Assembly: GCA_965207065.1 (NCBI GenBank)
Contig: OZ242260.1
Coordinates: 1,888,001-1,952,000, forward strand
DNA from: a bacterium
GTDB lineage: Bacteria; UBA8248
Direction of reading: 5' to 3'
Length of the DNA: 64,000 bases
In this document: positions 1 to 64,000 of the stretch, one piece after another
How positions within the stretch are numbered: position 1 is the stretch's first letter
Layout of the letters: every line of letters begins with the position of its first letter
Program-made: the position numbers and the translations under genes
Notes under the pieces: model-generated
Databases searched by the model: none
Seen by the model: the letters and a program-made list of their open reading frames with translations, nothing else
What the model was told of the DNA's origin: nothing

Positions 1-475
1 GGCGACTCTGGTGGCGCCCATTGGACTGCCGGACTGGCTCATCGCCAAGCTGGGCGAACTGTCGACCCACATCGTCTCGGCGGGCGCGTGGAGCGCGTGG
101 CGTCTGGAGGACACGATACCCACGACCAAAAAGTTCAACGAGCTCTATTACAAGATGCACGGCCGCGTAGCCGGGATGCAGGCCATCCAGGCGGGTACGG
201 CGGCCCAGCTTCTGTTCAACGCCATCGAGAAGGCGGGCTCGACGGACGGGAAGGCCATCATCGCGGCGCTCGAGAAGATCGACGTAGAGGCTCCTGCGGG
301 AAGGATGCGCTTCCAGAAGGACGGACGGATGGCGGAGGTGCCGCTCATACTCGGGAAAATCGAGAAGCTCAAGAAGCCCAAGTACGGCGCCATGTATGCG
401 CAGTCGGTCACGGCGCTTCCGGCGTCCAGGACACTCGAGCCGGCGAAGAAGCTCGGCTGTAATTTGAAGAAATAG
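1..475 (+). CDS. Branched-chain amino acid (Liv-type) ABC transporter substrate-binding protein, 5'-truncated by window edge
   Basis: C-terminal periplasmic-binding-protein motif 'AIEKAGSTDGKAIIAALE..GRMRF' immediately upstream of livH/M/G/F-like genes. Confidence 0.75.
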   Translation, partial: ATLVAPIGLPDWLIAKLGELSTHIVSAGAWSAWRLEDTIPTTKKFNELYYKMHGRVAGMQAIQAGTAAQLLFNAIEKAGSTDGKAIIAALEKIDVEAPAGRMRFQKDGRMAEVPLILGKIEKLKKPKYGAMYAQSVTALPASRTLEPAKKLGCNLKK

Positions 476-483
476 CCATTGGG

Positions 484-1350
484 ATGGATTGGAATTTCTT
501 GTTCGTCAATTCGCTGAACGGGATCATCTACGGATCGTTCCTGACGTTGACGAGTCTCGGCCTGAGCCTGGTGTTCGGCTTGGGCCGGGTCGTCAACTTC
601 GCCCACGGCGTGCTGTACGCCCTGGGGGGATATTTCTTCATCATCTTCCTGCCCTCGCTGGGCTGGGCGGCGATGGTGTTCGCTCCGCTGGTGGTCGTGC
701 CCCTGGCCATCGCGATGGAATGGCTGACGATCGCCCCCATCCGGAACCGGGATGAAATCTACACCCTGCTCGTGACGTTTGGCCTTTCCTTCATGATCAC
801 GGGCGCAATCGAGTATCTCTGGGGCACCGAGACCACCCTCATCAAGCCGCCCGTTATCTTCCAGGGCACGGTGGACATCCTCGGCAATCAGTTCCCCGTC
901 TACAGGCTATTTGCTTCGGCGCTCTCGTTGATGGTGACGGGGCTGGTCTTCGTCTTCATCCAGTTTACGCCTGTGGGCCTCAAGATTCGCGCCATCACCG
1001 ATGACAGCGAGATGGCTGAGGCGCTCGGCATCAACACGCGGTGGCTGCTCACGAGCATATTCGGGGGCGCGGCAGGGTTCGCGGCGTTCGCAGGCGCGCT
1101 GGGCGCTCCCATTTTCTCCGTCGAACCGGAAATGGGGATGGGCATCATCATCGACTCGTTCCTGGCGGTGATTCTGGGCGGACTCGGCCATCTGCCGGGG
1201 ACGGCCGTGGGAGCGTTCATCGTGGCGCTGGCGAAATCCATCGGCGGGGGCTACATCTCGGAATGGGCCATCGCGGTATTATTCCTGGTCGTGGCCGCGA
1301 TCATGGTTCTGCGGCCCAGAGGAGTCTTCGGTCGTGGCCGTATCGCCTGA
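484..1350 (+). CDS. livH: Branched-chain amino acid ABC transporter permease (LivH-like)
   Basis: 'LNGIIYGS..LGLSLVFG..VVNFAHG' and 'VILGGLG' motifs; multi-TM. Confidence 0.9.
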   Translation: MDWNFLFVNSLNGIIYGSFLTLTSLGLSLVFGLGRVVNFAHGVLYALGGYFFIIFLPSLGWAAMVFAPLVVVPLAIAMEWLTIAPIRNRDEIYTLLVTFGLSFMITGAIEYLWGTETTLIKPPVIFQGTVDILGNQFPVYRLFASALSLMVTGLVFVFIQFTPVGLKIRAITDDSEMAEALGINTRWLLTSIFGGAAGFAAFAGALGAPIFSVEPEMGMGIIIDSFLAVILGGLGHLPGTAVGAFIVALAKSIGGGYISEWAIAVLFLVVAAIMVLRPRGVFGRGRIA

Positions 1351-2338
1351 TGTGGAAAACCGGGTGGAAGACGCCTCGAGGGTCCGCTCGCGGGAAATCG
1401 CGACGCGGGTGCTGCTCGCCGTCTCCGCGCTCTTGGTCCTGGCCGTTCCGTTCCTGAACGCCAGTCCGTTTTTCATCACCCTGCTCACCGAGGCGTTGAT
1501 CTTCGGCATCTGGGCGATGAGCCTCGATTTGCTGGTGGGTTACACGGGGCTCGTCTCGTTCGGCCACGCCGCGAGTTTCGGCTTCGCGACCTACGCCGCG
1601 GGGATTTTCGCCATGAACGTATCCGCAGATTTTTTCCTCTCTACTATCGTTGCCATACTTGCCGCCGCTGCGGTCGCGTTTTTCACAGGCCTCGTTGTGA
1701 CGCGCCTCTCGGGGATCGCTTTCGCCATACTCACCCTTTGCATCTGCCAGGTCTTGTTCCAGATATCCGTCGTGTGGCGCTCGTTCACCGGCGGGCTGGA
1801 CGGCTTGATCGGCGTTCCGCTTCCCACACTATTCGGTAGGGAGGTGGAGCCCGGCGAGGAGTTCTATCTCCTGACCGCCGTCACGCTCATCGTTTGCTAT
1901 CTTCTCCTCAGGAGGGTGGTGGAGTCTCCGTTCGGAAAAACCCTGCTGGCGATTCGCGCGAACGAGGACAGGGCGGCCGCCATCGGCATTGACGTGAGAC
2001 GGCACAAGCTGGTGATTCTCATCCTTTCCTGGATGACGGGCGGCGTGGCGGGAACGCTCTTCGTCTTCCTGAAGGCCGGTGCGAACCCGATGACGCTTTA
2101 TTGGATCGAGTCGGGCAACATACTGGCCATCACGATTCTGGGCGGCATCGGTACGCTTTTCGGCCCGATCATCGGGGCGATCGGATTTATATTCATCCGT
2201 GATGAGGTGACGACGTTGTACCGGGCGTGGCAGTTTTCCTTCGGACTCGCTTTCGTGCTCGCTGTTTTGTTCATGCCTTCGGGAATCGCGGGGGTCGCCG
2301 AGAAAATCTGGAGACGACTATGGCCGGCGCGTTCGTAG
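1334..2338 (+). CDS. livM: Branched-chain amino acid ABC transporter permease (LivM-like)
   Basis: 'LLVGYTGLVSFGHA', 'TGGLDG', 'SPFGKTLLAIRANE' motifs. Confidence 0.9.
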   Translation: MAVSPDVENRVEDASRVRSREIATRVLLAVSALLVLAVPFLNASPFFITLLTEALIFGIWAMSLDLLVGYTGLVSFGHAASFGFATYAAGIFAMNVSADFFLSTIVAILAAAAVAFFTGLVVTRLSGIAFAILTLCICQVLFQISVVWRSFTGGLDGLIGVPLPTLFGREVEPGEEFYLLTAVTLIVCYLLLRRVVESPFGKTLLAIRANEDRAAAIGIDVRRHKLVILILSWMTGGVAGTLFVFLKAGANPMTLYWIESGNILAITILGGIGTLFGPIIGAIGFIFIRDEVTTLYRAWQFSFGLAFVLAVLFMPSGIAGVAEKIWRRLWPARS

Positions 2339-3078
2339 TTGAAGGCCTTCACAAGTCCTTCGGCGCTCTGCATGCCGTGAACGACGTGTCCCTGGACATC
2401 GAGGCCGGGCAGGTGCATTCGCTCATCGGCCCGAACGGCGCGGGCAAGACGACGCTTTTCAACTGCATCACCGGATTCCTTCGTCCCGACGCGGGAAAGG
2501 TGCTGTTGAACGGGAGCGACGTTACGCATCTGCAGTCTCACAAACTGGTGAAGTCGGGAATCGTCCGGACGTTTCAAATCACCCAGGTTTTCGGCGAGTT
2601 GAGCGCGCGTGAGAACGTCGAACTCGCAGCGCGCTCCCGCGAAGGCCTGAATTTCGACCTATTCCGAAAGGCCAGCGCCTGCCGGGAGGCGAGGGAGGAC
2701 GCGGAGGAAGCACTGGAGGTGGTCGGATTGATCGAAAAAGCCCATCTGCGGCCCGAGGAGCTGGGGCACGGGGACAAGCGGGTACTCGAGGTTGCCATAG
2801 GACTCGCGCTCAACCCGGAAGTATTGCTGCTCGACGAACCTACGGCGGGCATGTCCAGAACGGAGACCGAGCGCATCGCCCGCCTGGTGCGGCAGATTGC
2901 GGACCGCACGAGCGTTCTCCTGGTCGAGCACGATACGGAGGTCGTTCTCTCGATTTCGGATAAAATCACCGTCATGACGCAGGGCCGGGTGATAGCCCAG
3001 GGTCCGCCCGAGCAGGTCAGCCAGGATCCCCAGGTGCAGGACGCCTACCTCGGCGCCGTCGAAGTGGAGGGGGACTGA
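2320..3078 (+). CDS. livG: ABC transporter ATP-binding protein (LivG-like)
   Basis: Walker A GPNGAGKTT, LLLDEPTAG, C-terminal 'DPQVQDAYLG'; start moved to ATG 2320 after GGAG. Confidence 0.9.
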   Translation: MAGAFVVEGLHKSFGALHAVNDVSLDIEAGQVHSLIGPNGAGKTTLFNCITGFLRPDAGKVLLNGSDVTHLQSHKLVKSGIVRTFQITQVFGELSARENVELAARSREGLNFDLFRKASACREAREDAEEALEVVGLIEKAHLRPEELGHGDKRVLEVAIGLALNPEVLLLDEPTAGMSRTETERIARLVRQIADRTSVLLVEHDTEVVLSISDKITVMTQGRVIAQGPPEQVSQDPQVQDAYLGAVEVEGD

Positions 3079-3809
3079 TGCTCAGAGTCTCCTCGCTTCA
3101 CGTTCATTACGGGACCGCCCACGTTCTCCACGGCGTTGATCTGGAGGTGGGAACAGGCCGGATCGTCTGCCTCATCGGGCGCAACGGCGCGGGCAAAAGC
3201 ACAACGCTCAAGTCCATCATGGGTCTCGTCCCCGCCACTTCCGGGGAAATCCTCTTCGAGGAGCAGCGCATCGAAGCGATGGCGGCCCACCGGGTCGCCC
3301 GCATGGGGGTCGCCTACGTGCCTGAGGACAGGCGGCCCTTCGGTTCCTTGAGCGTGGAGGAGAACATCCGCGTCGCCGCGCAGGCAAGTCCGCACTCCGA
3401 TGCGAACGGCGTTCAGGAGGCGCTGGCGTTTTTCCCCGTCCTTGAGGAGCGCGCGAAGCAACTGGCGGGTAGCTTGAGCGGCGGCGAGCAACAGATGCTC
3501 GTGATCGCGCGCGCCCTGGTGGCGCGGCCGCGGCTGGTTCTGCTCGATGAGCCGACCGAGGGACTTGCCCCCAGCCTCGTCCGCTCCATCAGGGACGGAA
3601 TCATGAAGACCCGGACGCATGGCCTCTCGATTTTGCTTGTGGAGCAGAATCTCTCCCTGGCGCTGGAAGTTGGCGATTACTTCTATGTGTTGAGCCGTGG
3701 TTTCGTCGCTTTTGAAGGAACGAGCGAAGAACTCCTTGCGCGAGAGGACGTGATCGCAGAACATCTGGGAGTCGGCCGCGTGAAAGAAGCTCTCAGATCG
3801 CGCGAGTGA
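3078..3809 (+). CDS. livF: ABC transporter ATP-binding protein (LivF-like)
   Basis: GRNGAGKST, LSGGEQQML, LDEPTEGLAP. Confidence 0.9.
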   Translation: MLRVSSLHVHYGTAHVLHGVDLEVGTGRIVCLIGRNGAGKSTTLKSIMGLVPATSGEILFEEQRIEAMAAHRVARMGVAYVPEDRRPFGSLSVEENIRVAAQASPHSDANGVQEALAFFPVLEERAKQLAGSLSGGEQQMLVIARALVARPRLVLLDEPTEGLAPSLVRSIRDGIMKTRTHGLSILLVEQNLSLALEVGDYFYVLSRGFVAFEGTSEELLAREDVIAEHLGVGRVKEALRSRE

Positions 3810-3866
3810 GCCGCCGCGTAAAATCCGAACCGCCCCGATCTACCCTTAATAATAAGAGAGCATCCA

Positions 3867-4829
3867 TTGCTTGCCTGTGTGCTGGAGGAGAACGGCCCCT
3901 CTCTCAAGGAAATAGCGCGCCCTGAGCCGCTTGTGGATGAAGCCCTCATCCGGGTAAGGCTCGCAGGTATTTGCGCCACCGACTTGGAACTCATTCGCGG
4001 ATACATGAATTTCCGGGACGTATTGGGCCATGAGTTCGTGGGAGAGGTGGCGGGGCCGGAGGCGCACCCGCTCCTGGGCCATAGAGTGGTGGGCGAGATT
4101 AACTGCGGCTGCGGGGATTGCCCCTGGTGCGCGCGCGGCATGGAGCGGCATTGTCCCGGGAGGAGCGTTCTCGGCATTCTCGACCGCCCCGGGGTATTTG
4201 CGGAATACACGTGCCTGCCGAGCCGGAATCTGCACATCCTTCCTGACGCAGTGGAAGATGAGACGGCCGTTTTCTGCGAGCCTCTGGCTGCCTGCTTCGA
4301 GGTGATCGAGCAGTTCCCAGAAATCGTTGAGCGCGAGGTCTTGGTGATTGGAGACGGGCGGCTCGGCCTCCTCCAGACCCAGATGCTGTATGCCGCAGGG
4401 GCGAGAGTGGGCCTGCTGGGCCGCCACCCGGAAAAAATGGCGCTGCTCGCCACTTTGGAAATTCCCGCCTGGAGCGAACCCGAGCAGGCCGTCTGTTCCG
4501 AGGGGGAGAGATGGCCCGTCGTGGTCGAGGCCACGGGCTCTGCGGAGGGGTTTTCCCTCGCCGTCTCGAAAACGATGCCCCGGGGCGTTCTGGTGCTCAA
4601 GAGCACGGTGGCTTCCGAAGCTCGCCTGAATCTCTCTTCCGTCGTGGTGGATGAAATCACGGTCCTTGGTTCGCGCTGCGGCCCATTCGAACCCGCGATC
4701 CGGGCGCTCGAGACGGGCGAAATCCGCACGTCCTCGATGGTTCATGGCCGTTTCGCCCTGCGAAACGCGCCCGAGGCGTTTGAAAAGGCCCGCGAAAAGG
4801 GGGCAGTCAAGGTATTGCTCCGGCCCTAG
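3867..4829 (+). CDS. Zinc-dependent alcohol dehydrogenase (MDR family)
   Basis: GICATD, GHEFVG, CGDCPWC..C structural Zn site, GDGRLG. Confidence 0.9.
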   Translation: MLACVLEENGPSLKEIARPEPLVDEALIRVRLAGICATDLELIRGYMNFRDVLGHEFVGEVAGPEAHPLLGHRVVGEINCGCGDCPWCARGMERHCPGRSVLGILDRPGVFAEYTCLPSRNLHILPDAVEDETAVFCEPLAACFEVIEQFPEIVEREVLVIGDGRLGLLQTQMLYAAGARVGLLGRHPEKMALLATLEIPAWSEPEQAVCSEGERWPVVVEATGSAEGFSLAVSKTMPRGVLVLKSTVASEARLNLSSVVVDEITVLGSRCGPFEPAIRALETGEIRTSSMVHGRFALRNAPEAFEKAREKGAVKVLLRP

Positions 4830-4906
4830 ATGTATTTTTTGCGTTTTTATTGTAAGATTGCTCGGTGTTTTGGCTTCACAGGGTGGTGCCCTTGAAGGAG
4901 CATGCG

Positions 4907-5809
4907 ATGAGAGGCCTCATGGGGATGGCCTTGATAGTGTGTTTTCTCGCTTCTGCAGGGAGCGGGGGGACGGTTGCGGCTGCGCCGGAGACACCCAAGG
5001 CGATAGAGCATAGGCGCATCTCCCGACTTGTTATCCATCTCAAGCGGCTGGAGAAGCCGGAGGATTGGCTGCTGGTTCGCAAGTTTTTCTCCTCAGACGC
5101 CAACGTGCAGCTGAACGCTCTGTCGAACTGCCCGCTGCCTGAAAACGAATGGCCCTGGTATCTCTCCTCCGATCATCTCAAGAATTACGCCTTTTCGGTG
5201 GATTTCATCCCGCTCAACATGGACGCGGACAAGCGCCTCGAAACCCTCATGGTCATCCAGTCGGATCACGCCAAGGATCACTACATTACCTTTTGCCTGA
5301 TGGATGACGACCAAAACGCCCGCAAACCGCTCGCTTCCTACAGCGATTTGAGCCGGGGACGGGAAATCAGCTACCAGATAGCCGATCTGACTGGGGATGG
5401 ATCGCATGAACTGATCGTCAACGTCCGCGAGGGTTCGGACGGCCGCAATTCGGATGCCGTGCGGGTTATCAGGCCGACCCGCAAGCGTCGCTTCGAACTG
5501 GTCTGGTTCGCGCGCTTGCAAGAGGAATTGAGATGGCCGCGGGCGTATCTCGACGATGCGGGAACCCGGGCCGTCCAGAGAAGCGAAGATTTGAGCGCCA
5601 AGGTTCGTTTCCGCTTCAACGGGCCGGGCAATCCGGCCACCCTCATCCTGAAGGGGGTGAGGAAATACGAGGAGCGGGTCTTCGATCTCAAAGGCGGGAA
5701 AGAGAAAAACGAGCTTCAAGTCGATCGGTTTCCGTTCGAGGAATTCTGGCGGTGGGATAAGAAGAAACTGCAATTCGTCCGCGTTTTCGACTCCAGTTAT
5801 CAGAAATAA
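4907..5809 (+). CDS. Hypothetical exported protein
   Basis: AAGGAG RBS, signal-peptide-like N-terminus, one FG-GAP-like 'DLTGDGSHELIV' motif. Confidence 0.6.
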   Translation: MRGLMGMALIVCFLASAGSGGTVAAAPETPKAIEHRRISRLVIHLKRLEKPEDWLLVRKFFSSDANVQLNALSNCPLPENEWPWYLSSDHLKNYAFSVDFIPLNMDADKRLETLMVIQSDHAKDHYITFCLMDDDQNARKPLASYSDLSRGREISYQIADLTGDGSHELIVNVREGSDGRNSDAVRVIRPTRKRRFELVWFARLQEELRWPRAYLDDAGTRAVQRSEDLSAKVRFRFNGPGNPATLILKGVRKYEERVFDLKGGKEKNELQVDRFPFEEFWRWDKKKLQFVRVFDSSYQK

Positions 5810-5833
5810 TATCTTCGTTTTTCCGAAAAGGTC

Positions 5834-7381
5834 GTGAAGCCCTTGAACCTGCCTCGCCCCGTCATGCTCATCGTGCTGGATGGATGGGGATTATCAGACG
5901 AGCGCGCCCACAACGCCGTCGCCCTGGCCGATACCCCGACCATGGACGCCCTGCTCGCTCAACGCCCCCACACCCGCCTCCTCACTTCGGGGCGCGCCGT
6001 GGGCCTTCCCGACGGGCAGATGGGCAATTCCGAGGTGGGACATCTGAACCTGGGCGCCGGCCGCGTGGTGGATCAGGACATCGTCCGCATCGACCGCTCT
6101 ATCGAGAACGGCGATTTTTTTGCACTTCCCCCGCTCGTCGATTGCATTCAAAAAGCCAGGAAGCAAGGCGGCGCCCTGCACATTTTGGGCCTCGTTTCGG
6201 ACGGCGGCGTGCACAGCCTTCAGGACCACGGAGTGGCGCTGGCCCGGTTGGGCAAAAAAATCGGAATCGAGCGCATCTTCGCGCACGCATTCACCGACGG
6301 TAGGGATACGCCTCCCCGCTCGGGACTGGATTTCGTCGGGCGTTACGCGGAGAGCCTGCGGCGCGAGGCGGGGGCCGAGCTCGCCACCGTCATCGGGCGC
6401 TACTACGCGATGGATCGGGACAGACGTTGGGAGCGTAGCGAGCGCGCCTACCGGGCCATGGCGGCGGGAGAGGGCGTCCCCTCTCAAAGCGCCGCCGAGG
6501 CGATAGAGGCTTCCTATGTGCAAGGTGTGACGGATGAGTTCATCGAACCGGTGGTGCTCTATGAGGATGGGCGTCCTGTGGGATTGGTCCGCGACGGGGA
6601 CGCCGTGATCTGCATGAACTTCCGTGCGGACAGGGTGCGGCAAATCACCCGCGCCTTCACGGATGAGCAATTCGATGGCTTCGACGTCTCGAACAGACCT
6701 TCGGTTCATTACGCCTGCATGACGGAATACGACGAGCGCTTCGCACTGCCCGTCGCGTTTCCGCCCATGAGGATGGGGGGTCTGTTCTGTCATGCGCTGG
6801 CCGATGCGGGGAAGACTTGCCTGAGAGTCGCAGAGACGGAGAAATATCCGCACGTTACGTATTTCTTTAACGGCGGCGAGGAGGAGCCGCCCCTCGGCGA
6901 GCGGCGCCGCGTGGTTCCCTCGCCGAAGGTGGCCACCTATGATCTGAAGCCCGAGATGAGCGCAGACGAAGTGACGAAAGTGGTACTGGACGCCATCGCG
7001 CAAGGCGAAGATGACGCCATTGTCCTGAACTACGCGAATTCCGACATGGTGGGGCACACGGGTGTCGAGAGCGCAGCCGTCCGGGCCGCCGGTTTCGTGG
7101 ACGCCTGTCTCGGGCGTGTTCTCGAAACGCTGGAGCGCGCGGGCGGCGCGGCGGTGGTGACGGCGGACCACGGCAATTGCGAGACGATGTGGGATGCGGA
7201 AAACGACTGCCCGCACACCGCGCACACGCTGAACGAGACGCCCTGCATCGTCGTAGCGCCCGGGTTCGAAGGACCGCTCAGGCCGGGTGGCGCGCTTTGT
7301 GATGTCGCCCCCACACTGCTGGGACTGATGGGCATCACCCCGCCGCCCGAGATGACGGGTGTGGATTTGAGGATTCTCTAG
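5834..7381 (+). CDS. gpmI: 2,3-bisphosphoglycerate-independent phosphoglycerate mutase
   Basis: LDGWG, GNSEVGH, SDGGVHS, DGRDTPP, GRYYAMDRD, AETEKYPHVTYFFNGG, TADHGN. Confidence 0.97.
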   Translation: MKPLNLPRPVMLIVLDGWGLSDERAHNAVALADTPTMDALLAQRPHTRLLTSGRAVGLPDGQMGNSEVGHLNLGAGRVVDQDIVRIDRSIENGDFFALPPLVDCIQKARKQGGALHILGLVSDGGVHSLQDHGVALARLGKKIGIERIFAHAFTDGRDTPPRSGLDFVGRYAESLRREAGAELATVIGRYYAMDRDRRWERSERAYRAMAAGEGVPSQSAAEAIEASYVQGVTDEFIEPVVLYEDGRPVGLVRDGDAVICMNFRADRVRQITRAFTDEQFDGFDVSNRPSVHYACMTEYDERFALPVAFPPMRMGGLFCHALADAGKTCLRVAETEKYPHVTYFFNGGEEEPPLGERRRVVPSPKVATYDLKPEMSADEVTKVVLDAIAQGEDDAIVLNYANSDMVGHTGVESAAVRAAGFVDACLGRVLETLERAGGAAVVTADHGNCETMWDAENDCPHTAHTLNETPCIVVAPGFEGPLRPGGALCDVAPTLLGLMGITPPPEMTGVDLRIL

Positions 7382-7478
7382 CGCCCGGGCGTTGCCCCTC
7401 TCGCCCGGTTCGGCGACTATCGGATGGTGGCGGGATATTCGGCGGTTTCATGATGAGGAAACTTTCTTTCGGGAGGAG

Positions 7479-8165
7479 ATGGGCGTGAGCGAGGGAGTCC
7501 CCGATTTTCAGGCGTTGCGCGAGATGTATCACACAGAAGTGGAGGGGCTGAGCGACGCCCAGCTCGACTGGGAAGACCCGTCCGAGGAGTGGTCGCGCTG
7601 GAGCATCCGGCGGCAGATAAGCCACGTGGCGCTCGCCTATTTCTTCTGGTGGGTGAAGATGTGGGGCAAGACGCTCTGGCCGGAGAACCCGCCCGCAGAC
7701 CCGGTGGATTTCACCAAGGCGGCTCCCAATCAATATGACCGCAGGCTGGATGAGGAGAAATTCTGGCGGCTCGAGGATTTGCTGCCCAAGTTCGATGAGG
7801 CGCTCGCCTTCGCCGAACGCGCCGCCGAGGGAAAGAGTGAGGATGAGTTGAAGTCGCTGGCCATCACCCGCTCTTTCAAGCCCGAGTTGCTGATGGGCGA
7901 TACGGACCTGCCGGTCTACCGGTTCTGGATGCACATCTCCACGTTTCACGACGAGGGTCTATCGCAAGACGCGGAAGATGAGACGAAATTCACCTACACT
8001 CTGGCTGGCATGCTCCGGCAGCTGTACTGGGAGGCGTTGGTGCATCTGAGGACCATTCAACGCCTGAAACTCAAACAGGGGCTCACGCCAGTCGCGCAGA
8101 TTCCGAGGGAGGGCTTGCTGCTCGACCCGTTCTTCTGGGGACCCGAAGATGAACCCAGGATGTGA
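7479..8165 (+). CDS. DinB-like family protein
   Basis: 'WSIRRQISHV' and C-terminal 'HLRTIQR' DinB-type His motifs; GGAGGAG RBS. Confidence 0.6.
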   Translation: MGVSEGVPDFQALREMYHTEVEGLSDAQLDWEDPSEEWSRWSIRRQISHVALAYFFWWVKMWGKTLWPENPPADPVDFTKAAPNQYDRRLDEEKFWRLEDLLPKFDEALAFAERAAEGKSEDELKSLAITRSFKPELLMGDTDLPVYRFWMHISTFHDEGLSQDAEDETKFTYTLAGMLRQLYWEALVHLRTIQRLKLKQGLTPVAQIPREGLLLDPFFWGPEDEPRM

Positions 8166-8200
8166 GGGCGCGCGCCGCCCGCTTTTTTGAGGATGTTCCG

Positions 8201-9004
8201 ATGCCGTTCGTGACGCTGCCTTCAGGCGTAGAGATTTTCTATGAGACTCAAGGCGAGGGGCCTCCCCTTCTGCTCGTGAGCGGAACGGGCCATGACCACA
8301 CCTTCTGGTCGGCGCAGCTTCCCCTGTTGAGCGCGGATTACCGCTGCATCGTCTTCGACAACCGGGGGGTGGGCAGGAGCACGGCGCCCGCTCTTGGGTA
8401 TTCCCTGGCGGACATGGCCGATGACGCCGCTGGCGTTCTGGACGCCGCAGGAGTGGAGCGCGCCCACGTGATGGGGTTTTCGATGGGCGGGCACATATCC
8501 ACCGAACTCACCCTTCGCCACCCCGGGCGCGTCGTCAGCCTGGGGCTCCACCACACCTGGGCGAGAAACTGCGCGCGGCTGGGTTCTTTTCAGCGCGCCC
8601 GCATGCGCCTCGCCGCGCGCGGCGAACGGGAGGCGCTCGTGGAACTGAGCCTCCTGGGCCTTTACTCCCACGAATACTACGACGCGAACGCCGAGGTAAT
8701 GGAACAGAAAAGGCAGTGGCTCACCGAGCAATCGGGCGTCGATCTCGGTTGGGAGGGGCAACTGCGCGCCTGCCTGGAGGGAGATACCCTCGAACGGCTT
8801 CACCAGATTCAGGTTCCCACGCTCGTCACCTGTTCGGATCGCGACCTGATCGTCGACCCCCACCACGCGAAGGAAATCCACGAGCGCATCGCGGGTTCGA
8901 AGCTCATCGTCATGGAGGGGACGGGCCACGTGGCGCTCATCGAGCGGCCAGATGCGTTCGCGCGCATCTGCCATGAGTTTCTGGCCTCCCTGCCGCGGGA
9001 ATGA
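8201..9004 (+). CDS. Alpha/beta fold hydrolase
   Basis: DNRGVGRS, GFSMGG nucleophile elbow, C-terminal GH. Confidence 0.9.
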   Translation: MPFVTLPSGVEIFYETQGEGPPLLLVSGTGHDHTFWSAQLPLLSADYRCIVFDNRGVGRSTAPALGYSLADMADDAAGVLDAAGVERAHVMGFSMGGHISTELTLRHPGRVVSLGLHHTWARNCARLGSFQRARMRLAARGEREALVELSLLGLYSHEYYDANAEVMEQKRQWLTEQSGVDLGWEGQLRACLEGDTLERLHQIQVPTLVTCSDRDLIVDPHHAKEIHERIAGSKLIVMEGTGHVALIERPDAFARICHEFLASLPRE

Positions 9005-9049
9005 GGAACAACCACTATTCCATGAAGATATTCTTTGGAGCAGTACGAC

Positions 9050-9637
9050 ATGAAAAAAATCATCTTCATCTTAGCGGTAGGCGCATTCCTCTTCTTTCTT
9101 TTTTTCCAGTTCAAAGATAGTTCGAGTAAGACTCGTGATATAGATACCAGCGAATTTATCATGAAGTTAATGGGGAAGAGCCATGAATTGCTTTTAAACC
9201 AATGCAAGCCTATGGGCGTAGTAATAAATGGAAACAAGCATTTATTAGAGACAGAACCACTTCCAACCAAAATCAAAGTAGGTATAAAAGAATCAGATAG
9301 GATTTCCATCAGTAATTTAGTGATAAATAAATTGCGTTCGCATGGCCTTTATAGAGAGAACTTGGTTATTACGCACAAAACAGATGAACCCGTATCAGTA
9401 TTATACATCGATGCCTTGGCCATTGGAGGTGACCATAATATTAGCTTGTATTTTAGGAAAGATATTCGAGACATTATTTGGAATGCCCCCATTTACTCGG
9501 GAGAAGATGAAATTTTGTGGTCAAACTATTTGCTTCCAGAGCTAACAAATGGAGACATATCATCAGAAGTATCAAAGCATGTTGATTATTTCTTGAGTGA
9601 GTTCCTTAAGGCCAATAAGGATGAATGCGGAAAGTAG
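9050..9637 (+). CDS. Hypothetical protein (AT-rich, N-terminal membrane anchor or signal)
   Basis: Uninterrupted ORF in a low-GC patch; MKKIIFILAVGAFLFFLFF. Confidence 0.6.
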   Translation: MKKIIFILAVGAFLFFLFFQFKDSSSKTRDIDTSEFIMKLMGKSHELLLNQCKPMGVVINGNKHLLETEPLPTKIKVGIKESDRISISNLVINKLRSHGLYRENLVITHKTDEPVSVLYIDALAIGGDHNISLYFRKDIRDIIWNAPIYSGEDEILWSNYLLPELTNGDISSEVSKHVDYFLSEFLKANKDECGK

Positions 9638-9856
9638 GGCCTTGATATTGGGAATTCCGTAAAACAACACCGCGCCGCTGTTTCGGGCGAGTGAATCCCA
9701 ATTCCCGGAAAGCGCCTGAAGCCGCCGCCGGTTTGACAAAAGGCTTGATCTTGGGGCAAGAAAAAACCGGTTTCATTCTCATTGCTTATCGAACCGGACG
9801 GCCTTGATATTCGGAAAGCGAGGTGCGCCATCCTCAAGAAGATTTTCGGCAGGTTT

Positions 9857-10480
9857 ATGCAGAAGAATGACCCTCCATCAGTAGGCGGGCCGCCCGCGCC
9901 GAGTGGCGGCTTCGGCCTGCCCATGGCGCCGGATCAGGCGGGGCAGGAAGCCCTTTTCGCCGAAAAAATCGAGGCCCACGGTAAATGGCTGCAAAGTTCC
10001 GGCGCGCGCGGAGAACGCGCCGACTTCTCGGGCGCGCATCTCGAGGCGATCAGCCTTTTCATGGTGAATCTCACCAAGGCGGATCTGCGCGAAGTTCATC
10101 TCGCGGGTGCAAATGCGCAATGGGCGAACCTCGATGGGGCGGACCTCGCCGGCGCCCATCTCGAAGGGGCCGATCTGTTCCAGTCCAGCCTCGAGGGGGC
10201 GAATCTCACCGGCGCGCGGATGGCAGGAGCGAACATGATGTCGGCCGCTCTCAAGTTCGCGGATTTGACGGGCGCGGACCTCACGGGAGCCGACCTGCGC
10301 GGCGCCTCGCTCCAGCGGACGAAGCTCTCGGGCGCGAACCTCTCGGACGCGCTTGTCGACGAAGCCGACCTGGAGCTCACCGACATCCGGGGCGTCGATC
10401 TCTCGGGTGTAAAAGGGCTGACGCCCGAGCAGGTAGAAGGCGCGCTCAAGGACGGAGAGACGCTCTTCCCGGATGTATGA
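9857..10480 (+). CDS. Pentapeptide repeat protein
   Basis: Many A(D/N)LxG repeats after 'HGKWLQS..GERADFS'; start uncertain. Confidence 0.9.
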   Translation: MQKNDPPSVGGPPAPSGGFGLPMAPDQAGQEALFAEKIEAHGKWLQSSGARGERADFSGAHLEAISLFMVNLTKADLREVHLAGANAQWANLDGADLAGAHLEGADLFQSSLEGANLTGARMAGANMMSAALKFADLTGADLTGADLRGASLQRTKLSGANLSDALVDEADLELTDIRGVDLSGVKGLTPEQVEGALKDGETLFPDV

Positions 10481-10547
10481 GGCTTATCTTCGGGATATTT
10501 CCTTGTGATCGTATTGGAAGTGCAAAGCTGAAAAGACGTTGATTACG

Positions 10548-10979
10548 TCACTTGAGCAGAGGCTCGACTTCTGAAGAAGATACGAGTTCTTTTATCAATC
10601 CGTAATTCAGGCGCTGGTTCTCCCGTTTGAGGTTGGGAATTTCTTTATCAACTACTTCGTTGATTTCAATGGCGATTTTTTTGGGATTTTTATCCCCGTA
10701 ATTTATCAGGAATCCCATTAGTTTTCCGCTGTTCTCGCCAACGAATATACTTGTCGTTTCGTTTCGCTTTCGCTCTATGGCTTTTTCGTTGTCGATGTAA
10801 TGGAATGTGAGCTTCATTTTTTCTTGTTCTTCATCGGTATTCGATGTAAGTGATTTCGGTATATCGAACACGGACAGTGAAATAGATACTTTGACACCAT
10901 TAATGTTTTTAATTACTTCTTGCGCTTTAAGAAGATGATGGAAATTTTCTGAATCGAGGATAATGGTTTTTTCCGTCAT
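10548..10979 (-). CDS. Hypothetical protein (AT-rich)
   Basis: 143-aa ORF with GGAGA RBS; co-oriented with the upstream 228-aa ORF. Confidence 0.6.
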   Translation of the reverse strand: MTEKTIILDSENFHHLLKAQEVIKNINGVKVSISLSVFDIPKSLTSNTDEEQEKMKLTFHYIDNEKAIERKRNETTSIFVGENSGKLMGFLINYGDKNPKKIAIEINEVVDKEIPNLKRENQRLNYGLIKELVSSSEVEPLLK

Positions 10980-11003
10980 AGGGTTGTCTCCAGGCCGAAT
11001 CGA

Positions 11004-11690
11004 CTATAGCAATTTTTCAATGGTGGCGGCAATAGATTCAAACAGTTCCTTATTCTTGGAATTGTCCAAAAAGTCATCAGGATTTCTGCTGTCCAAGACG
11101 AGAACACCCCATCTTTTTCCGTCTAAATTCCGTATGGGCGTGGCGGCGATGCTTCTGGATTTGACGTTCAGTCGTTTGGCTTTCCCCAAAGGCAAATGAC
11201 CCGCCTTTGCATATTCTTTGCATGTATCGTCATCATCGCGCCATTGTGAGGAAATTTTAGGCAAGTCAGAGTAATTGAGCGTCGTATCCTTGAACCAGGC
11301 CTGTCCCGCAATACCTTCATTCTGCATTTCGTTGTCGTTGTTAATTTGAAAAGATTGCACATTCCTCTGATATTGCGTACCCGAACGGCAAAAGAATTTC
11401 AGTTTGGTTTCTCTGCGATTCGCTTTGAAAAGTGTCGCTCGGTGGTGAAACATTTCATCGGGAGGCATGTTCTTGAATAGTGCATCGCGTAGGATATTCA
11501 GAGCGCTTTTATATGACGCTTTGGATATCCAGTTGATATATTCTTCTCCAATAAACGCCGCACCGGCGATAACCCCCAGTAAAATGTATACTTTGCCGTT
11601 CTTGAAATTCAGTAACGGGAGAGTCGTAAGCAATAGCAGGCATATGAATTGGCCCGTTTTGGTAAAAAAGACGAACCTTCTATGTTGCAT
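11004..11690 (-). CDS. Two-TM protein with GAF-like C-terminal domain (AT-rich)
   Basis: Two hydrophobic helices, then 'EGIAGQAW', 'SIAATPI..WGVLVLDS' GAF-like pattern. Confidence 0.55.
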   Translation of the reverse strand: MQHRRFVFFTKTGQFICLLLLTTLPLLNFKNGKVYILLGVIAGAAFIGEEYINWISKASYKSALNILRDALFKNMPPDEMFHHRATLFKANRRETKLKFFCRSGTQYQRNVQSFQINNDNEMQNEGIAGQAWFKDTTLNYSDLPKISSQWRDDDDTCKEYAKAGHLPLGKAKRLNVKSRSIAATPIRNLDGKRWGVLVLDSRNPDDFLDNSKNKELFESIAATIEKLL

Positions 11691-11923
11691 GAATACGCTT
11701 TCTGGGTCCTCAATATGCCTTTAAGAGATATCCTTAATGTATATGCGGGAAATAAAGAAAACAACTGTATTTGCAAGCATTTTGAAGCGGATCACAATTT
11801 CGGGAGTACGTGCGCGCACATATTCGAGGGTTTGGTTTTCGGCGTCTCCTCCGTGTCTTTTTCTTTTGCGGAAATCGGTTTATGATGAATTTTTTGGGGA
11901 ACAATGAGCAGGAGTGATTCGGC

Positions 11924-13018
11924 ATGTCGCAGACGACGCAAATGGTGGACCAGGAAGTCGATCTGGTGGAGTACTACTACGAACAGGGTTTTTCGGACGG
12001 GCTTCCCGTCGTCCCGCCCACGCCCGAGAAGATAGACGCCGCCCTCGCGGCCCTGGGCGGCGATAAAGACCTCATCGAGTGCCGCGTGCCCCCGCGCTGG
12101 GGCAACCTCACGAGAGAGGTTCTGGCGATCAACATGGTGATGGCGGGCTGCAAGCCGGAATACGCGCCCGTCGTCCGCGCGGCGATGCTGGCGCTTTGCG
12201 ACCCGCATTTCAACCTGAACGGTGTACAGGCCACCACCCACATGGCGTGTCCCCTCATCGTGGTGAACGGGCCGGTTCGCGGCGAGATAGGCATGAACGC
12301 GGGCTGCAACGTGTTCGGCTCGGGCAACCGCGCAAACGCGACGATAGGCCGCGCGGTGCGGATGATGCTCTTGAACGCCGGCGGCGCCTGGCCGGGCGAC
12401 TTGGACAAGAGCACGCTGGGCTGCCCCACGAAATACACCTACTGCATCGCGGAGAACGAAGAGGCGAGCCCCTGGGCGCCCTACCATGTGGAGCAGGGCT
12501 ACGCGCCCGAGGATTCCACGGTCTTCGCCATCGCCGCCGAGGCCCCCCACAGCGTGACGAACCACATCTCGGATGATCCCGAGGGCATCCTCGACAGCAT
12601 CTGCTCGGCGATGAGCACGATCGCGCACAACAATTCGGTGAGCAGCGGTTCTTGCGCCGTCGTCATCAGCCCCGAGCACGGGGCGACCATCAGCGCAAAA
12701 AACTGGACGCGAAACGACGTGAAGAGCTACTTGTGGATGCACACCAAAAACACGTTCGCCGATATTTCGTTCAACCACCGCTACGGGAAGGTCTACAACC
12801 GAAACATCCCCAAGTGGTACAGGCGCGAGCCGGACGAGAGAATCCCCATCGTGCCCAGTCCCGAGAACATTCACCTGTTCGTGGCGGGCGGGGATGCGGG
12901 GCGTTTTTCGGCGTTCATTCCCGGCTGGGGCCACATGACGAATCCGGTGCTGCGGGCCATTGACGGAAGAGCGCTCGAAGGCGGCCCCGTCTGCGTGGAC
13001 GGCACCTGTCTGCTATAG
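11924..13018 (+). CDS. Conserved protein usually paired with UGSC-family selenoproteins
   Basis: 'GFSDGLPVVPPTPE', 'AINMVMAGCKPEY', 'GNRANATIGRA' motifs; adjacent to the UGSC gene. Confidence 0.75.
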   Translation: MSQTTQMVDQEVDLVEYYYEQGFSDGLPVVPPTPEKIDAALAALGGDKDLIECRVPPRWGNLTREVLAINMVMAGCKPEYAPVVRAAMLALCDPHFNLNGVQATTHMACPLIVVNGPVRGEIGMNAGCNVFGSGNRANATIGRAVRMMLLNAGGAWPGDLDKSTLGCPTKYTYCIAENEEASPWAPYHVEQGYAPEDSTVFAIAAEAPHSVTNHISDDPEGILDSICSAMSTIAHNNSVSSGSCAVVISPEHGATISAKNWTRNDVKSYLWMHTKNTFADISFNHRYGKVYNRNIPKWYRREPDERIPIVPSPENIHLFVAGGDAGRFSAFIPGWGHMTNPVLRAIDGRALEGGPVCVDGTCLL

Positions 13019-13044
13019 CGTTTCAGAGAAAACAGGAGGAAACC

Positions 13045-13587
13045 ATGAGTGACGTCATCACTGGCCAGGTCGTCTACGACCCCCGGGGGGTGGTGGAGGC
13101 CGAGGCCCAGCCCACCGCAAAACGCGTCGGGGACCTGAAGGGTCTCAAGCTTGGAGTCCTGGACAACACCAAGTGGAACGGGCGCAGGCTGCTCGAGAAG
13201 ACCACCGCGCTGATGGAGGCGGAAGGCCCCTTCTCCGAGGTGCATTACTACAAGAAAGAGAGCTTTTCCAAGAACGCGGCGCCCGATTTGATCGCGCAGA
13301 TCGCGGAGGAGAACGACGTCGTCCTGACGGCGATTGGCGACTGAGGCTCCTGCACTTCGTGCTGTATGCACGATGCGATTTCCCTGGAAGAAAAAGGCGT
13401 GCCCACCGCAGTCGTCGTGACCGAGGTTTTCCTGCATGAGGCCCACGTGCAAAGGGCGGCCTTAGGCATGAACGGCCTGGACCCCGTTGTCATCCAACAC
13501 CCCCTGAGCACGCTGTCTGATGAGGAAATCTCCGCGCGCGCGGGCGATGCGGCCCGCCAGGCGGTGAAGATTCTGCTCGAAGGCTAG
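13045..13587 (+). CDS. UGSC-family selenoprotein (180 aa, Sec at TGA 13342-13344)
   Basis: ORFs 13045-13344 and 13366-13587 are in one frame and read AIGD-U-GSCTSCC-MHD; SECIS-like hairpin downstream. Confidence 0.9.
13351..13377 (+). promoter_or_regulatory. Putative bacterial SECIS element
   Basis: TCGTGC-TGTAT-GCACGA stem-loop with lower TGCA/TGCG stem; loop starts 18 nt after UGA with G at its second position. Confidence 0.7.
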
Positions 13588-13598
13588 CCCGGCATTTC

Positions 13599-14831
13599 AT
13601 GACGAAGCCACTCGAAGGCATCCGCGTCCTCGACCTGACGCAGTTTCTCTCAGGCCCGCAGGCCACGCTTTTTCTGGCGGGGCTGGGGGCCGAGGTCATC
13701 CGTATCGACAATCCGGCCACGGGCGACCCGGTGGCCTATTCCCCTCCCTACATCGGCGAGAAGGGCGTCTCCTACCATCCCCAGACGGATGAAGACCTGG
13801 GAATGGCCTACCTCAAGCGCACGCGCGCGAAAAAGGCGATTACCCTGAACATCAAGGACCCCCGGGGTCTCGATATGTTCTACGGACTCGTCGATCGCTC
13901 CGACATCCTGGTAGAGAATTTCTCCGTCGGCGTCACGAAAAGGCTCAAGATCGACTACGAGACGCTTCATGCGAGAAAACCCTCCCTGGTCTACTGCTCC
14001 ATCACGGGCTACGGCCAGACGGGGCCGGACTCCGGCCTCAAGGGCTACGACGCCGTCTCGCAGGCGGCCTCGGGCCTCATGAACCTCACCGGATTTCCCG
14101 ACGGTCCGCCCACCAAGGCGGGCTCCGCCCTGGGCGACAGCGTGGGCGGCACGTTCGCCTTCGGCGCCATCATGACGGCGCTCTTTCACCGCGAGCGCAC
14201 AGGCATGGGCCAGCAGGTCGACATTTCGATGATCGACTGCATCTTCTCGCTCATATTCGATGAGCCGATGGATTGCTACGAGCAGCTGGGGCTTCCGCCC
14301 CGCATCGGCAATCGCATCATGCGGCTTGCGCCGTTCAACGCGTATGAGACGAAAGACGGCTGGGTCATCATCGCCTCGGGCACCAACGCGCACTGGCACA
14401 ACATTCTGCGCGGCATCGAGCGGGCGGATTTGATCGGCGATGAACGATACGAGGACATGAGCCGGCGCGTGAGCAGGGTCGCGGAGGTCGACGCCACCAT
14501 CACCGAATGGACGAGGCGGCGCGAGACGAAAGAAGCGGTCTCCTGGTTGCGCGAGCACGATGTCATCTGCGGGCCGGTGAACAGCATCGACGACATTCTC
14601 GCGTGGCCCCACATGCAGGAGCGCGGGATGATTGTCGACCTCGAACACCCCACCCTCGGAACCCTTGAGAGCGCAAAAGCCCCGGGCTTCCCCTTCAAAT
14701 TCAGCGAAATGGAAGGCGGCTACGCCGCTCCCGCCCCGCTCGTCGGCCAGCACAACGCGGAATTACTGGGCGGCCTGCTCGGCGTGTCGGATGCGGAGTT
14801 GAAAGAACTCGAAGATGAGGGCGTGGTCTAG
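13599..14831 (+). CDS. CoA transferase family III (CaiB/BaiF)
   Basis: 'PLEGIRVLDLT..GP..LAGLGAEVI', 'ENF', 'ITGYGQTGP', 'GYD', 'APLVGQHN'. Confidence 0.92.
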   Translation: MTKPLEGIRVLDLTQFLSGPQATLFLAGLGAEVIRIDNPATGDPVAYSPPYIGEKGVSYHPQTDEDLGMAYLKRTRAKKAITLNIKDPRGLDMFYGLVDRSDILVENFSVGVTKRLKIDYETLHARKPSLVYCSITGYGQTGPDSGLKGYDAVSQAASGLMNLTGFPDGPPTKAGSALGDSVGGTFAFGAIMTALFHRERTGMGQQVDISMIDCIFSLIFDEPMDCYEQLGLPPRIGNRIMRLAPFNAYETKDGWVIIASGTNAHWHNILRGIERADLIGDERYEDMSRRVSRVAEVDATITEWTRRRETKEAVSWLREHDVICGPVNSIDDILAWPHMQERGMIVDLEHPTLGTLESAKAPGFPFKFSEMEGGYAAPAPLVGQHNAELLGGLLGVSDAELKELEDEGVV

Positions 14832-14838
14832 GGGGTTT

Positions 14839-15684
14839 ATGAAAAGCGGGACCTCTTGTTATTCATCCATGCGGCATCCTGGTTTCATCCTGGCGGTGGT
14901 TTGTTTTCTTCTTATTTGGGGGAATGGGCGCTCTGGCGCTCAAGCTTTCGAAAGACTGAACCCGAAAACCCTCGATTTGTTCGATGAAGCAAGGCGCACC
15001 TTCGATTCCGCCTATTTCATGAGCGAGATAAATGGCGAGTTCATCGAAGGCAGGATGAGCGACGAATTGATTCAGCGAAATCTCACAAGTCTTGAGAAGA
15101 AACGCCCCACCATCATTTTTTCACACGGCTGCACCGGGCTCGGCCGCGGGAACTTGCGATATATGCGCCTGCTGGCTCGAGCAGGGTACGCCGTCATCGC
15201 GCCCGACAGCTTCGCCCGCCGTTACCGGCCGGAAACCTGCGACCCTTCCCGACACCGGGGCATAAAGGGAGCGCCGCACAGGCGGGTGAACCGGATGCGG
15301 CAGGAGGAGATTCACCACGCGGCGTACAGGGTCCGGCGCATTCGGTGGGTGGACAAGAAAAACCTCTTTCTGATGGGACACAGCCAGGGCGGCACCGCAG
15401 TCGCTGCCTACGAGGGGGATGAGTTCAAGGCCCACGTCATCAGTGGTTCGGTATGCTGGCGTGGCCTTCGGTCGCCACGCGGGACGCCCATCCTCGCGCT
15501 GTACTCAGTGGACGATCCGTGGCGGCGGAACAGGCCCGCCGATAGTTGCCTGCGCAAGGCCAGAGCGCGAGGCGTGAACATGGAGTTCCATCTATTCGAG
15601 GGCCGGGCGCACAACCTCTCGCGCAACAAGATGGCAAGACGGCAGATTCTCGATTTTCTTGGCCGACACCGCAGAACGGAATAA
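14839..15684 (+). CDS. Dienelactone hydrolase-like alpha/beta hydrolase, probably exported
   Basis: HGCTG, 'GYAVIAPDSF', GHSQGG; hydrophobic N-terminus; start uncertain. Confidence 0.8.
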   Translation: MKSGTSCYSSMRHPGFILAVVCFLLIWGNGRSGAQAFERLNPKTLDLFDEARRTFDSAYFMSEINGEFIEGRMSDELIQRNLTSLEKKRPTIIFSHGCTGLGRGNLRYMRLLARAGYAVIAPDSFARRYRPETCDPSRHRGIKGAPHRRVNRMRQEEIHHAAYRVRRIRWVDKKNLFLMGHSQGGTAVAAYEGDEFKAHVISGSVCWRGLRSPRGTPILALYSVDDPWRRNRPADSCLRKARARGVNMEFHLFEGRAHNLSRNKMARRQILDFLGRHRRTE

Positions 15685-15826
15685 AAGAGGCTTCAGGGCG
15701 CGCGCCTTGGGCTTCGGGTTCAGCCGGTTATCCTGGGGGCGCAATTTCATGAGCGATGCGGCAACACCTGCGCCCCTGTGGTAGGATTCCCCTTGTCGCA
15801 GACTTGAAACCTGGAGGCCTATCTTC

Positions 15827-16813
15827 ATGCGAATCTGCACTTTCAGCCTGGCGGGCGAGGCGCGCATCGGCGTCTTGATTGGTGAGAAAATCGCCGATCT
15901 CAAGATGGCCTACGCCTTATCGCTGAATGAGGAGACGGCGGCGGAGACGATGGACCGCGTCGAGGCCGAGATTCCCGATGACTGCGAGGAGTTCATCGAG
16001 GACCTGGAACTGAACCGTCCTCTGGCCGAGGAGGCTCTCGAGGCGCTTGAAGCGCATGAGAGCAGAAAAGACCCGGTTCGCTTCGACGGAATGCAGGTGG
16101 TCTATGAACCCGATGAAGTCGAGATTCTCCCTCCCGTTATCCCGGACACGCTGTTTTGCATGGCGCGAAACTACGTGGCCCATGCCGCCGAGATGGCGCG
16201 CACCGAAGTGGATGATTTCAAGGAGGAACTCCCGCTCTACTGTTTCCTGAAGCCCTCCACCTGCGTGAGCGGCCCGTATGACGACGTGCCTGTCTATCCC
16301 TCGATGGAAAAGCTCGACTACGAACTCGAACTCGGCGTGCTCATCGGACAGGGCGGCAAGAACATTCCCGTGGAAAGAGCCATGGACCACGTGGGCGGCT
16401 ACACCCTGTTCAACGACATGAGCGATCGCACGACGCTCAACATGGGCAAGTTCATCGACTGGTACGCCATGAAGGCCCCGGATGGATTCGCACCCATCGG
16501 TCCCTACATCCTGCTCCCGGAAGAAGGACTCGACCCCCACGATTTGAGGCTCAAGCTCTGGGTGAACGGCGAATTGAGACAAGACGCCACCACGGGCGAT
16601 ATGGTCTGGCGGGTCGCTGAGCAGATATCGTATCTGTCCGGGATCGCCACGCTGCGGACGGGCGACATCATTGGAACCGGCTCGCCGGCCGGCAACGCCG
16701 CCTCGTGGGGGGAATACCTCCATCCGGACGATCTGATAGAGGGCGAAATCGAGGGGATTGGCCGCCAGGCGTTTCGCATCAAGAGTGAAAGCCCCGAGTA
16801 TACGCCGGGCTAG
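15827..16813 (+). CDS. Fumarylacetoacetate hydrolase family protein
   Basis: NYVAHAAE, LDYELELGV, NDMSDR, GDIIGTGSPAG. Confidence 0.92.
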   Translation: MRICTFSLAGEARIGVLIGEKIADLKMAYALSLNEETAAETMDRVEAEIPDDCEEFIEDLELNRPLAEEALEALEAHESRKDPVRFDGMQVVYEPDEVEILPPVIPDTLFCMARNYVAHAAEMARTEVDDFKEELPLYCFLKPSTCVSGPYDDVPVYPSMEKLDYELELGVLIGQGGKNIPVERAMDHVGGYTLFNDMSDRTTLNMGKFIDWYAMKAPDGFAPIGPYILLPEEGLDPHDLRLKLWVNGELRQDATTGDMVWRVAEQISYLSGIATLRTGDIIGTGSPAGNAASWGEYLHPDDLIEGEIEGIGRQAFRIKSESPEYTPG

Positions 16814-16907
16814 TTCTCCCGGCGGTTGATCCGCACCCGTTTGCGCATTAAGATTTTCGCATCGATGAAGTGAATACCGAACCGTTGAAACCCGAGAGGG
16901 GACCACC

Positions 16908-18275
16908 ATGAACCCAGCCATAGCCGAAGCCGAATCCCTGCGGACGATGGACAAGGAGCACGTCTGGCATCCGCTCATGAACCATTCCGGGATGGAGGAG
17001 AATCCCCTCGACGTCGTGGTCAAGGCAAGGGGCTCGACCATACAGGATGCCTCCGGCAAGGAATACATCGACGCCATGGCGGGGCTCTGGTGCGTGAACA
17101 TCGGCTACGGGCGCGATGAGGTGGCCAAGGCGGCGTACGAGCAGATGCTCGAGCTGGCCTACTATCCGCTGACGCAGGTGAATCCCCCCGCAGCAAGGCT
17201 CGCCGAACGGCTCGCCTCCTTGCTGCCCGAAGGAGTCGAGCGCGTCTGGTTCGTGAACTCGGGCTCAGAAGCCGTGGACACCGCCATCAAGATCGCCCGC
17301 GCCTACGGGCGCCTGAACGGCGGGAGGCGATACAAGATCATCGCCCGCCACCAGGGTTATCACGGGGCGACCATCGGGGGCGCGAGCCTCACCGGCCAGA
17401 CGCTCAGACGCGCGATGTTCGAGCCGCTCCTGCCAGGCGTGATTCACGTGAGCGCGCCCTATTTCTACCGGAGCAACGCGGGCACCGAAGAAGAACTCGC
17501 CGGCCGGTGCGCGGACGAGTTGGATGAGGTCATCCGCTACGAAGACCCCGAAACGGTGGCTGCGTTCATCGCGGAGCCCGTCATCGGCGGCGGCGGGGTG
17601 ATCCCTCCGCCAGCCGATTATCTGAAGCGCATGCGCGAGGTATGCAGGAACCACGGGGTTTTGTTCATCGCCGATGAGGTCATCACCGGCTTCGGACGAA
17701 CGGGGGAGCTGTTCGCTTCCGATCTGTACGAGGTTGAGCCGGACATCATGACGATGGCCAAGGGGCTGAGCAGTGCCTATCTGCCCATCGGCGCGACGGC
17801 GACCACGAATGAGATTTTCGAGGCCTTGAACGCCGAGGGGGACTCAGGCTTCCTGCAGATAAACACTTATGGCGGGCACCCCGTCGCCTGTGCGGCGTCG
17901 CTCAAGAACCTCGAGATCATGATGGACGAGGAGTTGCCCGCACGCGGCGCCAAGGTGGGCGCATATCTCGGCGGGCTTTTGGGCAAACTCTCGGACATCC
18001 CCTGCGTGGGCGACGTGCGGGGCGTGGGCCTCATCTGGGGCGTGGAATTGATAGAAGAAGACGGTGCGCCTATTTCCACGGCGGCCACGGCGAAGGTCCT
18101 GGCCTACGCGAAAGAGCAAGGCGTGATCTTCGGGAAGAACGCGGGCATCGCGGCGGGTCCCTCGAACACCGTCACCATCAGCCCGCCGCTGGTCTTTACC
18201 GAAGAAGAAGCCGAGCGCGCGGCCTCTGTTCTCGACACCGCATTGCGCCGCGTTCAGGCGGAGAGCGGAGCCTGA
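16908..18275 (+). CDS. Class III PLP-dependent aminotransferase
   Basis: AGLWCVNIGYG, GSEAVD, YHG, IADEVITGFGRTG, MAKGLSS. Confidence 0.95.
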   Translation: MNPAIAEAESLRTMDKEHVWHPLMNHSGMEENPLDVVVKARGSTIQDASGKEYIDAMAGLWCVNIGYGRDEVAKAAYEQMLELAYYPLTQVNPPAARLAERLASLLPEGVERVWFVNSGSEAVDTAIKIARAYGRLNGGRRYKIIARHQGYHGATIGGASLTGQTLRRAMFEPLLPGVIHVSAPYFYRSNAGTEEELAGRCADELDEVIRYEDPETVAAFIAEPVIGGGGVIPPPADYLKRMREVCRNHGVLFIADEVITGFGRTGELFASDLYEVEPDIMTMAKGLSSAYLPIGATATTNEIFEALNAEGDSGFLQINTYGGHPVACAASLKNLEIMMDEELPARGAKVGAYLGGLLGKLSDIPCVGDVRGVGLIWGVELIEEDGAPISTAATAKVLAYAKEQGVIFGKNAGIAAGPSNTVTISPPLVFTEEEAERAASVLDTALRRVQAESGA

Positions 18276-18323
18276 GGCGATAACCGAAAATTCATCCTGT
18301 ACGTCATTTTAAGGAGAATACAT

Positions 18324-18986
18324 ATGTCCAACATCACCATGATCGACATTGAGGATCTGAAGAAGACGAAGCTGGCCCCTTTCCTCAACAAGGCGCTCAA
18401 GCACCGCGCGCCCGACCCCGCATTTCACGCCATGCAGGGCCACAACGAGGAACTGGCGAAATCGATGTACCTCGCCTGGGGCACGGTGTTCAATACCGGC
18501 GTCATCGACCACAAGCTCAAGGAGATCATCCGGGTTCAGCTATCGCGTCGCGCCTTCTGCAACTACTGAGGGAACGTGCGTTCTGCTTCGGCGAAGCAGG
18601 CGGGCCTGACGGAAGAGATGATAGACGAGGGCATCGACAACTGGCGCGAGAGCGAACTTTTCACCGACGCCGAAAAGCTGGCCCTCGAATATAGCGAACT
18701 CATGGATTCAGAGCCCGAGAAGATTGATGAGGCCTTCTACGCGAGGCTAAGAGAACACTACTCGGACGAGGAAATCGTGGAACTCGGCTCTTTCATCGGT
18801 TTCAACGTGGGCTACCATACATTTTTCAGGACGCTCGATTTCTACCCCATGTTCTCCCCCGACGGCCGGCTGGTGAGCCAGGAGGAATCGCGGCGCATAT
18901 ACGGCGATTGCCCCGTCTCGCACATGAGCGGCCCGCTCGCTCGCGCGATCGAAGAGGGCGAGGCGCAACAGGCCAACGGAAGTTAG
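18324..18986 (+). CDS. AhpD/carboxymuconolactone-decarboxylase-like selenoprotein (220 aa, CxxU; Sec at TGA 18567-18569)
   Basis: ORFs 18324-18569 and 18576-18986 are in one frame and read LKEIIRVQLSRRAF-CNYU-GNVRS; gap-free alignment across the UGA to the neighbouring paralog; SECIS-like hairpin. Confidence 0.88.
18579..18602 (+). promoter_or_regulatory. Putative bacterial SECIS element
   Basis: CTGCTTC-GGC-GAAGCAG perfect 7-bp stem; loop starts 20 nt after UGA with G. Confidence 0.7.
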
Positions 18987-18995
18987 GAGGACGCC

Positions 18996-19601
18996 ATGTC
19001 GATTATCGAGCCGCTCGAGCCCGAAGGGATTGAAGAGAAGGACTGGAAGCGCGTCATGGGGCGCACCGCCGAGACCCAGGCGCCCGATGAGCTGTTCTCG
19101 CGCATCATGGCGCATGCGCCCGGCTACGCCGCCGCCCTGCACGACGCGATGCACCGCTCCCACGCCATGGGCGGGGTGGACCACAAGCTCAAGGAGATGG
19201 TCCGCATCCAGCTCGCCAGAACCGCGCAGGACACCTACTTCGCGAACCTGCGCTCCGAACAGGCGAAAAAAGAGGGCCTGACGGAAGAGCGCATCGAGGC
19301 CGCCTGCGGGGATTACGAGAACGACCCGCAGTTCACGGACGCCGAGAAGTGGGCGCTCAGGTTTTCCTATTTGATGTACAGAGACGCCGCGAAGCTGGAC
19401 AAGGAATTCTACGACGAGGGCAAGAAGCACTTCACCGAAGCCCAGATCATGGAGCTCGGCGCGATGGTGGCGCTTCACTACGGTCTTCAGGTCTTCATGC
19501 GCACGCTCAAGGTCTATCCCCTCCACGATCCGGAGGGCAACCCCGTGACGCAGGAGCAGTCCGAGCAGATCTACGGAAAAGACGTGCCCCTGCCCGCCTG
19601 A
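18996..19601 (+). CDS. AhpD/CMD-like paralog lacking the CxxC/U motif
   Basis: DHKLKEMVRIQLARTAQ-DTYF-ANLRS; FTDAEKWAL; HFTEAQIMEL. Confidence 0.85.
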   Translation: MSIIEPLEPEGIEEKDWKRVMGRTAETQAPDELFSRIMAHAPGYAAALHDAMHRSHAMGGVDHKLKEMVRIQLARTAQDTYFANLRSEQAKKEGLTEERIEAACGDYENDPQFTDAEKWALRFSYLMYRDAAKLDKEFYDEGKKHFTEAQIMELGAMVALHYGLQVFMRTLKVYPLHDPEGNPVTQEQSEQIYGKDVPLPA

Positions 19602-19620
19602 GTTTCGCTATCGAGTCGAA

Positions 19621-19650
19621 AGCGCCCGCCATCCGGCGGGCGCTTTTTTC
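19621..19650 (+). terminator. Rho-independent terminator
   Basis: AGCGCCCGCC-ATCC-GGCGGGCGCT followed by a T-run. Confidence 0.85.
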
Positions 19651-19974
19651 GGGCCTGAACAGGAGGTGTAAGCAGGTTTTCTCCATCGAAGGCGTCAGTG
19701 TTTAGAGCCGTATTCTCGCTCGGCCTAAGTGAAAAAAATTTCTTGTATCGCGCCCCTCCCATGCTCTAATATGATTTCAATACAATTGCGGCACATATTG
19801 TCGGCCAAACGAGGAGGTGCGTATGCAGACCCACATTCCGCCTCGAACCGATCACCACCTCACGTGTCGAGTTCCGTCCGCCTCCGTTGCGGTCCTTCCG
19901 CCCTGGCGCCATAGAAAATACCTTCGAAAAACAAGCGAATTTCAGCCGGATTCTAATAAAACGGGAGCGAACCC

Positions 19975-21381
<1,407 letters not shown>

Positions 21382-21453
21382 CGGGGGAGAGCCAGATACC
21401 AGATTCTTGATTCGTAAGGCATGTTGCAAGGTAGGGATATTCGGAACGATGAG

Positions 21454-21482
21454 AGCGCCCGCTATCCGGCGGGCGCTTTTTC
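21454..21482. terminator. Rho-independent terminator between convergent genes
   Basis: AGCGCCCGCT-ATCC-GGCGGGCGCT followed by a T-run. Confidence 0.8.
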
Positions 21483-21488
21483 TTGGCG

Positions 21489-36749: not shown

Positions 36750-37270
36750 TGCGGCTAAGCCCTGGAGATGAGGATGCCATGACCTGAAACCTCTCGTAGT
36801 GATCCAGCGAGTTCGACTTCCGCCCGGCTAAAACAATAAGCCGAAGGAGAAGCAAGGGCAGGAAGTCGTAGCGCCCTGATAGTACCGCTGAAGGCATGGA
36901 ACCGTGGCCATCGGGAAGGGAAGCGGGGCGTCACCTGTACAGAGCCACTGATGGGAAATGTTGGAGGCAACTCTGAGTTCCACGAACACGTACACGAAAC
37001 AGCAGTGGATAGCCGAACAGGCGAGGGAGCATCAGGAACGGGTGTTCACGTCTCTGCACCACCTCATCGACGGAGAGTGGATGCGCGAAGCGTATCGCCG
37101 CACGCGTAAGGATGGGGCGAGGGGTATCGACGGCGTGAGTGCAGCCGACTACGAGAAGGGCTTGGAGATGAATCTTGACGACCTCCTGAGCCGGATGAAG
37201 CCGGGTCGTTACTTTGCGCCGCCGGTGCGTCGCCACTACATCCCGAAGGCGGACGGCACGAAACGACCGC
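36750..37270 (+). mobile_element. Truncated group II intron (partial RNA domains plus N-terminus of RT/maturase)
   Basis: 'GATAGTACCGCTGAAG..GGAAGGGAAG' intron-like RNA; peptide FTSLHHLID..AYRRTRKDGARGIDG..GRYFAPPVRRHYIPKADGTKRP ends where LGIP should follow; left boundary approximate. Confidence 0.85.
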
Positions 37271-37472
37271 GCGGACGCTTTTCCGTAAAGTCCGTCTCCT
37301 GTTCGCGCCGCTCATTCGCGGTCGGCATCGGCGGGGCGCGCATTTGCTCGCAATATCGGTTGCCGGTTTCTTCGCGGTTCGGTCGAGAATCTCACTCGCG
37401 AAATGCAGTGTTCCGGCGATAGGAGGAGGAAAGAAAATGGAACAGGCGATTGCTAATCACTCGCGTTCGATT

Positions 37473-37522
37473 CCTCCTTCCTCAGTCGGAATCGACCTCC
37501 TTCCTCAGTCGGAATCGACCTC
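37473..37522. repeat. 23-bp tandem duplication
   Basis: CCTCCTTCCTCAGTCGGAATCGA twice plus CCTC. Confidence 0.85.
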
Positions 37523-37765
37523 TCTCCTCAATTCGATTTGCTTAAGCGGAATTTCCGAAAATATCGATTAATTATTGCCATGAACCCGATGACCACGCAA
37601 TGGTACGATTGACTCCGTTTGTCTACGATAACTGATTGTTAATAATACTATATTTCTGTTATTATCCTTCCCGACCCCCCTTGCGCTTTCGTCACACGTA
37701 TGCTCTGATACCCTCCTGTTTGATGCCTATCGTATGCGTTTTGATTACATATTTCAGGAGGCGGG

Positions 37766-38941
37766 ATGCCGAAGCGAAGCGATCTGAAACTCACCAAGCG
37801 CACCGTCGACGCGCTCGAGGCCGACGGGAAGGACGCGGTCTTCTGGGACCGGGAGCTGGCGGGCTTCGGTGTGCGCGTCCACACCACGGGCCGGAAGACC
37901 TGGGTGGTGCAGTCCCGGGGACCCGGGGGTCCCAAACGCGTGACGCTCGGCCGCCACGGGGAGTTGACCGTCGACGAGGCCAGGAAACAGGCCTCCCTCA
38001 TTATCGACCGCATCAAGCAGGGAGAAGAGCCAATACCCCCACCACACGAGGCGGAATCCACCGTATCGGGCCTCGCCGAGCGCTTCATGCGCACCCACGT
38101 GGAGCGGCATCTCAAGCCGGCCACCGCCTCGGCGTACCACACGGTGCTCGACAAATACATCCTGCCCGCCCTGGGCGGTATGGGACTGGAAGAAGTCGGC
38201 AGGGCGGAAGTCACGGCGCTCCATCACAGGCTCAGGGACACGCCCGCCCGGGCCAACGCGGCCGTCCACCTGCTCTCGCGGATGTACACCCTTGCCGAGG
38301 CCTGGGAACTGGTCCCGCCCGGGCGGAACCCCTGCCTCTCCGTTCGCCGCTACAGGACGCGCAAGAGGGAGCGGTTCCTTGCGCCTGAGGAATACCGGCG
38401 CCTGGGCCGTGCGCTCAGGCAAGCGGAGGCCGAGGGCGGGATATGGCCGCCCGCGGTCGCGGCCATCCGGCTGCTCGTCCTGACCGGGTGCCGCAGGGGC
38501 GAGATCCTCTCGTTGCGCTGGGACGACGTGGACCGCACGGCGGGAGACCTGAGGTTAAGGGACGCCAAGGCGGGTCCACGGATGGTCCCCCTGACGAGGC
38601 CCGCCCTCAGGGTATTGGACGCCATCCCCCGCTCCGGGGACAATCCCTGGGTGATAGCGGGCCAGAGGCCCGGGAAGCATCTCACGGGCCTGCACCACTA
38701 CTGGCGGCCCGTAAGAGAGCGGGCGGGGCTTGCCGACGTGCGGGTCCACGACCTCAGGCATTCCTACGCGTCGAGGGCGCTGGCGCTGGGCGAGAGTTTA
38801 TACACGATAGGCAAGCTGCTGGGCCACACGAGCGTGGCGACGAGCGCGCGCTACGCACACCTGATGCGAGAGGCCGAGAGGGAGGCGGCGGTACGGGTGG
38901 GCGGGAGCATCGGCGCCCACGTCAGGAGCCGGGGGAGGTAG
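37766..38941 (+). CDS. Tyrosine recombinase/integrase with N-terminal arm-binding domain
   Basis: FWDRELAGFGVRV arm domain; TGCRRGE, K, HDLRH, LLGH, ARYAH all intact. Confidence 0.95.
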   Translation: MPKRSDLKLTKRTVDALEADGKDAVFWDRELAGFGVRVHTTGRKTWVVQSRGPGGPKRVTLGRHGELTVDEARKQASLIIDRIKQGEEPIPPPHEAESTVSGLAERFMRTHVERHLKPATASAYHTVLDKYILPALGGMGLEEVGRAEVTALHHRLRDTPARANAAVHLLSRMYTLAEAWELVPPGRNPCLSVRRYRTRKRERFLAPEEYRRLGRALRQAEAEGGIWPPAVAAIRLLVLTGCRRGEILSLRWDDVDRTAGDLRLRDAKAGPRMVPLTRPALRVLDAIPRSGDNPWVIAGQRPGKHLTGLHHYWRPVRERAGLADVRVHDLRHSYASRALALGESLYTIGKLLGHTSVATSARYAHLMREAEREAAVRVGGSIGAHVRSRGR

Positions 38942-38942
38942 A

Positions 38943-40154
38943 GTGGAGATGAAGCAGCCCACCATGAAAACGCTGTCGAACCGCGCGGTCGGGAAGCTCG
39001 CGGTGGAGAAGGACACCGTCTTCTGGGATAAGGAGCTCACCGGCTTCGGCGTCAGGGTCTACCCCACCGGCTCAAAGGTCTACGTCGCCCAGGCGCGGGG
39101 TCCTGAGGGTCCCAAGAGGGTGGCGGTGGGCCGCCACGGGGTGATCAACGCTGATGAGGCCAGGAAACGCGCCGCCCACATCATCGCGCGTATCAAGGCG
39201 GGCGAGGAGGCGGTTCCAGAGCCGCTTATACGCAAGGAAGGCCCCACGGTGAATGAGGTGTGCGCGCGCTACCTCGCCGAATACGTCGCGGTGCGGTGCA
39301 AGCCGGCCACCGCCGCGCTCTACCGCTCGGTGATCACCCGCCACGTCCTGCCCGCCCTGGGCAGGGCGCCGATCGCTGCGCTCTCTCGCGCGCAGGTGGC
39401 GGAGTTCCACGAGAGACTGTATGAGACGCCCGCGGTGGCGAACATGGCGCTCCGAATCCTCTCCTCGATGTACCGCCTGGCCGCGGGCTGGGGAATGGTT
39501 CCCGAGGGAACCTCGAACCCCTGCAAGGCTCTGGTGAAATACCCCGAGCGCAGGCGCGAGCGGTTCCTGACGGATTCGGAGTTCACCCGCCTGGGAGAGG
39601 CGCTCGAGGAGGCGGAGGCTAAGGGCGACGTTTCCGCGTCCGCGGTGGCGGCTATCCGGCTCCTGGCCCTTACCGGGTGCCGGAGGAGCGAGGTCCTCAA
39701 GCTGCGCCGCGAAGACGTGGCGCTCGAAGCGGGCGAGCTCAGGCTGCCCGATTCCAAGACGGGCGCGCGGGCGGTCCCCTTGCCGCCTGAGGCCGTCGAA
39801 CTCCTCGCGGGCCTTCTTGGCGCCCACGGCGGCCCCTGGGTCATACCGGGCAGGAAGCCGGGGACGCACCTTGCGAACATCGACGAGGCCTGGCGTCTCA
39901 TAAGGGACCGCGCGGGCCTCGGGGACGTGCGGCTGCACGACCTGCGGCACTCCTGGGCCTCGCGGGCCCTGGCACTCGGCGAGTCGCTCCCCGTCATCGG
40001 GAAGCTCCTGGGCCACAGCAGGATGGAAACGACGGCGCGCTACGCGCACCTCGCGCGCGATTCGGCGCAGGAGGCCGCCGGGCGGGTCGCCGGGAGCATC
40101 GAGGAGGACATGCTGGAAGGCTGGCGGGAGCGCCTCCCGCAGTCTCCGAGGTGA
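38943..40154 (+). CDS. Second tandem tyrosine recombinase/integrase (paralog)
   Basis: FWDKELTGFGVRV; TGCRRSE, DSKTG, HDLRHS, LLGHS, ARYAH; start may be 38949 or 38964. Confidence 0.95.
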   Translation: MEMKQPTMKTLSNRAVGKLAVEKDTVFWDKELTGFGVRVYPTGSKVYVAQARGPEGPKRVAVGRHGVINADEARKRAAHIIARIKAGEEAVPEPLIRKEGPTVNEVCARYLAEYVAVRCKPATAALYRSVITRHVLPALGRAPIAALSRAQVAEFHERLYETPAVANMALRILSSMYRLAAGWGMVPEGTSNPCKALVKYPERRRERFLTDSEFTRLGEALEEAEAKGDVSASAVAAIRLLALTGCRRSEVLKLRREDVALEAGELRLPDSKTGARAVPLPPEAVELLAGLLGAHGGPWVIPGRKPGTHLANIDEAWRLIRDRAGLGDVRLHDLRHSWASRALALGESLPVIGKLLGHSRMETTARYAHLARDSAQEAAGRVAGSIEEDMLEGWRERLPQSPR

Positions 40155-40324
40155 GTGCGAAGGACGGTCCCGGAAGCAGCTGCGCACGCCGATATTGAGC
40201 GATGGCATGAATGTCGCGCCCGAGAGCATGCCGACCCCGACGCCCGCACCCGGATACCACCCCGAAGCCCTTCCCGGCTCAGCCGGGAAAGCAGCACCCC
40301 TCCCGAAGCTGTCCGACGGACCCC

Positions 40325-42799
40325 TCAGAACCGCATGTTGAGGGTGAGGAAGAAGGTGCGGCCCCAGCCGGCCGCGGTGGGCCCGTCCGCAACGGAGGGG
40401 TTGGCTGTATTCGTCGAGAGTTTGGCATCGGTGAGGTTGTACACGCCTGCGGTCACCCGCATGCTTTCCAGCCCCAGCGGCCGCTTCCAGTCGAGCGTCA
40501 AATCGTGGCCGGTCCAGGACCTGAACCTCCCTTCGCCCGACTCACTCTCGATTTCGGAGCGGTAGTTCGTGGACCAGAAAGCTGTGAGATTGCCACGCCC
40601 GGCCGAGACTACGACGCGCACCGCATCCCGGGGGAGGGGATGCCGCCGCTTTTCGCCCGCGATTTGCTGTTCGGAACTGATGACGTGCCGCCAGAACCCG
40701 CGCAACCCGATAACGCCCCAATCCGTTCTCTTGCGCGCGCCGTATCGGAAATTCACGCCCGAAATCTCGGTATCGACAATGTTCGCAAAGCTGTCGTGAA
40801 TGGTGATGTCGCCGCCGGTGCGCTCGATGCAGTCATTCCGGTTGCCGCCCTGGCATTCTTGCAGGTTCAACATGGCCCAGGTGGCGGTGTTCTGCCCCGG
40901 CAGGTCGGATATTGCGAGCCGATACCAGTCCGCAACGAGATAGAACGGCCCTTTGCGGGCCTCGGCGCCGAAAGACAGCATCTCGGAGCCTGCGGGGTCG
41001 AGACCCGGGTTGCCGCTTGTCTCACGCGTCACCTGCCGGAAGTTCGGACTATCGCACGTGCGGGGCGGCGGTCCGCTCCCGGGGTCGCAAACGACATAAG
41101 GGTGGTCCTGCGATGCGTCGCTGTAGATATGCCGCATCGAGGGCGACGTCTCGCCCGCGCTCCACGAGCCGCGCAGCGTGACGATGCCGGTCAGCCGGTA
41201 TTCGGCCCCGAAACGCCACGATTCCAATCCGCCTATATCGTCGTATTCATCGCCGCGTCCCCCGACCCTGATATCCAGTTTGTCGGTCAGCGGCAGGGAC
41301 ATCTCCGCAAAAGCCGCGGCGATGTCGCGCTTGCCGGCATAGCTGGTTCCGCCGGAACCGAGCACCTCGGTCACGTTATGGGTGTAGCCGTCCTTGTCCC
41401 GAAAGACCAGGAGGCGGTGCGCGTCCACGCTCCCCAGCTCGACCCCTGCGGTCCATGCCGTCAGGCGCCCGCCGATAGCGAAGCCGGAGCCCTCCAGCGC
41501 CAGCCGGGCGCCGAGATACTCCGAACTGATATTTTCCTCCTGCCGCAAGCTGCTGTTCGCGATCGCTGCGGAATTACGCGGGTCCAACGGGTTCACGAGG
41601 TTGTAGCTCCCACTCTCGATCTCTTCCCTGATCTTGCCGGCATGCACGAAGGTGTCGCCGGACACGGAATTGTCCAGCCGGTAGGCGCTGACGCGCACGT
41701 CATAGCCGAGACCTTCACCCAGACGACCCTCGACGCTTGCGGAAACGTCGTATTCCTCGATATCCGCCACCCAGTCACGGTTGCCGTGGCCGATAAAGCG
41801 GTGCCCCACGACGAACTCGTCGTTTTCTCCCAACTGGAAGCCGGAGCCGGCTGCTCTCTTGAGCTCATCCAGCAATGTCTCGTTCGGCGTAAAGGAGAAC
41901 ACGCTGATCGACGGCGCGTAGCGGAACGCCCCGCGGCCCTGCCTGATGTTCGCGTCCAGATGGAGTTCGGCGTCCTCTCCGAGCGGATGCTCCAGGTTCA
42001 GGATGGCGCTCTTCTGCTCATAGCTGGGGGTATCCCACCAGATGTTTCCATAGGCGTAACCACAGCCCTTGTCGCCCGTGCGGATACCGGGCGGATCGCT
42101 GAGCGGGCCGACGTAGTCTTGCGCCGGGTCGCAGTCCCCCAGTGGCACCGACCTTAAGGGGGTAGGTGCTCCCTGGTCGTCTTTCCGGGAGACATAGACG
42201 GTGTTGCCGCCGACGCTGATATTCCTGGCCTGGCTGAAGCTGCCGCCCTCGACCCACTCGGAACGGCTGTGTTCCCGGTTCTTGCCGAGGATTTCCTGGC
42301 GGTCCAGTATGTCAGCGCCGATGGTCATGCGTCCTCCCTTGCCGACCGCGCCGCCCCAGAAGACACTGCCCTGCCAGCCGTCGCCACCGTCCCGGCTCGG
42401 CATCCGCGTAACCGTACGCATCTCGAAGCCGTCCAGGTCCTTTCTGAGCACGATATTGAACGCGCCGTTTATGGCGGCGTGGCCGCCCGGCGTGCTCAGA
42501 CTCTCGCCTCTCAGAACCTCGATGCGCTCCACGGCCGAGAGCGGCAGGGAATCCAGATTCTGGCCGGTGGTGGCGTAGGGTCTGCCGTTCACCAGGACGA
42601 GCAGATCTCGTCCCCCGGTGAAAAAGTAGCGGATGATGCCGGTGTCCAGCAGCTCCTCGAGCGTCTGAGCACCCGAGCGCTCGATGAACTTGCGGTCGTA
42701 TTCGGCGATGACCTGCGGGGCCGGCGCGAGAGGTCCGGCATGGGATATCATCACCGCCAGCACTACATAAGCGGCGGCTGCCGCCAAAGCGATCCTCAT
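40325..42799 (-). CDS. TonB-dependent receptor, copy 2
   Basis: Collinear with copy 1 at a constant 6301-bp offset; about 35 aa differences over the 849-codon ORF by hand count. Confidence 0.9.
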   Translation of the reverse strand: MRIALAAAAAYVVLAVMISHAGPLAPAPQVIAEYDRKFIERSGAQTLEELLDTGIIRYFFTGGRDLLVLVNGRPYATTGQNLDSLPLSAVERIEVLRGESLSTPGGHAAINGAFNIVLRKDLDGFEMRTVTRMPSRDGGDGWQGSVFWGGAVGKGGRMTIGADILDRQEILGKNREHSRSEWVEGGSFSQARNISVGGNTVYVSRKDDQGAPTPLRSVPLGDCDPAQDYVGPLSDPPGIRTGDKGCGYAYGNIWWDTPSYEQKSAILNLEHPLGEDAELHLDANIRQGRGAFRYAPSISVFSFTPNETLLDELKRAAGSGFQLGENDEFVVGHRFIGHGNRDWVADIEEYDVSASVEGRLGEGLGYDVRVSAYRLDNSVSGDTFVHAGKIREEIESGSYNLVNPLDPRNSAAIANSSLRQEENISSEYLGARLALEGSGFAIGGRLTAWTAGVELGSVDAHRLLVFRDKDGYTHNVTEVLGSGGTSYAGKRDIAAAFAEMSLPLTDKLDIRVGGRGDEYDDIGGLESWRFGAEYRLTGIVTLRGSWSAGETSPSMRHIYSDASQDHPYVVCDPGSGPPPRTCDSPNFRQVTRETSGNPGLDPAGSEMLSFGAEARKGPFYLVADWYRLAISDLPGQNTATWAMLNLQECQGGNRNDCIERTGGDITIHDSFANIVDTEISGVNFRYGARKRTDWGVIGLRGFWRHVISSEQQIAGEKRRHPLPRDAVRVVVSAGRGNLTAFWSTNYRSEIESESGEGRFRSWTGHDLTLDWKRPLGLESMRVTAGVYNLTDAKLSTNTANPSVADGPTAAGWGRTFFLTLNMRF

Positions 42800-43133
42800 C
42801 GTAATTTCCCTTTCCCGGTAAACGCAAACGAATCGGCGAAATCCAGAGTTGATGATCCTCGATGTTATCCGCATTCTGCGCTTTGTCGCAACGGCCCGGT
42901 AAGTTCACGGGAACGCATCCGCACCATCAGGAACGTGCGATGCCGCAAATCTTGACTCCTGCGGCTGACAGAGCTACTGATTCCACTCAGTTTCGCATTG
43001 GTTCCAGCTTATTGATTCATACTCTTGATTTCTGATCTTTCTGGCATTAAGACTCCAGGGCGGGCGCACGGGTCGTTTCGCTCTCAGGGCCCGCGTTCAA
43101 ACTCTTCCCGGGTCTCCCGCCCACCCCGGGGAG

Positions 43134-43268
43134 ACCTGGGTGACCCCCGGCAGGAAGCCGGGGACGCGCTTAAGGAACGTCGACGGGGCCTGACGTCTCA
43201 TAAGGGAGCGCGCGGGCATTAAGGGCGTGCGGATCCATGATCTGCGCCACTCCCGGGCCTCGCGGGCG
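43134..43268 (+). pseudogene. Degenerate fragment of a third integrase (C-terminal part)
   Basis: Similar to about 39835-39967 (WV.PGRKPG..., HDLRHS) with a frameshift and a TGG>TGA stop. Confidence 0.8.
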
Positions 43269-43338
43269 TACTGCAACGGATGAGAGGGGGCGAGGCGCCC
43301 CGACGCGGCTGCGCGTCCGGGCGAATTCCGGTCCGTGT

Positions 43339-43620
43339 CTATGCGCCGGTGAATTCCAGCTTGAACCGGACTTTTCCGGGAAGTCCCACGCGGCGGGGCC
43401 CGGCAGGCCGGATGACGCCGTAGTCGCCGGTCTCGAGGCGGCGACGCCGCTCGGGCGAATACGGAACGACATGGTCGAGGCAACCGTCAGGAACCACGAT
43501 TCCGCCCCGGATGCCGGGCTTCGCATCGTGCAGGGTCCCGGGTTTTCGGGGAACCGTCTTCCCGGTGAATACTTTGCTTCCGTAGAATCTGACGAGTCCC
43601 GCCGGCACATTCTCAATCAT
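43339..43620 (-). CDS. DUF1971/YeaR-like protein, possibly degenerate
   Basis: Pattern F...TVP....H..KPG..G.I.V..G.L ... GVI.P....V...G.VRF.LEF; GGAGG RBS; ATGA overlap with the Rrf2 gene. Confidence 0.55.
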   Translation of the reverse strand: MIENVPAGLVRFYGSKVFTGKTVPRKPGTLHDAKPGIRGGIVVPDGCLDHVVPYSPERRRRLETGDYGVIRPAGPRRVGLPGKVRFKLEFTGA

Positions 43621-43985
43621 GTGGAATCCTCCCATCCGGAACTGCGTGATGCGCCAATGACGGCGGCACGCAACATCGGCGCGACCAGGCATCCCTTTCT
43701 GCCCCCGGGAAAGCATTCGACGAGCGCGCTGCCCTGTTCCATTCGTCTCGCCACGGCTCCCACAAGAATCGCCTTCGCCGGTTTCGAGAGCCGAAGGCCG
43801 CCGCCCCGGCCCCGGGTCGTTTCGACAAACCCTGCGCGCCTCAATGAATGCGCGACCTTCATCAGATGATTTTTCGATATCCCGTATCGCTCCGCGATCT
43901 CGTGGATCGTGACCAGAGCGCCGGAGTGGCAGGACAGGTGCATGAGCATCCTGAGAGCGTAGACTGTCTGAACCGTAAGCCTCAT
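43617..43985 (-). pseudogene. Rrf2-family (NsrR-like) regulator with aberrant C-terminus
   Basis: MRLT..T.YALR.L, ISKNHLMKV, RGRGGGLRL, LVECF..C; the third Cys appears only in a shifted frame after CLVAP. Confidence 0.75.
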
Positions 43986-44103
43986 CAGACACCCTCCAAA
44001 TACATATATAACATGCATCTTTAATAGTGGATGCGCAACTTCCGGGTCCGGGAATGACGGAAATTCATTTTCATCCCGGGACGGCCGCCGCTCCGCCTCG
44101 GCC

Positions 44104-44230
44104 GGAGTAGCGGCGAAGCCGCGTATCGAAGGGGCTGTCCCGAGCCCGTCGAACGGCGAAGTTCGCGCCCGCCGGGCAGATGTGCCCCCCATCCTTCGAA
44201 ACGGCGCATACGCGTCTACTCGGGATGAGG
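44104..44230. repeat. Inverted pair of palindromic intergenic repeats
   Basis: GAGTAGCGGCGAAGCCGCGTATCGAAGG and CCTTCGAAACGGCGCATACGCGTCTACTC have complementary ends. Confidence 0.5.
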
Positions 44231-44365
44231 ACGTCAGGGGTTCCGCGAAGACCGCTGCCGCGCCGGCGAGAGGCGGAGCCGGGCCGTCAGGGGGTGCGGG
44301 AGCCCGGCCGGAGAGGCCGGGCGGCGCCCGCATTCCCCTCACCCGCATCCCTGGAGGCGCGACCC

Positions 44366-44701
44366 ATGAGTGACCCGAATCCTTCCCCATACGCCCGGGC
44401 CCTCGTTCTGGCGGGACCCGCTCTCGCGCTCCTCGCCACGATCTTCTCTCTCGCGGCCGGGAGCGGACTCCGCCTCCTTTGGGACGTCTGGTTCTGTGCG
44501 GCTCTCTGGGCCTTCATCGCCGCCCTCCCGTGCGTCCTGTGGCGGGGGTTCCGCCACGGGGACTGGACGGCCTTCAAGCGCTACGAACTCCCCGACGATC
44601 ACGGCGAGCGCTTCGACTGGGTGTCGAGGACAGGGCGCTATGCCTGGCGCCGGGAGCTCGAGGAGCAGGAACTTCACGGCCACGACCCGGACTTCCCGTA
44701 A
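44366..44701 (+). CDS. Hypothetical membrane protein
   Basis: GGAGG RBS; two hydrophobic helices. Confidence 0.55.
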   Translation: MSDPNPSPYARALVLAGPALALLATIFSLAAGSGLRLLWDVWFCAALWAFIAALPCVLWRGFRHGDWTAFKRYELPDDHGERFDWVSRTGRYAWRRELEEQELHGHDPDFP

Positions 44702-44824
44702 AAGGCCCCCGGCGCGCTCAGCACCCCGAAGAGGCCGAGCCGGGCCGGGAGGGGGGCGTCGGCGGGGCGTCCGGGAGAGGACGTTCTACGCCGCCATCAT
44801 CCATCCATTCCAAGGAGGCGCGCG

Positions 44825-45127
44825 ATGCGGAAACCAAGACGAGAAGCGAACACCTTCCTCACCCATCTCTCAGGCCTTGGCCTGGCGGACGAGCGTTACG
44901 AGATAAGGCGCTACAAATCCTCGGGCGGGGGTGAACTCAGACCCCTGCCCGCAGGGGAGAGCGCGGGGCGCAGAAGAAAACGCGTGACGGCCTCGCGGCG
45001 TGTTGTCAGGGAGATGCGTCCCGCCCGGGACGAGCTCATCATTTGTACGGGGATCAAAATCCCCGGCAGCGGCCTGCAGCTGTGGGGCGAGCACCTCGTC
45101 TGGGGACGGATGATGAGCCGGGGATGA
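44825..45127 (+). CDS. Hypothetical protein
   Basis: AAGGAGG RBS; 100-aa ORF ending just before the IS110 element. Confidence 0.45.
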   Translation: MRKPRREANTFLTHLSGLGLADERYEIRRYKSSGGGELRPLPAGESAGRRRKRVTASRRVVREMRPARDELIICTGIKIPGSGLQLWGEHLVWGRMMSRG

Positions 45128-45147
45128 GCCCGCAAGACGTCTGGCCG

Positions 45148-46516
45148 TATGTGGACGACCCCGTAAATGCAAGCATGTCAGTTGAACGATTCGGGGTCCG
45201 TGGTCAGGCGCAGTCGTATGTCCGACCTCTTGGTGCGGCATATAACTTGCCGCGGGTCTGTATGGAGATGCGCGGATCGGGTCCTAATCGGCCCATCGAG
45301 CTCAAGAGCTCTCGGCCAGACCCTGGTTTTCCCGATCCTGTCTCATTGACCATTTTCCCTTACCCGTCCTCCGACCTGCTCACATTCCCGGATAATCCAA
45401 TTGTCCGCCGCTCAGGCGACCGGCGCCGGTTCCTGGTAGACTTCTTTCTTCGTCATCAGCGCCCAGGCGATGCGCGCCATTCGATTCGCCAGCGCCACCG
45501 CGACCAGCATCCGTGGCTTGCGCGCCAGCATCCGGGCCAGCCATGAACCCGCCGGCGCACCGCGCCGGACCGCGCTGCGCACCACCGCCATGGCCCCTAT
45601 GATCAACAGCCGTCTGATGTCGCGCTGTCCCATCTTCGACACTTTGCCCAGTCGGGACTTGCCTCCGCTCGAGTGCTGTCTGGGCACGAGGCCGAGCCAG
45701 GCGGAGAAGTCCCGTCCGCGCTTGAAGCTTTCCAAAGGCGGCGCGAAGGCCAGTATCGCCGACGCGGTGATCGGGCCGATTCCCGGGATGCTCATCAGAC
45801 GCCTCGCCTCCGCATCCGCGTAAGCGCCCGCGTGGAGTTGCCTCTCCAACTCCCTGATCTTCTCGTTGAGTTCGGCAATTTGATCGAGCAGAACCCCGCC
45901 CAACTCGCGGACCACCGCCGGCAACTCCGTAACCGGGTCTCCAAGAGCCGCCGCCAGGCGAGAGATATTCACCAGTCCCTGCGGAGCGATGACCCCGAAC
46001 TCCGCGAAGTGACCGCGCAACGCATTGGCAGTCTGCGTGCGCTGGCGAACCAGGAGATCGCGCGTGCGGAACATCATCCCCTGGGCCTGCTGCGCTTCGC
46101 TCTTCACCGCCACGAAGCGCATGGTCGGGCGCGAGGCGGCCTCGCAGATCGCCTCCGCGTCCGCCGCGTCGTTCTTCTGACGCTTGAGGTAAGGCTTCAC
46201 GTAGACCGGTGGCATGAGCTTCACCTCGTGGCCGATCTTGCCGATCTCGCGGCCCCAGTAGTGCGCGCTCGCGCACGCCTCCATCGCAATCAGGCAACGC
46301 GGCTGCGAAGACAGAAAACCCGGTACTTTCCCCCGGCTCAGTTTCTTGCGAAACGCGACCGAACCGTCCGGACGCGCGCCATGGAGCTGAAAACCATGTT
46401 TCGCCAGGTCGATGCCGATGATGTGAACCTGTTCCATGGGATACTCCTTCCAGGCGATTTAGAGACGCTACCTCGCCACAGTGTGATACCTGCCAGGAGG
46501 GGTCGTCCACCCCATC
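45148..46516 (-). mobile_element. IS110 family (IS1111 group) insertion sequence
   Basis: Perfect 12-bp subterminal inverted repeats GTGGACGACCCC (45151-45162) and GGGGTCGTCCAC (46499-46510); long non-coding end downstream of the transposase; exact ends uncertain by a few bp. Confidence 0.9.
45412..46437 (-). CDS. IS110 family transposase (DEDD recombinase)
   Basis: IGIDLAK, MEAC, KNDAADAEAI, IPGIGPITA, GLVPRQHSSGGK, VALANRMARIAW. Confidence 0.97.
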   Translation of the reverse strand: MEQVHIIGIDLAKHGFQLHGARPDGSVAFRKKLSRGKVPGFLSSQPRCLIAMEACASAHYWGREIGKIGHEVKLMPPVYVKPYLKRQKNDAADAEAICEAASRPTMRFVAVKSEAQQAQGMMFRTRDLLVRQRTQTANALRGHFAEFGVIAPQGLVNISRLAAALGDPVTELPAVVRELGGVLLDQIAELNEKIRELERQLHAGAYADAEARRLMSIPGIGPITASAILAFAPPLESFKRGRDFSAWLGLVPRQHSSGGKSRLGKVSKMGQRDIRRLLIIGAMAVVRSAVRRGAPAGSWLARMLARKPRMLVAVALANRMARIAWALMTKKEVYQEPAPVA

Positions 46517-46563
46517 GGCCCACTGCCGGCCGTACGACTTCACCGACACATGAGGAAAATCCC

Positions 46564-47379
46564 ATGCCTCACAAGGATCCGGAAACCAGGCGCGCCTATG
46601 AGCGCGAACGCCACAGGAGAAGCGCGGCCGAGCGCCGCGCGCGGGGCATGTGCCCCAGGTGCGGCAAACATCCTCCCGTGCCCGAGCGAAGCCTCTGCGC
46701 GAACTGCCTCGAGAGAGGACGCAAGTCCGAACAAGCCCGATACGCCAGAGCCAAATCAGAGGGTACTCGATATGGCGGGCGGGATCCCGAGAGCCGCCGG
46801 CGCATGGCGCGGGAGAGGAACAGGAGGCGAAGACGCGAACGACGCGAGGCGGGCCTCTGTGCGATGTGCGGACGGCAGGCGCCCGTTGTAGGAAGCGCGG
46901 TCTGCACGCCCTGCCGCGAAGAACGCCGGGCGGCCGAGAGGAAGCTCTACGCCGAAAGGCGCGCCGGGGGGCGATGCGGACGGTGCGGGGCGGAAGTAAT
47001 CGACAACGCTTCTACTTGCGCTTCGTGCACCGCAAGGGATTCGAAGCGCCGTCCGCGCAAGAACGCCGCGAGCCGGGCACGCTATCATGCAAGGCGCGCT
47101 CGCGTGGCATTTGTTGACTGCTCATCGCCGACTGATGGAGCTGCCAGGTGCGCCCGTTGCGCTTCGCGCTCCTGGCACTCCTCGGGCGTGCACAGGGGGA
47201 TGCCCGTCCATCCACCACGCTACACAGTTGTGGAGCTCGCCACGGGTATCGAGCACGGACCGTTGGACTCCTGGGAGGAGGTGGCGATGTGCCTCGCCTT
47301 CGCGAAACTCTCCCGGGAGGAGGTCGAGGTGGTTGAGGATATCTCCGTGATGGCGAAACTCACCGCGGCTCCCTGGTGA
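46564..47379 (+). CDS. Arg-rich protein with repeated CxxC zinc-ribbon modules
   Basis: CPRC/CANC, CAMC/CTPC, CGRC/CASC, FVDC/CARC separated by Arg-rich helices. Confidence 0.7.
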   Translation: MPHKDPETRRAYERERHRRSAAERRARGMCPRCGKHPPVPERSLCANCLERGRKSEQARYARAKSEGTRYGGRDPESRRRMARERNRRRRRERREAGLCAMCGRQAPVVGSAVCTPCREERRAAERKLYAERRAGGRCGRCGAEVIDNASTCASCTARDSKRRPRKNAASRARYHARRARVAFVDCSSPTDGAARCARCASRSWHSSGVHRGMPVHPPRYTVVELATGIEHGPLDSWEEVAMCLAFAKLSREEVEVVEDISVMAKLTAAPW

Positions 47380-47522
47380 GCGCGCCTGCACATGCAGCCG
47401 TCCGCCCGACGGCGGGGGCCGGAACCGAGCGGGGAGGGAGGGTACGGCGTCGCCCTGCTGCGCAGCCGGCCGGCCGCCGACGGAGGGTCAGACCCGGCCG
47501 GGGAGGGAGGGTTTGACGACCG

Positions 47523-47939
47523 TCACCGGAACGGACCGCGAAACCTCCGGCTCTCCGGTCGTCGTGACGAGGGGGCGAATCCCGGGCCGCGGGGCCGCGG
47601 CGTGAGCCGCCACGCCGCCAGCCAGACCGGAAGAGAGACCAGGATCACCTGAACGCCGACGGGCAGCGCACCGGGGAGGTCCGCCACAGCGGCGGCTCCT
47701 AGCGCCAACCACGCCACCAGGGCGGGACCCGGATAGCCCGAGCGGGCCAGCCTCCGGCAGGCGAGCGCCAGCGGCAGGCCGAACGGAGCAACCGCCGGCA
47801 ACTCCATGAGCGAGGAGGGTGTCATCACCTGCTCCGCTGAGCCCGTGCGCAGAACCTCGCCCGCAATCATCCCCGCCGGCAGCCACAGGAGCGCCGGTAA
47901 CCAGAACCTGAATCTTCCCGTGCGCCTTCGTCCGTCCAT
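47523..47939 (-). CDS. Hypothetical membrane protein
   Basis: GAGG RBS; 3-4 hydrophobic segments. Confidence 0.45.
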   Translation of the reverse strand: MDGRRRTGRFRFWLPALLWLPAGMIAGEVLRTGSAEQVMTPSSLMELPAVAPFGLPLALACRRLARSGYPGPALVAWLALGAAAVADLPGALPVGVQVILVSLPVWLAAWRLTPRPRGPGFAPSSRRPESRRFRGPFR

Positions 47940-48123
47940 GCCTCATCCGACAATAATTCAGGGCCCGATGCAAGGGCAGGCGCGTTCCGTGAGCGCTCCC
48001 CGCCGGATGAAGACCTCCCCTCGAGAGTGAGAGTGAAGCGGAGAGCCGGGCAAATGCCCGGTAGGGAGAGGGAGACGGTCTCCAGTTCCCGCCGCCGGCG
48101 ACAACGCGAGAGGAGGCCTGGCC

Positions 48124-48258
48124 ATGTACGAGAACGACTACGACGTCGACATTCCCACCGCAGATGAGTTGCTCGCAGAACTCGGACTCGACGCGTACAC
48201 GATCCGCAAGCTGCGCGACGAGGCGCAAGGCGAGACGGAGGAGTTCTGTAGCGTTTAG
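48124..48258 (+). CDS. Small acidic protein (44 aa), absent from the ORF track
   Basis: AGGAGG RBS; MYENDYDVDIPTADELLAELGLDAYTIRKLRDEAQGETEEFCSV. Confidence 0.6.
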   Translation: MYENDYDVDIPTADELLAELGLDAYTIRKLRDEAQGETEEFCSV

Positions 48259-48336
48259 GGCGAACCGGGGGGCGGAGAGAAAGGATTTCCGGCTCCTCGA
48301 CTTTATCATCCACACTACACTTCAAGGAGAATCAAA

Positions 48337-48777
48337 ATGGCATTCGGACTCAACAGAGCGGAACTGATCGGGCGTCTCGGCGCCGACGTCACCATCAACC
48401 ATCTCGCGAGCGGCGGACGCGTCGCCAACCTCTCGATCGCCACCGACGAGGGCTACGTCGACAAGCAGAGCGGCGACCGGGTGGACAAGACCGAGTGGCA
48501 CCGGGTCGTGACCTTCCAGCCCGGGCTGGTCGACATGTTCGAGAAGCACGCGAAGAAGGGACGCCTGGTCTACGTCGCGGGCAAGCTCCAGACCAGGCGC
48601 TGGAAGAAGGACGAGGAAGACTCCGATCGCTTCTCCACCGAGATCCTCGTAGCACCTGGCGGGCGGGTGCAGTTCCTGGAGAAGATGAACGGGAATGGAA
48701 ATGGCAACGGCGCGCACCCCGAGACGGCTGACGTGACGGCCACCGCGGGCGTAGTGGGCGAAGACATTCCATTCTGA
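48337..48777 (+). CDS. ssb: Single-stranded DNA-binding protein (mobile-element type)
   Basis: LNRAELIGRLGAD, KTEWHRVV, GKLQTRRW, C-terminal EDIPF. Confidence 0.95.
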   Translation: MAFGLNRAELIGRLGADVTINHLASGGRVANLSIATDEGYVDKQSGDRVDKTEWHRVVTFQPGLVDMFEKHAKKGRLVYVAGKLQTRRWKKDEEDSDRFSTEILVAPGGRVQFLEKMNGNGNGNGAHPETADVTATAGVVGEDIPF

Positions 48778-48785
48778 ACACGACA

Positions 48786-48814
48786 AGGGCCGGCGCTACG
48801 GCGTCGGCCCTTTC
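48786..48814 (+). terminator. Probable terminator after ssb
   Basis: AGGGCCGGCGC-TACG-GCGTCGGCCCT followed by TT. Confidence 0.6.
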
Positions 48815-49407
48815 ATTTTGCTGTCGACCCGGAGTAAGCCTCCCCTGGCCCGAGAAGAAGGATGAACACCCGGCCATGGACGAGACCCTCGCCTTTCCCG
48901 CCCTGCAGCCCCCCTCATCTACCGGGAACACCCGGAAAATCTCCGGTTCCGTGAACGGCAAACCATGTTCACGGAAGATCGGCAGGAACGCTGCAATCAT
49001 TCCATATTCAGGGCAGTGGCTCGGTCCACCCCCCGCTGCGGGAATTTCGGGCCGAATAACGGCCCGAAATGACCCTCTCCGCAGCATGAGAGATTGTTTC
49101 CCGATGAGCTTCGCCTTCATCGTGAAACACCCAAAAACTCTTGTGTCCCGGTGGCGGTACTAGTGTCTCTCTCTTAGCGTCCTCATTTTAGCACGAACGC
49201 CGGGCGAATAAAGGGTGGCCGCAGGCGGCCATCATTTGCCGGTGCCCCCCAAAAAACGATGAGGCGTGTTTTTCGGGAACCCCCCGGAAAATGACGAGCC
49301 CTTGATTCGCCCGCCTACGGGCATCGGCAACACCGCCCGATGCCCTTACGTGCTGAAAATGAGGCGCTAAGAAGCATATCCGTTAACTCTCTGGAAAGGA
49401 GAAAGGC

Positions 49408-49779
49408 ATGGAAACCACCGTGGTGAACCTGAACACATATGTCGATGAACCCGGCAGCGGCCTGCTGGTGAGGATCGACCGCATGACGAAGTGGGGAAAT
49501 CCCTTCCGGGTCGGTACCGACGGCGACAGAGAAGCCGTCATCGAGAAATACCGGCGTTGGCTGTGGGAAAAAATTCAGCGCGAGGAGCTGGACCTCCACG
49601 AACTCGCCGACCTCCAGGGCTGCGAGCTCGGCTGCCACTGCCGGCCCCTCCCGTGCCACGGCGACGTCCTCGCGCGCGCCGCCGAGTGGGCAGCCGGGTA
49701 TCTCGACGAGATGCCCAAAGACGTGGGGCGCAACGAGCGTGGCTACGCTCTTCCCGAATTCAACCATCCCCTCGCTTGA
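49408..49779 (+). CDS. DUF4326 domain protein
   Basis: IDR.TKWGNPF, REAVIEKYR.WL, LGCHCRPLPCHGDVL. Confidence 0.88.
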   Translation: METTVVNLNTYVDEPGSGLLVRIDRMTKWGNPFRVGTDGDREAVIEKYRRWLWEKIQREELDLHELADLQGCELGCHCRPLPCHGDVLARAAEWAAGYLDEMPKDVGRNERGYALPEFNHPLA

Positions 49780-49800
49780 GGACTACCAAAGGAGTGAACG

Positions 49801-50754
49801 ATGACCGCTACACACGACCACAAGGAGAGCACCATGTTCGAGAACGATCACAACGATGCCCAGCATGAATCCTTCACCGCCATGGTCTGCGAGCAGGCCG
49901 CCCTGTTCGGCGCGACTCCCGGGCCGGATGAGTTCGACAACCGCCCCGTGTGGGACGAAGCAGAGGCGACCGCCGCCGTCATCAGGGCCTTCGGCGCACT
50001 CGCGGAAGCCGCACCCGACGGAACGCAACTCGCGGATGAGCGAAGAAACCTTCTCTGGGGCTTCGTCAACACCCTGAACGCCCAGGTACAGCGCCTCGAC
50101 CGCGCCGCCGACAAGCTCATCCCCGGGGTCCGTGAACTGCAGCGCGAGCAGGACGGCTCCGAGATCCGCTCCCGCGAACTCGAACTCATGACCGACCGCG
50201 CACAGAACCTGAATGACCGGCGCGATGCGTTCGAGGGGCTGCGCGACACGGCCGCAGAGGCCTACCGCATCGAGACCGGCGAGGTATGGCGGCCGAGGCG
50301 AGGATCACACGTCAGCCAGACCGGCAAGCTCACATCGGCGGTGATCGAGGCGCGCGACTTCCAGCGAGCCAGAAAAGACCGCGCGAGCACGGCCCATCTT
50401 CCCCAGGGAACGCTCGTCGCCGTCGCGGGTGGCAAGGAGGCGAACGATGCGGGCAAAATCATCGCACATCTCGACCGCCTCAAGGCCAAGTACGCCGACG
50501 TCGTCCTCGTCCACGGCGGCGGCCCGGGCGCCGAGAAAATCGCGGCGGGATGGGCCGAGCGCAACGGCGTCCACCAGGTCGTCTGCAAGCCCGACTGGGA
50601 CGCGCACGGTCGGGCCGCTCCCTTCAGGCGCAACGACGAGCTGTTAAACCTACTGCCCAAGGGCGTGATCGCGTTCCCGGGCAGCGGCATCACCGACAAC
50701 CTCGTCGACAAAGCTAAAACCCTCGGCATACCCGTGCAACGCGTGGCCGCTTGA
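49801..50754 (+). CDS. DUF2493/SLOG (YspA-like) domain protein
   Basis: VAVAGGK, LVHGG.PGAEKIA..WA, PDW..HGRAAPFRRN, IAFPG.GIT.NL. Confidence 0.85.
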   Translation: MTATHDHKESTMFENDHNDAQHESFTAMVCEQAALFGATPGPDEFDNRPVWDEAEATAAVIRAFGALAEAAPDGTQLADERRNLLWGFVNTLNAQVQRLDRAADKLIPGVRELQREQDGSEIRSRELELMTDRAQNLNDRRDAFEGLRDTAAEAYRIETGEVWRPRRGSHVSQTGKLTSAVIEARDFQRARKDRASTAHLPQGTLVAVAGGKEANDAGKIIAHLDRLKAKYADVVLVHGGGPGAEKIAAGWAERNGVHQVVCKPDWDAHGRAAPFRRNDELLNLLPKGVIAFPGSGITDNLVDKAKTLGIPVQRVAA

Positions 50755-51468
50755 TGCGAACACTCCTCGGGTCGCGTCGCCATCCCACCCGGCGGCGGCG
50801 CGGCCCGTTGCGACCCGTCGACCATCGCTCGCGCCACTTGCGCCGGCAACGATGAAGACTCCACCGGTCTTGCCGCAGGAACATCTCCCCGCATTGCTCC
50901 TCGCGCTCAATCGCCGCGGCGGCTCCCGCTCGCCATTCTCACCGGCATGATTCCCCTCGACTCGCGTTCCCAAGAATCCCTGCGCTAGCCGCCCTTCGGC
51001 GTTTCTTTCAGTACACCGGACGCAGCGGGCTGCAGTGTTCCGGCATACGACGACCTGGCTGCGATTCCGTCTCCTGTGGACGACACGGGGCGCCGGGCGC
51101 ATGGCGGATCGAATGTATGCTCATAGCATACACGCCCTTTCTTATCCCCGAGGGCGCATGGCTGCGCATGTCGCGCACGGATACCGGATCCGTCGCAATC
51201 GGTGGCGTTTCGTAACACGATGTATTACGGTCCGTATTACGTTTGTATGCTCCCTATTCCGGCCTTTTTGCGGCACGACGGGGCCGCCACCTGTGCGGAG
51301 CGCTCTCTCGCAGATGGCCGCAAGACCCTGAATACGGGACGTTGAATCAAGCGTAGACGGCCCCGGAAAAGCCCGGGTTTTCGCCCCGAACCAAGCCGTC
51401 GGAACCCGGAAACGGCGAGCGATGCGGTCCGTATCGCCACCCGATCTTGTCCTGAGTAAGCGAAAAAG

Positions 51469-51855
51469 ATGACGCGAACCGACCCGAATCAGCCCGGAAA
51501 GGGCAAAAAGCAGGCGGAAAAACCGGGCGAACCGAGAGCGCCGCACTCGGTTCGCTTCACCGGTACGGAATGGAAATTGATTAAACGGGCCGCCGAGTTG
51601 CACGGCATCCCGGCCGGTGAACTCGTACGCAACGGCGCGATGGCCGCCGCCGAGGAGCTGCTCGGCGAACCTCCAAAGGCCACCCTGTCGCACGGACATG
51701 CCGCCTTCATCGAGACCGTCTACCGCATGGTCTACGTGATGGCGACCCTGGATCGGGGACGAATGATCGACGCCGGGCGCGGGAAAGAGCTCGATGACCT
51801 CATCGCCGCGGCCCGCAGGACGATGGACGAGACCATGGACGAAGGCACAGGGTGA
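51469..51855 (+). CDS. Ribbon-helix-helix-like protein (possible relaxosome accessory)
   Basis: 'PHSVRFTGTEWKLIKRAAELHGIPAGELVR' beta-helix-helix pattern next to the relaxase remnant. Confidence 0.6.
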   Translation: MTRTDPNQPGKGKKQAEKPGEPRAPHSVRFTGTEWKLIKRAAELHGIPAGELVRNGAMAAAEELLGEPPKATLSHGHAAFIETVYRMVYVMATLDRGRMIDAGRGKELDDLIAAARRTMDETMDEGTG

Positions 51856-51946
51856 ATGCAGAGGGCGGCGCGATGCGTGCGTAAGCCGGTTTATCGGTTG
51901 CGAATTTGTTGCAAGAACCCGTGAATCAGGCCCGGTCGGACCGCGT

Positions 51947-52450
51947 TCAGAGTCCCAAGTCCATCTCGATCCGCTTCCCGCGGCCGGGTTCGGGCGCCTT
52001 CGCGCGCGGCATTTCCCGTCCGTTTTTCATGCCCGGGGAAGAGGAATCGGCCAGCTCCCGCTCCGTAGTTTCGCGCTCGTGTAGCGCCTTCGCGTCGAGC
52101 CCGGGCTGCGGACGGACGGATTCATCGATGCCCTCGAGTGCCGAGATGCGCTCGCCGGTCACGGTTTCGAGCCGTTCCCTGAGCGCCTTCGCGTCGTCGG
52201 TGACGAGTTCGGCCCTGTCCCGGGCGCGCGATATCTCGACGTAAAACGCTTTCGCCGTGGTCAGTTGGGGGTGGTTCGCCTCCATCGCGGCGATGACGCC
52301 CTCGACCGTGCGCCCCTGAAAGGCGTGCACGGTCGAGGCCCAAGCGCGGTCGAGATGGCGCAGTTGCGGGTCGCCCTGGGTCAGTGTGAGCTTGCGGCCT
52401 TCCTCGAGGGTGAACATCACCCGTCCGTTCCGGACCCCCGAGACCTCCTC
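51947..52450 (-). pseudogene. C-terminal remnant of a conjugative relaxase-helicase (TrwC/TraI-like)
   Basis: HLDRAWASTVHAFQGRTV, FYVEISRARD helicase motifs; 5' part replaced by IS1380. Confidence 0.85.
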
Positions 52451-53521
52451 GGTGAGCAGAAGGGCACGGCCTATAACGGCCACTTCGGCTGCACCTGCTA
52501 TCACCCGCTGTTCGTGTTCAACCAGTTCGGCGACCTGGAGCGTTGCGCGCTGCGCCCCGGCAACGTGCACAGCGCCCACGGATGGCGTGATGTCCTGGTA
52601 CCGGTGGTCGAACGTTACAAGGGACGAGCCATCCGCCTCTACTTCCGCGGCGATGCGGCCTTCGCCTCACCGGAGATCTACGACTACCTCGAAGCAGAAA
52701 GCATGCTCTACGCCATCCGGCTGCCCGCCAACAAGGTGCTGCAAGAGAGCATCGCTCATCTCCTGAAACGCCACGTCGGCAGGCCGCCCAAGGACGTGCG
52801 CCGGTATCATGCCAGCTTCAGTTATCAGGCCGGAACCTGGGGCAAGCCCCGCCGCGTCGTCGCCAAGGTCGAGTGGCATCCGGGTGAGTTGTACCCGCGG
52901 GTTGGGTTCGTTGTCACCAACTTGGGCCGCCCCACCGAGCGGGTGGTTGCGTTCTACAATCAGCGCGGCACGGCTGAGCAATGGATCAAGGAGGGCAAGA
53001 ACGCGATCCGGTGGACACGCCTTTCGTGCCGCAAGTTCGACCACAATGCCGTTCGCCTCAAGCTTCACGGGCTTGTCTACAACCTCGGCAACTTCATGCG
53101 CACCCTCGCGCTGCCCGATGCCGTGGAACAGTGGTCACTGACCAGCCTGCGATAGAAGGTCATCAAGATCGGAGCGGAGATCGTGCGCCACGGGCGCTAC
53201 GTCACGTTCCAGATGGCCGAGGTTGTCGTTCCTCGTGACCTGTTCGCCGACATCCTGCGCCGTATCGACCGGCTCAGACCGCCGCCAGCCCCGGCATGAG
53301 CGATGGCATCCTGTTCCTTCGGGTCGCCGCCGACAAGATCGGTGCGCCTGGACCGGACCGGATCGCCGGCAAGAATGCCATTCCGGGCCACCAATGCCGC
53401 CACTTGGTGCCCAATCATCCGGATCGGCGCGAAGATGGTCGTCATTCGAAGGCGAATTGCACGTCGAGCGGTTTCGAGTCACACTCAATGGGCTGGGAGG
53501 GTTCCATATGGGGAATCCCGG
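52451..53521 (+). mobile_element. IS1380 family element, 5'-truncated; transposase remnant to 53299 with internal TAG at 53153
   Basis: AYNGHFGCTCYHPLF, LRPGNVHS, RGDAAF, FYNQRGTAEQWIKEGK; right end CATATGGGGAATCCCGG. Confidence 0.88.
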
Positions 53522-53586
53522 TCAACATCGGCCGTTAGCGCGAAAACGTCTTTCTGTCGAACACGTGGAGAGAGCAAAGGAAACCC

Positions 53587-54543
53587 ATGAATGAGTCATC
53601 CCAGAAACCGGACCCGGAAGAGGCGAACAATGCTCCGACCCCTAGAATCGTCAATGTGAATGACGACAAGTCATATGAGGATTTTGTGTACAAGTCGGTG
53701 CTGGCTACATGCAAGCTGTTCTACTTGCTGGAGTCGGTACAGACAGCACCGGATCTGAATCCGGATTCATTGGATTTTGCGCCGGGTCCACTCTCGGTGG
53801 CGTTGGAATTGCGGCCCGTGAACAAAGCCTCCGATCCTGCCAGCATATGGGGAGTGGAAGGAATGCTTGTGCAACTGGCCTATGTTGGCTGGATGGCCGA
53901 GATCGATGGCGCATGGACAAAGTACAGGGAATCTGAACCGCACGGAGACAGCGGCAACCTGAAACACGGCATAGAAACGGAATTGATGGGCGATTTCCGC
54001 AAGGTTCGCAACGATATAGTCAAGAATGGAGCTATTGCCAAAAGCCAGACCGGCAATTGCAAGGTTCTGAATTGGTTCAAGAAAGGAGAACCGATTATCC
54101 TGGGAGTACGCCATGTCGTCGACTTTCTGCACAAGCTGGGAGCGTGGTACGGAAATGACATGATCCATGCTCGGACAAGCAGTTGGCTGAAGTGGCATTT
54201 CCGTGCTGACGGCTGGAGGTCTTCCACGATCGTTTCGCATCGCGTGGAAATCGAGCAGCAAGACGGAATATGGCTGTTGCTTCTGAGCGTTGCATTCGCG
54301 GACGGCGTGTGTGGCTGTTACGCTATAGAGACCGCCAAGACAGCCGATGAATTGAAACCGCGGTACAACCGGTTGAAGGCTGCTGGATCATGCAATTACA
54401 GTCTTGTTCTTGACGACGGTGAGGAATTGCCACTTTTCGAGTTCCATGAAAAAGCCCGGGAGGATTTTCTGTCGGGTAAGAGGGTCAATCACCTGTGGAC
54501 GATTCCGATGAAGGTCCGCGACAGAAGGGAAGCCACGACATAG
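53587..54543 (+). CDS. Hypothetical protein
   Basis: 318-aa ORF with AAGGA RBS; no family confidently recognised. Confidence 0.65.
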   Translation: MNESSQKPDPEEANNAPTPRIVNVNDDKSYEDFVYKSVLATCKLFYLLESVQTAPDLNPDSLDFAPGPLSVALELRPVNKASDPASIWGVEGMLVQLAYVGWMAEIDGAWTKYRESEPHGDSGNLKHGIETELMGDFRKVRNDIVKNGAIAKSQTGNCKVLNWFKKGEPIILGVRHVVDFLHKLGAWYGNDMIHARTSSWLKWHFRADGWRSSTIVSHRVEIEQQDGIWLLLLSVAFADGVCGCYAIETAKTADELKPRYNRLKAAGSCNYSLVLDDGEELPLFEFHEKAREDFLSGKRVNHLWTIPMKVRDRREATT

Positions 54544-54829
54544 TCGGCTTGTCCGCGGCGACGGGGCATCCTGCGGGCAACCCGATGCCGAACCAGTACG
54601 TGGTTTACGACTGAAGGTCATTCTCACAGTTCCTTGCCGAATCGTTTGCCCTCCGCCGAAGGCGATCTCGTTGACAGTCAGCGCCTCGTCGACGGTCTCG
54701 TCGGAGGTCTGGTGCTCGTAATGGGAATACAGTGTTCACTTGATGATGGGTTCTCTACGCTTCGTGCAGCCCTCGTCTGTTGGGGGCTTGGAAACAGATC
54801 ACTGCCGTTTGCGTCAGGAGGTATTGAGG

Positions 54830-55096
54830 ATGAACAACCGCAATCTGGTTCTGTCGGCAACCGAATGTGCGTACACGCCAACGCATGCATTGCTCGCCAA
54901 GGAGTCCGATCCGGACGCGCAATTCTCGACGTCTATCACGGTGTCTAGTGGTCCTTACGAGCCGACGGCAGCTATGCTTGCGAAAGAATTGCGATTTCGG
55001 AAGCGTCACATGTATTCTGTCCTGAAAGCCAATGCCGAACATGATCGCACCCCGTATCTGCCATCCCGAGAGATGCTCGCAAAGGAGGTGCGCTGA
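54830..55096 (+). CDS. 88-aa peptide with three [AP]YxP[TS]xx[ML]LAKE repeats
   Basis: AGGAGG RBS; repeats conserved in amino acids but divergent at synonymous codon positions. Confidence 0.75.
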   Translation: MNNRNLVLSATECAYTPTHALLAKESDPDAQFSTSITVSSGPYEPTAAMLAKELRFRKRHMYSVLKANAEHDRTPYLPSREMLAKEVR

Positions 55097-55173
55097 GACC
55101 GGCGGCTTCAAGAGAGCCTATTATTCGATGCACGGACCAGGTGGCCGGTTGAGTGCCAATGAGGGGGTAACCG

Positions 55174-56249
55174 ATGTCGATACGTAAGAGCGTACGCAAT
55201 CTGAGTGATGCCGAGCAAGACGAATTCGTCAGCGCAGTTCTCGCTCTGAAGAACGAAACCAGCACGGTCATGCCGGGTTTCAATACCTACGACACCTACG
55301 TCGCGTGGCACGTGCGTGCAATGGCGAACTCGACGCCGTGGGCGAGTGACGACCCAAACGATCCATCCCCCACCAGTCGCAATTCAGCGCACCGCGGACC
55401 CGCGTTCTTGCCTTGGCATCGTGAGTTCCTGCGTCGGTTCGAGGCCGATCTTCAGCGTATCTCCGGCAATTCGGACTTAGCGATTCCATACTGGGACTGG
55501 GAGAACGACAGCACGTTTCCGGCATTCCTCGGTGGGGACGGAGCTCCGCTATTGGCTCCGATCGGCCAACAAAGCCTCAGAGCCTCGTACTGGTACGGGA
55601 TCAGGAACCCATCCGGTACGTCAGGACGTATTTGATGGCGGTCGCCGAGGGACCGTTTCGGGGATGGCTCGACGATCACGGAAGCCCTCTCGGATGGCTA
55701 GCCGTCGACGGGAACGGAGCGGCGGTTGGTCCGTTGCAACGCGCTTTCGGCACCCAGGAAGTTGCTAGGCGGGATCCGGTCACGCGGCTGCCGGTTCTTG
55801 ACCCTGCAACCGGCCAGGTGGCCATGGGACCCGTCATATTGCCTACGTCCCAGGACGTTCAGCATGCACTTGGAATCGCGGAATACGACGCTCCTCCATG
55901 GGATGAGGACGGAAGGTTAGAGAGCTTCCGCAACGTCTTGGAGGGTTGGTGGCGCGGGCCCCGTTTGCACAACCAAGTCCACGTTTGGGTAGGCGGCTCC
56001 ATGGGTCCCGGTACGTCGCCAAACGATCCAATTTTTTTCTTGCATCATTGCAACGTCGACAGGCTGTGGGCTGAGTGGCAAAGGATGCACCCCTCGGCCG
56101 ACTATCAACCGCAAAGCGGTGGTCCACCGGGGCACAACGTGGAAGACCTGATGTTCCCGTGGGACGGAGTCAAGACGCCCGATACTGTAAGACCGCGGGA
56201 CATGCTTGATCTTGGAGGCGTCGTCTATGAGCCGCCACTAAGCCGGTAG
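55174..56249 (+). pseudogene. Tyrosinase, split by one -1 frameshift between about 55540 and 55635 (real lesion or sequencing error)
   Basis: CuA region WH..AH.GPAFLPWHR and PYWDW in the first ORF; CuB region LHNQVH, TSPNDPIFFLHH.NVDRLW in the second. Confidence 0.88.
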
Positions 56250-56834
56250 TAGTCGAGCGCTCGATTTACGCCCCGTTACCATTGTCTGAGCAGTCGCGGC
56301 CAGCTTGATCCGACGCATTCGCCTTCACCGCATGAGCAAATGGGCCGGGTAGGCGGGGGCATTTCTGCGCCCCGCCTACCCGGCCAGCGAATGGATGTAA
56401 ACGTTTATCCAAGCCGTGACGAAGTGGGCTTCACCATGGACCGCAAGTGCTTGGATATTTTGCTGAATTAGATGGTGCCGAAAGCATTAGTGCTGACTAG
56501 TTAAGTACGGACTGACTTCGAACTACCGCTGCTGGGGTATTGCTATCACGGCTTAAGTGAACGTTTACGAATGGATACCGACATGAACGCTCTAGGATGC
56601 GCAGAAGTTTGAATTCGCCCGCTTTCGTTTTGTTTACATATATCAGAAACCGAACTCTGTACTAGGTTCCCAAAAACCCAATATCCACAAAAGTTTCAAC
56701 AGACTACAAAGACTTCACCCCCGTTGAAAACCCCCCACTGACTCTAAACGGGCGAAAAATACCTATAGGCCTCAATATTGACCCCATTCAGATTCCTACG
56801 CATCTGCAACGGTGTTTTTCTATTGTCTGGACAT

Positions 56835-57530
56835 TTAATCAGTTTTCAAGTGTTCTCGAATTTGAGAAATGAGCTTTTCCCCTATCCAAGGAGGTTCAGG
56901 CGGAGATTGATTTAATGTCTGTTTTAATTTTTCGAACTTGATTTGCACATTTTTTTTTCGAGTTCGACATCTGGGATTCTCATTTGTGTGATTGTTCTCG
57001 AAATGACCAATACAACGTAGAAATCCATCCATTTCATTACTCATTTTATTCCACAGATTACTGGAATCATTTCCAATATAGAACATGAGAAGAGAACCTA
57101 TGGAATTCTTGCGCGTATCCCATTCTTCCCATGTTTTGTTGAATGTGAGCCTTACTTGCTCTTTTTGTTTCTTCATTATTTCCTGATCTTCTTTATTTCG
57201 GGGCTTGGCAAATAAAGGCCCCTCGATATCAATCATACTTCCGGCTCTACTCATTACTTGCCCCACAAGGTGATAAGCTTCATTCGCTATTTTTTCCCGC
57301 CCACGGAGATTTATCTTGTGGAGTTCAAGCTGATATTGACTACTTAATTGTATTATTCCATTTCTAAGCTCACGATCCTGTTGCCATCCTTGGAAGATAT
57401 TTGTCAAGATTCCCGCCCCGATACTTCCGATTAGAACTGTTATCAGTGCAGCGCAGACTTTGGAATCCAGAATTGTGAGGAATGTTTTCATTTTATGGAT
57501 AGCCCCGGCTTTAGCATTCTTCTTCCACAT
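56835..57530 (-). CDS. Hypothetical protein (AT-rich, one N-terminal TM)
   Basis: Long ORF in low-GC DNA; start uncertain. Confidence 0.6.
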   Translation of the reverse strand: MWKKNAKAGAIHKMKTFLTILDSKVCAALITVLIGSIGAGILTNIFQGWQQDRELRNGIIQLSSQYQLELHKINLRGREKIANEAYHLVGQVMSRAGSMIDIEGPLFAKPRNKEDQEIMKKQKEQVRLTFNKTWEEWDTRKNSIGSLLMFYIGNDSSNLWNKMSNEMDGFLRCIGHFENNHTNENPRCRTRKKNVQIKFEKLKQTLNQSPPEPPWIGEKLISQIREHLKTD

Positions 57531-57712
57531 CTCGTCGATGGCAGATTGCAGTAGAAGTATGGATGAAGATAAGCTGACGCAAGCGATGACCGCCGATTAC
57601 CTGCACGAGTGAATAGAGTGGCAAGTGCTTGTGCCTCAGAGTCATGACCTTTGATAAGTGACCGATTTTACCCACCTCACGTGCCGAGAACCAACAGGAT
57701 GCAGAGCCAATC

Positions 57713-59098
57713 ATGAACTCCAAAGACCTCTCTGAACTGATTGCGCTTGGCGAAGGTTTCACGACCGAGTTCAAACGCGCCGAGACATCCAGCTTGGGAC
57801 GGGAAATCTGCGCTTTTGCAAATGCCACCGGTGGTGTGATTCTGATCGGTGTAGAAGATAGTGGGGAGATAGTGGGAGTCGCGGACCACAACGGCCTGAA
57901 GTCCAGGGTGCAAGCCACCGCCCGCTCAGCGGATCCACCGGTTGCCATCGACGTGACGTCAGTCGACAGTGTGCTCTGTGTCAGGGTCCCGGAGCAACAT
58001 GGCAAACCCTATTCTTTCGGTGGCAGGTTCTTTATGCGCGAAGGTGCAAACTCTCAACAGATGTCGCGGGAGGAGATTCGCGAGTTCTTCTTCAAGGAAG
58101 GCCTCATCAGATTCGATGAGATGCAGTGTGGTGTTTTCCGCATCGAGAACGATTTGACAGACGAGAAGTGGGCGAAGTTCTCTCAACGTGCGGGAATACC
58201 CGAAGGACTGGAGCCTATTGCGACGCTGGAGAACCTGCATTTGCTGAAAGCCGGAGAGATGACAAACGCCGGGGCATGGGTGCTTGCCGACGACATCACT
58301 CGCTACACCTTACAGGCCAAAGTGATATGTGCAGTCTTTCGAGGAGCAACAAAAACCCACATCCTTGACCGCAGGGAATTCGACGCCGATCTTTTTTCTA
58401 TCTTTGAGGATTGTATGACGTATCTGCAGTCCAGGCTGAACACGGCTTTGATACCCCATGCCCTGGGAAGGGATGAACGTCTGGAGCTTCCCGAAGGCGC
58501 CTTGAGGGAAGCGCTGGTCAACGCCATCGTTCATCGGGATTATCGTTCCACCGCGAACGTACAGGTTCATGTCTTCCGCGACCGTCTGGAGATCGTGACG
58601 CCGGGCGGATTGCCGGCCGGGATGCGTGAAGAGGATCTAGGGACGAAGAGCGTGCCCCGCAACCCACTCCTGTTCGGTATGTTCTACCGCATGGGTCTGG
58701 TCGAGCAGGTCGGTAGCGGCATACGACGCATTCGCGAATTGTGCCGCGACTACGGGGTAACCGAGCCGACAATCAACGTCTCCGAGAATTGGGTGACCAC
58801 TATATTCGTGCGTCAGGTCGAACATGCGGCCTCGCAAGTACCCGACAAGTTCCCTGCAAGTACCCTGCAAGTCAGAAATCTCATCCGTTCTCTGGATGGC
58901 GAACGGACACGAGCAGAAATCCTTCAGAGTCTGGGACTCAAGGATCGGACGAATCTGGCCAAGGAATATATACAACCGGCTCTTGCCGCAGGACTCATCG
59001 AGATGACCATCCCGGACAAGCCCCGAAGCAGCAAACAGAAATATCGATTGACGGACAAGGGACGGGAATTGCAGGAGCACATGAAGCAGACGCGATGA
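57713..59098 (+). CDS. Schlafen/AlbA_2 + HATPase_c_4 (RecG-C-like) + C-terminal HTH protein
   Basis: GEGFTTEFK, ICAFANATGGVILIGVED, REALVNAIVHRDY, PRNPLL, GSGI, TIPDKPRSSKQKYRLT. Confidence 0.88.
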   Translation: MNSKDLSELIALGEGFTTEFKRAETSSLGREICAFANATGGVILIGVEDSGEIVGVADHNGLKSRVQATARSADPPVAIDVTSVDSVLCVRVPEQHGKPYSFGGRFFMREGANSQQMSREEIREFFFKEGLIRFDEMQCGVFRIENDLTDEKWAKFSQRAGIPEGLEPIATLENLHLLKAGEMTNAGAWVLADDITRYTLQAKVICAVFRGATKTHILDRREFDADLFSIFEDCMTYLQSRLNTALIPHALGRDERLELPEGALREALVNAIVHRDYRSTANVQVHVFRDRLEIVTPGGLPAGMREEDLGTKSVPRNPLLFGMFYRMGLVEQVGSGIRRIRELCRDYGVTEPTINVSENWVTTIFVRQVEHAASQVPDKFPASTLQVRNLIRSLDGERTRAEILQSLGLKDRTNLAKEYIQPALAAGLIEMTIPDKPRSSKQKYRLTDKGRELQEHMKQTR

Positions 59099-59242
59099 AC
59101 CTTTTCTGGTTTCACCTTGTTCCATCAAATGGACCCTGCTTTTCGCTCGGTGCGGATGCGAGCATCTTTCCGGCATCGCTGACACCTGTATCCGGTACAC
59201 GGGCGGCCTCGCCAGGGTTTTCCGGTGTGTGAGGGGGAGTGA

Positions 59243-59851
59243 ATGAAGCATATTGGGTTCTGGGCGATAATTGGCTTGAGCGTTCTCTATATCGCCTTTA
59301 TTCTCTTTTTGCGTGGAAGCGATGCCTGGCGCCTGTTAACAACAGGCGACCTGAACGAGTTGGGGGACTTCCTCGCAGGTTTTTTCACTCCATTGGCTTT
59401 CGGTTGGTTGATATACGGCTACCTCCTACAGTACAGCGAACTCTCCCTTCAGCGCAAGGAACTAGAGCTCACACGGGAACAACTCGCTAAACAGACGGAA
59501 TTGCTACAGGAGCAAGTAACAGCGGATTACCAGGATTCCATCCCCCATCTCACTATCAGAATCGTTAGATCCAATGATTGGTGGGAATGGAGAGTCGAAA
59601 ACAAAGGAGGCCCTGCGAAAGATATAAAATTACTGAATCTAAATGAAAGCTCAAAAGCCAAGATAGAGCTAAAATCCTTGGCACGTGATCAATTTTTCGA
59701 TTTCACAGTTTCTGAAATCAGCAACCCCATCAGATATGAGGCGCGTTTCAGCTCGGACCGCTCAGAAATGTTTCATCAAACCTGGGAGATCGGGAGTGGC
59801 AAGTGTAGGGAAATCACGGAAGGGCCGGAGCGGCTTGATGAAGATCGATAG
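59243..59851 (+). CDS. Hypothetical two-TM membrane protein
   Basis: LNELGDFLAGFFTPLAFGWLIYGYLLQ..EL..Q..EL coiled coil. Confidence 0.7.
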   Translation: MKHIGFWAIIGLSVLYIAFILFLRGSDAWRLLTTGDLNELGDFLAGFFTPLAFGWLIYGYLLQYSELSLQRKELELTREQLAKQTELLQEQVTADYQDSIPHLTIRIVRSNDWWEWRVENKGGPAKDIKLLNLNESSKAKIELKSLARDQFFDFTVSEISNPIRYEARFSSDRSEMFHQTWEIGSGKCREITEGPERLDEDR

Positions 59852-59950
59852 GAACCGCCAACCGACGAATAACAACCCCGCGCGGCCAAGGGATCGGCTA
59901 CCACGCCGGATGAGCACTCTTCAAATTCCATTTCTTGTAGTGGCATCCTT

Positions 59951-60050
59951 TTAAAACCACGCGTCATTCATCCGCCAGTAGTATTTCGTCCCCTTGAGCG
60001 CGGCGTTCTCTTTTGCGCAATCCCACGGCGTTTTGCCCTCTTTGTCCCCA
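59951..60050 (-). pseudogene. Ankyrin-repeat protein C-terminal fragment
   Basis: DKEGKTPWDCAKEN..LKGTKYYWRMNDAWF joined to the coupling-protein remnant. Confidence 0.5.
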
Positions 60051-60054
60051 CACG

Positions 60055-60546
60055 CGCCGTAGCTCAAGCCTTGCGCGTATTCCGTGACTTCGCCACGACT
60101 GAGACTCTCGACCGACCAGCGCCCCGCCTCCTGGTCGGGCGCGGCCAGCGCCACCCGGGCGCCGCAAATCTCCAACACCGTCTCGGCACCATTTCGCCCA
60201 TAAAAATCGCGGAGGGTGGATATCACCTGGATACCCAGCATGTAACACTCCCGAACTGACGCGATTCGGCGAGACCGGGTTGTAAGGTCGGCACCTAGTG
60301 TAGGGTGGGGAGTTCATCCAGCACAATCCATATCCTGCGCCCATCATCCTGACCCAGGGACAAAGCGCGTTCACGGCGATCTCGAACCAGATCGAGATGA
60401 GACCCCGGAGACTCGTATGTTGATCCCCTCGCGATGTCAGGAACTGTAAGCCGGTCTCGTCCTCGCGCTCCACCCACTCCCTTATGGAAAAGGCAACACC
60501 TAAGTCGGGGAGGCACTCGAGCGCGCCCAGGTGCGCTGTCAGCATG
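60055..60546 (-). pseudogene. Type IV coupling protein (TrwB/TraD-like) remnant, frameshifted
   Basis: FSIREWV, LRGLISIWFEIAVNAL, RRIWIVLDELPTLH (Walker B), LGIQ..S.LR..YG..GAE spread over three frames. Confidence 0.8.
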
Positions 60547-60895
60547 GGGAACCTGGACACGAACCGGGCTGACCCCCGTCAACACCTTCCGCGACGGCAG
60601 ATAACCGTTGCGTACCACCGCGCGACGTCCCCGCGCGTGACGCTCGGCCGAATGCTCCACGAGGAAGGCCCCCAACTCCACTGCCACCGCCTAGCGGATG
60701 ATTCGTTGCGCGCCCTCGCGCACCAAGTCGCTCAATTCGTCCCGATAGGCTGGATTCGTAATGGGAATCGTTGTATCTTTGTGGATGGTGGCGCATCTTC
60801 TGTGTGCTGCATGACCGGGCTTCTGACAACCCTATTTCAGCAGGAATGTGGCGCCTTCTTCAATTCAGCCCATACACCAGACCTGAGTGTAACTC
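60547..60895 (-). mobile_element. IS256 family fragment (left end plus degenerate transposase N-terminus)
   Basis: DELSDLVREGAQRII*, VRNGYLPSRKVLTGV.PVRVQVP; end GAGTTACACTCAG. Confidence 0.75.
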
Positions 60896-60970
60896 GGTTA
60901 ATCGAGAATCCACCCAGAAGATTCATCATTTTTCCGAGTGCAAATTATGTGGTCCGAAGGAAGAAACCCA

Positions 60971-61339
60971 ATGAAGACTATCCTCAGCGCGCTCGCATTG
61001 TGTGGGATGATGGTGCTTACGGCTGAAACGATAAGTGCTCAATCGTTCCGAGGACCTGCAAATGCAGACAAAGATAGTTGCTACAACACTATTGGCAAAT
61101 GCATATTTGCAAAATCAAAAACTAAGTCAAATGGGCAGGTTCTGCTAAAGATCACAAACAATTGCCGTGGCCGTGTATACATAAAATATCCGACTGGAAC
61201 GATCCACCAGATTTTGATTAATGGCCGGCGGCCGGGGTCCGGCTCTACGGCGGGCGCGCTCGAAAGGGAGGATAACCATGAAGTCTTCGATACTTGTGAT
61301 CTTCTTTTGCGTCATATGCATCTCGGCGATGCAGATTAG
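60971..61339 (+). CDS. Small exported Cys-containing protein, possibly truncated
   Basis: Signal peptide MKTILSALALCGMMVLTAETISA; 3' part overlaps the next gene. Confidence 0.45.
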   Translation: MKTILSALALCGMMVLTAETISAQSFRGPANADKDSCYNTIGKCIFAKSKTKSNGQVLLKITNNCRGRVYIKYPTGTIHQILINGRRPGSGSTAGALEREDNHEVFDTCDLLLRHMHLGDAD

Positions 61340-61586
61340 TGATGCACGAGCGAATGAAGATCACGACGCAGCAATGAACTCCGGAATTGCGGCTGGAGCG
61401 ACCGCCGGCGCTGCGTTGGGTACTGGAATCGGGTTCTTAGCAGGACCGTTAGGAGCAGTGGTAGGGGGAATTATAGGGGCAGGAGCGGGAGCTATTTTGG
61501 CTATTGAGGGGAATCGCAGGTATGGAAGATCGATCAAGAAGAGGCGGCTCAGGCAACATCTCTGTCCAACTCCAAATCCCTGCTAA
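61278..61586 (+). CDS. Small exported glycine-zipper protein
   Basis: GGAGG RBS, signal peptide, GxxxGxxxG run (GATAGAALGTGIG..GAVVGGIIGAGAG). Confidence 0.65.
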   Translation: MKSSILVIFFCVICISAMQISDARANEDHDAAMNSGIAAGATAGAALGTGIGFLAGPLGAVVGGIIGAGAGAILAIEGNRRYGRSIKKRRLRQHLCPTPNPC

Positions 61587-62116
61587 TTTCGCGACACTTT
61601 CCTACATAAATCCCCTTGTTTGGGGAATTATATACGAAAGTACCGAAAGGAGATGGGTTCAAACAACTTTTAGTGGTAAATATTTCAATCCGTCGTAATA
61701 TCAATATTCGTGATTATAATAAGGCCATTATTTTCAAGGAACTTTAATATTTCTACTTCCTGGTCAGACACACTGATCATTCCTTCTAGATTCGACTCAT
61801 CAATTGATTCTTTCGTCATGGACTTTTCGTTTTGCACCGAGACTTTATTCGCTACGCCGAACAACATAAAAAAGAACATGGAGGCGATAAAAGGCCGACA
61901 TCAAGAAACTATGGCGGCGCTGCTGGCTCGGCGCGATGCGCGAATCGAACAGCACCGGGAAACGATAAAGATGATGGAACACCGACATCAGTAATCGATG
62001 AAGGCGCTCGAAGGTCAAAACAACGCGATGATGAAATTCATCCGGCGTACGTCGGCGTAGTCTGCGCGAGGGGATGGGTGAGGGGGGGGGGAGAAACCCT
62101 TTCACACAAGTTTTTT

Positions 62117-63553
62117 TCAATTCCCTATAGTCAACCCCACGAGTCCATATGTTTGGATTCTGCCAGTGTCGTGGCAATAGTAGGCTTGAAACAATTCGAA
62201 GTCACTCCGGTGGTTCTCATCGCATTTCTTGGAGATTATCTCGATAATTTTCAGCTTTTCGCTATCCGGCGTGCGGATTCCAAAAATAATACCCTTCAAT
62301 AAACTGAAATCGTAAGTCAGGGCACGAGAATTCTTGTCGAGATCACCTGACAAGCCATGTAGTACCAAGCGAGTTTCTTTCTCGTATTTCCAGTCGAGAG
62401 TTTTTATGGATAAAGCCGGGTAAAAACGATCCCAGTAGGCCTGTCTCCAGGCCTCGGTATCGATTCCAAAGTGAGATGCGCATTCACTCAAGTTTCCATC
62501 CTCATCGCTGTACCAGATTTCTATAAGCTTTATCTCAGGAAACATACCAAGGGAGCGAAAAAAATCGATTTCACCGGCTTTCTCTCCATATTTCACGTCG
62601 TGAAATTCCATCCGGCGAGGTCCCCATGTTTTCCCATGATTCGAATAACCCGTAACTTTGTTCAATGTCAGGCTGTTTACTCCATCTTGTGTATCCGATT
62701 CAAAAATCAAGCATACTCCTTTGTGGCCATCGCCATAATTCGCCCACATCGAAGCATTACCATAGTCTCTAGTAAAACAAGCGGCATACCAGCTTGGATA
62801 AAGCACTCGTTCAAGTTGTTGCAAATATGATTTTGGGAAATCAAAAATCAAAAATGTTAGATTACTTTCAAGATTGCTGCCAGGATTTTCCCTGCGCAGA
62901 TATTTATACTTGAGATGTATATCTTGCCACGTGCTTGAACCAATTCTCATCATATAATCAACAAATCCTTCTTCTTCGAATTGTGGCAACAGATCGAGAA
63001 TCTTGTGAAAATGTTCGAAGCTATCTGGGAACTTGCTCCATATCTCGTTACTAGATTCCAATTCGTAATCGACATATGTGTCTTGAATTTCCCTTAATGC
63101 AAGGTGGTGCAATCCCTGAAGATAAAAAAGAATCTCGTCGTGGCGGACTATTCGTTCTGCATTTACGAGTTTTTCAATAAATTTATGCAGTTTCGCTTTG
63201 TCGAATACTCTTCCATAGATATCCTCTATCAATCCACGTAACCGAGGTGCCGGGTCTTGGTCTTGGTCCGACATGACAGGAATGAGCTGAGGCCCAATTC
63301 GTTGACTGTCTCCAAGAAAACGCACAATCACGCACGTCATGTGTAAACAATAAAGGTAGTGGCGAAAAAAATTAGCCCAGACGATGTGATCACCTTTCCA
63401 AAAAATGTCTCGGAATCCTTCCATCGGGTCGTTGAGTTCTTGCGAATTGGCAAAGTAAATTGTCTGTCTCTCAAGCTCTTCGCAATCTGCACATTCTTTG
63501 AGCAATCTTTCTGTAGTCCTGAATCTGTACAATTCCGTCATTGTCAGTCTCAT
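62117..63553 (-). CDS. DUF2971 domain protein
   Basis: LYRFR, IYFA...LNDPMEG, CFT..Y.NASMWANYGDGHKGVCLIF, K..DWKYEKE.R, IIFG. Confidence 0.85.
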   Translation of the reverse strand: MRLTMTELYRFRTTERLLKECADCEELERQTIYFANSQELNDPMEGFRDIFWKGDHIVWANFFRHYLYCLHMTCVIVRFLGDSQRIGPQLIPVMSDQDQDPAPRLRGLIEDIYGRVFDKAKLHKFIEKLVNAERIVRHDEILFYLQGLHHLALREIQDTYVDYELESSNEIWSKFPDSFEHFHKILDLLPQFEEEGFVDYMMRIGSSTWQDIHLKYKYLRRENPGSNLESNLTFLIFDFPKSYLQQLERVLYPSWYAACFTRDYGNASMWANYGDGHKGVCLIFESDTQDGVNSLTLNKVTGYSNHGKTWGPRRMEFHDVKYGEKAGEIDFFRSLGMFPEIKLIEIWYSDEDGNLSECASHFGIDTEAWRQAYWDRFYPALSIKTLDWKYEKETRLVLHGLSGDLDKNSRALTYDFSLLKGIIFGIRTPDSEKLKIIEIISKKCDENHRSDFELFQAYYCHDTGRIQTYGLVGLTIGN

Positions 63554-64000
63554 CTCCTGTAGTTTCCTGCTACTTCCTCCGTCGTTTCCCCTTACCCCTC
63601 ACCCGCACATTAAGCGGGGTGAACATTTTCTCATGCAGGGCGAAGAGGCTCTATACGCGCTCGCGCCCGGAGGCGAAGCCAGTGCGGAGGCAGAGGCGAT
63701 CTACAGCGCGCTCCAGCACCTTATGAGCGCGACGCTGATCGGGCGGTATGAGGTTCAGGTCGTAGAGGTTGGCCAGTGTCGCTTCGGGATGCCCCAGACC
63801 GCGATGTCCGGCGAGACCCTGCTCTTGGTCGGACGGTTACTTGGTCCCAAGCGGTACAGAACTAGGGCGATGTAAGCCCTATCATCGTTCGGGATAAGAG
63901 ATACATCGGCCAAAAACGACGAACACTATAGCTATGAGATCGCCATTCTGCTTCGTTTTCCTCAAACAGTGTTCCGTTGTCTTCGCCAATCATCAAACTC

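Follow-up and report, generated by a model that had tools for sequence, protein, structure and literature searches.

A peptide with three tyrosine repeat units encoded upstream of a tyrosinase: a candidate bacterial tyrosinase–peptide system

The peptide gene and the adjacent tyrosinase gene

The window, i.e. the whole stretch of bacterial DNA that was analysed (64,000 nucleotides), contains on its plus strand a small gene at 54830..55096, which encodes a peptide of 88 amino acids (P0001; the ATG is at 54830 and the stop codon ends at 55096). The Shine–Dalgarno sequence AGGAGG (54816..54821, plus strand), as read from the sequence, is located 8 nt 5' of the ATG; the related peptide gene of an Alphaproteobacteria MAG (locus L003) has GAGGAG at a similar distance from its start. 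Three repeat units with the pattern PYxP[TS]xxMLAKE follow one another on the same strand: unit 1 (AYTPTHALLAKE) comprises aa 14–25 (54869..54904), unit 2 (PYEPTAAMLAKE) aa 42–53 (54953..54988) and unit 3 (PYLPSREMLAKE) aa 75–86 (55052..55087). The open reading frame, its strong ribosome-binding site and the residue positions of the units are exactly those given in the initial annotation. Six columns are identical across all three 12-mers, a result matched by none of 300 shuffles of the peptide (shuffle maximum: three columns). Any two units share 21–24 of 36 nucleotides and 3–7 of 12 third codon positions; the codons that the initial annotation quoted for differences at silent sites were read correctly.

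As regards export, the N-terminus of the peptide (MNNRNLVLSATECAY) has neither an RR motif nor a hydrophobic stretch by inspection, so that the earlier statement that it lacks a Tat signal stands; for contrast, the N-terminus of a true MelC1 protein (locus L090) is TRRRMLQGSGVALTAAVGAGAL. Both the peptide and the tyrosinase appear to be cytoplasmic, judging by eye from their N-termini. The intergenic spacer (55097..55173, plus strand, 77 nt) contains a weak stem-loop (55104–55118) and a GAGGGGG ribosome-binding site before the ATG of the tyrosinase gene at 55174, which agrees with the distance and the common strand first reported. A scan of the locus for sigma-70 promoters gave 0 sites, and terminator-like matches were at chance level (2 found vs 2.0 expected in shuffles).

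The downstream gene encodes a type-3 copper tyrosinase, based on its PF00264 match and the presence of all six copper-ligand histidines, which are invariant columns (H46, H73, H82, H243, H247 and H269) in an alignment of 48 rows. It is read in two frames of the plus strand. The first frame (55174..55635; PF00264, E 1.1e-17) carries the CuA half, with the histidine ligands in WHVRAM and AHRGPAFLPWHREF, and ends at a stop after the frame change; the second frame (55632..56249; PF00264, E 3.6e-23) carries a clade-specific insertion and the CuB half (LHNQVHVW and FFLHHCN). By comparing the frame 0 and frame 2 translations with the reading of the related tyrosinase P0036, the frame change was placed at 55562..55580, near 55569, where the gene has one base fewer than its relatives; in run X4, a related contig carries an additional C behind 55569. 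The frame change is also present in an X1/X2 contig which is identical to the window over 54681–56300 (0 differences, 0 gaps). Programmed frameshifting was considered and rejected: no slippery heptamer was seen by eye in 55562–55580, and the relative simply has one more base. Since the tyrosinase is frameshifted, the system is probably not working in this genome, and the sequence suggests that the pair is probably decaying here. P0036 is also frameshifted and a further tyrosinase (P0029) is truncated; the broken tyrosinases could mean that the system is dispensable. The solved structures closest to the intact tyrosinase of L003 are those of Bacillus megaterium tyrosinase (E ~1e-60) and Streptomyces 1WX2_A (8e-46).

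Peptide family, linkage to tyrosinase and mobility

Twelve members of the peptide family were found among 5.8 billion proteins (P0001–P0004, P0006–P0009, P0011, P0012, P0134 and P0135); they are 74–109 aa long and contain two to three units each. Based on the 34 units of the family, the consensus begins with P (25 units), Y (33; H in one), any residue, P (32) and T (21) or S (11), and continues with any residue, A (18), M (23), L (29), A (24), K (31) and E (31). The single histidine in place of tyrosine belongs to one unit of P0011. Three longer candidates (P0005, P0010 and P0013; 775–1483 aa) were judged on inspection to be unrelated repeat proteins and discarded, their scores being the sum of many weak stretches. 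Neither the window peptide nor that of L003 was assigned to a Pfam or NCBIfam family with E values of up to 1 allowed; pattern scans gave no relatives in genome, metagenome or viral contigs, a tblastn search of plasmids with the peptide was negative, and the ESM Atlas returned no usable match to the peptide query.

Between the window and L003, the repeats differ with dN 0.18 and dS 1.48 (dN/dS ~0.12, with synonymous sites saturated), the spacers with dN 0.88 and dS 1.31, and the tyrosinases with dN 0.14–0.22. As judged from these rates, the repeats are under purifying selection, and on the sequence evidence the peptide gene is real. That the open reading frame is non-functional, arising by chance or decaying in a mosaic region, is very unlikely: the region is indeed mosaic (GC 0.40 to 0.69), with transposase and helicase fragments and a broken tyrosinase next to the peptide gene, but this reading has to face the low dN/dS of the repeats, the twelve family members with their two to three units, the strong ribosome-binding site and the failure of the shuffles to reproduce the repeat. 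An antisense open reading frame that overlaps the peptide gene (54755–55111) is not kept in L003, which also speaks against it.

Adjacency of the peptide and tyrosinase genes is seen directly in DNA in three cases. In the window the tyrosinase follows the peptide on the same strand after the 77-nt gap; in L003 an intact tyrosinase gene (334 aa) lies 62 nt downstream of the peptide gene; and a 936-nt contig of run X4 covers 54848–55782, its differences from the window fitting the substitutions of P0002. Two further members were paired with tyrosinases indirectly, by equal contig size: P0003 with P0036 (both contigs 10297) and P0009 with P0023 (both 2067). This pairing used 120 of the 717 tyrosinase matches, listed without L003's own tyrosinase, and a missing equal-size match therefore says nothing. 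The check proposed in the initial annotation, an HMM search combined with adjacency to tyrosinase genes, thus ties 5 of the 12 members to a tyrosinase; three others are on contigs of 686–1241 nt, which are too short, and the count leaves out P0004, P0006, P0007 and P0134. No member lacking a tyrosinase was found wherever linkage could be tested, and the proposed link between peptide and enzyme holds to that extent.

Looking from the side of the enzyme, the repeat and family HMMs match only L003, the closest (79% identity), among 95 other tyrosinase loci with DNA. A metagenome scan with the L003 tyrosinase gave 15 loci of distant enzymes (25–48% identity in the best segment), none with the peptide. 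The hosts of the window and of L003 belong to different classes, and the peptide occurs in none of 50 further genomes from the window's class and in none of 48 further genomes from L003's order. Apart from the pair, the two neighbourhoods share nothing: in the window it is surrounded by a 318-aa and a 231-aa open reading frame (both without assignment), a DDE transposase fragment and an AlbA_2/HATPase_c_4 protein, and in L003 by a RhuM/Fic-like protein, an HU-like protein and integrases (read by eye from translations). The L003 pair is flanked by the integrases, the window locus by the transposase fragment. Read depth and loose contig ends point to a multi-copy segment at 54657..54720 (not assigned to a strand) as the upstream edge of a two-gene cassette: the depth of run X1 is 228 in the 54657–54713 bin vs 17 over the cassette, and many contigs have loose ends at 54667–54720. 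Taken from its sequence distribution, the pair is sporadic in unrelated hosts and apparently moves as a two-gene unit.

The peptide could in principle act on another host or mobile-element protein and be merely neighbouring cargo beside the tyrosinase. The locus does lie amid unrelated accessory genes, the tie to a tyrosinase is established in only five of twelve members, and here the peptide ORF has stayed intact next to a broken enzyme gene. We nevertheless consider such a target improbable: no tyrosinase-less member appears wherever the test is possible, the two loci with DNA have only these two genes in common, at spacings of 77 and 62 nt, the pair is kept together in hosts of different classes, and the complex predicted for peptide and enzyme (see below) scores well above its controls (0.67 vs 0.04).

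Predicted docking at the dicopper site and proposed function

To our knowledge, the Streptomyces caddie is the only bacterial helper for which there is a structural understanding of tyrosinase latency and copper loading. The AF2 monomer model of the window peptide (alignment of 10 rows; pLDDT 62.7, pTM 0.20) contains three helices and no strands, and the helices start directly after each PYxP[TS]. The complex was modelled with the intact pair of L003, which gave ipSAE values of 0.70, 0.64 and 0.67 (median 0.67), whereas the best of three controls reached 0.04. Of 80 solved complexes, 58 pass the score mark, as do 2 of 110 mismatched pairs; these rates apply only roughly to the L003 model, as it used its own alignments. 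At least 40% of contacts agree between runs, and the pLDDT of the partner is at least 41, values under 50 meaning that the fold of the peptide is uncertain. As tyrosinase–caddie complexes have been solved (1WX2 and others), part of this score may stem from structures with a tyrosine in the pocket that the prediction program had already learned.

The modelled interface of the L003 peptide comprises residues 74–80, 82–88 and 90–91, which correspond to unit 3. Its Y77 is predicted to touch H247 and G255 of the tyrosinase; H243, H247 and H269 are invariant, with spacings similar to those between the Streptomyces CuB ligands His190, His194 and His216. In the Streptomyces complex, Tyr98 of the caddie stacks on His194 (PMC6312201). 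On the question raised in the initial annotation, whether a peptide tyrosine docks at the dicopper site, the L003 model predicts the unit-3 tyrosine at that site, against the second CuB histidine. On the side of the enzyme, 7 of the 25 modelled interface residues (171, 173, 174, 182, 183, 185 and 192) belong to the clade-specific insertion. This insertion is found in 18 of the 48 aligned tyrosinases, namely the rows with at least 45% BLASTP identity, with the exception of P0035 (45%, without insertion).

The initial annotation had proposed a dedicated tyrosinase–peptide system and considered three roles for the peptide (substrate, RiPP-like precursor, or inhibitor/chaperone); both the linkage and the complex model support a dedicated system. 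The model does not separate helper from substrate, because a pure substrate would dock its tyrosine equally. We favour, with a probability of roughly 55%, the reading that the peptide is a repeat-type replacement of the caddie, acting as plug, latency factor and first substrate. The 88-aa protein would be the dedicated partner of the downstream tyrosinase, a disordered and signal-less substitute for MelC1, each unit of which would have its PYxP[TS] part in extended form and, after that, a short helix (xxMLAKEL). The unit is predicted to dock on a surface built partly from the insertion found only in this tyrosinase clade, and docking would place its tyrosine in the dicopper pocket, against the second CuB histidine, like Tyr98 of the caddie. 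By analogy, the cytoplasmic enzyme may be held latent or stabilised while it acquires copper. Tyr98 of the caddie is itself oxidised by the tyrosinase and is therefore plug and substrate at once; likewise, the plugged tyrosine of the peptide may be the first substrate, its oxidation to DOPA or quinone freeing the enzyme. The three units might provide avidity, serve three enzymes per peptide or act as three successive ‘fuses’; in a variant, one disordered peptide may tether and gate three tyrosinase molecules at once.

The peptide may instead be a dedicated substrate or a multi-core RiPP-like precursor, the modified peptide being the end product: the three tyrosines would be converted to DOPA or quinone, and crosslinking or cleavage into three modified units might come next. 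Several features agree with this, i.e. the three conserved units with their near-invariant tyrosine (33 of 34), poorly conserved spacers resembling the linkers of multi-core precursors, the tight tyrosinase linkage and the unit tyrosine modelled in the active site (0.67 vs 0.04), and fungal repeat precursors with a tyrosinase are known (PMC7329392). We regard it as rather unlikely, however, given that the two loci share no protease, transporter, leader or signal peptide or second tailoring enzyme, and that no conserved leader, dibasic or other cleavage site was seen around the units on inspection of the alignment. One unit (P0011) has histidine for tyrosine; the conserved 12-residue unit, with its helix predicted to contact the clade-specific surface, is closer in appearance to a docking motif than to a core; both proteins appear cytoplasmic from their N-termini; and at other tyrosinase loci, caddie homologues occupy this operon position. 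Of the three original proposals we rank the RiPP option last: no protease, transporter or further tailoring gene is common to both loci. A bacterial two-gene, tyrosinase-dependent pathway in which three encoded tyrosine units become DOPA or quinone peptides, crosslinked or released, is accordingly a tentative proposal; its substrate may be recognised via docking of motif plus helix on the enzyme insertion, and, if this is true, the fungal repeat RiPPs with a linked tyrosinase would have their first counterpart in bacteria.

Returning to the caddie-replacement reading, the element central to the caddie, a tyrosine plug with a helix after it, seems to stand alone here, in three copies within a disordered protein, and in the model these plug–helix units seem to fit a docking insertion that is specific to the enzyme clade. 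If this is confirmed, the plug, and not the folded domain of the caddie, would be the minimal functional part; short encoded peptides that bind the tyrosinase active site could be developed into inhibitors, activity switches or tags for site-specific DOPA installation; and a simple two-gene system would be at hand to ask whether the helper tyrosine serves as placeholder, timer or product.

Comparison with caddie proteins and other tyrosinase systems

In the Streptomyces melC operon (MelC1, PF06236, 1WX2 chain B; and MelC2), a small gene likewise lies upstream of, and co-oriented with, the gene of a signal-less tyrosinase. True MelC1 genes were taken from loci L090 and L091; L071 and L081 (Streptomyces and Kitasatospora) were discarded as a source, being tyrosinase fusion genes without an upstream MelC1. 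At the level of the motif, H97-Y98-D-P-V-P-T-P-R-AAARAAVDEL of the caddie and P-Y-E-P-T-AAMLAKEL of the window unit both have a tyrosine, x-Pro and then a helix, and the peptide tyrosine is predicted at the second CuB histidine, where Tyr98 of the caddie stacks. The peptide has three tandem plug units and the caddie one; the peptide, unlike the caddie, is modelled to dock partly on the clade-specific insertion; the caddie has a six-stranded sheet with a C-terminal helix and a Tat signal, whereas the window peptide has neither a beta-sheet domain nor such a signal. The copper-transfer residues of the caddie are His82, Met84 and His97, and no evident equivalents of these were found in the peptide; a methionine six residues after the tyrosine (23 of 34 units) and a cysteine two residues before it (5 of 34) are no more than weak hints of copper delivery.

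The initial annotation saw no resemblance to MelC1. This is borne out by Pfam and NCBIfam, where the window peptide has no match to the MelC1 models PF06236 and NF047833 (PF06236 also finds nothing in the window's genome), and by hhalign of the 34 units against the caddie profile, which is not significant (10 columns, P 0.059, probability 0.9%). It does not hold at the motif level, where the unit resembles the Tyr98 loop and helix, nor as to place, as the gene sits where MelC1-like genes sit elsewhere. A MelC1-like open reading frame lies directly upstream of the tyrosinase in 17 of 80 genome tyrosinase loci; the window's tyrosinase clade is without it and has the repeat peptide in that slot. 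The model of one MelC1-like open reading frame has six strands and a helix, and its comparison with the PDB gave nothing but caddie chains in the top 21 rows (probability 1.00, TM by target 0.66–0.78).

Signal-less mini-caddies of 69–115 aa are found upstream of tyrosinases in many bacteria and in Nitrososphaerales archaea, and they constitute the family of PDB entry 2JV8 (‘uncharacterized protein NE1242’), hitherto unexplained. Such Tat-less caddie-fold genes (17 of 80 loci, archaea included) matter for bacterial and archaeal tyrosinases that express poorly. Mini-caddies have their operon position, a similar size and an apparent cytoplasmic location in common with the window peptide, and their C-terminal motif PY..Y.S...LA..VID resembles the repeat unit. 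They have the caddie fold and one copy of the motif, whereas the window peptide has three copies and no caddie fold; the mini-caddie HMM misses the window peptide, and the repeat HMM misses the mini-caddies.

Tandem tyrosine units in a ribosomal peptide clustered with a tyrosinase are likewise seen in fungal RiPPs of the ustiloxin/dikaritin type. Compared with these, the system described here has no signal peptide, no conserved dibasic cleavage sites and no DUF3328-type oxidases, protease or transporter; it consists of two genes only, its hosts are bacterial and both of its proteins look cytoplasmic. The tyrosinase of the ustiloxin pathway is UstQ. A different parallel is offered by latent tyrosinases, in which a polypeptide element likewise keeps the enzyme inactive, the role proposed by analogy for the window peptide. 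In the C-terminal extension of Verrucomicrobium spinosum tyrosinase, a placeholder residue reportedly blocks the active site. This extension is described as an inactivation domain (PMC10526336). A lid of the V. spinosum type belongs to the enzyme chain itself and is lost by proteolysis, whereas the element proposed here would be encoded by a gene of its own and have three interchangeable units.

The repeat peptide and its family

The peptide P0001 is encoded by an 88-aa ORF at 54830-55096 on the forward strand, with AGGAGG at 54816-54821 (+), 8 nt ahead of its ATG. Its three 12-mer units are located at aa 14-25 (AYTPTHALLAKE), 42-53 (PYEPTAAMLAKE) and 75-86 (PYLPSREMLAKE), and the tyrosinase gene follows on the same strand after 77 nt; the arrangement described in the initial annotation is thus confirmed in the sequence. 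Six columns are identical across all three units, compared with a maximum of three in 300 shuffles of the peptide. At the nucleotide level, the units agree at just 21-24 of 36 positions and at 3-7 of 12 third codon positions; with so few nucleotides in common, the repeat is old and has been kept at the protein level, which bears out the earlier claim that the silent-site differences reflect selection on the peptide. An antisense ORF of 118 aa (54755-55111, -) spans the whole peptide gene in the window. It is not kept in L003, an Alphaproteobacteria MAG locus, where only fragments of 56-67 aa are found, and is most likely an artefact of high GC content.

Based on searches of two collections, one of 5.8 billion clustered proteins and one of 1.84 billion cluster representatives, the family comprises 12 members of 74-109 aa (P0001-P0004, P0006-P0009, P0011, P0012, P0134 and P0135); three long repeat proteins among the matches were discarded as spurious. 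Every member contains two or three units, and the consensus of all 34 units is P(25)-Y(33, H once)-x-P(32)-T/S(21/11)-x-A(18)-M(23)-L(29)-A(24)-K(31)-E(31). Neither Pfam nor NCBIfam has a family for the peptide. The best locus with DNA is L003, in which the 94-aa member P0008 precedes an intact tyrosinase (334 aa) by 62 nt; that enzyme is 79% identical to the N-terminal half of the window tyrosinase. Between the window and L003 (Nei-Gojobori), dN and dS are 0.18 and 1.48 for the repeat units and 0.88 and 1.31 for the spacers; for the tyrosinase, dN is 0.14-0.22 and dS is (nearly) saturated (1.75 in the N half, not computable in the C half). Judged by dN, the units are therefore constrained like the enzyme, and the spacers are nearly free to drift. 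This is a genuine gene, and one of a rare family.

The window tyrosinase, its linkage and its surroundings

The window tyrosinase is split into two consecutive ORFs in different frames, both matching PF00264: the CuA half (55174-55635, +) and the CuB half (55632-56249, +). When the three frames are set against P0036, a close relative, the frame change falls at about 55562-55580. A 1692-nt contig of runs X1 and X2 (one sample, possibly the assembly's own source) spans 54681-56300 and is identical to the window, with no difference or gap, and a 936-nt contig of X4, a run from another study, has 73 differences and one extra C behind 55569; the window is thus one base short of a relative. All six copper-ligand histidines are still encoded. 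Since the enzyme gene is frameshifted, the pair is probably inactive in this genome. Two more members of the clade are damaged, P0036, whose frame shifts before CuB, and P0029, which is truncated and continues with unrelated sequence after PPWDEDG. The different positions of the damage in the three copies suggest either repeated inactivation of the enzyme or assembly indel errors.

Direct adjacency of peptide and tyrosinase is seen in the window, in L003 and in an X4 contig bridging 54848-55782, the differences of which reproduce the P0002 substitutions V38G, Y62H, K66E and R73L (derived by hand). Also, P0003 and tyrosinase P0036 come from source contigs of equal size (10297 nt), as do P0009 and tyrosinase P0023 (2067 nt). 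By adjacency or equal-size source contigs, 5 of the 12 members are tied to a tyrosinase; the count leaves out P0004, P0006, P0007 and P0134, and the contigs of P0011, P0012 and P0135 (686-1241 nt) are too short for it. No member was seen without a tyrosinase wherever linkage could be tested, so the repeat search with tyrosinase adjacency proposed in the initial annotation yielded no counterexample. In a further X4 contig, 6106 nt long, the matches to the end of the peptide gene and to the tyrosinase start are separated by 189 other letters, close to the 193 of the window; it gives a weak hint of another pair.

The peptide is found in 1 of 51 genomes of the window's class (absent from the 50 others), in 1 of 44 within its order and, outside that class, in 1 of 49 genomes of the order of L003 (absent from the 48 others). 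The two neighbourhoods have nothing in common beyond the pair, and the peptide and tyrosinase apparently move as one unit. The window neighbours are a DDE transposase fragment (52265-53155), ORFs of unknown function, including one of low GC and 231 aa (56835-57530, -), and an AlbA_2 (Schlafen)-HATPase_c_4-Fic-like_C protein (57713-59098). The neighbours in L003, as read from its ORF translations, are integrases and two genes resembling RhuM/Fic and HU. The cassette is immediately preceded by a multi-copy segment (54657-54720), recognised by read depth and loose ends: in X1, contig depth reaches 228 (54657-54713 bin) versus 17 over the adjoining cassette, and many contigs end there loose. It probably represents either the border of a repeated element or a fragment of a conserved minus-strand gene. 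The neighbourhood looks like an accessory or defence-type island. The window also contains a YAcAr/SLOG-domain protein (49801-50754), a DUF2971 protein (62117-63553, -) and a UvrD_C fragment; GC around the cassette is a mosaic of 0.40 to 0.69, and a complete rRNA operon (16S, two tRNAs, 23S, 5S) is located at 26131-31628, about 23 kb upstream.

Small ORFs upstream of other tyrosinases

Among the 95 other tyrosinase loci with DNA (80 genomic, 15 metagenomic), L003 alone is matched by the unit HMM and the whole-family HMM. Many of the others have a small ORF directly upstream of the tyrosinase. Eight such ORFs can be aligned with one another and, though only weakly, with MelC1, the Streptomyces tyrosinase helper or caddie; that of L026 scores E 4.5e-5 and 23.9 bits against Pfam MelC1, under the 27-bit cut-off. 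A profile of the eight retrieves PDB 2JV8 ('uncharacterized protein NE1242', E 8e-8) and, along the caddie's full length, the Streptomyces caddie (E ~1-2); full-text search, covering few subscription journals, found no paper on NE1242, NE1241 or 2JV8. An HMM of these mini-caddies, which includes two true MelC1 proteins, is matched by 17 upstream ORFs among the 80 genomic loci, 8 of the 17 being themselves in the HMM. The 17 ORFs are located at L006:4739-4948, L007:870-1088, L008:491-724, L009:4733-4963, L010:81-329, L012:4632-4979, L021:3521-3967 and L026:4647-4943, plus nine further loci. Mini-caddies are 69-115 aa long, carry no signal and lie directly upstream of tyrosinase genes; among the organisms that carry them are Cyanobacteria, Chloroflexi, Proteobacteria, a haloarchaeon and Nitrososphaerales. 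In the AF2 model of one of them (pLDDT 76.8), the top 21 PDB rows are caddie chains (probability 1.00, TM by target 0.66-0.78, E 0.005-0.2); as modelled, the family has the Streptomyces caddie fold. Signal-less mini-caddies are thus common tyrosinase partners. In the window clade the mini-caddie is absent and the repeat peptide is in its place.

Two Rhodobacteraceae loci, whose tyrosinases share 49-55% identity with the window's N half, contain another conserved small ORF (L004:4746-4994, 82 aa; L005:2617-2850, 77 aa) that ends 6 nt before the tyrosinase start. These ORFs contain zero tyrosines, share the C-terminus LP[KR]GV[LF][IL]ELQQ..EHE, match nothing in Pfam or NCBIfam, and may represent a third kind of tyrosinase partner.

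The peptide as a proposed tyrosinase helper

The intact L003 pair was modelled as a complex with alignments of 48 rows (tyrosinase) and 10 rows (peptide). The scores are 0.70, 0.64 and 0.67 (median 0.67), versus 0.04 for the best of three controls; of 80 solved complexes, 58 reach the score mark, as do 2 of 110 mismatched pairs, a rough guide only, because the alignments were our own. Between runs, at least 40% of contacts are shared, and partner pLDDT is 41 or higher. Solved caddie complexes exist, so part of this pass may be the model's memory. The confident peptide interface (residues 74-80, 82-88 and 90-91) is unit 3, and Y77 touches H247 and G255 of the tyrosinase. The residues H243, H247 and H269 do not vary and have a spacing like that of Streptomyces His190, His194 and His216; caddie Tyr98 stacks on His194, as described in PMC6312201. 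For the L003 pair, the model thus places a tyrosine of the peptide at a histidine of the dicopper site. Of the 25 interface residues on the enzyme, seven (171, 173, 174, 182, 183, 185 and 192) fall inside a 22-24-residue insertion, which is present in 18 of the 48 aligned tyrosinases, namely the rows of at least 45% identity by BLASTP minus P0035 (45%), and absent from the other 30, P0035 among them; the window tyrosinase also carries it. The model supports binding of the peptide to the tyrosinase, although the docked tyrosine would fit a substrate as well as a plug.

The initial annotation had proposed a dedicated substrate, a RiPP-like precursor or an inhibitor/chaperone; taken as a set of alternatives, the proposal is supported, and its helper/inhibitor branch is the favoured one. 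The main rival, in which the modified peptide would be the end product and its gene would encode a RiPP-like multi-core precursor, appears rather unlikely: no protease, transporter or other tailoring gene is common to both loci, and the peptide's slot is equivalent to that of the caddie. We consider a repeat-type functional replacement of the caddie the most likely explanation, at a probability of roughly 0.55. A disordered cytoplasmic peptide would partner the tyrosinase, its tyrosine units would plug the dicopper site, and it would probably also be the enzyme's first substrate. The last part follows the Streptomyces precedent, where, according to PMC6312201, Tyr98 is oxidised to dopaquinone and the enzyme is thereby released. 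MelC1 is also required for folding, copper insertion and Tat export, as stated in PMC8375020.

Concerning the plug itself, the caddie in the solved structure reads S96-H97-Y98-D-P-V-P-T-P-R-AAARAAVDEL, and the PY of the mini-caddies falls on Y98 in the MAFFT alignment. Y-x-P, a Thr and then a helix are common to the caddie and the unit P-Y-E-P-T-AAMLAKEL; in the P0008 monomer model, helices 20-36, 48-58 and 81-90 each start right after PYxP[TS]. Unlike the caddie, modelled P0008 has no globular fold (pLDDT 62.7, pTM 0.20). Membership of the MelC1 family was set aside, since the likeness is statistically not established (hhalign of the units with the caddie profile: 10 columns, P 0.059). Full-text literature searches, limited to main texts and to few subscription journals, turned up neither a comparable peptide nor a repeat precursor linked to a bacterial tyrosinase. 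The peptide-tyrosinase pair is rare and is probably a variant of the known tyrosinase-helper operon.
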